Shown piece by piece: positions 1 through 64,000 of a stretch of 64,000 bases of DNA. Where the stretch lies: assembly GCA_016872555.1 (NCBI GenBank), contig VGZO01000004.1, positions 3,382 to 67,381 of the forward strand. Reading direction: 5' to 3'. This stretch comes from Planctomycetota bacterium (lineage in GTDB: Bacteria; Planctomycetota; Planctomycetia; Pirellulales; UBA1268). The position numbers were made by a program, and so were the translations under genes. Positions within the stretch are counted from its first letter, which is position 1, and every line of letters starts with the position of its first letter. The notes under the pieces are model-generated. The model had not been told where the DNA came from and ran no database searches. It was given only the letters and a program-made list of their open reading frames with translations.

Positions 1-1161
1 CTCCGCGAGGGGTTCGACCGACCGTTCCTCGAGCGCCACTTCAGGTCCGCGGCCGGCAACCTCTACGACGGCGGCTTCTGCCAGGACGTCGATGCCGAGC
101 TGGAGAAGGATTCGGGCGACGGTGTCGACGACCGCAGCGACATCGCGGCGCTGGTCGACGCCTGCCGGACCGAGGACAGCGCGGCGCGGCGCGACGCCCT
201 GGCCGCGCGGCTCGACGTCGATCGGTTCTTGACGTTCGTGGCGCTCGAGGCGATGGCCGGCCACTGGGACGGCTATACCGCCAACGTCAACAACTACCGG
301 CTGCTGTTTCCCGGCGACGACGGCCCGGCCGTGTTCCTCCCGCACGGCGCTGACCAACTGTTCGGCGATCCGGCGGCGCCGATCCTCGACCCGCCCAACG
401 GCCTCGTGGCCCGGGCCGTGATGGCCGATCCGACGTGGCGGGAGGCGTGGCGCGAACGGGTTCGGGAGCTGCTGCCGCTGTTCGATCCGCCCGACGCGCT
501 CGTCTCCCGCGTTGAGGATCTCCGCGGCCGGCTCGGTCCCGTGTTCACGAGCATCGATCCGGAGCTGGCGGCAACGCACGCGGAGCGCTGTGCGGACTTG
601 ATCGAGCGCCTCCAGGCCCGTGCCGAGTCGCTCCGCTCCCAGGCCGAGGCGCCCGAGCCGCAGCCGGTGGTATTCGACGAGACGGGTCGGACGCGCCCTG
701 CCGGGTGGTATCCGGGCACGGTTTCCGATGGCGTGGAGCTGACGATGGCCGACGCCGACGGGGGGCCTCGGCTGACGATCCGCGCCGACACGGGCACGCC
801 CTGCACCGCGTCATGGCGCTGCCGGATGCGGCTGCCACGCGGCACGTACCGGCTACGGATGCCGGCGGGCACCGCGGCGGTGGCGGCAGTGGCCGACGAA
901 AAGGGGCGCGGTGCCGGGGTGCGGATCTCCGGCGAGCCGCGCGACCAAGGTCTCGACGGCGACTCCCGAGCGATCCTCGAGCACGAGTTCACGGTGGCGG
1001 CGGATTCGGCCGAGGTCGAGCTGGTCGCCGAGCTGCGGGCGACGGGTGGAACCGCGACGTTCGACGCCTTCGCCTGTGAGCTCGTCCGCCTCGGTGATCC
1101 GGAGGACCCACCCGCGGTCCCGGCCGACCAGCCTGGGGCCGATAGTCCTGAACCGAACTGA
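1..1161 (+). CDS. CotH-like protein, C-terminal part (5' end lies upstream of the window)
   Basis: Frame 1 is open from base 1 (LREGFDRPFLERHF..NLYDGGFCQD..) and runs into track ORF 229..1161, whose printed M is a TTG. HWDGYTANVNNYRLLF and LPHGADQLFG resemble the conserved CotH core. Family recalled from memory. Confidence 0.6.
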   Translation, partial: LREGFDRPFLERHFRSAAGNLYDGGFCQDVDAELEKDSGDGVDDRSDIAALVDACRTEDSAARRDALAARLDVDRFLTFVALEAMAGHWDGYTANVNNYRLLFPGDDGPAVFLPHGADQLFGDPAAPILDPPNGLVARAVMADPTWREAWRERVRELLPLFDPPDALVSRVEDLRGRLGPVFTSIDPELAATHAERCADLIERLQARAESLRSQAEAPEPQPVVFDETGRTRPAGWYPGTVSDGVELTMADADGGPRLTIRADTGTPCTASWRCRMRLPRGTYRLRMPAGTAAVAAVADEKGRGAGVRISGEPRDQGLDGDSRAILEHEFTVAADSAEVELVAELRATGGTATFDAFACELVRLGDPEDPPAVPADQPGADSPEPN

Positions 1162-1219
1162 GCAGCCGCGCGTTCGTCCCTCCTGCCCTGACCATGATCC
1201 TGCCTTCGGGAGCTTCGCG

Positions 1220-2482
1220 ATGACGGAACGGTCCACCCGTCGCTCGGCACTCGGCACCGCGTGGTTGGTCGTGGCCCTGCTGTGGCCGGTCGCGCTGCTC
1301 AACTACCTCGACCGGCAGTTGATGGCGAGCATGAAGACGTCGGTGATGGAATCGATCCCGTCGATCGGAACCGACGAGAACTGGGGCTACATGCTCGGCC
1401 AGTTCAAATGGGTGTACGCGGCGGTCAGCCCGCTCGGGGGCCTCCTCGCCGACCGCCTCGGACGCCGGTGGGTGATCTGCGGGAGCCTGTTCGTCTGGTC
1501 GGCGATCACGTGGTGGACCGGTCACGTGACCAGCTACCAGGAGTTGCTCTGGGCCCGGTCGGCGATGGGGATCAGCGAGGCCTGCTACATCCCCGCCGCG
1601 CTGGCACTGATCGCCGATCACCACACCGGCGCCACGCGTTCCCGCGCCGTCGGCCTCCACCAGATGGCGATCTACTGCGGCGTGATCCTCGGCGGCTTCG
1701 GCGGCTACGTCGCCGACGATCCCCGGCTCGGGTGGCGCAGTGCCTTCGACGCCTGCGGGATCGTCGGCATGGCCTACGCGCTGCCCCTGGCGCTGCTGCT
1801 GCGCGGCGGCGTGCGCACCAGCGCGGAGCGCGACGACAGCGGGACGGGAGTCTTCAGCACCCTCGCCGCGCTCCTCGCCAATCCATCGTTCATCCTCCTC
1901 GTCCTGTATTTCACGCTGCCGGCGCTGGCGGGCTGGGTCGTGCGCGACTGGATGCCGGCGATCCTCAAGGAGCGGTTCGCGATCGGCCAGGGCCAGGCGG
2001 GAGTGTCGGCGACCCTCTACTGGCAACTCGCCGCGATCGTCGGCGCCGCCGGCGGCGGCTGGCTCGCCGACCGCTGGATGGAGCGGAGCCAGCGCGGGCG
2101 GATCAACACTAGCGCCCTGGGAATGACGCTGATCGTCGTCGCGCTGTTCGGCACGGCGCTGGCGTTCGGCGACGGCGGTGGGGGAAGCCTCGGGGCGGCG
2201 ATCGCGGCGCTGGTGGTGTTCGGTCTCGGCTGGGGGCTGTTCGACATCAACAACATGCCCATCCTCTGCCAGATCGCCCCGCCGCGGCAGCGCGCCACCG
2301 GCTACGGCCTGATGAACATGGTGAGTATCGCCTGTGGAGGGCTCGCCGATTGGGGGTTCGGCAGGCTGCGTGACCGCGGCGTGCCGCTGGCGGTGATCTT
2401 CTCGGGATTCGCGACCTGCGCGATCGTGTCGGTGATCCTCGTGCTGCTGATCCGCCCGCGGCACGCCGCCGCCGGTGACTGA
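1220..2482 (+). CDS. MFS transporter
   Basis: Inside ORF 911..2482. ATG at 1220 (MTERSTRR) precedes the first hydrophobic segment. LNYLDRQ and GGLLADRLGRRW (MFS motif-A-like loop) are present, with about 12 hydrophobic segments. Confidence 0.85.
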   Translation: MTERSTRRSALGTAWLVVALLWPVALLNYLDRQLMASMKTSVMESIPSIGTDENWGYMLGQFKWVYAAVSPLGGLLADRLGRRWVICGSLFVWSAITWWTGHVTSYQELLWARSAMGISEACYIPAALALIADHHTGATRSRAVGLHQMAIYCGVILGGFGGYVADDPRLGWRSAFDACGIVGMAYALPLALLLRGGVRTSAERDDSGTGVFSTLAALLANPSFILLVLYFTLPALAGWVVRDWMPAILKERFAIGQGQAGVSATLYWQLAAIVGAAGGGWLADRWMERSQRGRINTSALGMTLIVVALFGTALAFGDGGGGSLGAAIAALVVFGLGWGLFDINNMPILCQIAPPRQRATGYGLMNMVSIACGGLADWGFGRLRDRGVPLAVIFSGFATCAIVSVILVLLIRPRHAAAGD

Positions 2483-2613
2483 CGGCAAGCCCCGCCGGGA
2501 TGACTGCACCGGAGAGCCCACCCGCCAGGAGGGATTCCGGGGCCTCCTGCCGGGATAGAATCGAGAGGTGGTCAATCCGGGGAGGTTGGCCCTTCACGAC
2601 GAGGCAACGAGCG

Positions 2614-3735
2614 ATGGGCCACGGGTTTCGGCAGACCGCCGCGACGGTGTCGCTGGCCTGGATCGTGGCGATCGGCGGGGTAGCCCAAGCCTGCTGCCCG
2701 GCGTGGAAGATCGGCAGCCCGATCAGGATCGCCGACCAAAAGATCCTCGTCATCTGGGATCCCGACACCAAGACCGAGCACTTCATCCGCGCGGCCGGGT
2801 TCCGCGGGTCGCCGCGGCGCGACGAAGGTCAGGCCAACGACGCCGCGGGGTTCGGCTTTCTCGTCCCCTCGCCGGCGCAGCCGGAGGTGGCGGCGGCCGA
2901 CGCGGAGGTGTTCACCGCCCTCGACGACGCGATCCGGCCGAAGGTGGTCGTCGTCGACCGGTGGCGGGCCGACCCGATGCCGCTGCTGTTCAAGCCCTTC
3001 CTTCTCAGCCAGAAAGTCGCCTCGCGGGCCGCTCCCACCAACGCCGCGCCGATGAGCGAGGTTCGCGTCCTCGAGCGGAAGCAGGTAGGCCAGTACGACG
3101 TCGCCGTTCTCCAGGCCGACGACGCGCGTGCGCTGACCGAGTGGCTCGCGGCCAACGGCTTCGATTCGCGCCCCGCCCTCGAGGAGTGGGCCCGGCCCTA
3201 TGTCGACAAGGGCTGGATCATCACCGCCTTCCGCTACGCCGAGCATGCGAGCCGGGTCGAGACCGGCGCGGTGCGGATGAGCTTCAAGACGGAAGTTCCG
3301 ATGTTCGCCTACCGCGTCCCGACCGACAACATCGCCAACGCCGACGAGGGCCAGCCGCCGAGCCTGTTGCGCGCGTTCGTCGTCCTGCCCGGCCGAGCCA
3401 ACGGCACGCTCGGCGAGGGGGAACAGGCGCGCGGCTGGGAGCAAGCGCTGTGCCGCTACTCGCGGCCGCTGGCCGACGAAGGGCTCCGCGGCCTGCTCGG
3501 TCGGACCGTCGGCCCCGACGCGACCGTCCCCGCCACGGCCTGGCTGACGGCGTTCGACGACCGCACCTGGCCGTCGGGAACCGAGGATCTGCGGTTCACC
3601 TACCAGCCCGACGGCTCGGAGTACCAGGAGGTGGACCGTCGGTTCCGCGACCGCTCGATCCCGCTCCCGCTGGATGTCATCGGCGTGGCGATCGCCGCGG
3701 CCGCGTGGGGCGTGAAGCGGCGGCTCGCCACCTGA
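2614..3735 (+). CDS. DUF2330-like secreted or membrane-anchored protein
   Basis: Inside ORF 2500..3735. ATG at 2614 has GAGG about 10 nt upstream. Signal-like N-terminus ends in AQACCPAW, and there is a C-terminal hydrophobic anchor IGVAIAAAAWGVKRR. Family name recalled, not searched. Confidence 0.5.
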   Translation: MGHGFRQTAATVSLAWIVAIGGVAQACCPAWKIGSPIRIADQKILVIWDPDTKTEHFIRAAGFRGSPRRDEGQANDAAGFGFLVPSPAQPEVAAADAEVFTALDDAIRPKVVVVDRWRADPMPLLFKPFLLSQKVASRAAPTNAAPMSEVRVLERKQVGQYDVAVLQADDARALTEWLAANGFDSRPALEEWARPYVDKGWIITAFRYAEHASRVETGAVRMSFKTEVPMFAYRVPTDNIANADEGQPPSLLRAFVVLPGRANGTLGEGEQARGWEQALCRYSRPLADEGLRGLLGRTVGPDATVPATAWLTAFDDRTWPSGTEDLRFTYQPDGSEYQEVDRRFRDRSIPLPLDVIGVAIAAAAWGVKRRLAT

Positions 3736-3757
3736 CCGACCGGCGACCCCTGCCCCG

Positions 3758-5230
3758 TCAGGCAGGCAGTGGCGGCCGCGGCATCGACACGACGCGCGTG
3801 TCGAGGAACTCGGCGATCCCCTCTTCGCCCCCCTCGGCGCCGATCCCGCTCTCCTTGACGCCGCCGAACGGAATCTCCGCCTTCAGCGGCCGCCACTCGT
3901 TGACGCCGACGATCCCCACCTCGAGCGCCGAGGCCACCGCGCGGCACGCCGCGAGGTCGGTGCCGTAGACGTAGCCGGCGAGTCCGGCGGGCGTGGCGTT
4001 GGCCCGGGCGACCGCATCGCCGACACGGTCGTAGCGCGACAGCGCGATCACCGGACCGAAGATCTCCTCGCGCGCCAGGCGCATCGAGTCGCCGACGCCG
4101 CGGACGAGCGAGGGGGGGAAGAAGCTGCCGCCGTGGAGCCGCCCGTCGGCCTCGTAGCCGCGGTTGGCACAGACGACTTCGGCCCCGTCGGCGACGGCGG
4201 AGGCAACGCGCGCGCCGACGTCGGCACAGGCGCGGGCGTGGATCAGCGGCCCGGCGTCGACGCCGTCGGCCATCCCGTCGCCGACCCGGGCCGCCATCAG
4301 CCGGTCGGCCAGTTCCGCCACGAGCCGTTCCTCGAGCGCCGCGGGGACGAACACCCGGTTGGCCGTCACGCACACCTGCCCCGAGACGAACAGCTTGAGG
4401 CGCACGAGCTGCTCGGCGACGAACGCGGTGTCGGCGTCGGGGAGGACGATGAACGGGGCGTTGCCGCCGAGCTCGAGCGACACGCGCTTGATCCCCGCCG
4501 CCGCCGCCGCCATCAGGCTCCGGCCTGTCTCCGTGGAGCCGGTGAGGCTGAGGACGCGCACTGCCGGGTGGGCGGCGAGCACCCCGCCGACCTCGCTGCC
4601 GCGGCCGGGCACGACCTGGAGGACGTCGCCGGGAAGCCCCGCCTCGAGGAGCAGCGGGACGAGGCCGAGGGCCACCAGCGGCGTCGCCTCGGCCGGCTTC
4701 CACACCGCCGTGCAGCCGGCGGCCAGCGCCGCGGCGATCTTCTTGGCGGCTTGGGCGAGCGGAAAGTTCCACGGCGTGACGAGCCCGGCCACGCCGGCCG
4801 GACGGCGCTCGACGAGAAACTCCCGGTCGGCCTGCGGGTGGGGCACGATCCGCCCCTTCACGCGCCGTGCCTCCTCGCCGAACCACTGGAAGAAGCTCGC
4901 CGCATAGTCGACCTCGGCGGCGGCGTGGGCATAGGGTTTGCCCTGCTCGGCGGTGATCAGCCGCGCGATTTCGTCGCGCCGCGCGGCGAGCAGCGCCGCG
5001 GTCCGGGTCAGCACCAGCCCGCGGTCGGCCGCGGAGGAGCGCGACCAGCCGTGGAACGCGGCCGCCGCGGAGTCGCACGCCGCGCCGGCGAGCGCGGCGT
5101 CGGCGCGCCCGACCGTCGCGATCGTGCGCCCGGTGGCCGGTTCGGTGACGTCGAAGGCATCGCTCGACGAGCGCCACTCCCCGCCGACCCAGGGCCGGGT
5201 CTCGAACCACAACGGCGGAATCGTCCGCAT
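3758..5230 (-). CDS. NAD(P)-dependent aldehyde dehydrogenase, succinate-semialdehyde dehydrogenase-like
   Basis: ORF 3758..5230. TPWNFP, SLELGGNAP (catalytic Glu region) and SGQVCVTANRVFV (catalytic Cys region) are present. ATG has GGAGG about 7 nt upstream. Confidence 0.9.
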   Translation of the reverse strand: MRTIPPLWFETRPWVGGEWRSSSDAFDVTEPATGRTIATVGRADAALAGAACDSAAAAFHGWSRSSAADRGLVLTRTAALLAARRDEIARLITAEQGKPYAHAAAEVDYAASFFQWFGEEARRVKGRIVPHPQADREFLVERRPAGVAGLVTPWNFPLAQAAKKIAAALAAGCTAVWKPAEATPLVALGLVPLLLEAGLPGDVLQVVPGRGSEVGGVLAAHPAVRVLSLTGSTETGRSLMAAAAAGIKRVSLELGGNAPFIVLPDADTAFVAEQLVRLKLFVSGQVCVTANRVFVPAALEERLVAELADRLMAARVGDGMADGVDAGPLIHARACADVGARVASAVADGAEVVCANRGYEADGRLHGGSFFPPSLVRGVGDSMRLAREEIFGPVIALSRYDRVGDAVARANATPAGLAGYVYGTDLAACRAVASALEVGIVGVNEWRPLKAEIPFGGVKESGIGAEGGEEGIAEFLDTRVVSMPRPPLPA

Positions 5231-5258
5231 CGGGGGGCCTCCTCGGGAGCGACGGCGG

Positions 5259-6410
5259 TCAGGACCTGACCGCGAGGACCTCGCGGTAGATCGCGGCCGC
5301 GGCGTCGGCCGGCATCGGCCGCGGGTTGGGATCCATCAGCCGGCGATTGGCGGCGGCGGCGGCGGCCAGCGCCGGGATCGCGGCGGCCGGCACGGCGACC
5401 GACCGGAGCACCGTGGTGAGGCCGATCGAGCCGGCGAGGGCGTCGAGCCGGGCGGCGAACTCGGCCGGCTCGAGCGGTCCCCAGCCGATCGCCTCCGCCA
5501 TCCGCCGGTAGCCGGCGGCGGCGACGGGGCCGTTGTAGCGGACGACGGCGCCGACGAACGTGCCGGTGATCACGCCGTGGGGGAGGTGGAACCGGCCGCC
5601 GAGCGGCAGCGCCAGCGCGTGCACGGCGCAGCACGAGGAATTGCTGAACGCCATCCCCGCCAGGTGCGCTCCCTCCGCCAGGCTGTCGCGCGCGGCGGCG
5701 TCGGTCGGATCGCGGCAGACGCGCTCGAGCGCCCCGCCGATCGCCCGGGCCGCCTCCAGCGCCAGGCCACGGGAAAACGGCGTCGCGACCCGCGCGCCGT
5801 GGGCCTCGATGGCGTGGACGAGGGCATCCATCCCGGCGGCCGCGGTGACCGCCGGCGGGAGTCGGTCGGTGAGCGCCGCGTCGACGACGGCGATGTCGGG
5901 GAGCAGCGCCGGATCGACGACGCCGACCTTGTCGCCGGTGCCGGGGTCGGTGAGGATCGCGACTCGCGTCGCCTCGGAGCCGGTGCCGGCGGTCGTCGGC
6001 ACGAGCACGGTCGGCAGTCCCCGGCCCCCGACGCGGCCGATCCCGACCCGGTCGGCCGCCGTGCCCCCGTGGGCGGCGACCAGCGCCGCGACTTTCACGG
6101 CATCCATCACGCTCCCGCCGCCGAGACCGATCACCGCGTCGGCACCGGCGGCGACGATCGTGGCCGCGAGGGCGTCGACGGCCGCGAGCGGCGGCTCGGC
6201 CGGCACCGCCGTCGACGTCCCGGCGAGCATGCCGGCGGTGGCGAGCGGCTCGGCGACGCAAGCGACGAGGCCCCCCGCGGCGACGCCGTCGTCAGACACG
6301 AGAAACACGCGCCGCCAACCGGCCGCCCGGCACAGTGCCGGGAGCCCTGCGGCCGCGCCGCGGCCGATGACGACCCGGCGCGGCAGGTGGTATTCGACGA
6401 CGGCACTCAT
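5259..6410 (-). CDS. Iron-containing (group III) alcohol dehydrogenase
   Basis: ORF 5259..6419. GLGGGSVMDAVK and the His cluster HALALPLGGRFHLPHGV are present. The second ATG (6410, MSAVVEY) sits about 9 nt after GGGGGAG; the ATG at 6419 is an alternative start. Confidence 0.85.
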   Translation of the reverse strand: MSAVVEYHLPRRVVIGRGAAAGLPALCRAAGWRRVFLVSDDGVAAGGLVACVAEPLATAGMLAGTSTAVPAEPPLAAVDALAATIVAAGADAVIGLGGGSVMDAVKVAALVAAHGGTAADRVGIGRVGGRGLPTVLVPTTAGTGSEATRVAILTDPGTGDKVGVVDPALLPDIAVVDAALTDRLPPAVTAAAGMDALVHAIEAHGARVATPFSRGLALEAARAIGGALERVCRDPTDAAARDSLAEGAHLAGMAFSNSSCCAVHALALPLGGRFHLPHGVITGTFVGAVVRYNGPVAAAGYRRMAEAIGWGPLEPAEFAARLDALAGSIGLTTVLRSVAVPAAAIPALAAAAAANRRLMDPNPRPMPADAAAAIYREVLAVRS

Positions 6411-6491
6411 CGGCGGCATCTCCCCCGGCCGCGTTCACGGCCGCGGAGGAGAGTCTGCCAGAACGCCCCGCGCACCGCGACCGTACGAGCG

Positions 6492-9140
6492 TCAGCCCGC
6501 CGCGAGGCTGTCGGTCACCAGGCGCCTCAGGGAGTTGTAGTCGGTCTTGCCGGTGCCGAGGACGGGGATCCGCTCGATCCGCCGCACCTCGTCGAGGCGC
6601 ATCACGCCGCGGAACCCGTCCTCGAGGAGCATCGCCGCCGCGTCGCGGAGCGACAGGTCGAACGTCGTAAACAGCACGACGTGCCGGCCGTCGTGGGTCT
6701 CGATCCCCTCGACGGCGACGCGCGGGCCGGCGTCATCGGGGGGAAAGCGCTTCTGGAACGGCTCCTCGAGCGCCGGCAGTGAAATCATCTCGCCCCCCGC
6801 CTTGAGGAAGCGCTTGAGGCGCCCCCGGAAAAACAGGTAGCCGTCGGGATCGGCGGCGACGAGGTCGCCGGTCCGGTACCAGGTCCGCCCCTGCGACTCG
6901 ACGAACGGCGACGGACCGTCGTGGCGATGGTAGCCGGGAAACACCGACGGGCCGCGCACCAGCAGCATCCCGCCAGCGGCCGCGTCGACCGGCTCGTGGG
7001 TCTCCGGATCGACGATCGTCACCTCGACGTTCCGCACCGGGCGGCCGATGCTCCCCGGCTTGGTGAGATCGAGGCGGTTGGCGGCGACGACCGGCGCACA
7101 CTCGGTGATCCCGTAACCCTCGAGGATCACCGCCTCCGGGGCCCGCGTGCGGCAGGCGGCAAACGTGGCCTCAGGGCATTTCTCGGCGCCGGTGATGATC
7201 CGCCGCAGGCTCGTCATCTCGTCGCCACGGCAGGCGGCGAGCATGTAGCCGAGGAACGTGGGCGTCGTGAACAGCAGCGACGGCTTCCAGGCGTCGATCA
7301 GGCGGACCAGGGCGTGGGCGTCGGTCGGGTCGGCGTGGCGGACGCTGCGGATGCCTGTCAGGTGCGGCATGACGACGTTGCCGGTGAGGCCAAACGAGTG
7401 GAACGGCGGCAGGAAGCCGAGCAGCGAATCGTCGGGTGTCGGCTGGAGGACGTCGAGGCTGTCGGCGACGTTGGTCAGCAGGTTGCGGTGGGTGAGCGGC
7501 ACCGTCTTGGGGGCGCTCTCGGAACCGCTGGTGAACAGGTACACCGCCGGGTCGTCACGATCCTGGCGCGGCAGGGCGCGGAGGAACGATCCGCCGGCGA
7601 ACTTCGCCCGGGCCAGCATGCCCAGTGCCTCGGCCTTGCCGATGCCCCCCTTGATGTCCTCGAGGAACTCGTACCCCGCCCCCTCGACGGCGATCCCGAG
7701 CCGGTCGACGAGCTTCCGCGAGGTGACGATCCGCCGGGTGTCGGTGACGGCGATCCCGTGGGCGAGGTTCGCCGGGCCGGTCGTCCAGTTCATCATCACC
7801 GGCACCTTGCCGGACATGTGGAGCGCGTAGAAGACGATGTCGGCCGCGGCGCTCGCCGGCAGCATCACGCCGACGTGCTCCTCGGGCCAGGCCGCGAAGC
7901 GCTTCGCCATCAGCGCCGCTCCCACGAGCACGCGCTGCCTCGTGAGCAGCCCCGAGACCGCGTCGGCGACGGCCACGCGCCCCGGATCGGCGGCGACGCG
8001 CCGCACGAACGCCTCGGCGATCGTGTCGGCCAGCAGCCGCGTGTCGCCGCGCGGCGCCGGGGCGAACCAGGCGGGCGGCACCGCGGCGGGCTTGGCGGCC
8101 GTGCCCGACGATCCGAGCCGTCCGTCGGCCAGCGCCCACAGTTGCCCGACCGTGTCGACCACCGCGTCGCTGTGGAACCCGAACTGCTGCTCGATCGCCA
8201 GCGCCACGTCCATCCGGTCGAGGCTGTCGAGGCCGAGCGACTCGAGCGTCGTCGTCGCCCCGAGCTCGTCGGGGGCGAACTCGCGCTTCAGGTGCGTGGC
8301 CAGCAGGCTGTTGACGAGGCGCGCCGTCTTCGGGGAGATCGTCGCCGCGTCGACGGAACAGGCCCCCGCCACCCGGCCATATTCGCAGCCGCTGGGGCCG
8401 AACAGCGCGTTGTAGCGCACGAAGGAGGGGGCCTCGCCGCCGTCGGCGTCGTACCAGCGTTCGAGGAAGGTGTTGAACGCCTCCCGTGACTCGAGCGGCA
8501 ATTCCCCGCGCGGCACCACCTCGGCGTGCATGTGCACGCGCCGGCGCGGGAGGAAGAACACCAGGCTCGCCAGCACCCAACCGAGCGACCGGGCGATCGC
8601 GCCGCCGAGGTTCGGCAGCTGGCCGTCGCGGGCGCAGCTGTACATGCTGCCGAACACGCCGCGCGTGCGGAGGAGCACGACCTGCGCCTGCGGGCAACGG
8701 GAGACGAGCTCGTGGACGAGCCGCGCCGACCCGACCACCTCACGGTCGCCGCGCCGGAGCCGCCCCGACGGGTAAATGAGGAAGCTGTCGCCGGCATCGA
8801 CTCGGGCCACGACCGCGTCGATCAGCTCCTTGGTGCGCGCGGCCGCGTCGCGGCTCTGCGCCGTGAGGTCGGGCACCTCGAAGGCGTCGATCAGCGCCAT
8901 CAGCGGCCGCAGCGGCGCGAGGCGGAACACGCCCGAAAAGACGAGCGGCCGCAGCGATTGGCGCACCGTGACGTGCGACAGCACCAGCGACGGATCGACG
9001 TAGGCAGGATGGTTGGGGAGAACGATCACCGGACCGGGCAGGTCGCGAAGCGCCTCCATCCCATCTGTCGTCACGCGGTACCGGAGGTGGTGCACCGGCC
9101 GCGCCAGCGCCCAGATCCACTTGTCGAGGTGCCAACCCAT
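6492..9140 (-). CDS. Aas-like tri-domain protein: PlsC-type acyltransferase, acyl carrier domain, AMP-dependent acyl ligase
   Basis: Inside ORF 6492..9266. ATG at 9140 (MGWHLDK) has GGGAGGG about 8 nt upstream. Motifs: HX4D acyltransferase motif NHPAYVD; phosphopantetheine site LGLDSLDRMD; AMP-binding motif YLFTSGSESAPKTV and a later TGD motif. Confidence 0.8.
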   Translation of the reverse strand: MGWHLDKWIWALARPVHHLRYRVTTDGMEALRDLPGPVIVLPNHPAYVDPSLVLSHVTVRQSLRPLVFSGVFRLAPLRPLMALIDAFEVPDLTAQSRDAAARTKELIDAVVARVDAGDSFLIYPSGRLRRGDREVVGSARLVHELVSRCPQAQVVLLRTRGVFGSMYSCARDGQLPNLGGAIARSLGWVLASLVFFLPRRRVHMHAEVVPRGELPLESREAFNTFLERWYDADGGEAPSFVRYNALFGPSGCEYGRVAGACSVDAATISPKTARLVNSLLATHLKREFAPDELGATTTLESLGLDSLDRMDVALAIEQQFGFHSDAVVDTVGQLWALADGRLGSSGTAAKPAAVPPAWFAPAPRGDTRLLADTIAEAFVRRVAADPGRVAVADAVSGLLTRQRVLVGAALMAKRFAAWPEEHVGVMLPASAAADIVFYALHMSGKVPVMMNWTTGPANLAHGIAVTDTRRIVTSRKLVDRLGIAVEGAGYEFLEDIKGGIGKAEALGMLARAKFAGGSFLRALPRQDRDDPAVYLFTSGSESAPKTVPLTHRNLLTNVADSLDVLQPTPDDSLLGFLPPFHSFGLTGNVVMPHLTGIRSVRHADPTDAHALVRLIDAWKPSLLFTTPTFLGYMLAACRGDEMTSLRRIITGAEKCPEATFAACRTRAPEAVILEGYGITECAPVVAANRLDLTKPGSIGRPVRNVEVTIVDPETHEPVDAAAGGMLLVRGPSVFPGYHRHDGPSPFVESQGRTWYRTGDLVAADPDGYLFFRGRLKRFLKAGGEMISLPALEEPFQKRFPPDDAGPRVAVEGIETHDGRHVVLFTTFDLSLRDAAAMLLEDGFRGVMRLDEVRRIERIPVLGTGKTDYNSLRRLVTDSLAAG

Positions 9141-9418
9141 CGTCACGACCCTCCCTTCCGGTACGGCATCTTCCCCCAATACCCCGCGGCACGGCCAGAC
9201 GGATTCCCAGGGTCGATGCCCCGGCGAAAGCCACAGTTCGAGGCGGGCAAGGGGAGCGAATGTCACGCGATCGGCGAAAACCGTCGGCCGTCAGGCTGGC
9301 GGTACCGTATTGTTGTCGGACCGAGTGCCGCCCTGGCACGGCCACGCGAATGGCCCCGGAGCCACCACAAGCCGCGACTGCCGGGATCGCTCAGTTCGAC
9401 CACCCCTCCCCTGTTTTG

Positions 9419-10429
9419 ATGCCTCTCCTCATGAGTCCGTTCGTTACCGCACCCTCATCCACCATGCCCCGCGGCACGTCCGCCTCTCCGTGCGGCCTGT
9501 CGATCCAGGGTCTCGTCAAGATCCACCCCGGACCGGTCTGCGCCCTCAAGGGTGTCGATCTCGAGATCCCGGGCGGGATGTTCGGCCTCCTCGGCCCCAA
9601 CGGCGCCGGCAAGAGCACGCTGATGAGCATCGTCGCCGGTCTTGTGGAGCCCACCGCCGGCACCGTGCTCCTCGACGGCGTCGACATCGTCGAGCGGCCG
9701 GCCTACGTGCGCGAGCGGCTCGGCTTCCTGCCGCAGGACTTCGGCTTCTATCCCGAGCTGTCGGGGCGCGCGATGCTCGAGTTCCTGCTGCGCCTCAAGG
9801 GGATCTCCGGGCCGAGCGGCCGGCGGGAGATTGCCGACGCGCTGCTCGAGCGGGTGAACCTCGCCGATGCCGCAAAGCGCAAGGTCGGGGGGTATTCCGG
9901 CGGCATGCGCCAGCGCCTCGGACTGGCGCAGGCGATCGCCGGCGACCCGCGAATTCTCATCGTCGACGAGCCGACGGCCGGCCTTGATCCCGAGGAACGG
10001 CAGCGGTTCTATCGCCTGCTCGCCGAATTGGCCGTGGGGCGCGTCGTCCTCCTCTCGACCCACATCGTCGACGACGTCGCCACGCTCTGCCCGCGCCTGG
10101 CGGTGATCAGGAGCGGCCAGGTGGTCGCCGACACGACCCCCACCGCGGCCCGTGACAGCGTCGACGGCCTCGTCCACGAGGGGTTCGTCGCCGACGCCGA
10201 CCTGGCCGGGTTCGCCAAGCAGCATCGGCTGCTGTCGGCCGTCCTCGTCGAGGGGCGCACCAACCGCGTGCGCGTCTTCGTGCCGCCGGGCGCCGTGGCC
10301 CCGGCCGGATTCGCCCGGAGCCCTGGCACGCTCGAAGACGCCTACCTCGTCCTGATGCGCGTCCCCGACCACGAGGTGCCGCCGGCCCTGGCCCGCTCGG
10401 CTCCTGTTTCGACGGAGGCCGCCCGATGA
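9419..10429 (+). CDS. ABC transporter ATP-binding protein
   Basis: Inside ORF 9260..10429. Walker A GPNGAGKST, signature YSGGMRQRL, Walker B ILIVDEPTAGLD. Start uncertain: ATGs at 9419, 9431 and 9464, none with a clear SD. Confidence 0.85.
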   Translation: MPLLMSPFVTAPSSTMPRGTSASPCGLSIQGLVKIHPGPVCALKGVDLEIPGGMFGLLGPNGAGKSTLMSIVAGLVEPTAGTVLLDGVDIVERPAYVRERLGFLPQDFGFYPELSGRAMLEFLLRLKGISGPSGRREIADALLERVNLADAAKRKVGGYSGGMRQRLGLAQAIAGDPRILIVDEPTAGLDPEERQRFYRLLAELAVGRVVLLSTHIVDDVATLCPRLAVIRSGQVVADTTPTAARDSVDGLVHEGFVADADLAGFAKQHRLLSAVLVEGRTNRVRVFVPPGAVAPAGFARSPGTLEDAYLVLMRVPDHEVPPALARSAPVSTEAAR

Positions 10430-13400
10430 TCGCCCGGATCCTGTCGTTCGTCCGCCTCGAGCTCGCCGGCGCGTGGAAGCGGCCGATGCCGATCTTCATG
10501 TTCGCGATCCTCGCGCTGCTCACGATCGGGCTGCTGGCCGGCGGCGTGCAGATCTCGTCGGGGTCGACCGACGTCGGCGGCGCCAAGCTCGCCATCAACG
10601 GCTCGTTCAACCTCGCGTTCTTCGACGTCGTGATCCTCGCGATCGTGCTGCCCTTCTTCGCAGCGGTGGCCTGCGGGATGCCACTGCTGGTCGATTCCGA
10701 CCGGAAGATCGCCAAGCTCCTCCTCGCCACCCCGCTGTCCCACGGCGAGTACGCGCTGGCGCGGTTCCTCGCCGCCGCCGCGGTCCTCGCCGCTGTGCTC
10801 GCCGGCTGGCTGGTGGTCCAGATCCTCGCCTTCCAACTCTGGCCGCTCGACCCGTCGCGGTCGGTCCGCACCGACTTTTCACTCGGCAACTATCTGCTGC
10901 CGATGCTGCTGTTCGGAGTGCCGCTGCTGGTCTTCACCGGAGGCGTGTCGATGTGGGCCGGGGTGCGCACGCGACAGCCGGTGCTGGTCTACGCGCTGCC
11001 CGTCGTGATCTTCCTGGGCGGGGCGTTCTTCCTCTGGGACTTCAACCCCGAATGGCTGCCGCGCTGGGTCGACCGGCTGATGCAGGCGGTCGACCCGGCC
11101 GGGTACCGATGGTTCACGCGCACGTTCGTGAGCGAGAAGCGCGGGGTGGCCTTCTACAACGCGGCGAAGGTGGTGCCCGACGCGCTGTTTCTCGCGAGCC
11201 GCGGGCTGATCCTCGCGCTAGGACTGCTCGGCGTGTGGGCCGCGGGGCGCCGGCTGCGCCTCGAGGAGCGACGTGACCGGCGCGTCGGCGACCCGGCGGC
11301 GCTCGTCTCCATGGCACAGGCTCGCCTCGTCACCGAGCCGGCGGCGGTGGCCGCGCGCGGAGCGCTGCCTGCTGCGACCATCACCCCACCCGGTCTGCTC
11401 GCCACCGTCTGGATGGTGCTCTCCCGAGAGACGGCGGCGTTGCTTCGTTCCCCCGGCGTCTGGCTGTTCGGACCGCTGATCATCCTCCAAACATGGGGCA
11501 GCACGTTTTTCCGCCCCGGCACGCTCGACACCGAATTGCTCATCACCGGCGGCGGGGCTGCGGCGCGGATGTTCGTCGTGGTGTCGGTGTTCCTCGCGCT
11601 GTTGACGCTCTTCTACACCGTCGAGAGCCTGTTCCGCGAGCAGCGCGTCGGGCTCGACGGGATCGCGCGGGCCGCCCCGGTGCCGACGGCCGGGTGGCTC
11701 GCCGGCAAGGCGCTGGCCAACGCCACGATGTCGCTGGTCATCATCGGCGGGGCGGCGGTCACGATCCTCGCCACGCTCCTCTGGCAGCGATTCACGACCG
11801 GGATCGCCCTGCCCCTCGACCTCCCCGCGATGCTTCTGATCCTCGGCCTGCTCACGCTCCCCACGCTCGTCGTCTGGACGGCGTTCATCGCCTTCCTGGC
11901 GGCGCTGGTCCGCAACCGCTTCGCCGTCTACGGGCTGGCGATCGCGGCGCTGGTGCTCACCGGCCTGGCCAACACCTTCGGCGGGCTCAATTGGCTCACC
12001 AGCTGGTACCTCGGCGGCCAGGCGCTCAACTGGAGCGAGCTCGACCGGCTCGCGGCGATGTGGCCGGCGATCGTCGCCAACCGGATGGTGATGCTCGCCT
12101 TGGGCGCCACGCTGATCGCGCTGACGCTCGTGATCTGGCCGCGGCGGATTCCAGACCTGCGGGCGATCGCCGATCGCTTCCGTCCCGCGTCGTTCTGGCG
12201 CACCGCACGGGTGCCGCTCCTGGTCGCGCTGCCGCTGGTGGCGCTGGGCATCGGCACGGGGCGCATGATCCGCGCCGGCTACGAAGGCAAGCCGGCCCGC
12301 GACGCCGGCAAGGCCTACTGGCGGCGCAACAGCCAGACCTGGGAAAACGCCCCCGCCCCCGCGCTCGACCGCGTCGAGGCGGAGGTCAAGCTCTATCCCG
12401 ACACGCGCGCCCTGCTCGTCAGCGGCACCTACGTCCTTCGCAATCCCCACCGCGAGCCGGTCGCCGAGATTCCGCTGACCGTCGGCGACCATCTCACCTC
12501 GCGCGACTGGACGGTCGACGGCCACGCCGCCGACCCGAAGCAATCCGATCCCCCGCCACCGTCGGTCGAGAACCGCAGCGGGCTGTACGTTGTCCGGCCG
12601 CCGAAGCCGCTGGCCACCGGCGAGACGGTCACCGTCGGCTTCACGCTCGAGGGCTCGTTCCCGAAGGGCTGGTCGCGGCTCTCCGGCGGGATGGGCGAGT
12701 TCGTCCTCCCCTCGGGCGTCGTCCTCACGAGTTTTTCGCCGAGCTTTCTCCCCGTGCCGGGATTCGTCGACGGGATCGGCATCGATCGGCGCAACCGCCG
12801 TGACGCCAAGGAATACCCCCCCGACCACTGGAAAAAACGGGTCGACCCCGGCTTCGGCCCCGCTTGGTCGACGACCGTGCGCCTGGCGATCGAGGGCCCG
12901 GAGAGCTGGGTCCTCAACGGTTGCGGCGTGGAGGAATCGCGGGTGAGCATCGGCGACGGCCGGCAGCGCGTGGTGTGGAGCACCGAGCACCCGGTGCGGT
13001 TCTTCAACATCGTCGGCGGCCCGCTCGAGGCGGCGGCCGGGCGCCGCGCGACGATCTACTACGACAAGCGCACCCCCCACAACGTGCCGACGATGGTCCG
13101 CGCGCTCGACGCCGCCCGCGACCGCTACTCGGCCTGGTTCGCAGAGTATCCGTGGACCAATCTGCGCGTCACCGAGTTCCCTGGCCTGGCCGGCTACGCC
13201 CAGGGCTTCCCCGGCAACATCTCGTTCTCCGAGGAGATCGGCTACCTTGCCAAGCCGCTCGGGAAGGACGAGCCGACGGCCGATGCCGCCGACACGCTCG
13301 ACGCTGCCTTCTACATCGTCGCCCACGAGGCGGGGCACCAGTGGTGGGGCAACATCGTCACGCCGGGGAAGGGCCCAGGGGGCAACATCATCTCCGAGGG

Positions 13401-14100
13401 GCTCGCCGAGTTCTCGGCCTGCATGCTGCTCCACCATGAGCTCTCCCCCGCGCAGGCGAAGGTCCTGCGGCGCCGCTGGGAGAAGCAGTACGTCGAAGGA
13501 CGGCAGCCCGACAACGAGCGGGCCATCAACCGGATCGACGGCTCGCGCCCCGGCGACCAAGTCGTGACCTACCAGCGCGCTGGCTGGGCATTTTGGATGC
13601 TCCGCACCCTGATGGGGGAGGAGGCGATGCTCGCCGGCCTCCGTGACTTCATCGCCACGTGGCGCGCGGGTGTCGAAACCCCCGAGGGGCTCGACTTCCC
13701 CCTCATCGAGGATCTCCTCGAGAGCCTCCGCCCCCACGCCCCCGACGCGGCGGCGTTCGACGCCTTCGTCGGCGGCTGGATTCTCGGCAAGGGACTCCCC
13801 GATCTCGAGGTCCGCGACGAGAAGGTGGAGGAGAGAGCCGAGGGCTACCGGGTGACCGGGACGCTCGCCAACATCGGCACCGGTAGGGCCGACGTGCTCG
13901 TGCGCGTCGAGGGGAAGAAACCCGACGACAAGACAGCTGCTCGTCCGGCGGCCGACATGGTGGTCGCGGTCTCGGCCGACGCTCCGGGCGCGTTTTCGAT
14001 CGACACCGCCTTCGCGCCGGAGCGGATCGTCGTCGATCCCGACGTCGATCTCCTGTTCGCCGGCCGCAAGCGCACCGAGACGGCGCTCACCGTGCCGTGA
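10426..14100 (+). CDS. ABC-2-type permease fused to an M1-family (aminopeptidase N-like) zinc metallopeptidase domain
   Basis: ORF 10426..14100. ATGA start/stop overlap with the ATPase gene, and GGAGG 8 nt upstream. The N-terminal 600 aa or so are multi-pass hydrophobic. The C-terminal part has HEAGHQWWGN followed by EGLAEF (HExxH-x18-E gluzincin signature). Confidence 0.8.
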   Translation: MIARILSFVRLELAGAWKRPMPIFMFAILALLTIGLLAGGVQISSGSTDVGGAKLAINGSFNLAFFDVVILAIVLPFFAAVACGMPLLVDSDRKIAKLLLATPLSHGEYALARFLAAAAVLAAVLAGWLVVQILAFQLWPLDPSRSVRTDFSLGNYLLPMLLFGVPLLVFTGGVSMWAGVRTRQPVLVYALPVVIFLGGAFFLWDFNPEWLPRWVDRLMQAVDPAGYRWFTRTFVSEKRGVAFYNAAKVVPDALFLASRGLILALGLLGVWAAGRRLRLEERRDRRVGDPAALVSMAQARLVTEPAAVAARGALPAATITPPGLLATVWMVLSRETAALLRSPGVWLFGPLIILQTWGSTFFRPGTLDTELLITGGGAAARMFVVVSVFLALLTLFYTVESLFREQRVGLDGIARAAPVPTAGWLAGKALANATMSLVIIGGAAVTILATLLWQRFTTGIALPLDLPAMLLILGLLTLPTLVVWTAFIAFLAALVRNRFAVYGLAIAALVLTGLANTFGGLNWLTSWYLGGQALNWSELDRLAAMWPAIVANRMVMLALGATLIALTLVIWPRRIPDLRAIADRFRPASFWRTARVPLLVALPLVALGIGTGRMIRAGYEGKPARDAGKAYWRRNSQTWENAPAPALDRVEAEVKLYPDTRALLVSGTYVLRNPHREPVAEIPLTVGDHLTSRDWTVDGHAADPKQSDPPPPSVENRSGLYVVRPPKPLATGETVTVGFTLEGSFPKGWSRLSGGMGEFVLPSGVVLTSFSPSFLPVPGFVDGIGIDRRNRRDAKEYPPDHWKKRVDPGFGPAWSTTVRLAIEGPESWVLNGCGVEESRVSIGDGRQRVVWSTEHPVRFFNIVGGPLEAAAGRRATIYYDKRTPHNVPTMVRALDAARDRYSAWFAEYPWTNLRVTEFPGLAGYAQGFPGNISFSEEIGYLAKPLGKDEPTADAADTLDAAFYIVAHEAGHQWWGNIVTPGKGPGGNIISEGLAEFSACMLLHHELSPAQAKVLRRRWEKQYVEGRQPDNERAINRIDGSRPGDQVVTYQRAGWAFWMLRTLMGEEAMLAGLRDFIATWRAGVETPEGLDFPLIEDLLESLRPHAPDAAAFDAFVGGWILGKGLPDLEVRDEKVEERAEGYRVTGTLANIGTGRADVLVRVEGKKPDDKTAARPAADMVVAVSADAPGAFSIDTAFAPERIVVDPDVDLLFAGRKRTETALTVP

Positions 14101-14112
14101 GAACTCCGCCCG

Positions 14113-17100
14113 TCACCCGGGCAGGCGGATCATCTCGATCGTGATCGGTTCGGGAAGTTCGATCGTGATCGTCATCGTGTCGGCACCCGTCTTCACATGC
14201 CGGAACGACAGGTCGAAGCGGGTGCCGTCCGCCGCGGTGATCGACACCCGCGACACCAGCACGCCGCCGTCTTCGATCCAGGTGCCGACGAACGTGCCGC
14301 CCTGGGAGTCGCCACCTGCCGTGAACACGGTGCCGTCGGCGGCGTTGACCGCGATCAATCCGGTGGAGGGGTTGTCGCCACCGCTGTTGACGACCTCGAT
14401 GACGCGGTCGCGAATCTTCCACGCGTATGTTGTGCGCACCGCCTTGCCGCGAGTCGCCTTGTCGACCCAGGTGCCGACGAGATGCTCCCAGCGGCAGGCA
14501 CGGAGGATCTCGGCGAGCGACCTGCCCCGCGCGTCGAACGCGGGATCGGCGTCGTCGCCGACGAAGAACAGGAAGTCGTTGCTGGCGAGGCCGTCCGGAT
14601 TCTGCACTTGGAGGAGGTGCATACCGTCGGCTGGCGTTTCGGCCAGCTCGACGACGACCAAGTCGCCGTCGGCGCGCACGCTGCCTTGCACCCGGCGGCC
14701 GTTCACGACCGGGAAAGCCCCGGGAAGGATGTGCCGCCCGCTCGCCGTCAGCAGGCGCTCGCCGACGGAAAGTCGGGGAAAATGCTGGTGGCCGCGCTGC
14801 GCGTGGATCTCCCCCTGCGTCCAGATCGCCGGCTGGGGTGCCGATGCCTGCGGGCCACCCCGGGCGGTGAAGATGGCCGAGAACGTGCCGTCGGCCGCAG
14901 CGCCGCGCAGGTCGTCGCGCGAGAACCGCCGGCCGTCGGCAGCGACGAACGGGGGCGTGATGGCATCGTACCGCAGCTCGACGGCGGCCTCGGCACTCCC
15001 GGCCAGCGTGCCGTACCCCTCGGCGTAGAGGGTGACCGCGCCGTCGGCGGCAGCAGCCTCGAGGGCATCGAGCATCGCGGCGGTGGTCCGATCGTCCGCG
15101 GTCCTCCGGTCGAGGAACACCTGCCGCGCGAACGCGCCGGAAAAACCCGTGCTCGCCTCGAGCACCATGTCCCACACCGGGTCAAAGCGTTCGCGGCCCC
15201 CCCACGACATGCGCCACACATCGCGTTCCGGCGTGCCGCGCAGCGCGATCTCGCGAAAGAAGGGGAACTCGACCATGTTGAGGCGGCCCTGCGGAAGGAT
15301 CAGCCAGCGATCCTGCGCGCCGCGCCAGGTGGGGGCGTCCATCCCGGAACCCGGGGTATTGGTGCTGACGAGGTGCGGGAGGCGGTGGCAATCGCCGCAC
15401 ACGTTGGCAGTTGGCTTCGCCGGATCGATATCGCCGTCGACGTGAAACAGGCGAAACCCCGTCCGCGCGCGGTCGGAGACGACATTGGTAGCCGGGCGGC
15501 CCGGCGCCGGCGGATAGGGGATGTCGACGAGAAACGCCGCCATCGCGGCACGGTCGGCGGCGTCGAGCGCCCCGCCCTGGCCCGCGTCGTTGACCATTGC
15601 GTCGCCCACCATCCGCATCGTGCTCGCAAGGCCGCCATCGATCAGGTGGCGCACGGCGCTCGTCGGATCGGCGTTGGCCGGCACGGCGGCGTGCACGCTC
15701 GCCGAGTTGATCCCGCCGTAGGGGTCGCCGGGAATGCCGTCCCAGTGGAACGGCGCGGTGTCGCGCAGGCCGCGACAGGGCATCGTCGAGCGCGGCATGA
15801 TCTGTTCGCCACCGCTGACCACCGGCGTGGCCAACACCCACAGCAACTGATCGGTGTGGCCGTCGGGATGGCAGCTCGCGCAGGAGAAGGTCTTGGTCGT
15901 CGAGGCGGCGGCGGTGTGGAAGGCGATCCGGCCGCGGCGAATCGGCTCCGGCGTCGGATCGGCGAGCGCCACCGTCGCGATCACACGTGGCGCGGCACGA
16001 TCGGCAAGATCGACCAGGGTCACTTCGGCCGAGAACGCCGCGAGCACCCAGGCCCGTGCGGGGGCACCGTCGGGAGCGCATTCCAGCCACACACCGTCGG
16101 GCCAGGCGCCCACTGCCGCGCGGCCGAGGATGGCACCACTCTCGGCATCGAGCGTGAACAACGTATCCGACCCGGCCGCGGTGGCCACGATCGTGCACCC
16201 GTCGTCGCTGACCGCGATCGCGAACGGCGTGGCCAGCGCCGTGCCGTCGGACGGCTGCGCGGGAGGCAGGGGCTCGAGGTCGTGGAACACCGGTGCGGAT
16301 CCCGGCATCACGGCGGTGATCCGGTTGAGGAACGGTCGGTTGGCCAGTTCCGCGAGGCCGTGGCGCTTCGAGCCGGCCCGGCCGTTGGCGTCGTTGCGGG
16401 CGTCGGTCTGGGCGACGAACACCCTACCCGTGCCGTCGACATCGAGGCCGTAGAGCAGCGTGCCGAGTCCGTCGATCGTCTCGACGAGCGTGTCGGTAGC
16501 GGTGTCGAAGATGAACAGGTCGCGATCGGGCACGTCGGGATGTTTGACGATGTCGACGACGTGGCCGAGCGACAGGACGTTGTTGTGTCGGATCGAGTGC
16601 TCCCAGGCATCGAAGGTGACGAGGTCGCCGTCGGGCTCGCCATGGCCGCCGGAGAGCTGCGTGCGGTTGTGCGACTCGAATGGGGCGACGTACAGGCGCC
16701 CACCGCGGACCACGATCGCCCGAGGATCCTGGGCGGGAATCGGCAGCGTTCGCACCACGGCACGGCTCGCCACGTCGACGACGGCGATCTCGTCGCGTGA
16801 CGACAGTGCGACGTAGGCCTTGGCATCGTCGGCGAAGGCAATGCCGACCGGTTCGTCGAAGCGCGTGGCGAGCGACAGCGGGTCGATCTCCTGGATCACA
16901 GCCACGACGCGAAACCGCGTCGGACTGCCCGGATCGGTGTCGATCACGCTCACCGAATCGGAGACGTGGTTGGCCACCCACACCTCCCGGCCGTCGGGCC
17001 GGGGAACGACCGCGACCGGTTGGATCCCGACCGGGATGCGCCGGACCACCGTCCGCGCGGTGACGTCGATCACATCGACCGTGTCGGCGGGCGTGTTGGC

Positions 17101-17286
17101 GACGAACAGGTGATCGCCGACCCGCGCCAGAGGCCGAACGTGCGGCGCGAGGAAGGTGGGCCGGCCGACTCCCGGGAGCGGATCGGGAACAGGATCCGCC
17201 GCGGAATGGCCGCCTGGCAAGAGCGCCGTCACGATCACGAGCGCCGCCAGGGCCGCCCGACGGATCAGCCGGTGATGGCACGACAT
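14113..17286 (-). CDS. Secreted beta-propeller (YVTN/lactonase-like repeats) protein with two CxxCH heme-c motifs and an Ig-like tail
   Basis: Inside ORF 14113..17376. ATG at 17286 (MSCHHRLIRRAALAALVIV) gives a signal peptide. Repeated VxVIDxxxxxVV propeller-like units. CASCHPDGHTDQ and CGDCH are heme-c binding motifs. Confidence 0.65.
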   Translation of the reverse strand: MSCHHRLIRRAALAALVIVTALLPGGHSAADPVPDPLPGVGRPTFLAPHVRPLARVGDHLFVANTPADTVDVIDVTARTVVRRIPVGIQPVAVVPRPDGREVWVANHVSDSVSVIDTDPGSPTRFRVVAVIQEIDPLSLATRFDEPVGIAFADDAKAYVALSSRDEIAVVDVASRAVVRTLPIPAQDPRAIVVRGGRLYVAPFESHNRTQLSGGHGEPDGDLVTFDAWEHSIRHNNVLSLGHVVDIVKHPDVPDRDLFIFDTATDTLVETIDGLGTLLYGLDVDGTGRVFVAQTDARNDANGRAGSKRHGLAELANRPFLNRITAVMPGSAPVFHDLEPLPPAQPSDGTALATPFAIAVSDDGCTIVATAAGSDTLFTLDAESGAILGRAAVGAWPDGVWLECAPDGAPARAWVLAAFSAEVTLVDLADRAAPRVIATVALADPTPEPIRRGRIAFHTAAASTTKTFSCASCHPDGHTDQLLWVLATPVVSGGEQIMPRSTMPCRGLRDTAPFHWDGIPGDPYGGINSASVHAAVPANADPTSAVRHLIDGGLASTMRMVGDAMVNDAGQGGALDAADRAAMAAFLVDIPYPPAPGRPATNVVSDRARTGFRLFHVDGDIDPAKPTANVCGDCHRLPHLVSTNTPGSGMDAPTWRGAQDRWLILPQGRLNMVEFPFFREIALRGTPERDVWRMSWGGRERFDPVWDMVLEASTGFSGAFARQVFLDRRTADDRTTAAMLDALEAAAADGAVTLYAEGYGTLAGSAEAAVELRYDAITPPFVAADGRRFSRDDLRGAAADGTFSAIFTARGGPQASAPQPAIWTQGEIHAQRGHQHFPRLSVGERLLTASGRHILPGAFPVVNGRRVQGSVRADGDLVVVELAETPADGMHLLQVQNPDGLASNDFLFFVGDDADPAFDARGRSLAEILRACRWEHLVGTWVDKATRGKAVRTTYAWKIRDRVIEVVNSGGDNPSTGLIAVNAADGTVFTAGGDSQGGTFVGTWIEDGGVLVSRVSITAADGTRFDLSFRHVKTGADTMTITIELPEPITIEMIRLPG

Positions 17287-17404
17287 CGGCAGGGTTCCTC
17301 GCGGGCGGGGACCGGGGTCACGCGGAGCGTCATCCGTCACCCTGAAGGCTATCAGTCCGTGGAAAAAGTCATCCATGACCTTGTTCCACTTCGGACACCC
17401 CGAG

Positions 17405-17421
17405 AAAAGCCGGGGCTTTTT
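17405..17421 (-). terminator. Hairpin downstream of the MBL gene, possible intrinsic terminator
   Basis: AAAAGCC-GG-GGCTTTT palindrome about 73 nt after the stop at 17494 and before the next gene. The T-run is part of or adjacent to the 3' arm on either strand. Confidence 0.4.
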
Positions 17422-17493
17422 CGGGATGTCTGCCGCCGCATCCAGCGGCGGATCACTTTGGCCACGGTCTGCGATCCCCGCGGAAGTCGCCCG

Positions 17494-18915
17494 TCAGTGC
17501 CACTCCGGTGGTCCGGCGCGCCGTGCCGTGGCCAGCAGCGCCTCCGGTGAGCGCCCGCGGACCGTGTCGAACAGTGGCCGGTTCTCGGGCGGCACGTGGT
17601 TCTGGATCGCACGGAAGAACGGATCGGCCTCGATCCCGGCGCGAAGCGCCGCATGGCGCACCAGTTCGAGCCGCTCGACGGCCGCCGCGGCGTCACCCCG
17701 GCCCCCCTCGATCGCCGCCACGGCCAGTGCCCGGCGGAGCTGGAGCGTGTCCTCAGGAGAGCCGATCCGTGCCGCCGCCCGGCGGACGTAACAGGCCATC
17801 TCGCCGAGCGCCGCGCGATCGTCGCCGAAGCGGCGGCGGAGCAGCGCCTGCCGCGTCGTATCGCTGCCGAGAAACAGGTCGGCCAGCGCGTCGATGCGCC
17901 GATCGGCGTCGGTCTCGCCGACCGCCTCCCAGGGGCCGAGCGCCGCATAGCCGCCGGCTCCGGGCAGCGCCTGCCAGCGGAGGAAGCGCCGCTGTTCGTC
18001 GAGCGGCTTGGCGGGCGAGGACAGCTCCTTGAACACGTGCTCGATGTTCTCGGTGCGGCTCCGCGCCTCCTGCCCGGTCCACTCCTTGTAAAACGGAATC
18101 TCGAGCGATTCCTTGACCGTGTCCACGGTGTCGCCACGGCCGATTCCTTCCTTCACACGGGCTCGTAGCTCCGTGAACCAGCGCTTCTGGTTGGCGACCA
18201 CCTCCGGGCCTCCGGCTTCGCCGTGGCCGGGGCAGACCGTCGCGGGCCCGAGGTCCTCCATCGCGACGAGGACCGCGATCCAACTCTCGGTGTTGGAATC
18301 GCCTGTGTAATTGAAGGCCCCGTTCACGCAGGCGTCGCCGGTGAACAGGATCCGGTGCTTCGGCAGCCAGGCCACCGCGTCGCTGGCGGTGTGGGCGTGG
18401 CCGAAAAACACCAGCTCGACGCGCTGCTGGCCGTCGTCGAACACCAGCTTGTGCGAAAAATAGAGCGACGGGATCTCGTACGACAGCCCGCCATATTCGG
18501 CGGCCCGGCTCTTCTTCGCCCCGTCGAAACCGTCGATCCCCTTGGTTTGAAACAGCGGCTGGCTCCGCTCCTGGGCGACGATCGTCGCCCCGAGCTTGAC
18601 GTACTGCATGTTCCCGTCGGCATGGTCACCGTGGTAGTGCGTGTCGAACACGAACCGGATCGGCTTGTCGGTCCGCTCGCGGATCGAAGCGATGACGTTC
18701 TCCGCCTGACCGGGGAAGTTGGCGTCGATCACCAGGACGTAGTCGCGGAACACGACGAACCCCTGGTTACAGCCGGTGAACACCGGCTCGGTCTGCGCCT
18801 TGCGGAAGTAGACGCCGGGGGCGACCTCCGTGATCGTGGTCTCGTCGGGCGCGGCGACCGCGACGGCAGCGGCCAGCAACGACACCAGAGCGGCGAACCA
18901 GCGGCACTTTGCCAT
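17494..18915 (-). CDS. Secreted MBL-fold metallo-hydrolase with an extra C-terminal helical domain of about 170 aa
   Basis: Inside ORF 17494..19236. ATG at 18915 (MAKCRWFAALVSLLAAAVAVAAP) has GAGGAG about 8 nt upstream. HxHxDH motif is THYHGDHADGN. The tail after about aa 300 has no motif I recognise. Confidence 0.75.
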   Translation of the reverse strand: MAKCRWFAALVSLLAAAVAVAAPDETTITEVAPGVYFRKAQTEPVFTGCNQGFVVFRDYVLVIDANFPGQAENVIASIRERTDKPIRFVFDTHYHGDHADGNMQYVKLGATIVAQERSQPLFQTKGIDGFDGAKKSRAAEYGGLSYEIPSLYFSHKLVFDDGQQRVELVFFGHAHTASDAVAWLPKHRILFTGDACVNGAFNYTGDSNTESWIAVLVAMEDLGPATVCPGHGEAGGPEVVANQKRWFTELRARVKEGIGRGDTVDTVKESLEIPFYKEWTGQEARSRTENIEHVFKELSSPAKPLDEQRRFLRWQALPGAGGYAALGPWEAVGETDADRRIDALADLFLGSDTTRQALLRRRFGDDRAALGEMACYVRRAAARIGSPEDTLQLRRALAVAAIEGGRGDAAAAVERLELVRHAALRAGIEADPFFRAIQNHVPPENRPLFDTVRGRSPEALLATARRAGPPEWH

Positions 18916-19063
18916 GGACGGTCTCCTCGGATCGGTCGCGAAACTGCGGCGATGGCGGGTCGAGCGACAACATACGGCCGCCACCCGACCCGCGGGAAGA
19001 CAGGGCCCCGTAACGCCCGGGATGAGGTTGACGCGAAGGGAGCGATTGGTCTGACGGCACCGG

Positions 19064-19315
19064 ATGATTCGCAGCGGCAAGTATTTCGTGCAGCTCAATA
19101 ACGGGCCATTCGATCTCGACCTCGTCTTTGCCCCCGACGGTATCGAACGTTTCGAAGATGCCTGGCAGCGCCGGGTGGTCATCGAGGGTTTCCCCGTTTG
19201 CCATATCGACGACATCATCGCCAGCAAGGCCGCCACGAATCGGCAGAAAGACCGCGACAGCCTGCAGCGGCTCGAGTCGTTCCGCCTTTATCTGCGCCAC
19301 CACGGCCGCGCCTGA
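19064..19315 (+). pseudogene. Remnant of a small nucleotidyltransferase-fold (MNT/DUF6036-like) gene, C-terminal half only
   Basis: 83-aa ORF ending ..VCHIDDIIASKAATNRQKDRDSLQRL, which matches the usual C-terminal end of minimal nucleotidyltransferases. The catalytic N-terminal half is absent, with an in-frame TGA 4 codons upstream. The locus is visibly less GC-rich than its surroundings. Confidence 0.4.
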
Positions 19316-19352
19316 CGACCGTGGGGCCCTCGCTGTCGGACGCCGAGCGAGC

Positions 19353-20852
19353 CTAGTCGTCGTCGCTCCCCTTGCCGCGCGAGCGCGGGCGGGGCGGAAG
19401 TGGCGCTCCGACACGCGTCGCGAGCATGGTGTCGAGCGCTTCCCGGAGGCGTTCACGCACCGGAGCCGCGGCCGCGTCGGCAATCAGATTGCGCTCCTCG
19501 ACGAACGGTTGCCCCGGCGGCGGCGTCGGGTAGGCATACAACTCCTCGGTGATCGTCCGGCGCGACGGCCACTCGACCCAGCGGGTGTAGCGGTGCGCCG
19601 GGCTGCGGAGCGAGTACCCCATCACCTCCGGATCGGCGTTCCTGAATGGCCGGGCGAACTGGCTGAGGGCGACGTCGCGCCCCGGCGCGAGCGGGTCGGC
19701 CAATTGCGGCATGAGACTCCGGCCGGCGAGATCGGCCGGGGCCGGCACGCCGGCCGCCTCGGCGAGCGTCGGGTAGACGTCGACCAGCTCGACCAAGGCT
19801 TCCGTCGCCAGGCCGGGGTGTGCCATCCCCGGCGCACGGATCACCAGCGGCACGCGCGTGTCGCGCTCGAAATTGGTCGCCTTGCACCAGTGGTCCCCCT
19901 CGCCGAGCGAATAGCCGTGGTCGCCCCAGAGGACGACGATCGTCCGCTCCGCCAGGCCGAGCCGGTCGAGCGCGTCGAGCACCCGCCCCACCTGGGCGTC
20001 GACGTAGCTCACGCAGGCGTAGTAGCCGTGGCGCAGGTCCCGCGCCGTCCCCACATCGACGCGTTCGTCGGCCGGGATCCCCCTGTAGCCGGCCAGCTCG
20101 CGATGGTCGGGCCAGGCAATGTCGGGAGCGCTGGCAGGACGGTCCGGGGAGGGCACCGGGCCGAGGGCCGCCGGGTCGTGGAGGTCCCAGTAGCGTGCCG
20201 GGGCGTTGAACGGGAGATGGGGCTTGAAGAACCCGACGGCGAGGAAGAACGGCGCGTCGCCGGCGGCTGCCGCGCCGAGGGCGGCGATCGCCGCGTCGGC
20301 GAGCCGGCCGTCGGCGAAGCCGTCGTCGGCGACGTCGACGCGCTCCCAGGGGAGCCCCTTTCCGCGCCCCGCCGATTCCGGGAGCAGCGCCGTCTTCCAC
20401 CCCTTCTCGCGGAGGAGCGGCGGCACCGACCAGCCCGCCGGATCCTCCTCGCGCGTGTCGCCGCTGGCCACCTTGCCGAGCGACCGGGTCGTCCAGCCGG
20501 CGCGGAGAAACGCCTGCGGCAGCGTGACGGCGTCGGGGAGCGTGTCGCGGAAGCGGTGGCGGTTGTGCCACACCCGGGTCTGGTCGGGGAGCCGCCCGGT
20601 GAGCAGCGCCGTCCGCGACGGCCCGCAGACGGCCTGCGCGCAGTAGGCGCTGAGGAACGTGCGCCCGCCGCCGGCGAGCCGGTCGATGTGGGGGGTGCGT
20701 GCCAGCCGATCGCCGTAGCAGCCGAGCGCTGGTCGGAGGTCGTCGATCGCGATGAACAGCACGTTCGGCCGGGCGGCCGCCGCGGGCACCGCCCCGGCGG
20801 CACACACCACCAGCCAGGCTCCCCACCACGCCGCCGTCCGGGCGAACGCCAT
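19353..20852 (-). CDS. S1 sulfatase, iduronate-2-sulfatase-like
   Basis: ORF 19353..20852 with a signal peptide. NVLFIAIDDLRPALGCYGD..TPHIDRLA..QAVCGPSRTALLTGRLPD closely parallels the recalled human IDS N-terminus (NVLLIIVDDLRPSLGCYGD..QAVCAPSR). CxPxR motif present. Confidence 0.85.
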   Translation of the reverse strand: MAFARTAAWWGAWLVVCAAGAVPAAAARPNVLFIAIDDLRPALGCYGDRLARTPHIDRLAGGGRTFLSAYCAQAVCGPSRTALLTGRLPDQTRVWHNRHRFRDTLPDAVTLPQAFLRAGWTTRSLGKVASGDTREEDPAGWSVPPLLREKGWKTALLPESAGRGKGLPWERVDVADDGFADGRLADAAIAALGAAAAGDAPFFLAVGFFKPHLPFNAPARYWDLHDPAALGPVPSPDRPASAPDIAWPDHRELAGYRGIPADERVDVGTARDLRHGYYACVSYVDAQVGRVLDALDRLGLAERTIVVLWGDHGYSLGEGDHWCKATNFERDTRVPLVIRAPGMAHPGLATEALVELVDVYPTLAEAAGVPAPADLAGRSLMPQLADPLAPGRDVALSQFARPFRNADPEVMGYSLRSPAHRYTRWVEWPSRRTITEELYAYPTPPPGQPFVEERNLIADAAAAPVRERLREALDTMLATRVGAPLPPRPRSRGKGSDDD

Positions 20853-20854
20853 CG

Positions 20855-22321
20855 CTAGTCCTCCACCTGCCCGCGCTTCTTCTTCCCGCGCCCTGTCTGC
20901 GCCTCACGGGCGAGCTGCGCCGGATCGTGGTCGGGATTGGGGCGCATCATCTCGGCCCCCACCTCGCGCCGCCAGGCCGCCAGATCGCCGGCGAGCGACG
21001 CGACGAGGTCGGGCCGCTCGGCGGCGCGGTTCAGCGACTCGCCGGGATCGGTGGCGAGGTCATAGAGCTCGATCCCCTCCGGGTCGAACGACTCGACGAG
21101 TTTCCAGTCGCCGCGCCGGATCGCCCCCCCCGGCGCCGTGGCGGGGTGGTCGCTGTAGTGCGGGTAGTGCCAGTGGAGCACGGCGCGCGGCGAAGCGGCG
21201 CCATCGACGAGCGGCACCAGATCGATCCCGTCGAGGTGCTGGTGCGGCCGCGGGGGAAGGCCGGCCACCGCGAGGCAGGTGGGGGCGAGGTCCATCGTCG
21301 TCACCGGCGCGGCGACCTCCCGCCCCGCGGCGCGGCCCCCCGGCAGCCTGATGACCAGCGGCACGCGAATTCCCCCCTCGTGCAGCGCCCCCTTGTGGCC
21401 GCGGAGCGGCGCGTTGCTCGTGGCGCCGGAGAACCCGCCGTTGTCGGAGGTGAAGATCACGAGCGTGTCGTCGGCCACCCCGGCCCCGTCGAGGGCATCG
21501 AGCACCCGGCCGACGCTGTCGTCGATCGACTCGACCATCGCGGCGTAGACCGGCTTCCCCTGGCGCTCCGCTTCCGGCACCGCCGCGTAGCGCGCGGTCA
21601 CGTCGGCCTTCGCCTGGAGCGGCGTGTGGACGCCGTAGTGGGCGAGGTGGAGGAAGAACGGGCGCGTGCGCGGGCGACGGATGAAGGCCACCGCCTCGTC
21701 GGTGAGCCGGTCGGCGAGATACTCGCCGTCGTGGCCGTCGGGGAGGACATTCCAAGTGGCGCGGAGCGGTGTCGTCGGGATCTTCCAGTTGCCGGCGTAG
21801 GGGAAGAAGTGGCTGCCCGGGGCGCCGTGCGCGTTGCCGCCGACGTTGACGTCGAAGCCGTGGTGCTCGGGCAGCGAAAACGGCTCCCCGCCGAGGTGCC
21901 ACTTGCCGACATGGACGGTCTCGTAGCCGGCAACGCGAAAAACCTCTGCGAGCGTGATCTCCTCGGGGGGCAGGGCGCGCACGAAGCGGGCCTCGCGGAG
22001 CCGGGCGGCGGGGTTCCAGCGGCCACTCGGCAGCCAGTCGGTGAGCAGCAGCCGCGCGGGCGCCTTGCCGGTGAACAGCGCCGCGCGGGTCGGCGAGCAG
22101 ACCGGGCAGGCGGCGTAGGCGGTGGTGAACCGCACGCCAGAGGCGGCGAGCCGGTCGATGTGCGGCGTCTTGTAGAAGCTGCTGCCTGCGTAGCCGACGT
22201 CGCGCCAGCCGAGATCGTCGATCACGATCACGACGACGTTGGGGGCGGCGTGCAGGAGGTGCCCACCCCACAGCACACTCACCGCGAGGACAGTCGCCGC
22301 GAAGGCACGCGCCCGACTCAT
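20855..22321 (-). CDS. S1 sulfatase (Cys-type)
   Basis: Inside ORF 20855..22843. ATG at 22321 (MSRARAFAATVLAV) has GGAGG upstream. NVVVIVIDDLGWRDVGY..CPVCSPTRAALFTGK is present. Its stop lies 2 nt before the next gene's start. Confidence 0.85.
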   Translation of the reverse strand: MSRARAFAATVLAVSVLWGGHLLHAAPNVVVIVIDDLGWRDVGYAGSSFYKTPHIDRLAASGVRFTTAYAACPVCSPTRAALFTGKAPARLLLTDWLPSGRWNPAARLREARFVRALPPEEITLAEVFRVAGYETVHVGKWHLGGEPFSLPEHHGFDVNVGGNAHGAPGSHFFPYAGNWKIPTTPLRATWNVLPDGHDGEYLADRLTDEAVAFIRRPRTRPFFLHLAHYGVHTPLQAKADVTARYAAVPEAERQGKPVYAAMVESIDDSVGRVLDALDGAGVADDTLVIFTSDNGGFSGATSNAPLRGHKGALHEGGIRVPLVIRLPGGRAAGREVAAPVTTMDLAPTCLAVAGLPPRPHQHLDGIDLVPLVDGAASPRAVLHWHYPHYSDHPATAPGGAIRRGDWKLVESFDPEGIELYDLATDPGESLNRAAERPDLVASLAGDLAAWRREVGAEMMRPNPDHDPAQLAREAQTGRGKKKRGQVED

Positions 22322-23856
22322 GATCCCTCCTCTGGCGTGCCCGCGGCCGCGGCCCGTCGCTTCTTCTTCGCCCCCTTCGCCGAGCGGTCGGGCGCGTCGT
22401 TGGCCGGCAGCCTGGCCGCCAGCGCCGCCTCCACGGCGGCATGCTCGGGGCGGCCGGCGAGGTTCGTCCACTCGTGGGGATCGGCGGCGTGGTCGTAGAG
22501 CTCGACGCCGCCGTCGGCGTAGCGGATCAGCCGCCAGCGCTCGTCGCGCAGCGCGTGGTTGCCGCGGCCGTGCGTGGTCAGCGCGGGATGGTCCCACGCA
22601 CGGTCGGGGCGCTCGAGCAGGGGCCGGAGGCTGCGCCCGTCGAGTGCCGGCGGCGTGTCGAGGCCGCAGAGATCGACGATGGTCGGAAACAGGTCGACGA
22701 GCCCCACCGGCCGGGAACAGCGCCCGCCGGGGACCGTCACGCCCGGCGCGATCACGACCAGGGGCACGCGCGTCGAGCGCTCCCAGAGCGTGAACTTGTG
22801 GAGATGGTCCTTCTCGCCGAGGTGCCAGCCATGGTCGCTCCACAGGACGACGATCGTCCGCTCCCGCGCCGGCGAGGCGTCGAGGGCGTCGACGAGCCGG
22901 CCGACGAGCGCGTCGCAGAACGAGATCGACGCCAGGTAGGCCTGGAGCAGCTCGTGTTCCTTCCCTGCGGCACGGACGAGCTCGAGGTCGCCGCGCCGCG
23001 CGGCCGCCATCCGCTGGCCGGCCGCGGGGAGGTCGGCGCAGTCGTCGGCCTTCACCGGCGGGGGCACGATCGCGTCGGGCGGATAGGCGTCGAAATACCT
23101 CCGCGGCGCGTACCAGGGGAGGTGCGGTCGGTAGATCCCCGCGGCGAGGAAAAACGGCTCGCGCGGCGGCGCGCGGAGGATCCGCTCCGCCCAGGCGACC
23201 ATCCGGCCGTCGCCGGAGTCGGCGTCGTCGGCATCGAGCGGGCCCCAGTCGAACTCACGCGCGTTGTCGGGGGGCCGGGCCAGGTCGCGGACCGAGGCGA
23301 GCCCGTTGCGCGGAAATCCCTCCGGCCAGCGGAACGCCTCCGGATCGAGGCCGGCGGCGAGCGCCTGCTGGTAGGGACCGTCGAAGACCTGCGGAAACCA
23401 CTCGTCCCAGTCGGCAACGCGGTTGAAGCCTGGCATGTGATGGTTGATCTTGCCGCCACCGGCGACGAACGCGCCATGGCGGCGAAACCAGCCGGGAATC
23501 GTCGCCACGTCGCCGAGCGCCTCGTGCCAGACGACCGAGTTGTCGTGGATCCCGGTGGCATGCGGCGCGCGGCCGGTGAGGACGGCGACGCGCGACGGGT
23601 TGCAGACCGGCGCAGGGCAATGGGCGTTGGTGAACAGCATCCCGCGGGCCGCGAGCCGATCGAGGTGCGGCGTGTGCACCTGCGGATGGCCGCCGAGGCA
23701 GCCGACCCAGTCGTTGAGATCGTCGACGACGACGAACAGGACGTTGGCCGTCGGCGGCGCTGCGGCGGCGGCGCCACGGGCGGGCCCGCACGCCGCCGCG
23801 CTCGCCACGAGCCCGGCGACGATCGCAACGGCGGCCCGACGCGACCCGCCGTTCAT
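22318..23856 (-). CDS. S1 sulfatase (Cys-type)
   Basis: Inside ORF 22318..25344. ATG at 23856 (MNGGSRRAAVAIVAGL). NVLFVVVDDLNDW..APVCNPSRVAVLTGR is present. ATGA overlap with the downstream sulfatase start at 22321. Confidence 0.85.
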   Translation of the reverse strand: MNGGSRRAAVAIVAGLVASAAACGPARGAAAAAPPTANVLFVVVDDLNDWVGCLGGHPQVHTPHLDRLAARGMLFTNAHCPAPVCNPSRVAVLTGRAPHATGIHDNSVVWHEALGDVATIPGWFRRHGAFVAGGGKINHHMPGFNRVADWDEWFPQVFDGPYQQALAAGLDPEAFRWPEGFPRNGLASVRDLARPPDNAREFDWGPLDADDADSGDGRMVAWAERILRAPPREPFFLAAGIYRPHLPWYAPRRYFDAYPPDAIVPPPVKADDCADLPAAGQRMAAARRGDLELVRAAGKEHELLQAYLASISFCDALVGRLVDALDASPARERTIVVLWSDHGWHLGEKDHLHKFTLWERSTRVPLVVIAPGVTVPGGRCSRPVGLVDLFPTIVDLCGLDTPPALDGRSLRPLLERPDRAWDHPALTTHGRGNHALRDERWRLIRYADGGVELYDHAADPHEWTNLAGRPEHAAVEAALAARLPANDAPDRSAKGAKKKRRAAAAGTPEEGS

Positions 23857-25346
23857 GCCGCCTTCCCCGGGGCGGGCGCGGCGGCCGGCGGCTCGCGGCC
23901 GAAGAAGTAGTCGGGATACCCCCAGCGGTGCTTCGCTGCCTCCTTCTTCTTCGGCTGCCCCCGCACCTCCTCGGTGAAGCGGCGCACGAGGGCCGGATCG
24001 AGGAGCGGATCGGCCGACTCCCGCCGCCAGGCTTCCAGCGCCACCGCGAGCCGGTCGCGGACCGCGGCATGGACGGGGTCGGCGGCGAGGTTGGTGAACT
24101 CGTGGGGGTCGGCGGCGAGGTCGTAGAGTTCGAAGCGCGGCGGGCGGCGCATCGTCGCGTAGCCGGCCCGGACCGTGGCCGGCGCCGTCGCGAGCGCCTC
24201 GATCGCCGACGGAAACTGCTCGATCGTGAAGTCGTGGCCCGGATTGACCTCGTCGGGGAGGAGGTTTTCGATCAGCTTCCAGCGCCCGTCGCGCACGCTC
24301 CGCTGCGGGTAGACGTTGCGCTTCGTGGCCTGCGTGTGGTATTCGGCGAACAGGTGCTCGCGCCATGCCGGCGTGCCGGGGGCGAACAGCGCCACGAGCG
24401 ACCGGCCGGGGAGCGCGTGATCGGCCGGCTGCCCGGCCACCTCGAGAAACGTCGGCAGGAGGTCGATCGACGAGACGAGCTCGCGCCGCACCTGCCCCGG
24501 GGCGATCTTCCCCGGCCAGCGCGCGATCAGCGGGATCCGCAGCCCCCCTTCGTAGCAGGTCCGCTTGCCGCGGAGCATGTCGGCCCCGTGGTCTCCCATG
24601 GCGATCACCAGGGTGTCGCGTGCCTTCCCCGAGGCCTCGAGCGCCGAAAGCAGGTCGCCGACGAGCGCGTCGAGCCGCATCAGGCAGTTGTAATAGTCGG
24701 CGACGTGGCCGCGCAACTCGGGCGTGTCGACGCCGAAGCCGGGCAGCGCGCGGACGTCGTCGGCACCGAGCGGCACTGCGGGCAGGCCGTCGACCTGCCG
24801 GAGGCGCGGATCGTGGGCGTCGGGATAGTTGATCGAGAGGAAGAACGGCGCGTCGCCGGCGGCGAAGAACTCGGCAGCGTGGCGGGCGTAGGCGGCGAGG
24901 TCCTTGCGGTCGAAGTTCGAGATCCCGAGCCGCATGAAGTCGAACGGAAACGCCCCCTCGGGGTTGACGTGGAGCTTGCCGATCAGGCCGGTCCGGTAGC
25001 CGGCCGCCGCGAGCCGGCGCGGGAGGGTGGGGATGTCGTCGCGGTAGAGGCGGAAGCCCCACGTCGCCAGGCCGACCTGGCCGTGCTGGTGTGGGTAGAG
25101 CCCGGTGAGGAAGCTGGCCCGCGACGAGCTGCAGCCGGCCTGCGTGACGAACGCCCGGTCGAAGCGGATGCCGTCGGCGGCGAGCCGGTCGAGCACCGGC
25201 GTGCGCACGAACGGATCGCCGTAGCAGCCGAGCTCGGGGCCGTGGTCCTCGGAGACGATGAGGAGGATGTTGGGGCGGTCGGCCGCGCGTGCGGTCGGCG
25301 ACACGAGGGCGACCGCCACGGCGCCGCTCGCGATCACCAACCACAT
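23853..25346 (-). CDS. S1 sulfatase, N-sulfoglucosamine sulfohydrolase (SGSH)-like, with non-canonical CSSSR motif
   Basis: Inside ORF 23853..25607. ATG at 25346 (MWLVIASGAVAVALV). NILLIVSEDHGPELGCYG..AGCSSSRASFLTGLYPHQHGQVGL parallels the recalled SGSH segment [22 protein letters not shown]. ATGA overlap with the start at 23856. Confidence 0.8.
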   Translation of the reverse strand: MWLVIASGAVAVALVSPTARAADRPNILLIVSEDHGPELGCYGDPFVRTPVLDRLAADGIRFDRAFVTQAGCSSSRASFLTGLYPHQHGQVGLATWGFRLYRDDIPTLPRRLAAAGYRTGLIGKLHVNPEGAFPFDFMRLGISNFDRKDLAAYARHAAEFFAAGDAPFFLSINYPDAHDPRLRQVDGLPAVPLGADDVRALPGFGVDTPELRGHVADYYNCLMRLDALVGDLLSALEASGKARDTLVIAMGDHGADMLRGKRTCYEGGLRIPLIARWPGKIAPGQVRRELVSSIDLLPTFLEVAGQPADHALPGRSLVALFAPGTPAWREHLFAEYHTQATKRNVYPQRSVRDGRWKLIENLLPDEVNPGHDFTIEQFPSAIEALATAPATVRAGYATMRRPPRFELYDLAADPHEFTNLAADPVHAAVRDRLAVALEAWRRESADPLLDPALVRRFTEEVRGQPKKKEAAKHRWGYPDYFFGREPPAAAPAPGKAA

Positions 25347-25389
25347 CCGCCGTTCACCGTGGCGACGGCGCTGGGTTCGGCTGCCCGTC

Positions 25390-25518
25390 CGCCGCAGCCT
25401 CGGCTCGGGCTCGACAGAGGGGGACGCCCCTCGCGCGTCTGCCCTCGCATCGACCCGCAGCCAGTCGGTGACGGGCCGATGCGAGGGCGACGGCGGAGGG
25501 GCTCCGCGGGTCCCTGGG
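25390..25518 (-). repeat. Leader element copy A (about 125 nt), upstream of the sulfatase operon
   Basis: Its reverse complement aligns by eye at roughly 90 percent identity with 25914..26039. Contains a perfect 12-bp stem, GCCCTCGCATCG (25441..25452) / CGATGCGAGGGC (25477..25488), and a GAGGGG..CCCCTC hairpin at 25417..25432. Confidence 0.8.
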
Positions 25519-25913
25519 AAAAAAGGACCGCAGTGGCCGGCGGCCTCATCGCTCGCCTGCGGCGGCGCGGTTGGCCCTTCGACTCCCGAATAGATCGCCG
25601 TGGACATACCCCCTCCCGTTTCCTGCCACCACCGCGCCCGGCCGGAATGGTATCACGGTGCCTGACGACTCGGGCATCGGCAGACGCCCGATGGCGGCAT
25701 CGGCAGGAGCATGGATCGCCGCAGTAACACTGGCAGCGGTAGCGGCACGGCACGGCTCAGAGCAACGGCAACGGCAACGGTCGCAGCGGTAGCAGAAGCC
25801 CTGGTAGCTCAGGGGCGGGTCTCCACCTTCATCCCGTCGTTCTCCATCGAGTCGGGATCGACGAGACGGGCGCTCTGCGAATCGGGACCAGCAATGATCC
25901 GGCATGCCCGCCC
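25519..25913. promoter_or_regulatory. Divergent control region between the sulfatase operon and the NanM-like gene
   Basis: Non-coding by my reading. Contains direct repeats GGCATCGGCAG (25673..25683, 25696..25706) and GCAGCGGTAGC (25733..25743, 25783..25793), a (CAACGG)x3 run at 25763..25780 and an A6 run at 25519..25524. Confidence 0.5.
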
Positions 25914-26039
25914 CCCAGGGACCCGCGAAGCCCCTCCGCCATCGCCGTCGCATCGGCCCGTCACCCCTGGCTGCGGGTCGATGCGACGGCGAGGCGCGAG
26001 GGGCGTCCCCTCTGTCGAGCCCGAGCCGAGGCTCCGTCG
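25914..26039 (+). repeat. Leader element copy B (about 125 nt), upstream of the NanM-like gene
   Basis: Same unit as copy A in the opposite orientation. Stem is GCCGTCGCATCG (25944..25955) / CGATGCGACGGC (25979..25990). Hairpin GAGGGG-CGT-CCCCTC lies at 25998..26012, with an upstream CCCCTC at 25931..25936. Confidence 0.8.
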
Positions 26040-26090
26040 TTCAAGAAGCCACCTGATCTTCCACAAGGTCCATGATTGTCGCACCTGCGC

Positions 26091-27227
26091 ATGCCCTTCT
26101 CCTTCCGTCCCATGATCTCGGCCTGCCTACCCCTGGCGATCGCCCTCGCCGCGGCCGCCGCGCACGCCGCCGAGCCGCTCCGCTGGCAACCGCTCCCGCC
26201 GCTCCCCGACGCTCTGGGCGTCGCCGGGCCGTTCGTCGGCATCCACGGCGGGGCGGTGATCGTCGCCGGTGGAGCGAACTTCCCGGTCGCCCCTGGCGAA
26301 GACCGTTGGACGGTGCCGAAGCGCTGGCAGCAGGGCGTTTGGGTCCTGCCGCGCGACGGCTCCGGCTGGCTCGCCGCGGCACCCCTCCCCCGGCCGCGCG
26401 CCGGCGGCGCCGTCGCGTCGATCCCCGCCGGCGTGGTCTGCATCGGTGGCGACGACGGCGCGACGGCAGTGGCGACCGTCACGCTCCTCCGCTGGGATCC
26501 GGGCACCGGTCAGGTCGTCGCGCGTGAGCTTCCGCCGTTGCCGCACCCGCTCACCGCCTGCGCCGCCGCCGCGCTCGGCAGCGTCGTCTACGTCGCCGGG
26601 GGACAGCGGGGCACCGCCCCCGACGGCGCGACGGCCGCGTTCCTCCGGCTCGACTGCCGCCCCCTCGACCGCGGCTCTCCCGCCGGGGAGCTCCACTGGG
26701 AGGCGCTTCCCGACGTTCCCGGCGGACCGCGGGCGCTGCCGGTGGTCGTCGCCCGGGGCTCGGGCGCGGTCCACGTCATCAGCGGGCGGCGTTCGATGGC
26801 GGGTGGAGCGGCCGCCGCGATCGAGGCCCTCGTCGACCACTGGGAGTTCGACGCCGCGCGGGTCGCCGCCGATCCGGGGTCGGGCTGGATCCGGCGCGCC
26901 CCCCTGCCGCAGCCGGCGATGGCGGGAAGCGCGGTGGCGGCCGGCGCGGCGCACATCGTCGTCGTCTCCGGCGACGATGGCGCGCTGTGGCAGCGGACCG
27001 CGATCCTCCGCGACGCGCATCCCGGTTTCGCCCCGCGGGCACTGGCCTACGGCGCCGCGGCCGACCGCTGGACGGCGCTCGCTCCTCCCCCGGTCAACCA
27101 ACTGGCGACGCCTGCCGTGCCGGTCACCGACGGGTTCATCCTCGTCAGCGGCGAGGTGAAACCGCGCCACCGCTCACCGGCGGCGTGGCGTGTGTCGATC
27201 GACACGGATGCCCTCCCTGTTCCCTGA
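26091..27227 (+). CDS. Kelch-repeat, cyclically permuted mutarotase family protein (N-acetylneuraminate epimerase NanM-like)
   Basis: Inside ORF 26076..27227, whose printed M is a TTG. ATG at 26091 gives the signal peptide MPFSFRPMISACLPLAIALAAAAAHA. WQPLPPLPDALGVAG..GGAVIVAGGANFP and repeated GG-containing Kelch-like blades are present. Confidence 0.7.
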   Translation: MPFSFRPMISACLPLAIALAAAAAHAAEPLRWQPLPPLPDALGVAGPFVGIHGGAVIVAGGANFPVAPGEDRWTVPKRWQQGVWVLPRDGSGWLAAAPLPRPRAGGAVASIPAGVVCIGGDDGATAVATVTLLRWDPGTGQVVARELPPLPHPLTACAAAALGSVVYVAGGQRGTAPDGATAAFLRLDCRPLDRGSPAGELHWEALPDVPGGPRALPVVVARGSGAVHVISGRRSMAGGAAAAIEALVDHWEFDAARVAADPGSGWIRRAPLPQPAMAGSAVAAGAAHIVVVSGDDGALWQRTAILRDAHPGFAPRALAYGAAADRWTALAPPPVNQLATPAVPVTDGFILVSGEVKPRHRSPAAWRVSIDTDALPVP

Positions 27228-27244
27228 CGGTCGTTCTCCTCACC

Positions 27245-27880
27245 ATGCACCCCCACGCCGGACAGCCGCCGCTGGTTCCCTGCCGCGCCCAGGGCCCGGG
27301 CACGGAACTGTTCATCGTCGAGGGGGAGTCGGCCGCCGGCGCCGTGGCGCGGGTCCGCGACGAGGCGTTCCAGGCGGTGCTGGCGCTGCGCGGCAAACCG
27401 CTCAACGCCCTCCGCGCCCCGCGCGGCCGCGTCGCCGGCCATGCCTTCTTCGCCGCCCTCTCCGCGGCCCTCGGCGTGCCGCTCGGCGGCGATGGCGCGG
27501 CCTCCCCGGCGCGCTACGAACGCCTCCTGTTGCTGATGGATCCCGATGCCGACGGGATCCACTGCGGCGCCCTGGTCGTCGCCTTCCTCCACCGCTGGAT
27601 GCCGTTCCTGCTCGACCGGCGTTGCGTCGAGATCGTCAGGCCGCCCTGGGGAGAAGTCGTGCCGACCGACGGCAGCGAGCCGGCGCTGGCCTGGTCCGAC
27701 GGCGAACTGAAAGCCCTGGCCGCGGCGCGGGCCGCCGGGGCTGTCGCGCGGCGCTTCCGCGGCCTGGCCGCGCTCGACGCCGCGCTGCTCGCGCGGACGT
27801 GCGTCGCTCCCGCGACGCGGCGCGCGGACGCCGTCACGCAGGCCGACGCCGCCGAGATCATCGTCCTGCTGGGCGAGTGA
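27245..27880 (+). CDS. Stand-alone GyrB/ParE C-terminal-half homologue (Toprim domain plus GyrB tail), 211 aa
   Basis: Inside ORF 26987..27880, ATG at 27245. [12 protein letters not shown] matches GyrB [24 protein letters not shown] matches [38 protein letters not shown] matches [46 protein letters not shown] matches QRYKGLGEM..ADQLFTTLMG. There is no GHKL ATPase or transducer region. Confidence 0.75.
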   Translation: [211 protein letters not shown]

Positions 27881-27916
27881 GCGGCGCCGCGACAGCCGGG
27901 CGCCGGGAGGCATGCG

Positions 27917-30079
27917 TCAGCCGGAAGGCGACGCTCCCGGCGGAGACGAACCGGCCGGCGGCAACGTGCCCACACCGGGGCGAGCCGGACCGCGCGGCGG
28001 ACCGGACGGCGCTCCGGGACCTCCCGGATACGGAGTCCCCGGGCTACCGGGGATCGTTCCCGGCGGAACTGAACCCGGCGGAGCCGAGCCCGGCGGAAGG
28101 GAACCGGGGGGCAGCGCACCCGGAGGCAAGGACCCAGGAGGCAAGGACCCCGGAGGCAGCGATCCGGGGGGCAGCGCCCCCGGCGGCGTCGCGCCCGGCG
28201 GTGTCGTCCCCGGGGGATTCTGCCCGGCGAACTGGTCGGGGGAGTTGCGCTTCTTCTTTCCCTCGCGCTTGTTCTTGCACAGGATCATCACCGTGCTCGG
28301 CCCGGACTGCTCCTGGACATCGGGCCATTCGAGCTTCGGTCGCCCGCTGGCCGGCTCGATATCCTCGACATGCTCGCGGATGAACGGCCATACGCGCTCG
28401 ATCGGGATGCCGACGTTGTAGGCGTTGCCGACATTGCTCGTGCGGACGATTGCCACGACCACGCCGATGACGGCCCCCGTGTCGTCGATCAGCGGACCGC
28501 CGCTGTTGCCGGGATTGGTCTGTGCGCCATGGAGGAAATTGCCGCCGTCGAGCTGGGGGTCGGCGGCCGACATCACGTCGCCCTGCGAGCCCTTCACTTC
28601 CATCCCCAGCGCCGTTCCGGCTGGGTAGCCAAGGGCCATGATGCGGCTTCCGCTGCGCGGCATCTTCGGCGCCAGCGGGAGTGGGTCGGCCGACAGATCT
28701 TCGCATCGCAACAGCGCGACGTCGGGGTTGTCGATCGACGCGACGAGCGTAGCCACGACTTGCCGCTCCTTGTCGGCAGGGTCGAAGACGACGAACTCGT
28801 TGCCGTCCTCGATGACGTGCTTGTTGGTGAGGATATAGCCCGGGGCGATCACGAATCCGGTGCCGCTCGAGATCCGGACGACGGTGTCCTCCTCCGGTTC
28901 GTCGAGCAGCGCGTTGCCGTCGGTCCGGTTGCGGGTGTCCCAGCGGCGACCGTTTGGAAGCAGGACGGTGAAGGCGAGGATCCCGCGGCCGTTCCCGCCG
29001 GCTTCACCCCCCGGCCCCTGCCCCGCCGCGCCCGGGCCGCCACGCCCGCCGGGACCGCCACGACCTCCCGGGCCGGGGCCACCTCCTCCCGGCGGAGCGC
29101 CAGGGATGCCTCCCGGGGGCCCGCCTGGCGACGCACCGCCGGCGAGGCCGTCACCGTCGCCGGGCGCGCCACCGGGCGCCGCCCCGCCCCCGTCACCACC
29201 GGGGCCGCCACCACCGCGGCTGAACTTGCCGGGGTCGTAGGGACTCAGCCCGAGATCGTGGATCGCCCAGCGGTACAGTTCGTTGATCTCCTGGGCGTTC
29301 TTCTCCGGGATGCGCAGCCGCATCGTGTTGGCACCGGCGCCGATCGTGACCCCGAGGTTGTCACAGACGTCCTGGAGGTCGGGCATGATGTCGAGCGCCT
29401 TCTTGAAGTGGCGGGCAGCGGCGCCATACCGCTTCAGGAAGACCTCGCTGACGGCGAGGTTGTTGTAGGCGAAGGCGTTGCCCGGCTCGCGCTTGATCAC
29501 TTCGGAGAAGTGCTCGGCGGCCTTGAGGTCGTTGTCGGCGACGAGCGAGTAGATCAGCCCCATGATGAAGTCGGCCTTGCCGCTCTCGGGATGGAGCCGG
29601 CTGGCCCGCGTCAACTCGTCCTTACACAGTTCGCGGTCGTTGAGGCGCCACAGCTCGAAGGAGTGCGTGATCAAGCGCTCGGTCTGCTGTTCGATCTCCT
29701 CGTACTCCTGCTGCGTGACCCAGCGCTTGCCGAGCCGGCGCCGCTTCTCGTCGGCATACTTCAGCCAGTCCTTCAACCGCGCTTCGGCGGCCTTCCGCTC
29801 GATCGTCGGCAGTTTCTTGTCGGCGAGGTAGATCTTGTAGACCTGCACCGCCTCGGCCGCGGTCCGGCAGGCGAGGGCGTCGGCCTCGATCGCTTTGATC
29901 TCCTCGGGCACCGGTCCCGGATCGATGCCGTGGACGCCGACCTGGGGCGTGCTCGGCTGCGACTTCTTGCCCGAGCCCGGCTTCGCTCCCGGCGACTGGG
30001 CACCGGCCGGCGCGGCCACCAGCACCAGCGCGAGAGAGGCGACGAGCACCGTGAACGTCCGAAACGCGAAGCGCGGCAT
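27917..30079 (-). CDS. Secreted TPR-repeat, trypsin-like (S1C/HtrA-type) serine protease with Gly/Pro-rich linker and C-terminal PPGxx repeats
   Basis: Inside ORF 27917..30160. ATG at 30079 (MPRFAFRTFTVLVASLALVLVAAPAGA). TPR-like helices at the N-terminus and GNSGGPLID around the catalytic Ser. The C-terminus has about 11 units of (PPGxx). Confidence 0.8.
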   Translation of the reverse strand: MPRFAFRTFTVLVASLALVLVAAPAGAQSPGAKPGSGKKSQPSTPQVGVHGIDPGPVPEEIKAIEADALACRTAAEAVQVYKIYLADKKLPTIERKAAEARLKDWLKYADEKRRRLGKRWVTQQEYEEIEQQTERLITHSFELWRLNDRELCKDELTRASRLHPESGKADFIMGLIYSLVADNDLKAAEHFSEVIKREPGNAFAYNNLAVSEVFLKRYGAAARHFKKALDIMPDLQDVCDNLGVTIGAGANTMRLRIPEKNAQEINELYRWAIHDLGLSPYDPGKFSRGGGGPGGDGGGAAPGGAPGDGDGLAGGASPGGPPGGIPGAPPGGGGPGPGGRGGPGGRGGPGAAGQGPGGEAGGNGRGILAFTVLLPNGRRWDTRNRTDGNALLDEPEEDTVVRISSGTGFVIAPGYILTNKHVIEDGNEFVVFDPADKERQVVATLVASIDNPDVALLRCEDLSADPLPLAPKMPRSGSRIMALGYPAGTALGMEVKGSQGDVMSAADPQLDGGNFLHGAQTNPGNSGGPLIDDTGAVIGVVVAIVRTSNVGNAYNVGIPIERVWPFIREHVEDIEPASGRPKLEWPDVQEQSGPSTVMILCKNKREGKKKRNSPDQFAGQNPPGTTPPGATPPGALPPGSLPPGSLPPGSLPPGALPPGSLPPGSAPPGSVPPGTIPGSPGTPYPGGPGAPSGPPRGPARPGVGTLPPAGSSPPGASPSG
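28059..28223. repeat. Eleven imperfect 15-bp tandem repeats (coding, PPGxx pentapeptide units)
   Basis: Units read cccggcggaactgaa / cccggcggagccgag / cccggcggaagggaa / ccggggggcagcgca / cccggaggcaaggac / ccaggaggcaaggac / and so on. They were read directly and lie inside the protease gene's 3' end. Confidence 0.85.
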
Positions 30080-30217
30080 GGATCTCACACTCGGCGAAGA
30101 CGGGGATACCGGGCACCGGCAGATGGGCGCCGACGCACGCTCCGGCGGCGTCGTCCCCACCCCACGAGGGCGATTCTACCACGGCCCCCTCGAAACCAGC
30201 CCGCCGTGCCCGGCGCG

Positions 30218-31573
30218 TCAGGGGAGGCGCTCGAGGTCGATCCGGGGAAACTCGGCCGGCGTCGCGGGGCGTTCGAACCGGCCGTCGAGCGCGACGCGCT
30301 CGGCGAAGAACCCGCAATTCCTCAAAAAAAAAGCCTCGCCGGCGACGCCACCGGCGTAGTCGAGCCGGTGGCCGCCGCCGGCGGTGGCATCGCCGGTGAA
30401 GCGGGCCCCCGTGACCGGATGCCAGGTCCCGGCGGTGTCGCGCACCCACTGGTTGCCGTACCGGGCCCGGCGGCCGATCCAACCTGCCGAATCATCGAAG
30501 TTCTCCAGAAACGAGTGGAACCCCGTCAGGTGCGTGTCGGTGCGCGGCCGGCGAAAGCGGGCGACCAACTGCCATTCCCCATCGGCTCCCTCCGCCGCCG
30601 GCGCGAACCATGCCGTGTAGACGGTGCTCCCCGCGCCGTCGGGGGTGACGCGGGTCAGGAACCGGTAGGTGATCCCGGCACGCCACGGATGGACGAGGAA
30701 GCTCTGGCCCCCCGAGCCCTCGCCGCCGAACGCCCCGACACGCACCCCGGGGCCGCTGGCGAGCGTCTCCACGCGGTCGGCTGCCGGGATCGCCGCGGGA
30801 TCGTCGGTGGAAAACGGACTCCACACCGAGAACAGCACGCGCCGTTCGGTCGGTGAGTTGACCTGCATTCCGAAGTAGCCCTGCGCGAACCCGTTGGCCA
30901 TGAAGAACGACCCCTGGGCATCCTCCCCCTCGGGCACCGTGACCTCGCAGTAGGCGTATTCGACGTCCACGCCCGAGGGGACGCGATACGACAGGTGGAC
31001 ACTCGGTCCCCGGCGCCCCCAGTAGTACATGCCGCCGGCGGCGTCGCGCACCGCGGAGAGCGTGAGATCGGCCGTGTCCGAGTCCACGACCAGCGTGGGC
31101 GCCGGGCCGACCGCATCGGCAGCCGCACCGGCGGGGCGGCCGAGGTCGACACGCACGTAGCCGGGACCGGCGACGTCGAAGCTCCCGAACTCCGCCCGTT
31201 CCCCCGCGACACGCGCCGTGGCGGCCCGCCCGCCGACCGTCGCCGTCAGCGTCGCCCCGGGCTTCACCCCCGCCAGCGTCAACGAAACCCGCGCGGGGCG
31301 GTCGACATGGAAGAAGACGGCGAACACCGTCGTCGGATCGCGCCAGCGCACCACGTTGCCGCCGCGCTGGAGGCCGTCGCCGGAGCCCGCCGGCGTCGCG
31401 ACGACGAACGCGTTCCCGCCGAGCGGCACGGTCCACTCGGCACCGTCGGCGCCGGCGGCGCACGCTGCGGCCAGCGCGGCCGCCAGCCCCCACCGCCACC
31501 GCTGGGGCGCGCCGGTCGGCCACCAGCGGGTGGAAAACCGTTCCTTTCGCCGTTTCGTCGCCGGGGTGTCCAT
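30218..31573 (-). CDS. DUF5077/DUF3472-type secreted protein (glycan-utilisation associated)
   Basis: Inside ORF 30218..31642, ATG at 31573 (MDTPATKRRK). GFAQGYFGMQVN, LFSVWSP, GGEGSGGQS and FLENF blocks match my recollection of DUF3472 proteins. Not searched. Confidence 0.55.
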   Translation of the reverse strand: MDTPATKRRKERFSTRWWPTGAPQRWRWGLAAALAAACAAGADGAEWTVPLGGNAFVVATPAGSGDGLQRGGNVVRWRDPTTVFAVFFHVDRPARVSLTLAGVKPGATLTATVGGRAATARVAGERAEFGSFDVAGPGYVRVDLGRPAGAAADAVGPAPTLVVDSDTADLTLSAVRDAAGGMYYWGRRGPSVHLSYRVPSGVDVEYAYCEVTVPEGEDAQGSFFMANGFAQGYFGMQVNSPTERRVLFSVWSPFSTDDPAAIPAADRVETLASGPGVRVGAFGGEGSGGQSFLVHPWRAGITYRFLTRVTPDGAGSTVYTAWFAPAAEGADGEWQLVARFRRPRTDTHLTGFHSFLENFDDSAGWIGRRARYGNQWVRDTAGTWHPVTGARFTGDATAGGGHRLDYAGGVAGEAFFLRNCGFFAERVALDGRFERPATPAEFPRIDLERLP

Positions 31574-31655
31574 GGCACGATCGTAGCCGACGGGGAAGCC
31601 GCGCGACACGGTGCCAGACGCTGCCGCCGCCCCGCCCTCCACCGGAGCTTCCGCG

Positions 31656-32612
31656 ATGCGCCTCTCGATGGTCGTCCAGCCGCCGACCGACCGGCACCTC
31701 GCCTGGGCGGCACAGGTCGGCGTCAGCGATCTGGTCGTCCCCTATCCGGGCGACGACCTCGGCGCCCTCGCCGCCACCTGCCGCCGCGCCGCGACGTTCG
31801 GCCTGAACTGTACGCACGTCGAGCGCAAGCTTCCCCACCTGGCGATCGTCCACGGGCTCCCCGAGCGCGGTCGGCAGGTCCGCGCGATCCGCGACCTCCT
31901 CGCGGCGATGGGGGACTGCGGCATGGAGGTGCTCTGTTACAATTGGATGCCCGACGAGGATTGGCAGCGGACCACCGCCACGGCTCCGGCGCGCGGCGGA
32001 GCGCTGGCGACGGCGTTCGACGTCGACGCCGTCACCGCCAACGTCACCGACGCCGACGGCCTGCCGCCGGTGCGCACGCCCGCGGAGCGGCTCTGGGAGC
32101 ACCTCGAGCGGTTCCTCGACGAGATCGTGCCGGTCGCCGAGCGCCACGGGATCCGCCTCGCCCTCCACCCCGACGACCCGCCGTTGGGCGCGCTCCGCGG
32201 CCAGGCGCGGATCATCCACTCCGTCGCCGCGCTCGAGCGGGCGGTGGCGCTGGTCCCCTCCCGGGCCAATGGCGTCTGCTACTGCGTCGGGTCGCTGTTT
32301 CCCGCCGGCGAGGACGTGGTGGCGGGGATCGGCCGGCTCGGCGACGCGATCGCCTTCGTCCATGCCCGCAACGTCCGCGGCACCGCGGAGCGCTTCACCG
32401 AGACCTGGCACGACGACGGGGCGATCGACATCCCGGCGGTGATCCGCGCCCTCGCCGCGATCGGCTATTCCGGCACGCTCCGCCCCGACCACGCCCCGAG
32501 CATGGCCGGCGAGCCGAACGACACGCCCGGCTACGAGATGCTCGGCCGGCTGTTCGCGGCGGGCTACCTCCGCGGGGTGATGCAGGCCGTCGGAGCGGGC
32601 CAGCGGCAGTGA
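31656..32612 (+). CDS. uxuA: Mannonate dehydratase
   Basis: Inside ORF 31611..32612. ATG at 31656 has GGAG about 8 nt upstream. CYNWMPDEDWQRT, LHPDDPP and LRPDH..PGYEMLGRLFAAGYLRGV match E. coli UxuA blocks CYNFMPVLDWTRT, VHPDDPP and MRPDHG..PGYSAIGRLKGLAEVRGV. Confidence 0.75.
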   Translation: MRLSMVVQPPTDRHLAWAAQVGVSDLVVPYPGDDLGALAATCRRAATFGLNCTHVERKLPHLAIVHGLPERGRQVRAIRDLLAAMGDCGMEVLCYNWMPDEDWQRTTATAPARGGALATAFDVDAVTANVTDADGLPPVRTPAERLWEHLERFLDEIVPVAERHGIRLALHPDDPPLGALRGQARIIHSVAALERAVALVPSRANGVCYCVGSLFPAGEDVVAGIGRLGDAIAFVHARNVRGTAERFTETWHDDGAIDIPAVIRALAAIGYSGTLRPDHAPSMAGEPNDTPGYEMLGRLFAAGYLRGVMQAVGAGQRQ

Positions 32613-32795
32613 TCCCCGGCCGGCCAGCGCGACTTCGACCCCGTGCGCGTCGGACTGATGACGGTCGGCATCGCCGCCCCGATGTTCATGTTCGACACGA
32701 CCGTCTCAGGAAACCACGCCACCGGCCACGACTACGGCACCGGCCTGTCGGCCGACGAGCGACACGACCTTATCGAGTACATGAAGACGCTCTGA
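32613..32795 (+). pseudogene. Orphan C-terminal fragment of a heme/cytochrome-c-type oxidoreductase gene
   Basis: A short frame open directly after the uxuA stop encodes ..FDPVRVGLMTVGIAAPMFMFDTTVSGNHATGHDYGTGLSADERHDLIEYMKTL*. It resembles the conserved C-terminal end (..GHEFG..LSxxExxALIEYLKTL) of much larger proteins. No upstream body is present. Confidence 0.35.
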
Positions 32796-32944
32796 CACGT
32801 TTCTCACGATCCCGTCATCCGCGGATTGTCGTTTGCCTCACCCCCGTCCGGCCGGCATCGACCGCCCCGCGGCCACCGCCTATCATGGGGACTCCGGCCA
32901 GCGGACAGTCCTGTCAGTCCTTCGCCATCGCTTTGGGGGTTTTC

Positions 32945-34897
32945 ATGGCGGCGTCACGAATCGGTCGGTTTCTCATCGTCTCGGCCCTGGTCGTGTCGGT
33001 GGCGGCCGCGGTCGCCCCGGCCGGGGAATCGACGGCGCTCCCCGTCGACCGGCTCGTCGGCCGCCGCGCCGGCGACTTCCGGCTGATCGACGTGAAGACC
33101 GGCTCCGAGACGTGGCTCTACGGCCTGCGGATGAACAACGGCGGCATCGGCCGGATGCTCGGCTTCAAGCCGGTGCAAGGGGCGGTGCTGGTGTTCGTGT
33201 CCCCCGGCTGCCCGCTGGGCGACAAATACCTGCCGCGCCTCGACGAGCTCGCCGCCGAATACGGCCCCAAGGGAATCCGGTTCTTCGCCGTCGCCAGCGG
33301 GGCCGGCGAGACGCGCGAGAGCCTCGCCGCTTGGGCCGCCGAACGGAAGCTTTCGATCCCGCTGCTCCACGACACGGGCAGCGTCCAGGCCGACGCCCTG
33401 ATGGTGGAGCGGTCCAACGAGGCGATCCTCGTGGATGGCCGGGCGAGCATCCGCTACCGCGGCCGGATCGACGACCAGTACGGCTACGACTTCTCGCGCG
33501 ACGCACCGCGCGAGACGCCGCTGCGCGACGCGATCGACGCCGTCCTCGCCGGCAACGCCGTCGCGGTCAAGGCGACGCCCGTCGCCGGCTGCCTGATCAC
33601 GAAGGCCGAGCCGGCGAAGTCGAAGCTCGACGGCCTCGACCGCGTCCGCCCGCCGAATTCCGACATCGCCGCCTGGCGCGACGAGCACGAACCGGCACCC
33701 GAGATCGGCCCGGTCACCTACCACCGCGACGTCGCCCCGATCGTCCAGCAGCGCTGCCAGAGCTGCCACCGTCCCGGGCAGGTCGGCGGCTTCGACCTGG
33801 TGTCGTACGACGACGCCTTCCGCCACTCGGCGATGATGGCCGAGGTGGTCGAGCAGCGCCGGATGCCTCCCTGGCACGCCGACCCGCGCCACGGCGCGTT
33901 TGCCAACGACCGCCACCTCTCCGCCCGCGACCGGGCCACGCTCCTGGCCTGGGTGAAGCAGGGCTGCCCGGAGGGCAATCCCGCCGACGCCCCGGCCCCC
34001 AAGTCGTGGCCCGAGGGGTGGACGATCGGCACGCCGGACGTGGTCTTCGAGATCCCCGAGATCACCACCGTCCCCGCCCAGGGCACGATGCCCTACGTCC
34101 ACGTCTCGGTGCCGACCAACTTTACCGAAGACACCTGGATCCAGGCCGCCGAGGCCCGTCCCGGCGATGCCGGCGTGGTCCACCACATCATCGTGTTCGT
34201 CGTCCCCCCCGGGGGAGACCGCGGCCGGGCGCTGTTCGGCGGCGGTCACCTCTGCGGCTACGCGCCGGGCGACATGCCGAGCATCTTCCCGCCGGGGACG
34301 GCGAAGAAGATCGCCGCCGGCAGCGAGCTGATCTTCCAGCTCCACTACACGCCCAACGGCAAGGCGACGACCGACCGCTCGAAGGTCGGCTTCATCCTCG
34401 CCAAGGAGCCGCCGACCCGCGAGGCGCTGACGATCGGGATCGCCAATCCCGGGTTCGTGATCCCGCCGGGGGCCCCCGAGCATCCGGTGCGTTCGCAGCA
34501 GCTGTTCCGCCAGGACGTGCGCCTGCTGTCGTTCATGCCCCACATGCATCTCCGCGGCCGCTCGTTCCGCTACACGCTGACGCCTCCAGGCGACGGCGCG
34601 GCGCCGGAGGTGCTCCTCGACGTGCCGGCGTTCGACTTCGGCTGGCAGAGCTACTACGTCCTCTCCGAGCCGCGGATCCTGCCGAAGGGGGCGCTACTCG
34701 TCTGCGACGCGACGTTCGACAATTCATCGGGGAATCCGGCCAATCCCGATCCCACGAGCGTCGTCAGTTGGGGCGAGCAGACGTGGGAAGAGATGATGAT
34801 CGGCTACATCGACATCGACGTGCCGGTGGGCACGTGGAAGTCGGACGGCCCGGGCGGCGGTGGCCAACGCCGCCGCCGCGCCGAAGGGGGCGAGTGA
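32945..34897 (+). CDS. Redoxin (thioredoxin-fold), cytochrome c, copper type II ascorbate-dependent monooxygenase-like fusion protein
   Basis: Inside ORF 30995..34897, ATG at 32945 (MAASRIGRFLIVSALVV signal). AhpC/TSA-like VLVFVSPGCPLG, CQSCH heme-c motif, then VVHHIIVF, GGGHLCGY, FMPHMHLRG and WEEMMIGY, which parallel the PHM/DBH CuH (HH, H) and CuM (HxH, M) ligands. Confidence 0.7.
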   Translation: MAASRIGRFLIVSALVVSVAAAVAPAGESTALPVDRLVGRRAGDFRLIDVKTGSETWLYGLRMNNGGIGRMLGFKPVQGAVLVFVSPGCPLGDKYLPRLDELAAEYGPKGIRFFAVASGAGETRESLAAWAAERKLSIPLLHDTGSVQADALMVERSNEAILVDGRASIRYRGRIDDQYGYDFSRDAPRETPLRDAIDAVLAGNAVAVKATPVAGCLITKAEPAKSKLDGLDRVRPPNSDIAAWRDEHEPAPEIGPVTYHRDVAPIVQQRCQSCHRPGQVGGFDLVSYDDAFRHSAMMAEVVEQRRMPPWHADPRHGAFANDRHLSARDRATLLAWVKQGCPEGNPADAPAPKSWPEGWTIGTPDVVFEIPEITTVPAQGTMPYVHVSVPTNFTEDTWIQAAEARPGDAGVVHHIIVFVVPPGGDRGRALFGGGHLCGYAPGDMPSIFPPGTAKKIAAGSELIFQLHYTPNGKATTDRSKVGFILAKEPPTREALTIGIANPGFVIPPGAPEHPVRSQQLFRQDVRLLSFMPHMHLRGRSFRYTLTPPGDGAAPEVLLDVPAFDFGWQSYYVLSEPRILPKGALLVCDATFDNSSGNPANPDPTSVVSWGEQTWEEMMIGYIDIDVPVGTWKSDGPGGGGQRRRRAEGGE

Positions 34898-34988
34898 CGT
34901 CGCGCGGCGGAACGAACGTTACACCAACACGCCGCACCGCTCGTCCCCCCAATCGCCAACGGCCCCTGCAAACGGCTGTTCCCTGCCG

Positions 34989-36746
34989 ATGCTGACATCT
35001 TCCGCGGAGCCGGCCAGCCGGCGCGGTGAATTCGCGTGGCTCGCGCGGCTCGCCGCCCCCGAGCGCGGCCGGTTGGTGATCGCGTTTTTCTCGATGCTCC
35101 TCACCGGTGCCGCCGGCCTGGTCGTGCCGCGGTTCGCCGGCCGGGCCGTCGATGCGGTGCTCGTCGAGCGCAGCGTCTCGGGACTGCGGACCTGGATCGG
35201 GGCACTGGTCGGGCTGTACGTCGTCGTCGCGGCGTTCGACTATCTCGAGGCCTACCTGCTGCGTTCGGCGGCCGCGCGCGTGCTCCGCGATCTCCGCCAG
35301 CGGCTCCATGCGCACCTGCTCTCGCTGTCGCCGGCGTTTTACGAGCGCGAACGGGTCGGCGAGCTCGTGTCGCGATTGTCCGCCGACATCGGCACGATCG
35401 GCGAGGCGCTCACCGGCAGCGTCGTCAGCGCGGCGCAGCAGGGATTCGTCCTCGTCGGGGCGCTCGGGCTGATGATCTCGATCCATCCCCGGCTGACCGG
35501 CGTGATGCTCCTGGCGATCCCGCCGATCGCCGTCGCCGCCGTGCTGTTCGGGACGCGCTTCGCGCGGCTCTCCAAGGAACGTCAGGATCTCGTCGCGCGG
35601 AGCACCGTGGCCGCCGAGGAGTCGCTCGCCGGGATCCGCACCGTGCAGGCCTTCGGCCGCGAGGGGCTCGAGCGCGAGCGCTACTCGCGCGCGATCGACG
35701 CGGTGCTCGCGCTGTCGCTGCGCCTGGCGCACCTCTGGGGGGCGTACCAGGCGCTGGTCTCGATGCTCGCCTTCACCGCCGTCACGCTCGTGATCTGGTA
35801 CGGCGCGTCGCTGCTGTTGGCCGACGAGCTGACTCCCGGAGACCTGATGAGCTTCATGCTCTACACGGGCAGTGCCGGCGCGGCGATCGCGTCGCTGACG
35901 CACGTCTGGGGGAGCCTCGAGAGCGCGGCCGGGTCGTCGCGCCGCGTGCGCGAGCTGCTCGCCACGGCGCCGCTGGTGGCCGATCCGCCGGCGCCGCGCG
36001 AGCTGGCCGACCCGCGGCGGTTCGCGCTGGAGGGAGTATCGTTCGCCTATGCGTCCAACCCCGGCACGCCGGCCCTGGCGGGAATCACGCTCCGCGCCGC
36101 CCCGGGCGACGTGATCGCGCTGGTCGGACCGAGCGGCGGCGGGAAGACGACGCTGGCGAGCCTGCTGGTGCGGTTTTACGACCCGCAGGCGGGGCGCGTG
36201 CTCGTGGGCGGGATCGACGTGCGCGAGCTGCGCCTCGCCGACCTCCGCGCGGCGATCGGCTACGTGACCCAAGACGTGTTCCTGTTCGGCGGGACCGTCG
36301 CCGAGAACCTCCGCTACGGCAAGCCCGACGCCACGCTCGACGAGCTCCGCGCCGCCACCGCGGCGGCCCACGCGCTGGAGTTCGTCGAGGCGCTCCCCGA
36401 CGGGTTCGAGACGCTGCTCGGCGAGCGCGGCGTGCGCCTCTCGGCTGGCCAGCGCCAGCGGCTCTCGATCGCGCGCGTGTTTCTCGAAAACCCGACCATC
36501 GTCGTCCTCGACGAGGCGACCAGCGCCCTCGACGCCGAGTCGGAGCACGCCGTCGGCCGGGCGTTCGAACGCCTCCTCGAGGGACGGACGACGCTCGTCA
36601 TCGCCCACCGGCTGGCCACCGTCCGCCGCGCGACGGCGGTCGTGGTCCTCGACGCCGGCCGGATCGTCGAGCAGGGCACGCACGACGAGCTTCTCGCCGC
36701 CAGCGGCACCTACCGGCGCCTGTGCGAGCTGCAGTTGCTCGTGTGA
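34989..36746 (+). CDS. ABC exporter, fused permease/ATPase (MsbA-like type I exporter)
   Basis: Inside ORF 34860..36746, ATG at 34989. Six-TM N-terminal half. Walker A GPSGGGKTT, signature LSAGQRQRLSIAR, Walker B VVLDEATSALD. Confidence 0.9.
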   Translation: MLTSSAEPASRRGEFAWLARLAAPERGRLVIAFFSMLLTGAAGLVVPRFAGRAVDAVLVERSVSGLRTWIGALVGLYVVVAAFDYLEAYLLRSAAARVLRDLRQRLHAHLLSLSPAFYERERVGELVSRLSADIGTIGEALTGSVVSAAQQGFVLVGALGLMISIHPRLTGVMLLAIPPIAVAAVLFGTRFARLSKERQDLVARSTVAAEESLAGIRTVQAFGREGLERERYSRAIDAVLALSLRLAHLWGAYQALVSMLAFTAVTLVIWYGASLLLADELTPGDLMSFMLYTGSAGAAIASLTHVWGSLESAAGSSRRVRELLATAPLVADPPAPRELADPRRFALEGVSFAYASNPGTPALAGITLRAAPGDVIALVGPSGGGKTTLASLLVRFYDPQAGRVLVGGIDVRELRLADLRAAIGYVTQDVFLFGGTVAENLRYGKPDATLDELRAATAAAHALEFVEALPDGFETLLGERGVRLSAGQRQRLSIARVFLENPTIVVLDEATSALDAESEHAVGRAFERLLEGRTTLVIAHRLATVRRATAVVVLDAGRIVEQGTHDELLAASGTYRRLCELQLLV

Positions 36747-36839
36747 CCGACCATCACCCGGGCGTGCCCGGGGCTGACCGCCACCCGCCAAGGGCGCGGT
36801 TGGTGGTGGAAGGCCGGCCCGCTCGGCGCGCGAGATCGA

Positions 36840-37472
36840 TCACGACGGACGGGCGATGCGGCGAACCATCTCCCTGATGTCGTATCTGATCCGATCCCAA
36901 TCGAGTGGTCGCAGCATCACCGGCATCAGGTCCGTTTCCGCACTGTCGAAGTAACTGAGGCCCGCCAGCACCCGGGCGGTATCGGTCACGCGGAACCGCC
37001 GGCAATAGCAATCGAGCATTGCCTCGAGCGGGAGCGATCGGCTCAAGGCATGGACATCGACGAAGTCCTTCTTCGTGCCTCGCTGTGCGACGGCGAGCAG
37101 TTTCATCGCCGCCAGATCGGGGCACGAGGCGAGACGGCACCCGTATTCGGGCCAATCAACCGTGGGCTCGAGCAGCGGCGGACGAAACTCGAGGAAACTC
37201 ACGCGCACTCCCGCGACCCGCCCATGCACCGTGCCTCCCGCGAGGGAGATCGTTTCCAGGTCCACTCCGAGGTGTCGCAGCGAATCGGAAACGTCGACGG
37301 CGGCAACCGGGAATCGGCCCGTGAACCAGTCGAAGTCGATCGACCTGCGGTGCCCGAGGTGGAGGGCGACCGCGGTTCCGCCCGCCAGATGGAAGCCGAG
37401 CGCGGTCGCCGCCGGGCCCACGGTGCGGAGGCACACGCGCTGCTCCTCGGGGAGCACCTCGACGTGGATCAC
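36840..37472 (-). CDS. AbiEii/AbiGii-family nucleotidyltransferase toxin
   Basis: ORF 36840..37517. GTG at 37472 forms a GTGA overlap with the upstream small gene's stop; the ATG at 37517 is an alternative. LAGGTAVALHLGHRRSIDFDWF and AMKLLAVAQRGTKKDFVDV match recalled AbiEii blocks. Confidence 0.7.
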   Translation of the reverse strand: MIHVEVLPEEQRVCLRTVGPAATALGFHLAGGTAVALHLGHRRSIDFDWFTGRFPVAAVDVSDSLRHLGVDLETISLAGGTVHGRVAGVRVSFLEFRPPLLEPTVDWPEYGCRLASCPDLAAMKLLAVAQRGTKKDFVDVHALSRSLPLEAMLDCYCRRFRVTDTARVLAGLSYFDSAETDLMPVMLRPLDWDRIRYDIREMVRRIARPS

Positions 37473-37792
37473 GACACCGCATCCTCCCACAACCTTCGCT
37501 CCGGCGCGGCCAGCCACCGGTCGACTTGATCGTCAGGCAAGCCGATCACCGTCTGCCAAAACCGCAGCTGCGGTCCGGACAGCTGCCGCCCTTCGTGCCG
37601 TGAGATCCATTCGCGGATGCAGTCGTCGCCATACCGCGACCGCGCCCAGCGGAGCGCGTCCAGCGTCCCCGCGGAGAGAACGCGTCCGATGACGAAGTCG
37701 CTGCACCGCGCCGCGTCGATATCGGCGGCGTCCACGTCCCAGAGCAGAGACGCCACGTATGCCGGGAGCGGTGCCGTGGTCGGGTGAGTCAT
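37469..37792 (-). CDS. Small DUF6922-like protein, presumed antitoxin partner of AbiEii
   Basis: ORF 37469..37792 (107 aa). LLWDVDAADIDAARCSDFVIGRVLSAGTLDALRWARSRYG resembles the small partner proteins found 5' of AbiEii genes. Overlapping stop/start coupling with the toxin gene. Confidence 0.55.
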   Translation of the reverse strand: MTHPTTAPLPAYVASLLWDVDAADIDAARCSDFVIGRVLSAGTLDALRWARSRYGDDCIREWISRHEGRQLSGPQLRFWQTVIGLPDDQVDRWLAAPERRLWEDAVS

Positions 37793-37879
37793 GCTCGGAT
37801 TCTACCTTCGGTCGGCTGTTCCCATTCCACCGTCACCCCGCCGATCCCGCGGGGTGCGGTCTGCCGAGCTTCGCGAGGC

Positions 37880-38857
37880 TCAACCGGCCGGCAGCCGGTG
37901 GTCCGCCGCGATCGTGCCCAGATCGGCGAACTCAACGCGCTCGCCGGCCGCGGCGACGGCATCGCAGATCACGTCGAGCGTGCGGAACCGCGGATCGACG
38001 ACGTTCAGGCAGGCCGGGTGGCCGAGGAAGTCGAACACGCCCCCGTCGGCGATCACCCGCTCGACGCACCGCTTCGTCACCGCCACGAAGGCGTCGAGCG
38101 ACCAGCGGCCGTTGCGGAAGGCGCCGATGTCACTCACCGGGCTCATCGGGATCTCGACCAGACCGCTGGGATAGGCGAACGGCTGGGCGCGGGCCTGCGC
38201 GGCGACGATGTCGGCGATCACCGCCTCGGTGGGATCGGTGCCGGGCGTCGAGTTGGGATGGGCCGGGTAGAGGCTGCTCACCCAGGGAAAGCCGAGGTCG
38301 AGGAGCATCCGCTGGAGGTCGTCGCGGCCGCGGAGGCCGTCGGCGAATCCCCCCGGCGTGCGGAACCCCGCCGGCGCGATCCCGAGCCGGTCGCGCAGCG
38401 CCGCGGTCGCGAGCGAAATGTTCTCGCGGATCACGTCGGCCGGCGCCCGCCCCGCGACGAGCCACGGGGCGCGCTGGAAGCGGTATTGCAGGTCGGTGGC
38501 GCTCGCCGCCAGGAGGGCGACATGGTCGTAGGTGTGGTTGCCGATCGGGTGGCCGGCGCGGTGGATCTGCTCGAGCCACGAGACGTCGGCCTGCTCGAGC
38601 GCCCGGCCGACGAGGAAGAAGTGGATCCGGCCCCCGCGCGCCGCGACGCGCTCGGCCGCGGCGACGGCGTAGTCCTTCGTGGCGGTGTCGAGATTCCCCT
38701 TCTCGTAGTCCCAGTGGGTGTCTTCCCAGCGCGGGAAGTTGCGCGCCATCTCGAGGTCGAGCGTGATCGCGATCCGCGCCTTCCGCGGCGGCGCGGCGGC
38801 AACCGGCGCCGCGGCGAGGGCGCCGGCCGCGAGGAGGTGGCGGCGGGACAGGGTCAC
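37880..38857 (-). CDS. Polysaccharide deacetylase (NodB/CE4 family), Tat-signal-like N-terminus
   Basis: Inside ORF 37880..39874. GTG at 38857 forms a GTGA overlap with the upstream stop. N-terminus is VTLSRRHLLAAGALAAAP. HPIGNHTYDH lies in a NodB-like context. Confidence 0.75.
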   Translation of the reverse strand: MTLSRRHLLAAGALAAAPVAAAPPRKARIAITLDLEMARNFPRWEDTHWDYEKGNLDTATKDYAVAAAERVAARGGRIHFFLVGRALEQADVSWLEQIHRAGHPIGNHTYDHVALLAASATDLQYRFQRAPWLVAGRAPADVIRENISLATAALRDRLGIAPAGFRTPGGFADGLRGRDDLQRMLLDLGFPWVSSLYPAHPNSTPGTDPTEAVIADIVAAQARAQPFAYPSGLVEIPMSPVSDIGAFRNGRWSLDAFVAVTKRCVERVIADGGVFDFLGHPACLNVVDPRFRTLDVICDAVAAAGERVEFADLGTIAADHRLPAG

Positions 38858-39915
38858 GGACGCGCCTCCGTGAGCGGGCGGATCCAGGAGACTTGGGTGA
38901 CGAGCTGCTTGAGCGACGCCAGCGCCAGCGCCGCCGTAACCGCCTCGCGCGGCGAGCGGTTGGCGGGAAAGGTCGCCAGCGTCGCGTCGCCGACGAGAAA
39001 CACGTTGAAGTCGCGCGACAGGTTCTCGTAGCCGGCGGTGGTCTTGCAGTAGCACATGTCGGTCGCGTAGCCGACGAGGAGGACGTGCCGCACGCCGCGG
39101 GCGCGGAGGAAGTCGCGGAGCGGCTCGTAGCCCTCGTCGTCGTAGGCGACGACGTCGTCGGGATCGACGTCGAGGTCGGCGGTGACGGGGATCGGCAGCT
39201 TCCAGAAGCCGGCCGGGTCGAACCGGTCGCCGGCATCGAGGCCGGGAAACTGCCGGAAGTAATCGCGCACCGGGTGCTCCGCCGAGAGCACGAGCGCGTC
39301 GGGGAGCGCCCCGCCGCGGTAGTCGAATGCCGCCAGCGCCGCCTTCAGTTCCGCCTGCCCCGCGGCGCGCTGGTCGGCATCGGGGCGGTGGTCGAACGAC
39401 CGGTAGCAGCGCGCGCGAATCGGGTCGCGCTTGCCCGGCAGGCTGTAGACGACGCTGTCGACGAGGCCCCGGAGGCGGTTGACCAGCGGCCGCACCACCT
39501 CGTGGGTGTGGCGGCCGGCGAGGGCGTTTTTCCGCGGCGTGCAGAAGTCGGCGACGCCGGCCGGCTCCGGCGTCCGCCAGCCCTGCCCGTCGTCGATCCC
39601 CCAGGGGTGGACGACGACCAGCGCCGTCGCCGCGGCGCGAAGCGTGTTGGGGATCTCGACGATCCCCCGGGCGTTGTAGGAGAAGCGCCAGGCGCGGACG
39701 GCGAGGTCGCCCCCGTCGTCGGTCACGAGCGGAGGCGCCTCGAAGTGCCGCTCCTCGACGAGCGGCGCGCACCACTCGGGATGGTCGGCGAGGAGCGGCT
39801 GCGGCTGCCCGATCGGCACGAGCCGGTTGGCATAGTGGCGGACGGCGTCCGGCTCGGCAGCGGCGGCAGTGCACGCCAGCAGGATCGCGCCGAGAAACGG
39901 CATCACACGCGGCAT
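38854..39915 (-). CDS. Secreted cysteine hydrolase (isochorismatase-like) family protein with insertions
   Basis: ORF 38854..39915 with signal MPRVMPFLGAILLACTAAAA. ALVVVHPWGIDDGQG (start of the fold) and HVLLVGYATDMCYCKTTAGY..VFLVGDATLA (catalytic Cys strand) are present. Confidence 0.55.
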   Translation of the reverse strand: MPRVMPFLGAILLACTAAAAEPDAVRHYANRLVPIGQPQPLLADHPEWCAPLVEERHFEAPPLVTDDGGDLAVRAWRFSYNARGIVEIPNTLRAAATALVVVHPWGIDDGQGWRTPEPAGVADFCTPRKNALAGRHTHEVVRPLVNRLRGLVDSVVYSLPGKRDPIRARCYRSFDHRPDADQRAAGQAELKAALAAFDYRGGALPDALVLSAEHPVRDYFRQFPGLDAGDRFDPAGFWKLPIPVTADLDVDPDDVVAYDDEGYEPLRDFLRARGVRHVLLVGYATDMCYCKTTAGYENLSRDFNVFLVGDATLATFPANRSPREAVTAALALASLKQLVTQVSWIRPLTEARP

Positions 39916-39919
39916 CGGG

Positions 39920-42900
39920 TCACTCCTTCCGTTCGAGGTAGGCGAACAGGTCGCGGAGCTCCTGTGGCGAGAGCGGCAGGAGGATGCCGGCGGGCATCAG
40001 CGACAGGGGCGATTCGTGGATCGCGGCGATCGTACGTTCCGGCAGGTCGGTCACGGCGCCCTTGGCGTCGGTCAGGCGCAGGCCCCCCTCCGGGCGCGCC
40101 TGGGGGATCCCGGTGAGGACGCGGCCATCGGCCGTCTCGACCGTGACGGCGGCGTATTCGCGCCGGATCGTCGCCGACGGATCGACGAGCGCGACGAGCA
40201 GCGCCTGCCGGTCGCCGCGGTTGGCCCCGGTGAGGTCGGGGCCGACCGTGCCCCCTTTTCCAAACAGGCGGTGGCAGGTGCCGCAGTGCCGCGCGAACAG
40301 CGCCTCCCCCGCCACGGCATCGCCGGGGGCGGCGCGGAGGTCGTTGGACAGCCGGCGGACAACGGCGAGCGCTTCCTCCGGCGTCGCCTGACGCAGCCGC
40401 CCCCAGTGGCGGCCGACGAGGGCGTCGAGCGCCGGATCGGCGAACCGGGCGACGCCGCGCACCTCCTCGAGGTCGATCGTCGCCGCCGGGATTTCTCCCC
40501 GCTCGACGCTCGCGAGCAACTCCCGCGCGCCGTCGGCCCGCGAGAGGAGCGCCCGGCGCAGCACCGCGGCGATGCTCCCGTCGGCCTCGGTCCGAAGCCG
40601 GGCGACGAACGCCTCCGTCACGCGCGGGTCGGCGACGGAGCCGAGCAGCGCGACGAGCGCGGTGGCGACGGCCGGGTCGGTGCAGACGGGCAGGTCGCCG
40701 CGCGCACGCGCCAGCGACTCCTCGTCGCCGGTGCCGACGAGCGTCCCGAGCGCGGCGACGCGCCTCGCCACCGGTTCGGCCGCCCCGAACGCGGTGGCGC
40801 GCACCGCGGCCAGGGCCGGCGGATGGCGGCAGGCGACCGCGAGGCGCGTGAGGACGTCGTCGTGGGGCGTGCCCTCCCAGGCGGCGACGATCGCGCGGCC
40901 AAGCGCGCCGCCGGCCAGCGCCACGCCGTCGGCGGGCCGCTCGGCGATCCCCGTGGCGGCATGCCCCCAGGCGGCGAGCCGGTCGGCGGCGGTCGGGGCG
41001 GCGGCGAGCAGCGCGAGGGCAGCCTCGTCGCCGGCGCTCGAGCCGGTCGCCGCAGAGCGCCTGATGAGCCGGGGCAGGAGTGCGTGGCGACCGAGTGGCG
41101 AGGCCCACGCCGTCGGCCGCACGAACCGGCGCAGGACCTCGCCGGCCCCGGCATCGGCGTGGGCCTCGACCGCCCACCACCACAGCAGCTCCATCCGCGG
41201 GTCGCCGGCGTCGATTCCGCGGATGGCGTTGGCATTGACCAGCGGCAGGGCGACGGCCGCGGGGAGCCGGGCGGCGGTCGCTGCCAGTTGGCGGCGGACG
41301 GTGACGTCGGGCTCTTCCTCGGCAAACCGGTCGAGCCGGTGGGCGGCGGTCTGCGACACCGTCCCGGCGTCGCCGAGGAGGCGCACCGCCCAGGCGCGGA
41401 CCGCCGCGTGCGGGCTGTCGAGCAGCCGCAGGAGGAGGGCCTCTTCGCAGGCGTCGAGGCTGGCGAGCGTCCACAGCGCCGCGAGCGCCGTCGCCTCGGT
41501 GGCGGCGGTGGTGGCGCGCCTCTCGAGCGCCGGGAGGAGCATCGCGGTGGCGGCAGGATCGATGCAGTGGCGGCGGACCAGCTCGCGGCGGGCGCGGCGC
41601 GTGAACCACTGCGATGGGTGGTCGTGGTCGGCGAGGAGCTCGTCGAGCGTGAGCGCCGCCGGGTCGCCGACGGCCACGGGGGGCGTGTCGGTGCCGGCGA
41701 TCCGGTAGATCCGGCCGTTGGAGCGGTCCCACTCGGCGTCGGGGTCGGGGTGGGCGGTGCGGCCGTCGCACCAATCGGTCACCCAGATCGACCCGTCGGG
41801 GGCGGCGGCGAGGTCGGTGGGGGCGAACCACGGATCGGTCGATTCAAGGAGTACGCCGCCGTTGCGGGTCCGGATCCCGGAGCCGTCGGCGACGAGGTCG
41901 TGCCAGCGCACGGCGTGGCCGAGGAGGTCGCCGGCGACGTATCGGCCGCGGAGCCATGCCGGCAGCGTCGTGCCCCGTTCCACGATCCCGCCGACGGTCA
42001 CGTGGCCCCCCTGAAAATTCTCGTGGGGGGCGTGGTCGAGCCAGCCGTAGGCGAAGCGGTTGCGGAGCGGGCCGTGCTTGGCGAACGCCTTCACGAACGA
42101 CGCCCCCTGGAGACCGTGGACGAGGACATGCCCGCCCCAATTGGTCGCGTAGAACAGGTCGCCGTGCGGGTCGAAGTCGAGCCCCCAGGAGTTGCCGCCC
42201 CCCTCGCAGAACAGCTCGAAGCGCCGCGACGGCGGGTGGTAGCGCCACACCCCCTGCTGGAACTCGATCCCGCGGATCCGCGCCGTGACGGTGCTTCCCT
42301 GGCAGCCATACAGCCAGCCGTCGGGGCCGAACACGAGCGAGTTGGCGACGCTGTGGGCGTCTTGCATCCCGAATCCCGACAGCAGCACCTCGGGGTCGCC
42401 GTCGGGGCGGTCGTCGCGGTCGCGGTCGGGATAGAACAGCAGATAGGGGACATTGAGGACGTAGATACCGCCGTGGCCGAAGGCGATCCCGGTGGCGAGG
42501 TTGAGGCCGTCGACGAAGTCGGTGCCTGTCTCGTAGACCCCGTCGCCGTCGCGGTCGGCGAGGATCGTGATCCGGTCGGCGCCGCGCGGGCCGTGGGGGG
42601 GCGGTTCGGGGACGCGGTCGTACTCGGTGCGCGAGTAGCGATCGACGGCGACGCGCTCGAGCCCGGCGGGGTTGGGGTACTGGAGGTACTGGATCACCCA
42701 CGGCCGGCCGCGGTCGTCGAACTCGACGGCGACGGGCTGGCGGATGACCGGCTCGTGGGCGACGAGGCCGACGGTGCATCCCTCCGCCACGCGCATCGCG
42801 GCGAGCGCCTCCTCGGGCGTCGGCCCGGCGGCGGGGGCGATCGACGGCAGCAGGATCATGACCACGCACCCGGCCAGACCAGCTCCCGCTGCCGCGCCGG

Positions 42901-42949
42901 GCCGACGCCTGAAGAGTGTCGCGCGGGATCGCGTGGCTGGGTCGGTCAT
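39920..42949 (-). CDS. PVC-type membrane-bound dehydrogenase domain, HEAT repeats, C-terminal cytochrome c (heme-binding CxxCH) protein
   Basis: Inside ORF 39920..43522. ATG at 42949 has GGAGGGAGG upstream. Glucose/sorbosone dehydrogenase-like propeller blocks (GLVAHEP, PVAVEFDDRGRPWV, GNSWGLDFD), HEAT-like helices, then CGTCHRLFGKGG. Confidence 0.8.
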   Translation of the reverse strand: MTDPATRSRATLFRRRPGAAAGAGLAGCVVMILLPSIAPAAGPTPEEALAAMRVAEGCTVGLVAHEPVIRQPVAVEFDDRGRPWVIQYLQYPNPAGLERVAVDRYSRTEYDRVPEPPPHGPRGADRITILADRDGDGVYETGTDFVDGLNLATGIAFGHGGIYVLNVPYLLFYPDRDRDDRPDGDPEVLLSGFGMQDAHSVANSLVFGPDGWLYGCQGSTVTARIRGIEFQQGVWRYHPPSRRFELFCEGGGNSWGLDFDPHGDLFYATNWGGHVLVHGLQGASFVKAFAKHGPLRNRFAYGWLDHAPHENFQGGHVTVGGIVERGTTLPAWLRGRYVAGDLLGHAVRWHDLVADGSGIRTRNGGVLLESTDPWFAPTDLAAAPDGSIWVTDWCDGRTAHPDPDAEWDRSNGRIYRIAGTDTPPVAVGDPAALTLDELLADHDHPSQWFTRRARRELVRRHCIDPAATAMLLPALERRATTAATEATALAALWTLASLDACEEALLLRLLDSPHAAVRAWAVRLLGDAGTVSQTAAHRLDRFAEEEPDVTVRRQLAATAARLPAAVALPLVNANAIRGIDAGDPRMELLWWWAVEAHADAGAGEVLRRFVRPTAWASPLGRHALLPRLIRRSAATGSSAGDEAALALLAAAPTAADRLAAWGHAATGIAERPADGVALAGGALGRAIVAAWEGTPHDDVLTRLAVACRHPPALAAVRATAFGAAEPVARRVAALGTLVGTGDEESLARARGDLPVCTDPAVATALVALLGSVADPRVTEAFVARLRTEADGSIAAVLRRALLSRADGARELLASVERGEIPAATIDLEEVRGVARFADPALDALVGRHWGRLRQATPEEALAVVRRLSNDLRAAPGDAVAGEALFARHCGTCHRLFGKGGTVGPDLTGANRGDRQALLVALVDPSATIRREYAAVTVETADGRVLTGIPQARPEGGLRLTDAKGAVTDLPERTIAAIHESPLSLMPAGILLPLSPQELRDLFAYLERKE

Positions 42950-43827
42950 CGCCTCCCTCCGGCGGCGCCGTGCCGCACACCGTTTTCTCGAGGCCGACGG
43001 ACGCCGAGGAACGTCACGGCGTGGGCGACCAGCGCGTCGGCGACCACCTCGGCCATACCCTCGCGCGCCTCCGCGGCGCGGTACTCGGCACCGAACTCGA
43101 GCTGCACCGCGGCGACGTCGAAACCGCCGGCGGCGCCGTAGTGCCGCGTGATGTAGCCGCCGGTGTAGCCGGGCTGCTCCGGGCCGTCGAGTGGACCGGG
43201 GTGGACGAGCACGCCGCGGCGCTTCAGCTCGCCACACAGGCTCTCGGCACCGAACACCGCGCGCGGCCCGTGGCGGCGCAGCAGGAGCTCCGTCGAGACG
43301 CCGTTGCCCGTGCCGCGAAACACGGTCCCCGCCGCCGACCCCTGGCCGTGGAAGTCGACGACCAGCCCCGTGCCGTGGAGCCGCCGCATCGTCGTGCACG
43401 CGGTGACGAGCGCCCCGTGATACCGGGCGTAGACCGCCTCGGCGGCGGCGTCTTCGTAGGCCTCGTCGGGACGGCGGTTGGGATCCATGTAGCGCCGGTG
43501 GGCGCGGTTGACGACCAGCCACGGCCGCTTGCCGAGCCTCCGCTCGATGCAGTCGGCGACCAGCCCCGCCAGTTCCTCGGTGCCGCCGTCACGGGCGACG
43601 ACGAAGCCCCCCGGCTTGCGCTCGAGGCCCGCCCCCTGGCGCGGCGTGCTGCCGGGAATGTCGTGCGTGCCGCCGTGCGGTGCCGAGATCGCGATCGGCA
43701 ACTCGCCGCGCTCGATCCGGACGAGCTCCGTCGGTTCCTGGGCCACCGTCCGTGGCGCGACGACCGTCGCCACCAACACCGCCGTCCGCGCCGCGACGAC
43801 CGCCGCTCTCGCCACCCGCCCACGCAT
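42946..43827 (-). CDS. N-formylglutamate amidohydrolase (FGase) family protein, secreted
   Basis: Inside ORF 42946..45024. ATG at 43827 (MRGRVARAAVVAARTAVLVA). ISAPHGG, YMDPNRR and VVDFHGQG blocks are present. ATGA overlap with the start at 42949. The ATG at 43851 is an alternative. Confidence 0.6.
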   Translation of the reverse strand: MRGRVARAAVVAARTAVLVATVVAPRTVAQEPTELVRIERGELPIAISAPHGGTHDIPGSTPRQGAGLERKPGGFVVARDGGTEELAGLVADCIERRLGKRPWLVVNRAHRRYMDPNRRPDEAYEDAAAEAVYARYHGALVTACTTMRRLHGTGLVVDFHGQGSAAGTVFRGTGNGVSTELLLRRHGPRAVFGAESLCGELKRRGVLVHPGPLDGPEQPGYTGGYITRHYGAAGGFDVAAVQLEFGAEYRAAEAREGMAEVVADALVAHAVTFLGVRRPRENGVRHGAAGGRR

Positions 43828-43829
43828 GG

Positions 43830-44984
43830 TCACGCCCTGCCGTTGGTCCATGGTTGCATCCGGACGACCAGCTCGTCGTAGCCGAGGCGCCGCTCGTAGG
43901 CCGCCGTCCGCTCGACCCGGTCGCGCTTCGAGACCAGGTCGATCCGCCCCACGCGGGTCACCAGCGCCCCGAGCAGCGCCTTCATCACCGTCCGCGAATG
44001 GGCCGCGCCGAGGCACAGGTGCGGGCCGAACCCGAAGGCGACGTGGGGATTGGGGCGGCGGTCGAGCCGGATCGAGAGCGGCCCGTCGAACACGCGCTCG
44101 TCGAGGTTCGCCGATGCCCAGCCGAGCGACACGCGCCCGCCGGCGGCGACCGGCACGCCGTGGATCTCGGCCCCCGCGGGGCAGACCCGGCCGATATGTG
44201 ACAGCGGCATGAACACGCGAAACAGCTCCTCGGCGGCGTGGACGATCCGCTCGGGATCGGCTCGGAGCCATTCCAGGTCGGCCGGCACCGCGGCGAGGTG
44301 GCCGATCGCACAGGCCACCGAGTGGATGATCGTGTCGCGGCCGCCGGCGAAGGCGAGGTTCGCGAACCCGAGCATCTCGGCGCGCGACAGGGCGCGGCCG
44401 CGGTAGCGGGCCTGGACCAGGAGCGAGAAGAAGTCGTCCCCCGGGCTCGCCTCGGCGCGGTCGAACCGGTCGGCGAGGTAGGCCTCGAGCTGGCGTGCCT
44501 TCGCGAGGCCGTCGGCGCCGTGGAACACGTGCACGCCCCAGCCGATCCAGGTCTCGGCCTCGGCGGCGGGCACGTCGAGGAGCACGGCCAGGGCGCGCGA
44601 CTGGAGCGGCAGCGCGAACCCCTCGACCACCTCGACCGGCGCCCCTGCCAACGCCCCGTCGAGAAGGTCGGCGACGATCCGCTCGACGCGGGCGATGAAC
44701 TCGGGCTGCCGCGCGCGGAGGAAAAACGGCTCGACGAGCCGGCGGTAGTCGCCGTGGTCGGGGGGATCGACCTCGATCGGCAACTGGCGGACGCTGCGCA
44801 GCTCCTCCTCCGACGGGATCGGCACGCGGAACGGCGCGTCGGAGCTGAACGACTGCCAGTCCTTCGCCGCGCGGCGGACCTCGTCGTGGCGGAGGAGCAT
44901 CGGGATCTCCTCCCCCTGGAACGGGCAGCGGAGCACGCCGCTGTCGCGCCGTGCCGCGCCGAACGGGTCGTCGATATCGTGCAT
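43830..44984 (-). CDS. Cytochrome P450
   Basis: Inside ORF 43830..45092. Heme-thiolate loop FGFGPHLCLGAAHSR and ExxR (AEELFRVF) are present. ATG at 44984 is preferred, because the GTG at 45092 would overlap the chemoreceptor gene's end. Confidence 0.85.
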   Translation of the reverse strand: MHDIDDPFGAARRDSGVLRCPFQGEEIPMLLRHDEVRRAAKDWQSFSSDAPFRVPIPSEEELRSVRQLPIEVDPPDHGDYRRLVEPFFLRARQPEFIARVERIVADLLDGALAGAPVEVVEGFALPLQSRALAVLLDVPAAEAETWIGWGVHVFHGADGLAKARQLEAYLADRFDRAEASPGDDFFSLLVQARYRGRALSRAEMLGFANLAFAGGRDTIIHSVACAIGHLAAVPADLEWLRADPERIVHAAEELFRVFMPLSHIGRVCPAGAEIHGVPVAAGGRVSLGWASANLDERVFDGPLSIRLDRRPNPHVAFGFGPHLCLGAAHSRTVMKALLGALVTRVGRIDLVSKRDRVERTAAYERRLGYDELVVRMQPWTNGRA

Positions 44985-45069
44985 CTGCCGTGGCCACCGG
45001 TGGAGTCGCCGCGGCGTCGCCCACGGCCGCCCGATGATAGCCGAGGCGCTACCGACCCGGGCCGGCTGC

Positions 45070-46548
45070 TCAGCTTTGCCGGGCGAGGCCACCGCGCCCC
45101 ACGGCCTGCTCGAGTGCCGTGACGACGTCGCCGAGGCTTCCCGCTTGGGCTGCCAACTCCTCGGCCGCCGCCGATCCCTGCTCGGCGGTGGCCGCAGTGG
45201 TCTGCGTGACCGATTCGATGCGCGCTAGCGCCGCCGCCATCCGCTCGACGGCCGCCTGCTGCTCACGGCTCGAGGCACGGACCTCGGTGACGAGTGTGCG
45301 CTCCTCGTCGGACCGGGCCGCGAGCCCGCGGATCGCGGCGGCGACCGCGTCCATCCTTTCGCGCCCCGCGCGGGTCCGCTGGATCGAGGCCTCGATCAGC
45401 GCCGCCGTCTCGCCGGCCGCCGCGGCGCTGCGCTGGGCGAGGGAACGGACCTCGTCGGCGACGATCGCGAACCCTTGCCCGGCCTCACCGGCGCGGGCCG
45501 CTTCGACGGCGGCGTTGAGGGCGAGGATGTTGGTCTGCAGCGCGATCTCGTCGATCGTGCGGTTGACCGTCGAGATCCGCTCGGCGGCGGTGCTGATCTC
45601 CTCCATCGCCACGACCAGACCCGACAACTGCTCGACCGCCGCGGCGAACTCCCCCTGCTCGCGGTCAACGAGCTCGGCGACGGCGGTGCTGTGGCGGACG
45701 TTGGCGGCGGCCTGCGACGACAGTCCGCGGGCCGCGGTCGTGATCTCGTTGACGGCGTTCACTTGCTCGCTGGCCCCGTCGGCGAGCGACCGGCTCGACG
45801 ACGCGACCTGCATCGCGCCGGCCCCGACCCCGTCGCTGACGGCGGAGACCTCGGTGATCGCCCCGCGCAGCGACGCGGCGTGGCGCCACAGCGCCAGCGC
45901 CGCCGACGCGGCGGCGATCACCACCAGCCCGATCCCCGCCGACAGCGCCCGCTCCGCCCAACGCCTCGCGGCGGCGACGGCGGCGGCGGTGCGCGTGTCG
46001 AGCAGCTTCTCGAACCGGGCGATCGGTGCCATGATCCGCTGCTTGTCGGCGTGGTAGGTGGCGTCGTGCATCAGCCGCACCGCGAGGTCGCGGTCGGGGG
46101 GCCCGGAGCGCGTGTAGCCGCCGCTCCCGTCGTCGAACCGCCCCTTGACGGCGTTCATCGCGATCGTCTCGGTGTTCACCAGCGCGTTGGATTCGTCCTC
46201 GGAGCGCTTCAGTTCGGCGAACTCCCCGGCGCTGAACCCCTGCTCCTCCATCAACCGCCGCAGCGCCACGGTCCGGCCGTCGGGGCGCGGTGTGGTGCCG
46301 TTGCGCACGGCCAGCACGCGCCAATACTCCGCCTCGTAGCGCTCGTCGCCGGTCACGCAGTACGTCCGCGCGAGGCGCGTCAGCTCGTCCGAGCTGGTGC
46401 GGAGCTCCTCGGCGAGGGCCAGCGAGCGGAAACGCGTCTCCTGGGTGCGCGTGATCGCCCGGAGCGTGGCGTAGGACACGAGGGCCAGCACGCCGAGGAC
46501 GACGATCGGCCCGAGCGTGGCGAGTTGGAGGCGGCGGATCGTGTTCAT
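45070..46548 (-). CDS. Methyl-accepting chemotaxis protein
   Basis: The last 492 codons of the 1605-aa track ORF 45070..49887, ATG at 46548 ([23 protein letters not shown]). Two TM segments flank a sensor domain. The highly conserved signalling hairpin is [40 protein letters not shown]. Confidence 0.9.
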
Positions 46549-46722
46549 GGGCGACCGGAACGGGCGGACAGGATGGCGAACCGAGTCTAGTTCGCGAACT
46601 GATGGCCGGGGCGGCCGCCGGGGGCGCTGGGTCGATTGCCCCTCCCCACCGTCCGCGATAGGCTTTTTCGGGGCGAAAGTGGGGATCCCCCCCTGTCGCC
46701 CCCACCGCAGGGGGTCGTCTCG

Positions 46723-47799
46723 ATGTCCGCTCCGATCCGCGTTCTGGTCGTCGGCTGCGGCCACATGGGCACCTCGCACGCCCGGGCCTACGAGAAGCTC
46801 GACGGCTTCGAGCTGGCCGGCGTGGTGTCGCGCGGCGCGGCCTCGCGGCAGAAGCTGCTCGCCGACCTCGGCGTCGACCGGCCGCAGTTCGACGACTTCG
46901 GCACGGCGCTCGCCGCGGTCCGCCCCGACGCGGTGTCGATCAACACCTACCCCGACACGCACTACGACTACGCCAGCCGGGCGCTGGCCGCCGGCTGCCA
47001 CGTGTTTCTCGAGAAGCCGATGGCCGAGACGGTCGAGCAGGCCCGGGCGCTGGCCGCGGCCGCCCGGGCCGCCCGGAAGAAGCTCGTCATCGGCTACATC
47101 CTCCGCGTCCACCCGACCTGGGCCCGGTTCGTCGAGATCGCCTCCGGCCTCGGCCGGCCGCTGGTGATGCGGATGAACCTCAACCAGCAGTCGAGCGGCC
47201 CGCAGTGGCAGACCCACAAGATGCTGATGCAGTCGATGTCGCCGATCGTCGACTGCGGCGTCCACTACGTCGACGTGATGTGCAAGATGACGCGCTCGCG
47301 CCCCGTGCGCGTGTCGGCGATCGGCGCCCGGCTGACCGACGACCTGCCGCCGGGGATGTACAACTACGGCCAGCTCCAGGTCTCGTTCGCCGACGGCTCG
47401 GTCGGCTGGTATGAGGCCGGCTGGGGCCCGATGATGAGCGAGACGGCCTACTTCGTGAAGGACGTCGTCGGGCCGAAGGGATGCGTGAGCATCACCGGCG
47501 TGCGCGAGGGGGACGCCGCCAGCGACGACGTCAACGCCCACTCCAAGGCCGCGCTCCTCAAGGTCCACCACGCCGACCTCGACGCCACCGGCGCCTTCGC
47601 GCGGAAGGACGAGTGGATCGGCTTCGCCGACGAGCCCGACCACGACGGCCTCTGCGAGCTCGAGCAGCGCTCGTTCCTCGACGCCATCCGCCGCGACGTG
47701 GATCTGTCCGACCACCACGAGGACGGTGTCAACAGCCTGAGGATCGTCCTCGCGGCCGACGAGTCGTTCCGCACCGGTAGGACCGTGGACCTGGACTGA
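46723..47799 (+). CDS. Gfo/Idh/MocA family oxidoreductase
   Basis: Inside ORF 46636..47799, ATG at 46723. Rossmann motif [12 protein letters not shown] and the EKP motif (FLEKPMA) are present. Confidence 0.85.
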
Positions 47800-47835
47800 A
47801 CCCGCGGCCCGGCCGTGGGGGCGAAAGGGCGCGCG

Positions 47836-50064
47836 ATGCGATCCACCACCGCTGCACCGCGCCGCCGCACCGAAGCCGTGATCGTGGCGCTGCTGGCGGC
47901 GTGCATGGGCGCGGAAACGCACGCCGAGGGCCCGGCCGAGCCGGTGCCGAGCTTCGCCAACGACGTCGTCCCGCTGCTCACCAAGGCCGGCTGCAACGCC
48001 GGCGCCTGCCACGCCAAGGCGGGAACCGGCCAAAACGGCTTCCGCCTCTCGCTGCTGGGGTTCGAGCCGGCCGAGGACCACGAGCAGATCGTGATCGCCG
48101 CGCGCGGCCGGCGGATCGACCGCGCCGCTCCGGCGGAAAGCCTCCTGGTGCGCAAGGCGACGGCGGCGGTCCCGCACCGCGGCGGCCAGCGCGTCGCGCC
48201 CGGCTCCCCCGGCCACGACCTCCTCGTGCGCTGGATCGCGGCCGGCGCCCCGCCGCCGCGGGCCGACGAGCCGCGCCTCGAGCGGCTCGAGGTGGCACCC
48301 CGTGAGGCCCTCCTCGGCCCCGGCGCGACGGTCGGGCTTTCGGTCGCTGCCGTCTACGGCGACGGCACGCGGCGCGACGTGGCAGCGCTTGCCCTCTACG
48401 AGTCGGCCGACCCCGGACGGGTGGCCGTCGACGACTCGGGGGTCGTCCGCGCCCTCGGTCCGGTGGGGCGGACGGCGGTGATGGTCCGCTACGGCGGCCT
48501 GGTGGCCGTCGCCGCGGTCCTCGTGCCGCGCGACGGGCCGGCGCCGCGGTATCCCGAGCCGCGCTCGTTCGTCGACCGCCACGTCTTCGCCACGCTCGGC
48601 CGGCTCGGGATCCCCACCGCCGCCGAGTGCGACGACGCCACGTTTCTGCGCCGGGCCAGCCTCGACCTCACCGGCAGCCTGCCCCCGGTCGAGCGGACGC
48701 GCGATTACCTCGCCGACACCTCCCCCGACAAGCGCGACCGGCTCGTCGACGAGCTGCTCGCCAGCGGCGACCATGCCGATTTCTTCGCCGGCAAGTGGAC
48801 GGCGCTGCTCAAAAACCGCCGCGACGAGACGAGTGACATCGCCGGCACGTTCGCGTTCCACGCCTGGGTGCGCGACTCGTTCCTCGCCAACAAGCCGTTC
48901 GACCGGTTCGTGCGCGAGCTGCTCGCGGCGACCGGCAGCGTCGTCGGCAACCCGCCGGTGGCGTGGTACAAGCGCGTCCGCGACCCGGTCACCCAGGCCG
49001 AGGACGTCGCGCAGCTGTTCCTCGGCGTGCGCCTCCAGTGCGCCCAGTGCCACCACCATCCGTTCGAGCGCTGGAGCCAGACCGACCACCTGGCGTTCAC
49101 GGCGTTCTTCACACAGGTCGGGCGGCGCCCCTCCGGGATCCGCGGCGAGGACCTGATCTTCCACCGCCGCGGCGCCGCCGTCGCCCGCCATCCGCGCGGC
49201 GGGGCGACGGTCGCGCCGGCGGCGCTGGCAACTCCGGCGCCGGCGCTGGCGCCGGACGACGACCCGCGCCTGGCGCTCGCCGACTGGCTCACCGCCCCCG
49301 ACAACCCCTGGTTCGCGCGGGCCCTGGTCAACCGGACCTGGAAGCACTTCCTCGGCCGCGGCCTCGTCGAGCCGGAGGACGACCTCCGCGAGACCAACCC
49401 GCCGACCGACCCGGAGCTCCTCGACGCCCTCGCCGCCGACTTCGTCGCCGGCGGCTTCGACCTGCGCCGCCTCCACCGCACGATCGTCACGTCGCGCGTC
49501 TACCGCTCGAGCGCGCTGTCGGCCGACGGCTCGGCCAGCGCCGTCGACGGCCTGGCGGCATTTCGGCCGCGGCGTCTGTCGGCCGAGGTCCTGCTCGACG
49601 CGATCGACTGCGTCGCCGGCACGCGGACCAGTTTCGCCAACCTCCCCGCCGGGACCCGCGCCATCGCGCTGCCCGACAACGCCTACACCCAGGCGACGCC
49701 GTTCCTGCGGATCTTCGGCCGCCCCGACAACTCGAGCGCCTGCGAGTGCGAGCGCGTCGATACGCCGAGCTTCGCCCAGAGCCTCCACCTCCTCAATGCC
49801 GCGGCGCTCCGCGCCAAGTTCGCCGCCGACGACGCCTGGCCGGCGCGCACGGCGGCCGACCCGCGGCCGACGTCGGCGCTCGTCCACGAGCTCACGCTCG
49901 CCGCGCTGTGCCGCGAGCCGCGGCCCGAGGAGGTGCTGCTGGCGTGCGCGTTCGTCGATGCGGCGCCGCCTTCAGGAGCCGACGCCGCGCGGGTCCGCCG
50001 GGAGCGGTTCGAGGACCTCCTCCGCGCCCTGCTCGACACCAAGGAATTCCTGTTCAACCACTGA
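47836..50064 (+). CDS. DUF1549/DUF1553 (PSCyt2/PSD1) domain protein
   Basis: Inside ORF 47815..50064, ATG at 47836 with a signal peptide. [36 protein letters not shown] and [14 protein letters not shown] are hallmark blocks of this planctomycete family. Confidence 0.85.
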
Positions 50065-50160
50065 GTGCCCCCGTGTCCCGTGGCCGCAGCCCCGCTGCCC
50101 TCGTCCGTCCGGGTGGCGGTTGACCTGGCCGACCGCCCCACAAGTCGCCGGAGCGTGCCG

Positions 50161-52218
50161 ATGAACCTTCGTGCCGCCGCCTTGTCGTTCCTCACGGCGC
50201 TCGCCGCCGCCCCGGCGGCGGCGCAGAGCGTCTGCCTGCCGCTGCCGCGCCTGCTCACGATCGTGCCGCCGGGGGGGCAGGCGGGGACGACGGTGGACGT
50301 GACGATCGGCGGCGAGGGGCTCGAGGAGGTGGAGCGGCTGGTGTTCTCGTCGCCCGGGATCGGCGCCGAAGCGCGCCACGATGCCGAGGGCAAACCGATC
50401 CCCGGCGGATACCGGGTCACGATCGGCGCCGACGTGGCCGAGGGGGTCTATGAGGCGGCGGCGCTGGCCGGCCTCGGGATCTCTTCGTCGCGCGTGTTTT
50501 CCGTCGGCACGCTTCCGGAGCAGACGGCCACCGCGCCAGTCACCGATCCGGCGACGGCGCTGCCGATCGCGCTCGGGAGCGTCACCAACGGCCAGGTCAC
50601 GGCCCAGGCGGTCGACCACTACTCGTTCTCGGCCCCGGCCGGCACGCGGATCGTCGTCGAGTGCGCGGCGCGGTGGATCGACTCGCGGCTCACGCCGGTC
50701 GTCGTGGTCGCCGATGCGGGCGGCCGCGACCTCGCCGCCGACCGGCGCGGCGAGCCGCTGGCGTTCACCGTTCCCGCCGACGGCCGCTACCTGGTCAAGG
50801 TCCACGACCTGTCGTTCCAGGGGGGGCCGGCGTTCTTCTACCGGCTCGTCCTCCGCACCGTCGCCGCCGACGCCGTGCCGCCGCGGCACCCGGGCACGCG
50901 CGCCGTGCTCGCCGCCTCGTGGCCTCCGCCCGGCATCCCGGAGTCCGCGACCGCCGACGAGAGCGAGCCCAACGATCCGGCCCATCCACGGGCGATCGCG
51001 CTTCCCTGCGACCTCCACGGGCAGTTCGCCACCGCCGCCGACGTCGAGGCGTTCGAGTTCGACGCCACGGCCGGCGACGAATGGTGGGTCGAGGTCGCCT
51101 CGGAGCGCCTCGGCCGACCGACCGACCCCGCGGTGGTCGTCCAGCGCCGCGTCGACGACCCCGCCGGCGTTCGCTGGGAGGACGTCGCCGAGCCAGCCGA
51201 CATCGCCAGCCCGATCAAGCCGTCGAGCAACGGCTATTCCTACGACGGTCCCCCCTACGATGGCGGCAGCGCCGACGTCCTCGGCAAGGTGGCGATCACC
51301 ACGACGGGGCGTCATCGGCTTCTCCTCCGCGACCTGTTCGGCGGCACGCGGGCCGATCCTGCCAACGCCTGGCGGCTGATCGTGCGCCGGCCGGCCCCCG
51401 ACTTCGCCCTGGTCGCCTGGGGGCTGCACATGGAGCTGCGCAACGGCGACCGCGCCGCGCTCTCCAAGCCGCTGGCGCTGCGCCGCGGCGGGAGCGTGGC
51501 CCTCGAGGTCGCGGCGCTGCGGCGCGACGGCTTCACCGGGCCGATCGATCTGGCGCTCGAGGGGCTGCCCGCAGGGGTCGAAGCCACGGGCCTGCGGATC
51601 CCGGAGGGAGCGTCACGCGGCCTGGTGGTCGTCAGCGCGACGGCCGACGCCCCGCGCGGGATGGCGACGGCGACGCTCGTCGGCCGGGCGGCGATCGGCG
51701 GCGCGGTCGTCGAGCGGCGCGGGGCGGTGGCGTCGATGGCCTGGCCGGTGCGCGACGCCTCCCAGGAGATCCCGCTGCCGCGCCTCCTGGCCACGCTGCC
51801 GGTGTCGGTCGGCGGCGTTGAGACGTTTCCGATCACCGTCACCGCGGAGCCGGTGGCCGTCGTCGCCGGGACCAGCGTGGAAGTGCCTCTGGCGGTCGAG
51901 CGGCGCGGGCCGTTTTCGGGGGCCACGACCCGCCTCAGGGTCGTGGGAGCGCCGTTCGACCGGGCCGCGGATGTCGAGCTCCCGCTGGCCGAGGGGGGGG
52001 CCAAGCTCGCGCTCGACCTGAAAAAACTGGCCGTGCCCCCCGGCGACTACACGATCTGCCTTGTCGGGGGCGGGGTGACGTCGTATCGGCCGGCGACGCC
52101 GGTCGCGAAGGGCCCCGGCAGCGCCGCTCCGCCCCCGCAGGACATCGCCGAGATCATCGTGTCGCGACCGATCCGCATCCAGGTCGCCGCACCCCCTCCG
52201 GAGGGTTCCACGCCATGA
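50161..52218 (+). CDS. Secreted protein with Ig-like and pre-peptidase-C-terminal-like domains, function unknown
   Basis: Inside ORF 50065..52218. ATG at 50161 (MNLRAAALSFLTALAAAPAAAQS). DHYSFSA..G..L..VHDL-type PPC-like blocks occur twice. It sits in the usual slot between DUF1553 and DUF1501 genes. Confidence 0.45.
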   Translation: MNLRAAALSFLTALAAAPAAAQSVCLPLPRLLTIVPPGGQAGTTVDVTIGGEGLEEVERLVFSSPGIGAEARHDAEGKPIPGGYRVTIGADVAEGVYEAAALAGLGISSSRVFSVGTLPEQTATAPVTDPATALPIALGSVTNGQVTAQAVDHYSFSAPAGTRIVVECAARWIDSRLTPVVVVADAGGRDLAADRRGEPLAFTVPADGRYLVKVHDLSFQGGPAFFYRLVLRTVAADAVPPRHPGTRAVLAASWPPPGIPESATADESEPNDPAHPRAIALPCDLHGQFATAADVEAFEFDATAGDEWWVEVASERLGRPTDPAVVVQRRVDDPAGVRWEDVAEPADIASPIKPSSNGYSYDGPPYDGGSADVLGKVAITTTGRHRLLLRDLFGGTRADPANAWRLIVRRPAPDFALVAWGLHMELRNGDRAALSKPLALRRGGSVALEVAALRRDGFTGPIDLALEGLPAGVEATGLRIPEGASRGLVVVSATADAPRGMATATLVGRAAIGGAVVERRGAVASMAWPVRDASQEIPLPRLLATLPVSVGGVETFPITVTAEPVAVVAGTSVEVPLAVERRGPFSGATTRLRVVGAPFDRAADVELPLAEGGAKLALDLKKLAVPPGDYTICLVGGGVTSYRPATPVAKGPGSAAPPPQDIAEIIVSRPIRIQVAAPPPEGSTP

Positions 52219-53630
52219 GCGATCCCGCCCAGCGCCCCTGCCCCGGGCCACTTGCCCGGCGCGGCTTCCTCTCGATCGGTCTGGCCGGCGGCTGCGGCAT
52301 CGCCGGCAGCCTCGCGCTCCCCGACCTGCTGCGCCTCCGCGCCGAGCAGCCGCTGCCGGCGGCGAAGCGGACGAAAGTGATCATGGTCTGGCTGCCGGGG
52401 GGCTGCTCGCACGTCGACACCTACGACCCCAAGCCCGACGCCGCGGCCGAGTATCGCGGACCGTTCAGCCCGATCGCCACCAGGCTTCCCGGCGTGTCGT
52501 TCACCGAGCTGCTCCCGCTGCAGGCGGCGTTGGCCGACCGGGTGGCGATCGTGCGCTCGATGCAGCAGACCGCCGGCGGCCATCCGGCCGGCTCGATGCA
52601 GATGCTCTCCGGCGACCCCGACACGCGCGACAAGCCGAAGCCGAAGCTCCCCGACTGGATGTGCGTCACCAATTACCTCCGGAGCCGCTCCGGGCCACCG
52701 GCCGGGGCGCTGCCGCGCTACGTCGGCGTCAATCCGCCGCTGGAATACAACGGCCCGGCTTACCTCGGCGACGCCTGGCAGCCGTTCGTGGTCAGCGGCG
52801 ATCCCAACGCCCCGTCGTTCGCCGTCCCCGACCTCGGGCTGCCTCCGGACGGAGACCGGCGCCTCGGCGCGCAGCTCCGCCTCCGCCGCCAGTTCGACGC
52901 CTTCCGCCGCGAGTTCGACCGGCGCCTGGAGATGGACGCGATCGACGCCTTCGAGGCCCAGGCCGTCGGGCTGCTCACCGACCCGGCGGCGCGGCGTGCC
53001 TTCGACCTCACGCTCGAGGACGACGCCACCCGCGACCGCTACGGCCGCAACGCCTGGGGGCAGCAATTGCTCATGGCCCGCCGGCTGGTCGAGGCCGGGG
53101 TCGAGGTGGTGACGACGAGCCTCGCCGGCCCGCTCTGCGGCCGTGTCCACAATTGGGACGACCACGCCGTCAACCACCACGTGTTCGATGCCCTCCGCTT
53201 CCGCGCCGGCGCCTACGACCGCGCGGTCTCGGCGCTCGTCGAAGATATCTTCGCGCGCGGCCTCGACGACGAGGTGCTCGTGGTGGTGACGGGCGAGTTC
53301 GGCCGCACGCCGCGGATCGAGTATTCGCCGAGCACCGGGGCCGGCGACGCCAGCGCCCCGGCCGGCACCACGCAGCCCGGCCGCGACCACTGGCCGCGCG
53401 CCTATTCCAATCTCTGGGCCGGGGCCGGCGTGACGCCGGGGGTCGTGATCGGCGCCACCGACGCGCGCGGCGAGGACGTGACGGAGCGGCGGATCACCGC
53501 CGGCGACTTCCTCGCCACGATCTACCACCACCTCGGGATCGACGCGGCCCGGGTCACGATCGACGACTTCAACGGCCGGCCGACACCGCTGGTCGACCAC
53601 GGCGCGCCGGTGCCCGAACTGGCCGGCTGA
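52215..53630 (+). CDS. DUF1501 domain protein (sulfatase-fold), Tat signal
   Basis: ORF 52215..53630 with an ATGA overlap with the upstream gene. RRGFLSIGLAGG twin-arginine N-terminus. GEFGRTPRI and GRDHW blocks are typical of DUF1501. Confidence 0.85.
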   Translation: MSDPAQRPCPGPLARRGFLSIGLAGGCGIAGSLALPDLLRLRAEQPLPAAKRTKVIMVWLPGGCSHVDTYDPKPDAAAEYRGPFSPIATRLPGVSFTELLPLQAALADRVAIVRSMQQTAGGHPAGSMQMLSGDPDTRDKPKPKLPDWMCVTNYLRSRSGPPAGALPRYVGVNPPLEYNGPAYLGDAWQPFVVSGDPNAPSFAVPDLGLPPDGDRRLGAQLRLRRQFDAFRREFDRRLEMDAIDAFEAQAVGLLTDPAARRAFDLTLEDDATRDRYGRNAWGQQLLMARRLVEAGVEVVTTSLAGPLCGRVHNWDDHAVNHHVFDALRFRAGAYDRAVSALVEDIFARGLDDEVLVVVTGEFGRTPRIEYSPSTGAGDASAPAGTTQPGRDHWPRAYSNLWAGAGVTPGVVIGATDARGEDVTERRITAGDFLATIYHHLGIDAARVTIDDFNGRPTPLVDHGAPVPELAG

Positions 53631-53637
53631 GCGCCCG

Positions 53638-56600
53638 TCAGGGGGCGATGATCCGGTGGTAGCGCGCGAGGTGGTAGGGGAGCAGGTACGACGTCCCGTC
53701 GGCCAGGCGCCGCCCCTCGCCGCCGCTGTCGAGCCGGTAGGGATCGTGGTTCCAGTGGAACACGGTCCGTTCGTCGACCGGCAGCACCTTGCCGTCACGG
53801 CGCACGCCGACCGCGCCGTGGGCATCGGGGCGCACGTGCCGCGGCAGGAGGGCGACGTCGTGGCGGTGGGCGTTCTCCAGCCGCCAGTCGACGAGGTCGA
53901 GCGGAAAGCGGCCCAGCGTGTCGAGCGTGTCGGGGAGCCAGTCGGCGGGATCGGGCTCGAGCGCGGTCGTCCCGTAGGGATCGGTGAACGAGGCGTCGCG
54001 CAGGCAGACGGCGGCGATCACGTTGAACAGCGGGTTGCGCTCCGGCTGCTCGAGCTGCCAATAGCCGGCGAGTGACCGCTGCCACGCCTGGCGGAGCCGC
54101 GGGTCGCGTTCCAGCCGGACGAGGTGGTAGTAGCCCATCAGCGCCATTTCGTCGTCCGATTGGTTGCCGCCGCCGACGCCGGGGGTGATCTTCGGCACGA
54201 GGACGTTGGTGGCGTAGCCGTGCTCGTCGACGAGCTGGCGGGCGAGCGTGCGGTAGCGCTCGTCGCCCGTGACGTGCGCGGCGACGGCGAGGTAGGAGAG
54301 GATCGACAGGCTGTTGAGCCCGCGTCCCTCCCACCAGTCGAGCGTGCGGTTGAGCTGGCGCGGGCCGAACTGCGCCCAGCGTGTCGGCGTGCCGTCGATG
54401 TCGACCAGCGCCCAGTCGTGGGCGATGAGATGGTCGACGATCCCACGGACGACGGCGGCCACCTCGGCGCGCTCCTCCGGGCCGCGCGCCACGAGGTCGT
54501 GGTAGACGCCGTAGAAGAAGAAGTGGCCGTCGAGCTCGTCGGAGCTGGTGTCGGTCTTCCAATACCAGCGGCCGGTGCGGTCCCTCGGCCAGCGCGGCTC
54601 GAACACCTTCCAGCGGGCCTCGCGCTGCCGCTGCCGCTCGTCGCGCGCGGCGTTGTCGCGCGTGTTGGGATCGAAGCCGCCGACCGGGACGACGCTTCGC
54701 GCGGGGAAACCGGGGGGCGGCGCCGGGGCCCCCCCGCGGGTGACGTCGCTGAGGAATTTCACGGCCCGGAACGCCTTCCGGGCCCGCTCCCGGGATCCCT
54801 CGTCGCCGTCGGCGGCATGGGCGAAGCACTGCGCCGCACCGTACATCGACGTCCACAGGCCGTCGTTGTCGTTGTCCTCGGTGGTGGCCGTGGCGACGGC
54901 GCCGGGAGCGTCGAGGTTGGCTTCGACGACGTAGCCCAGCTCGGTGCGCCGGTGGAAGCGGTCGATCGCCTCCTCGTAGGCGGCGGCCTTGTCGGCCAGC
55001 GTCGTCGCCCTCAGACCAATGCCACCGACACCGGCAGCGCCGGCGAACCACGCCGTGCCGTCGGCGCCGACGGCGACGGCCGCCAGGTCGTCGCCGGGGA
55101 GCCAGCGCCTGCCCTGGCGATACTCGACGACGCCGTCGCCGACGTGGACGGCGCCGCGCTTCGTCGCCAGCCAGATGTCGCCGTCGGGGCCGGCAGCGAT
55201 CCCCGTCAGTGCCGTCACCGGGAGCTCGTCGCGCTCGACGAACCGCCAACGCCCGTCCTCGTCGCGCACCGCGAGCCCCTGCTCGGCCCCGCACCACAGC
55301 CGGCCGCGCGCGTCGTAGGCGATCGCGGCCAGACCGGGCGGATCCCAGCCGCGTGTCTCGTCGCGGATCCGTAGCATGGCCCAGCCCGCCCCCAACGCGG
55401 CACGCTCGTGGACCCGGTCGTCGACGACCACAGCCAGCTGCTCTCCCGCCCCCTGCGCTGCCGCCACCGGCGCGCCGGCGGGAAGCGGCACGGAGCGCCA
55501 GCGCTCGCCGTCGCGCTCGAGAACGTCGCGCGGGGTGACGACGACCAGCCGCGGACCGTCCGGGAGGAACAGCGGTGTCGCGCCGTCGGGGAGCGGGACG
55601 AGGGTCGCCGTGGCGTCACCGCCGATCTTCGCCAGGTAGCGCTCGCCGCAGGCGTGGAGCGCCCCGGCGGCGTTGGCCACCCCCCGGGCGGGACCAGGGA
55701 GCCCGTCGACCCGTTTCCACGTGCCCGTCGATCGGGTCCACAGTTCCCCGTCGACGACGATCGCCAGCGTGTCTCCGACCGCGGCCACGTCGGTGGCCGC
55801 GGCGCCCGCGTCGGGGAGCGCGGCATCGACGCGGACCTGCTGCGCGAACGTGCCGACCGTGACCGGCTTCGCCGTCGCCGCGACGATCCCGGGGGGCAGT
55901 CCGGGGATCGAGCCCTGCGGATCGACCGTCACCGGCAGCGCCGGTTCGCCGCCGCGGGTGATGGCGACGGGGCGCGAGCCGCGGCCGGCGGCGTCGAAGG
56001 CGCGGAGTTGGACCGGCGGGCCGGCGCCGCCCGCCAGCGCCACCGGACCCTCGTAGAGTGGCGACGCGGCGGTGGGGAGCGTGCCGTCGGTGGTGTAGCG
56101 GATCGCCAGACCGGGCAGCGCCGTCGAGGCGGCGAGGCGCCCGCCATCGATCGCGGCTCCCGGCGGTGGCAGGCGGTAATGGCGGCCGTCGTCGGCGAAC
56201 GCCAGCCGCGGCAACTCGCGCCGGCCGATCGCATTGGCGAGGAGATTCCACCCGGCGCCGATCGCGGCATCGCGGGCCGGGCTGCCGGGCATCGTCTCCC
56301 AGGGGCGCTCGGCGCTCCAGGCGGTGTCGGCGAAGGCGATCAGCCGGGGCAGCAGGTAGTACTCGAGCATCTCCCGCCCCTTCACCGTCTCCCCCCACAG
56401 CTGCGCCTGCACGCCGCGCACCCGCCGCCGCCCCTCGGGCGTGAACGCGGCGGCCTCGCGCGCGGCCCGGTCGGCATCGAACGGCGTGCCGTATTCATCG
56501 CGGAGCGTGGTGCGGACGTAGTCGAACGGCGCGAACGCGTAGGCATCGCGGGCGGCGACGAATCCGGCCCACGACAGCCCCGGCTCGAGCGGGTCCTTCT

Positions 56601-58590
56601 CGCAGGCCAGGTCGAGGTAGAAGTTGGTGACGTTGCAGAGGACGACGTCGTAGCCGGCATTCGCCAGGCGGATCCCGACGTCGCGGTCGAAGAGGTTGTT
56701 CCAGACGTAGATCTCGACGTCGTCGGCCGCGAACCGCGGGTCGACGACCGGCGCCACTGCCGGATCGGCCGACTCGCGGCGCAGCGCCACCTCCTCCCAG
56801 CCGAGGACGCGCAGCCCGCGCGTCCGCAGCGTGTCGAGGAGCCGGCCGAAGAAATGGCCCTGGAGCCGGTCGGCACCGCCGATCTCCGGCCGCCGCGCGA
56901 GGAGGTCGGCCGCCAGCGGCGAGCGGCGCCACGCGCCGAGGGGCACCTCGTCGCCGCCGGTGTGGATCGAGTCCATCGTCAGCCCCGCCTCGGCGTACAT
57001 CTTCGCCAATTCGTCGACCACCTTCTCGTAGAACCGGTAGGTCGAATCGCGGGCGACCGAGACGACGTTGTCGCGGTAGCTCTGCGCCGAGCGGTAGACC
57101 GACGTGTCGAGTGGATCGACGAGCCGGTACTCCTCGGCGGCCTCGGGCTGGCCGGCAGCCATCAGCCTCCGGTGGCGGGCTTCCATCGCCTTGATCGCCG
57201 CGCGGGCGTGGCCGGGAAAGTTGAGCTCGGGGATCACCTTCACGTGCCGGGCGGCGGCGTGGCGGAGGATGGCGATGAAGTCGTCGCGCGAGTAATGGCC
57301 GCTGCCGTGGCGGCCGGGATCGTCGGCGAACGGGCCGGAGCCGTAGGCCGGATGGACGACCGGATCGTCGGGGGAGTCGGTGTGGCGCCGCCGGGCCCCG
57401 ACCTCGGTGAGCTCGGGCAGCCCGGGAATCTCGATCCGCCACCCCTCGTCCTCGGTGGTGTAGAGAAGGAGACGGTTGAGCTTGTAGGCCGCCATCAGAT
57501 CGATGACGCGCTCGATCGTCTCGCGGCTCTGGAAATTGCGGCTGACGTCGACATGGAGCCCGCGGTGCGGGAACCGGGGCCGGTCCTCGATCTCGATCAC
57601 CGGCACGCGCACCTCGGCGTCGGGACGGCGCAGCGACTCCCAGGGGAGGAGGTGGAGGAGGCTCTGGGCGCCGTAGAACACCCCCGCCGGATCGCCGCCG
57701 GTGATCGTGATCCCGTCGGCCGCGACCGCGAGCCTGTATGACTCGGCCGCGCCTCCGTCCCGGGCCAACCGGATCACCGGCCCCACGGCCCCTTCCCCGG
57801 CCGTGCGGACCGCCACGACCGGCCGGTCTCCGAGCTGCCGCGCGAGCCGGTCGGCGAGCCAGACTGCCGTCGGCTCGAGATCGGCCGGGCACTCGATCGG
57901 CCACGCTGCTGTCAGCCGCGCCGTGCCGGCGCCGCGCCGCACCGCCACCGGCGTCGGCACGACGGCCGGCATGTCTTCGTCGGCGACGAGGTGGAGCTCG
58001 CGGTCGGCCTCGAACCGCTCGCGCGGCGTCGGCAGCGGGTGGCGGTCGCGCGGTCCGCGCCGGGCCTGCTCGCGGCGGACGAAGGGGAGAATCCGGTAGT
58101 CGGCGACCGCGGTGATCCGCGGCTCCCCGCCGGCGGCGTCGCGGACGACGACATACGGCCCGAGCGGTGCGTCGCATTCCTTGGCCACCGGCTCGACGCC
58201 GGCATAGCGCACGTCGACGGTCGCACCGGGCTCGAGGCGGAAGCCCGGCGCCGGGCGAAGGCGGTACCAGTCGCCGTTGAGATGCTCGACGACCGCCGGC
58301 TGGGGGCTCGGGTGGGGGCGTAGCTCGCGTGGCGCCATCGTGAAAAACAGCGTCCAGCCGTCGTCACCGAGCGGCGCGGCCGAGACGTTGGTGAGCGTGA
58401 ATCGGGCCTCGAAGTCGCCGTCGCCGCCGACGGGAGGGGCGTTGGCGATCAATTCCCAGCGCACGGCCAGCGGGCACTCGGCCGCGATCGCGCGGAGCGG
58501 AGCCGCCACGGCAAACGCCAGGCAGCCGAGAACGGCGACGACGGCCCCCGGCGACCGCGGAGCGCGAACAGTCCCACAGCGAGTCGGCAT
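53638..58590 (-). CDS. 1650-aa secreted multidomain glycoside hydrolase: GH20 beta-N-acetylhexosaminidase, chitobiase-C-like domain, propeller-like region, large C-terminal alpha-helical domain
   Basis: Inside ORF 53638..58731. ATG at 58590 has GAGG upstream and a signal peptide. GH20 blocks are RPRFPHRGLHVDVSRNF and IHTGGDEV. LAIRYTTDGTLPTAASPLYEGPV is a CHB_HEX_C-like block. DGDIWLATKRG-type propeller repeats are present. The last 550 aa or so are unassigned. Confidence 0.8.
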   Translation of the reverse strand: MPTRCGTVRAPRSPGAVVAVLGCLAFAVAAPLRAIAAECPLAVRWELIANAPPVGGDGDFEARFTLTNVSAAPLGDDGWTLFFTMAPRELRPHPSPQPAVVEHLNGDWYRLRPAPGFRLEPGATVDVRYAGVEPVAKECDAPLGPYVVVRDAAGGEPRITAVADYRILPFVRREQARRGPRDRHPLPTPRERFEADRELHLVADEDMPAVVPTPVAVRRGAGTARLTAAWPIECPADLEPTAVWLADRLARQLGDRPVVAVRTAGEGAVGPVIRLARDGGAAESYRLAVAADGITITGGDPAGVFYGAQSLLHLLPWESLRRPDAEVRVPVIEIEDRPRFPHRGLHVDVSRNFQSRETIERVIDLMAAYKLNRLLLYTTEDEGWRIEIPGLPELTEVGARRRHTDSPDDPVVHPAYGSGPFADDPGRHGSGHYSRDDFIAILRHAAARHVKVIPELNFPGHARAAIKAMEARHRRLMAAGQPEAAEEYRLVDPLDTSVYRSAQSYRDNVVSVARDSTYRFYEKVVDELAKMYAEAGLTMDSIHTGGDEVPLGAWRRSPLAADLLARRPEIGGADRLQGHFFGRLLDTLRTRGLRVLGWEEVALRRESADPAVAPVVDPRFAADDVEIYVWNNLFDRDVGIRLANAGYDVVLCNVTNFYLDLACEKDPLEPGLSWAGFVAARDAYAFAPFDYVRTTLRDEYGTPFDADRAAREAAAFTPEGRRRVRGVQAQLWGETVKGREMLEYYLLPRLIAFADTAWSAERPWETMPGSPARDAAIGAGWNLLANAIGRRELPRLAFADDGRHYRLPPPGAAIDGGRLAASTALPGLAIRYTTDGTLPTAASPLYEGPVALAGGAGPPVQLRAFDAAGRGSRPVAITRGGEPALPVTVDPQGSIPGLPPGIVAATAKPVTVGTFAQQVRVDAALPDAGAAATDVAAVGDTLAIVVDGELWTRSTGTWKRVDGLPGPARGVANAAGALHACGERYLAKIGGDATATLVPLPDGATPLFLPDGPRLVVVTPRDVLERDGERWRSVPLPAGAPVAAAQGAGEQLAVVVDDRVHERAALGAGWAMLRIRDETRGWDPPGLAAIAYDARGRLWCGAEQGLAVRDEDGRWRFVERDELPVTALTGIAAGPDGDIWLATKRGAVHVGDGVVEYRQGRRWLPGDDLAAVAVGADGTAWFAGAAGVGGIGLRATTLADKAAAYEEAIDRFHRRTELGYVVEANLDAPGAVATATTEDNDNDGLWTSMYGAAQCFAHAADGDEGSRERARKAFRAVKFLSDVTRGGAPAPPPGFPARSVVPVGGFDPNTRDNAARDERQRQREARWKVFEPRWPRDRTGRWYWKTDTSSDELDGHFFFYGVYHDLVARGPEERAEVAAVVRGIVDHLIAHDWALVDIDGTPTRWAQFGPRQLNRTLDWWEGRGLNSLSILSYLAVAAHVTGDERYRTLARQLVDEHGYATNVLVPKITPGVGGGNQSDDEMALMGYYHLVRLERDPRLRQAWQRSLAGYWQLEQPERNPLFNVIAAVCLRDASFTDPYGTTALEPDPADWLPDTLDTLGRFPLDLVDWRLENAHRHDVALLPRHVRPDAHGAVGVRRDGKVLPVDERTVFHWNHDPYRLDSGGEGRRLADGTSYLLPYHLARYHRIIAP

Positions 58591-58921
58591 CGTGGTCACC
58601 TCGTCGGGATGGACGCACCCGCCGGTCGAAATGTGGCCGCAGCACGCCTGCCCCCACGATACGAAACGACCGCGGTGAAGCCACTGCCTCGAGTGGATGG
58701 ACTGGGGCGAAAGCAGACGCCGACGCCACATCGAAAAAACCGATACATGACCAAGGAATTACATGGAAGGCTTCTTTCCCGGGGCTTCTGTAACTTAGAA
58801 ACTTAGTTGGGGTCTAGGGGATTTCGCGACTGGCGTGCCGGTCCCGGACGTCTTCCGCGTGATTCTCTCGCTTCCCCCGACGTGTCATTTCGGTCAATTC
58901 CTCGAGGCGGAGGACATCATC

Positions 58922-60025
58922 ATGAAGTACTCGGATTCCGGTTCGGTCAGGGGCGTGCGGCGGGGCTTCACCCTCGTCGAGCTCCTCGTCGTGATCGCGA
59001 TCATCGGCACGCTCGTCGGCCTGTTGCTCCCGGCGGTCCAGGCGGCGCGCGAGGCCGCCCGGCGATCACAGTGCACCAACCACCTCAAGCAGTGGGCGGT
59101 TGCCAATCACAACCACCTCGATTCGTTCAAGAAGCTGCCGTTCGGCATGTTGCGGCGTGACGGAACGGGCTGGGGCCACCCCGAATGGGATCGGGGCGCA
59201 CCGACCTGGGACCGGCGGTATGCGCTTCTCTTCCAACTGCTTCCGTACGTCGAGGAAGTCGCCTTCCACCGGGCGTGGGACCAACTCGTGTTCAGCAACA
59301 ACCAGCGTTCCAACACGATGTTCGGTGGTGACGGCACGACGATGAATCCCACCAACGGCACCGCGGCCGTCGGTCAGCGGTTGGCGGCGATCCTCCGCTG
59401 CCCATCGAACGTCGGGCCGGAATGGAACGAAAGCCACAGCACCACCGGTAACGGCGTCTACGCCCGGGCAGACTATTTCGCCTGCGCCGGTCGGCGCGGG
59501 TATCCCGGCTTCAGCAACACGCTCCCGTCGCTGTGGAATCCGCTCGGCCCCGGGACGGACCACCCGCGGCCGCCGGGAAGCGCGACCTCCGCGCAGCAGG
59601 CAGCCAGCGACGGCATCTTCACCCGCAACGTCGCGCGAAGACTGGCGGAGATCTCCGACGGTACCAGCCGGACGATCCTGATGGGCGAGCGCAGCAATTA
59701 CGACCCGGTCTTCGACCGCTGCGGCCCCGAGACCGGCTGGTCGACCACGAAGATGGCGAATTGGAACTGGGTCTGGTTCGGCGCCGAGGGGAACGCGTTC
59801 CTCGGGACTGGGGTGCCGATCAACATGCGGATCCGCGACTGCGTCGAGTACCGGACTCCGATCCGCTACGACGATCGGATCAACGCCTTCGGCAGCCAGC
59901 ATCCCGGAGGGGCCGTGTTCGCGTTCGCCGACGGATCCGTGCGGTTCCTCTCCGAGTCGCTCGACCAGGCGACGTTCATCGCCCTCGGCTCGCGTGCCGG
60001 CGGTGAGTCGAACGCCAGCGACTGA
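58922..60025 (+). CDS. DUF1559 protein with prepilin-type N-terminal cleavage/methylation domain (H-X9-DG family)
   Basis: Inside ORF 58835..60025. ATG at 58922 has GGAGGA about 10 nt upstream. [36 protein letters not shown] and the C-terminal [19 protein letters not shown] are present. Confidence 0.9.
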
Positions 60026-60049
60026 GCCGCGAGTCACGTCCGTCGTGTT

Positions 60050-60078
60050 CCCCGGGACCGGCAGCGCCGGTCCCGGGG
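60050..60078 (+). terminator. Perfect 12-bp stem hairpin after the DUF1559 gene, terminator or attenuator candidate
   Basis: CCCCGGGACCGG-cagcg-CCGGTCCCGGGG starts 25 nt after the stop. It is followed by ..GATCGGTTTCG, a short T tract. Confidence 0.45.
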
Positions 60079-60189
60079 GATCGGTTTCGCCTCCGGGATA
60101 GGGGGCCGTCGCGAGCCCGTGTCGGAGCGACGGCGTCGGGCCGCGAGCAGCACCGTGTGATCGTGATCCTTCTGGAGTCAGTCCCGACG

Positions 60190-60642
60190 ATGACGCGTGC
60201 AGCCGTTCGTGCCGCCCTGGCGGTCGCTCTCATCGGTGCGTCGGGCTGCGGCCCGAGCTACAAGGTCGCCGAGGTCACGGGCAAAGTCACTCTCGACGGC
60301 ACTCCGCTCGAGATGGTCCGGGTCGAGTTCCTCTCGGCGAATGGACCGCGGTCAACGGGACAGACCGACGACTCGGGGCAGTTCACGCTCACCCTCGACG
60401 TGCCGAAGGCGCCCAAGGGTGCGATCGTCGGGGCGCACAAGGTCGTGCTCCTCGACCTCTGGCCGACCAAGGATGACAAACTCAGCGAGAGCGGCGTGTG
60501 GATCGACAACTCGAATGGCAAACTGCCGCGGATCGACTCCAAGTACTACGACGTCAGCACGTCGCCGCTGACCGCCGATGTCAAGGCCGGCGAGGTCAAC
60601 CAGATCGAATTCACGGTCGACCCGCGGAAGAAGAAGCGCTGA
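60190..60642 (+). CDS. Small lipoprotein with carboxypeptidase-regulatory-like beta-sandwich domain
   Basis: Inside ORF 60157..60642, ATG at 60190. Lipobox is LIGASGC. GKVTLDGTPL..DDSGQFTL pattern is present. This is the usual partner downstream of DUF1559 genes. Confidence 0.65.
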   Translation: MTRAAVRAALAVALIGASGCGPSYKVAEVTGKVTLDGTPLEMVRVEFLSANGPRSTGQTDDSGQFTLTLDVPKAPKGAIVGAHKVVLLDLWPTKDDKLSESGVWIDNSNGKLPRIDSKYYDVSTSPLTADVKAGEVNQIEFTVDPRKKKR

Positions 60643-60778
60643 CGCTTCCGATCGGCTCGGCGACCCTCGGCCCCGGCGGTGGGTTCGACGCCACCGCCCG
60701 GCCGACGCTACGATCCCCGTCGTTGGGACCGGTCGGTTCGGGCCACCGCCCCATCGCATCCCCGGGGAAGCCCGTGCC

Positions 60779-62002
60779 ATGAGCGACACCCGGAACGCCA
60801 CCTCGCGGCCGCGTCTTGCCGCCCTCGACCAATTCCGCGGTTACACGGTCGTGGGGATGATGCTCGTCAACTACCTCGGCGGGTTCGCTGCCTGCCCGCG
60901 GATCCTCCGCCACACGCACGACTACTGCAGCTATGCCGACACGATCATGCCGCAGTTCCTGTTCGCGGTCGGGTTCGCGATGCGGCTCACGTTCGGGCGG
61001 CGCTTCGAGCGCGAGGGAAGCGCCGCCTATGGCCGGGTGGTGCGCCGCCTCCTCGGCCTCGTGCTCGTGTCGCTGGTGGTCTACACCGTCGGGAGCCGGG
61101 CGCCCTCGTGGGAGCAGTTGTCCAAGCTCGGGTTCTGGGGCGCGATCGGCGAGCCGCTCAAGCGGACCTGGTTCCAGACGCTGATGCACATCGCGGTGAC
61201 GTCGCTGTGGATTCTCCCCGTGGTCCGCGCCACCGCCGGCGTGCGGATCGCCTGGATGGTGGCCTCGGCCACGGCCCACGTGATCCTGTCGTGGTGGTTC
61301 AACTTCACCTGGGTCAACGCGCCGCCGGCCGGGATCGACGGCGGCCCGCTCGGCTTCCTCACCTGGACGATCCCGGCGATCGTCGGCACGCTGGCCTGCG
61401 ACGAGTTCGCCCCGCGATCCGCCGCGGCGGACGGGCGGCCGGTGCCCCTCGGCCGGATCGTCCTCTCGGCGGCCTCGCTGATGGCGCTCGGCTGGGGGCT
61501 GTCGTGCGGTACGCGCGCCTACGACGTGCCGGCGACCACGACCGCCGCCGTCACGCCACTGGCGTCGGACGGGGTGATCCCGACCGCGGAGCGGATGGCG
61601 GCCAAGCGGGCCACGGCGGCCGGCGTCGGGGCGTGGCTCGCCGAGGCTCCGTTCGTCCCGCCGCCGCCGAAGACACAGCGTCAGGGAAACTACTGGATGA
61701 TGAGCCAGCGCGCCGGGTCGCTGTCGTATCTCGTGTTCTCGGCCGGGTTCTCGCTCGCGGTGTACGTCCTGTTCCACCTCGCCTGCGACCGCGGCGGCCG
61801 GCAGCTTCCGCTGTTCACGACGTTCGGTACCAACGCGATCCTCGCCTACGTGCTCCACGACATGGTCGGCACCGCGGTCAAGGGATTCGTGCCCAACGAC
61901 TCGCCGGGCTGGTACGTGACCGCGTCGCTGCTCGTCTTCGGCTGGATCACCTGGCTGTTCATCCGTCACTTCGAGAAGGACGGCGTCTACCTCCGCGTGT
62001 AG
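60779..62002 (+). CDS. Heparan-alpha-glucosaminide N-acetyltransferase-like (DUF5009/DUF1624) membrane acyltransferase
   Basis: Inside ORF 60578..62002, ATG at 60779. RLAALDQFRGYTVVGMMLVN N-terminal block, multi-pass membrane profile and a conserved His in ILRHTHD are present. Confidence 0.65.
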   Translation: MSDTRNATSRPRLAALDQFRGYTVVGMMLVNYLGGFAACPRILRHTHDYCSYADTIMPQFLFAVGFAMRLTFGRRFEREGSAAYGRVVRRLLGLVLVSLVVYTVGSRAPSWEQLSKLGFWGAIGEPLKRTWFQTLMHIAVTSLWILPVVRATAGVRIAWMVASATAHVILSWWFNFTWVNAPPAGIDGGPLGFLTWTIPAIVGTLACDEFAPRSAAADGRPVPLGRIVLSAASLMALGWGLSCGTRAYDVPATTTAAVTPLASDGVIPTAERMAAKRATAAGVGAWLAEAPFVPPPPKTQRQGNYWMMSQRAGSLSYLVFSAGFSLAVYVLFHLACDRGGRQLPLFTTFGTNAILAYVLHDMVGTAVKGFVPNDSPGWYVTASLLVFGWITWLFIRHFEKDGVYLRV

Positions 62003-62041
62003 CCCGAGGTCCGCGCGACCTTGGCCCGCACGCCGGCAGCC

Positions 62042-63841
62042 TCATCCCACGGCGCGGCGGAACGTCAGCCCGGCGACGAGGATCCCCACGGCCGTGGCGG
62101 CGAGCGCCATGGCCAAGCCGCGGGAGTCGCCATAGATCAGATAGCCGGTGGCGAACAGGCCCCCGTAGATCGCCACGCAGCCGGCGACGGCGAACACCAA
62201 CTCCACCGGGAGTTTCCAGCGGGCGTCGAGGGCGGTGAGCCGCCCGGCCGCATGGGCTCGATCGATCACCGCCCTCCAGCCCGGCCCTCCCGGCCGGGCG
62301 CGCTCGACGAACCGCTCGAGCGTCGCCTGCGACTCGGCAGGGCCGAACAGCGCCGCCGCCAGCCAGGCGACGGTCGTGACGCCGACGATCCAGAGGAACT
62401 GCTGCCATTCGGCAGGCACCACCACCCCCGGCGTCTTTCCCGCGACGAAGAACCCGGCGGCCAGCGCGAACGACACCGCCATCGCCACGATCTCGGCGCT
62501 GGCGTTCACGCGCCACCAGAACCAGCGGAGGATGTAGATCAACCCCGTGCCCGCCCCGACCGTGAGGAGCACCTTGAATCCCTCGTAGACGCTCTCCAAT
62601 TGGAGCGCGATGAACGCGGCCAGCGCCATCAGCACCACCGTCATCACGCGCCCCACCGCCACCAGCTCGCGCTCCGGGGCCCCGGGCCTGACGAAGCGCA
62701 GCCAGATGTCGTTGGCGACGTACGACGCTCCCCAGTTGAGCTGCGTCGAGATCGTCGACATGTAAGCGGCCGCCAGCGACGCGGCGACCAGCCCGAGAAG
62801 CCCGGCGGGCAAGCGAGTGAGCATCGCCGGGTAGGCGAGGTCGTCGCGGACCAGCGCGGCGTCGACCGCGGGCAGCGCCGCACGGAGCGCTGCCTCGTCG
62901 GGGTATAGCACCAGCGACGCGAGGGCGACGAGGATCCACGGCCAGGGACGCAGCGCGTAGTGGGCGAAGTTGAACAGTAGCGTCGCGCCCGTGGCATGGC
63001 GCTCGTCGCGGGCGGCGAGCATCCGCTGGGCGACGTATCCGCCCCCCCCCGGCTCCGCCCCCGGATACCACGCTGCCCACCACTGCACGGCCAGCGGGAT
63101 GATGAAGATCGTCATCGCCAGGTCGCGGCCCGCGGTGGTGGAGAAGTCGAGCGCCGGCCACATCCCGGCCTTGTCGCGGACCACCGGGTGGCTCATCAGC
63201 CCGGTGATGCCCCCCACCTCGGGCACCCCGAGGGCGACCACCGCGGCGGCCACGCTACCGAACATGGCGACGATGAACAGCACGAAATCGGTCACCAGCA
63301 CGCTCGTCAGCCCGCCGGCGGCGCTGAACACGACGGTCGCCACCGTGGCGAAGAGGATCGTCTCGACCGCCGAGAACCCGAACATCACGCTGCCGATCTT
63401 CACCGCGGCGAGCGTCACGTTGGCCATCACCAGAACGTTGAACACCAGGCCCAGGTAGACGGCGCGGAACCCGCGGAGGAACGCCGCCGGCGGGCCGCCG
63501 TAGCGCAGCTCGTAGAACTCGACGTCGGTCACCACCCCGGTACGGCGCCACAGCTTGGCGTAGACCGCGGCGGTGACCATCCCGGTGAGGAGGAACGCCC
63601 ACCACACCCAGTTCCCCGCCACCCCCTGCTCGCGGACGATGCTCGTCACGAGCAGGGGCGTGTCGGCGGCGAACGTCGTCGCCACCATCGACGTCCCCAG
63701 CAGCCACCACGGCTGGGTGCGCCCGGAGAGGAAGAAGTCGGCCGACGAGCGTCCGGCGCGGCGGGCGACGGCCATCCCGACCGCGAGCGTGAAGGCGAGG
63801 AAGCTCCCGACCACGACCCAGTCGAGCGGTTGCAGGCGCAT
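62042..63841 (-). CDS. Sodium:solute symporter (SSS/SLC5) family transporter
   Basis: ORF 62042..63841 with ATG confirmed. DFFLSGRTQPWWLLGTSMVATTFAADTPL block is present, with about 13-14 hydrophobic segments. Confidence 0.85.
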   Translation of the reverse strand: MRLQPLDWVVVGSFLAFTLAVGMAVARRAGRSSADFFLSGRTQPWWLLGTSMVATTFAADTPLLVTSIVREQGVAGNWVWWAFLLTGMVTAAVYAKLWRRTGVVTDVEFYELRYGGPPAAFLRGFRAVYLGLVFNVLVMANVTLAAVKIGSVMFGFSAVETILFATVATVVFSAAGGLTSVLVTDFVLFIVAMFGSVAAAVVALGVPEVGGITGLMSHPVVRDKAGMWPALDFSTTAGRDLAMTIFIIPLAVQWWAAWYPGAEPGGGGYVAQRMLAARDERHATGATLLFNFAHYALRPWPWILVALASLVLYPDEAALRAALPAVDAALVRDDLAYPAMLTRLPAGLLGLVAASLAAAYMSTISTQLNWGASYVANDIWLRFVRPGAPERELVAVGRVMTVVLMALAAFIALQLESVYEGFKVLLTVGAGTGLIYILRWFWWRVNASAEIVAMAVSFALAAGFFVAGKTPGVVVPAEWQQFLWIVGVTTVAWLAAALFGPAESQATLERFVERARPGGPGWRAVIDRAHAAGRLTALDARWKLPVELVFAVAGCVAIYGGLFATGYLIYGDSRGLAMALAATAVGILVAGLTFRRAVG

Positions 63842-64000
63842 GGGGCTGGTCCGTGCGCGGGCCGTCGGGTTCGTGCGGAAAGCGACGATCCCGCCCGTGC
63901 CCCACGCCGCCCGGCAGGTCGTCGTCGGTAGACTACCAGCCCCGGCGAGGTTCGCTCCACGGGCCGTTGATCGGCGCCGACGCGGGCCGGGTGAGGGTCG

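Follow-up and report, generated by a model that had tools for sequence, protein, structure and literature searches.

Stand-alone GyrB/ParE-derived Toprim proteins of Planctomycetota and Proteobacteria: candidates for an ATPase-less B subunit of type IIA topoisomerases

Background

Type IIA topoisomerases, which are major antibiotic targets, are described as obligatorily ATP-gated enzymes. The Toprim site of their B subunit positions Mg2+ and an acid/base glutamate, and the nucleophile is the catalytic tyrosine of GyrA or ParC. Work attributed to Brown, Peebles and Cozzarelli and to Gellert, Fisher and O'Dea, both of 1979, reportedly showed that GyrA together with a C-terminal GyrB fragment of about 47-50 kDa constitutes an ATP-independent relaxing enzyme. 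Topoisomerase II-prime is composed of E. coli GyrA and the nu protein, a C-terminal GyrB fragment found in extracts. In phage T4, the short polypeptide gp60 is devoid of the Toprim half that holds the EGDSA and GKxLN boxes, which is located on gp39, and it works with gp39 and gp52 of the same phage. The laboratory fragment GyrB47 was defined as residues 393-804 of E. coli GyrB (PMC7897471).

We describe here a protein of 211 aa encoded in a 64-kb window (the whole stretch of DNA that was analysed), which has the same fold and boundaries as the B' halves represented by GyrB47, S. pneumoniae ParE30 and the M. tuberculosis GyrB Toprim chain (TM 0.80-0.85 and 29-34% identity for its AF2 model against the ParE30 and GyrB Toprim chains). 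It shares with them the catalytic Glu, the DxDxD site, the GKxLN box, the His after DxDxDG, the Gly-Leu pair of the tail motif and a tail Arg. Unlike these laboratory fragments, it is the product of a natural separate gene with no ATPase or transducer nearby; it has no Gram-negative GyrB insert, reads DPDADGIHC for DADVDGSHI and RGLA for KGLGEM, and the LMGD-VEPRRxFI segment is gone. Compared with topoisomerase II-prime, the composition would be the same (A2B'2, without an ATP-operated clamp) if the protein pairs with GyrA, but here B' has a dedicated gene that is inherited both vertically and horizontally and bears its own signatures. Phage T4 gp60 is also a short separate polypeptide with the DxDxD part of the Toprim and a tail, whereas the 211-aa protein contains the whole Toprim domain and partner genes are absent near the sampled loci. 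Finally, RNase M5/RnmV, OLD/GajA and PARIS AriB, which are small or modular, all use a Toprim Glu and a DxD Mg2+ site without a topoisomerase tyrosine; the 211-aa protein has no sequence match to them in NCBIfam or PADLOC and, unlike them, is GyrB/ParE-derived and keeps the GyrB tail domain.

Results and discussion

Domain architecture and structure

The features of the locus are collected in Table 1. The Pfam Toprim profile PF01751 is found in the 211-aa protein with an E-value of 1.1e-8 (35.6 bits for a cut-off of 23.1), whereas DNA_gyraseB_C (PF00986) stays below its threshold (13.9 bits versus 29.8) and is aligned over positions 7-42 of its 63. The NCBIfam gyrB and parE models are matched only at their positions ~405-609, with E-values down to 6e-32 and with scores of 98.8, 99.9 and 83.6 bits that amount to about one tenth of the equivalog cut-offs (882 bits for TIGR01059 gyrB and 723-900 bits for parE). 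When the PDB sequences were searched with phmmer, residues 10-204 aligned end to end and without large gaps to ParE30 and GyrB Toprim constructs (3foe_C, 1.3e-30), fragments that were crystallised with A-subunit cores and DNA as cleavage complexes and that we take, from the titles of the PDB entries, to be cleavage-competent. The AF2 model, built on the family alignment, reaches a pLDDT of 88.6 and a pTM of 0.87.

Table 1. Coordinates in the window of the short Toprim gene, its neighbours and its motifs
Feature	Coordinates	Strand	Description
NanM/Kelch mutarotase-like gene	26076..27227	+	Pfam NANM 1.6e-21; upstream neighbour, not a functional part
Stand-alone B' protein gene	27245..27880	+	211 aa; Toprim and truncated type IIA topoisomerase B-subunit tail; stop codon included
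Toprim domain	27305..27592	+	Residues 21-116, PF01751 above cut-off
E-G-E-S motif	27320..27331	+	E26, corresponding to the catalytic general acid/base Glu of type IIA Toprim (EGDSA box)
R49-G-K-P-L-N54	27389..27406	+	Counterpart of the PLRGKxLN DNA-gate box
D-P-D-A-D-G-I-H-C	27539..27565	+	DxDxD Mg2+-binding site, family-specific form
R-R-F-R-G-L-A-A-L	27749..27775	+	Family version of the (Q/R)(Y/F)KGLGEM tail motif
C-terminal I-V-L-L-G-E	27860..27877	+	LMG(D)-equivalent; the protein ends here, canonical VEPRRxFIxxNA segment absent
TPR-protease gene	27917-30160	-	Convergent; 36 nt past the end of the short Toprim gene

The 211-aa protein is a type IIA B subunit reduced to its B' half, without ATPase and transducer. 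The initial annotation of this DNA, which had read the gene as an orphan C-terminal half of GyrB/ParE, is borne out on this point by Pfam, NCBIfam, the phmmer search of the PDB and the AF2 superposition. It had also spoken of a Toprim domain plus tail and had named PF01751 and PF00986 as the profiles to search: the Toprim part holds, but the tail is not complete, since it ends at the LMG-equivalent without the VEPRRxFI segment, and PF00986 is not reached. The GHKL ATPase and the transducer are absent, the equivalog scores are missed and the tail is incomplete, and the Toprim Glu and DxDxD site are present; to judge from these characters, the protein is a GyrB/ParE-derived member of the Toprim superfamily that lies outside GyrB/ParE proper. 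We delimit the stand-alone B' family by a length of about 200-240 aa, a start in a KLxDC linker, an end at the LMG-equivalent, the two signatures DPDADG(I)H(C) and R-G-L-A, and a position in the clade of short forms. The 211-aa protein displays all of these traits in its length, start, end, signatures and placement, and its homologues in the family alignment (23 sequences) start at the position equivalent to its own start.

Residues and motifs kept or changed in the family

The position of the catalytic glutamate, E26, is occupied by Glu in 100% of the 91 short and 17 canonical comparator sequences, and the family alignment of 23 sequences shows no variation at E26 or at the three aspartates D99, D101 and D103, in agreement with the initial statement that the catalytic Glu and DxDxD are retained. 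Around these aspartates, canonical B subunits read DADVDGSHI where the short family reads DPDADGIHC, and this signature separates the two groups. Within GKxLN, the G, K and N are conserved across the short family and the full-length B subunits alike; the preceding position is usually Q (93% of the family), the sub-lineage of the 211-aa protein having R instead (R49). The tail motif had been considered a degenerated KGLGEM. It proves instead to be a fixed variant of the family: R169, R170, R172, G173, L174 and A175 are invariant in the 23-sequence alignment, and over the 91 representatives the K-to-R change is found in 89%, the G in 96% and the L in 90%. Beyond the [RK]GL[GA] motif, 79 short forms continue for a median of 43 residues up to the C-terminus, and 16 canonical comparators for 65. 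An EPRR-type motif pattern matches 0 of the 79 short forms, and the VEPRRxFI segment is recognisable, often as a variant, in the full-length comparators.

For comparison with canonical enzymes we used S. pneumoniae ParE numbering, counted from the EGDSA box with D435 as anchor. On this scale, the residues common to the family and to canonical B subunits are E428, E433 (catalytic), G434, S436, A437, R445, Q450, G457, K458, N461, D506/D508/D510, G511, H513, P541, G582-L583, L591, P598 and R601; in the numbering of the 211-aa protein, both groups keep E26, G50-K51, N54, D99/D101/D103, H106, R192 and the G-L of the tail motif. Three positions are switched and fixed in the family: A507 is replaced by P, which gives DPDADG, K581 by R and, in the 93% mentioned above, R456 by Q. 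Family-specific features are the P after GK, the I before H and a Cys at the position of T595, together with H66, C107, C186 and W135 (in PPWGE), which are invariant family-specific residues in a Planctomycete-centred alignment. Finally, the equivalents of G439, E475, G486, G488, F491, T520 and M586, among others, are relaxed in the family.

Size, phylogeny and distribution of the family

The short family comprises at least 829 clusters at 90% identity (190-270 aa, from a word-indexed search restricted to proteins close in length) and at least 91 representatives at 50% identity. The named clusters are mostly labelled "toprim domain-containing protein" or "DNA gyrase subunit B" and originate from MAGs of Planctomycetia/Pirellulales. 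A literature search found no publication describing a stand-alone B' family, and databases use generic labels. In a profile search of 1.84 billion representatives, complete short forms rank first and the first full-length GyrB-like protein appears at 170 bits. Among the longer matches inspected, none joins the family module to a further domain: those with the family signature correspond to start-codon extensions or low-complexity inserts, and those with KGLGEM to fragments of ordinary GyrB.

When the Toprim-tail region is analysed by maximum likelihood, the 91 short representatives form one clade (SH-aLRT 99) in which the 211-aa protein is nested, and the comparators (13 full-length proteins and three fragments of ordinary GyrB) all fall outside it. 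On this tree, the short family is of single origin. The phylogeny and distribution of short forms proposed for study at the outset thus yield a single clade, with relatives in 274 species in a scan of one genome per species. Among the best 80 of these 274 species, 71 carry a Planctomycetota label at NCBI and the remainder belong mostly to Pseudomonadota, whose carriers include three genuine low-GC loci of Methylophilaceae. The hosts are mainly freshwater (lake) Planctomycetota, with some Beta- and Gammaproteobacteria. For pairs of close orthologues, dN/dS ranges from 0.05 to 0.23 (0.17 between the window and locus L009, 0.14 between the window and L001), and the short Toprim gene is under purifying selection. 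Its GC content of 0.77 and GC3 of 0.92 resemble those of the neighbouring genes; with such native-like values there is no sign of a recent import.

A further member, WP_100922781.1, is encoded on the megaplasmid pTs417 of Candidatus Thiodictyon syntrophicum Cad16T. It is 79% identical to P0124, the representative of a cluster that includes a protein from a Burkholderiales MAG, and 76% identical to P0277, a member of the Burkholderiales cluster. Its gene follows a helicase gene and an RNB ribonuclease gene, with a gap of 30 nt to the latter, and adjoins a PRTRC cassette and VirB10 fragments. In the ~95 kb around this copy, we found no annotated gyrase or topoisomerase gene and no match to the GyrB-N or GyrA probes. 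The pTs417 copy and the cross-phylum spread in lake bacteria indicate horizontal transfer of the short family; they also argue for a protein that works by itself or acts on a host component of broad conservation.

Genomic context

In the window, the gene lies 17 nt behind an intact and unrelated NanM-like gene, as first noted (stop codon at 27227, ATG at 27245), and the two genes possibly share one transcript. The NanM-like protein has a signal-peptide-like N-terminus. Given this upstream neighbour and the separate clade of short proteins, the early view that the gene is not a simple truncated gyrB is upheld. The glycan-operon position, to which the initial annotation had drawn attention, seems to have no functional meaning: NanM adjacency is restricted to the window and to L001-3, L009 and L011, a NanM remnant of 56 aa stands directly upstream of the intact Toprim gene in the next lineage (L004/L010, 63% identity), and other neighbours are found elsewhere. 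Rfam, promoter and terminator scans around the gene gave no meaningful match, and the sole possible RNA run found with the gene provided one contig of 250 nt, which is uninformative as to expression.

When ORFs were clustered around ~80 loci and 37 representatives of the neighbour clusters were submitted to Pfam, no neighbour conserved across the family was found, nor any partner of DNA metabolism near the short gene in Planctomycetota. Synteny is lineage-specific only, with a GFO/IDH/MocA oxidoreductase at 21 loci, a DUF1559 pseudopilin-like protein at 20, and sigma factor, LpoB-like and DHH-CBS genes; in other lineages, unrelated genes of housekeeping or metabolism flank the short gene, among them SecA/KdtA/SpoU, rubredoxin, V-ATPase and RND pumps. 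A link to RND efflux, for which adjacency was seen in Methylophilaceae and at one Burkholderiales locus, was considered and rejected, since an AcrB-like match occurs in the fetched flanks of only 8 of ~90 loci, which points to chance or local synteny.

Coding sequences similar to GyrB-N or GyrA were searched by tblastn, and none was detected within ~10 kb in 88 loci, in the 64-kb window or at 9 further loci. E. coli GyrB-N and GyrA sequences served as probes, and over its first 250 aa the GyrA probe is 100% identical to E. coli records. Because none is encoded near any fetched locus, any partner has to be a gene located elsewhere, for example the housekeeping gyrA or parC. Antibiotic biosynthetic clusters, toxin genes and defence islands were likewise absent beside the short gene in the sampled loci. 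The role as a defence nuclease proposed at first finds no support: PADLOC returned 0 families at E <= 1 for the 211-aa protein, among them no model of the anti-phage Toprim proteins OLD/Gabija GajA, PARIS AriB or Wadjet JetD, the neighbours are metabolic or housekeeping genes, and no defence-island context was seen.

Proposed function as an ATPase-less B' subunit

By analogy with the systems described above, we suggest, with a probability of roughly 0.4, that the family represents an ATPase-less B-type subunit that gives its Mg2+ site to a GyrA or ParC encoded elsewhere and functions as in topoisomerase II-prime or as a modulator of gyrase. The Toprim site has no nucleophile of its own, the tyrosine being on GyrA/ParC, and the B' protein would therefore most likely dock on a dimer of GyrA or ParC whose gene lies elsewhere in the genome to form an A2B'2 complex. 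Such a complex could break and rejoin DNA and would thereby relax or reseal it independently of ATP, and the B' protein could compete with full-length GyrB/ParE, which would lower ATP-driven supercoiling. Docking might be tuned or altered by the K to R and GEM to A-x-x changes, by the loss of the equivalent of S. pneumoniae ParE E475 and by the loss of the VEPRR helix.

The fold and homology to cleavage-core fragments, the shared active-site residues, the selection, the single origin and the breadth of the family all speak for this subunit model, and we infer from the occurrence in distant phyla and on a megaplasmid that the protein acts on something widely conserved. Several points count against it. 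In fused type IIA enzymes the terminal VEPRRxFI segment precedes the A subunit, and its absence, with the altered KGLGEM, may mean that canonical docking is weakened or lost. The relaxation of several canonical B' residues, such as the equivalents of E475 and M586, weighs in the same direction, and the Planctomycetota loci sampled display no neighbourhood link to DNA metabolism. That a dedicated ATPase-less B' operates at the GyrA/ParC DNA gate, either as a natural ATP-independent type IIA topoisomerase or as a resealer of orphaned GyrA-DNA cleavage complexes, is put forward here as a doubtful proposal. If true, lake Planctomycetes, some Proteobacteria and plasmids would relax or repair DNA and damp gyrase without ATP cost.

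A widespread gene under selection that codes for the B subunit's cleavage half alone would in any case correspond to an ATP-independent form of the enzyme, to a regulator or protector of gyrase/topoisomerase IV, or to a new enzymatic use of the Toprim domain. Any of these three would be a new player in supercoiling homeostasis and would bear on gyrase-targeting compounds in environmental bacteria. The family is also easy to test, as it consists of a small soluble protein whose catalytic residues are known by homology and for which established gyrase assays are available.

Alternative explanations

As a regulator, decoy or protector, the B' protein could titrate or shield gyrase non-catalytically, by binding either GyrA/ParC or an agent (toxin, phage protein, antibiotic) directed at the Toprim or DNA-gate region. 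We regard this as rather unlikely. The overall B' surface is indeed retained in the AF2 superposition, and residues of the quinolone pocket are changed: of two positions that line this pocket in canonical enzymes, the equivalent of ParE R456 has become Q (in 93% of the family) and that of E475 is lost. The sporadic and horizontally spread distribution, which includes a plasmid/ICE-like region, is moreover typical of accessory protective genes. However, a pure decoy would not need the Glu and the three DxDxD aspartates that are invariant over more than 90 diverged representatives; antibiotic biosynthetic clusters, toxin genes and defence islands are absent from the sampled loci, and adjacency to RND pumps is confined to a few syntenic loci of Betaproteobacteria.

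The protein could also be a Toprim phosphotransferase that has left topoisomerase function and stands alone or has a different partner. Water would then be the nucleophile at the Mg2+ site, and the protein would cut DNA or RNA like RNase M5 or OLD-type enzymes. The acidic site is intact while the docking elements differ, the VEPRR helix being absent and the tail motif changed, the invariant family-specific H66, C107, C186 and W135 (PPWGE) suggest new constraints, and the Thiodictyon copy lies 30 nt behind helicase and RNB ribonuclease genes. Still, we consider this explanation unlikely: neither NCBIfam nor PADLOC reveals similarity to an RNase M5 or OLD model, no partner conserved across lineages was found in the loci sampled, and conservation extends to the tail domain, which is not known to serve anything but the A-B interface.

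As for a split B subunit, in which B' and a separate GHKL-transducer protein encoded elsewhere would together make the ATP-dependent B subunit of a gyrase or topoisomerase IV in the manner of T4 gp39/gp60, we find it very improbable. Split type IIA B subunits do exist in T4-like phages, and phrog_7229 (annotated DNA topoisomerase II), by our reading the family of gp60, matches residues 87-189 at 6.3e-9; phage-collection matches span no more than 70% of the 211-aa protein. This model is nevertheless disfavoured because no N-terminal half is adjacent (no GyrB-N-like sequence in the loci searched above), because carriers include Methylophilaceae, Burkholderiales and a Chromatiaceae plasmid, in whose lineages a complete gyrB and parE are presumably to be expected, because the C-terminal helix is missing, unlike in a simple product of gene fission, and because two GyrA/GyrB pairs, both full-length, occur in at least some Planctomycetes (PMC8567305).

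Finally, a decaying and functionless remnant of a duplicated gyrB/parE, the outcome that the initial annotation had named as fatal to a functional reading and that could be suspected from a short gene with two domains missing behind an unrelated one, is practically negligible and is refuted by the selection and conservation data, since dN/dS is 0.05-0.23, hundreds of full-length orthologues have the same boundaries, GC3 is native-like, and in L004/L010 it is the NanM neighbour that has decayed while the Toprim gene was kept.

Sequence surroundings of the Toprim gene in the window

The divergent intergenic region that separates a sulfatase gene (23853..25607, minus strand) from the NanM-like gene (26076.., plus strand) contains an inverted duplicate, whose arms match over four segments (52 nt at 94%, 44 nt at 84%, 24 nt at 96% and 20 nt at 95%). 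Since the duplicate is inverted between two divergent genes, each copy has the same orientation relative to its own gene. The single copy examined encloses a hairpin (25927-25960 / 25974-26007). The 36-nt core occurs twice in the whole window and no more, and no Rfam family matching this repeat was found. The two glycan-degradation genes may thus have a leader or operator in common.

Downstream, the Toprim gene faces a convergent gene, which is kept beside it in five of the homologue loci (L001, L004, L009, L010 and L011). Its product contains Gly/Pro-rich low-complexity stretches in mid-protein and ends in a C-terminal tail of repetitive PPG(S/A)(L/V). In L004 and L010, which represent the lineage at 63% identity, what lies directly upstream of the Toprim gene is a remnant of the NanM-like C-terminus; in this lineage, the NanM-like neighbour has decayed and the Toprim gene has been retained.

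Features of the window and of the homologue loci (locus coordinates are locus-internal)
Feature	Location	Remarks
Inverted duplicate	window 25379-25518 and 25914-26050	~140-170 nt; two copies in opposite orientation
Convergent gene downstream of Toprim gene	window 27917-30160 (-)	747-aa product
NanM-like C-terminus remnant	L004 7808-7972; L010 9784-9948	56 aa, 55% identity; directly upstream of Toprim gene
Toprim/RND-pump neighbourhoods	L087 10745-14948; L080; L088; L089 3515-7643	
Family member, Thiodictyon syntrophicum pTs417	L091 8959-9639	L091 = NZ_CP020371.1 166711-185100

Neighbourhoods and architecture of other family members

At four loci, three from Methylophilaceae and one from Burkholderiales, the short Toprim gene has an RND efflux pump (AcrB/CusA-type, with its adaptor) as a neighbour. 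The orientation of the pump relative to the Toprim gene differs among these four loci and the adjacency is rare among Planctomycete loci; it probably reflects local synteny or chance. On the Thiodictyon megaplasmid, the Toprim gene is the last of a co-directional run, after genes for a hypothetical protein, an ATP-dependent helicase and an RNB ribonuclease. Around this run lie a PRTRC cassette (ParB, ThiF and proteins B/C/E) and VirB10 fragments, surroundings that look like a decayed conjugative-element region.

One family protein from the search of representative sequences, P0182 (367 aa), carries the signatures DPDADGIHI and RFRGLASL. Its PPLFE strand is separated from the tail by a Pro/Ser-rich, low-complexity insert of ~150 residues.
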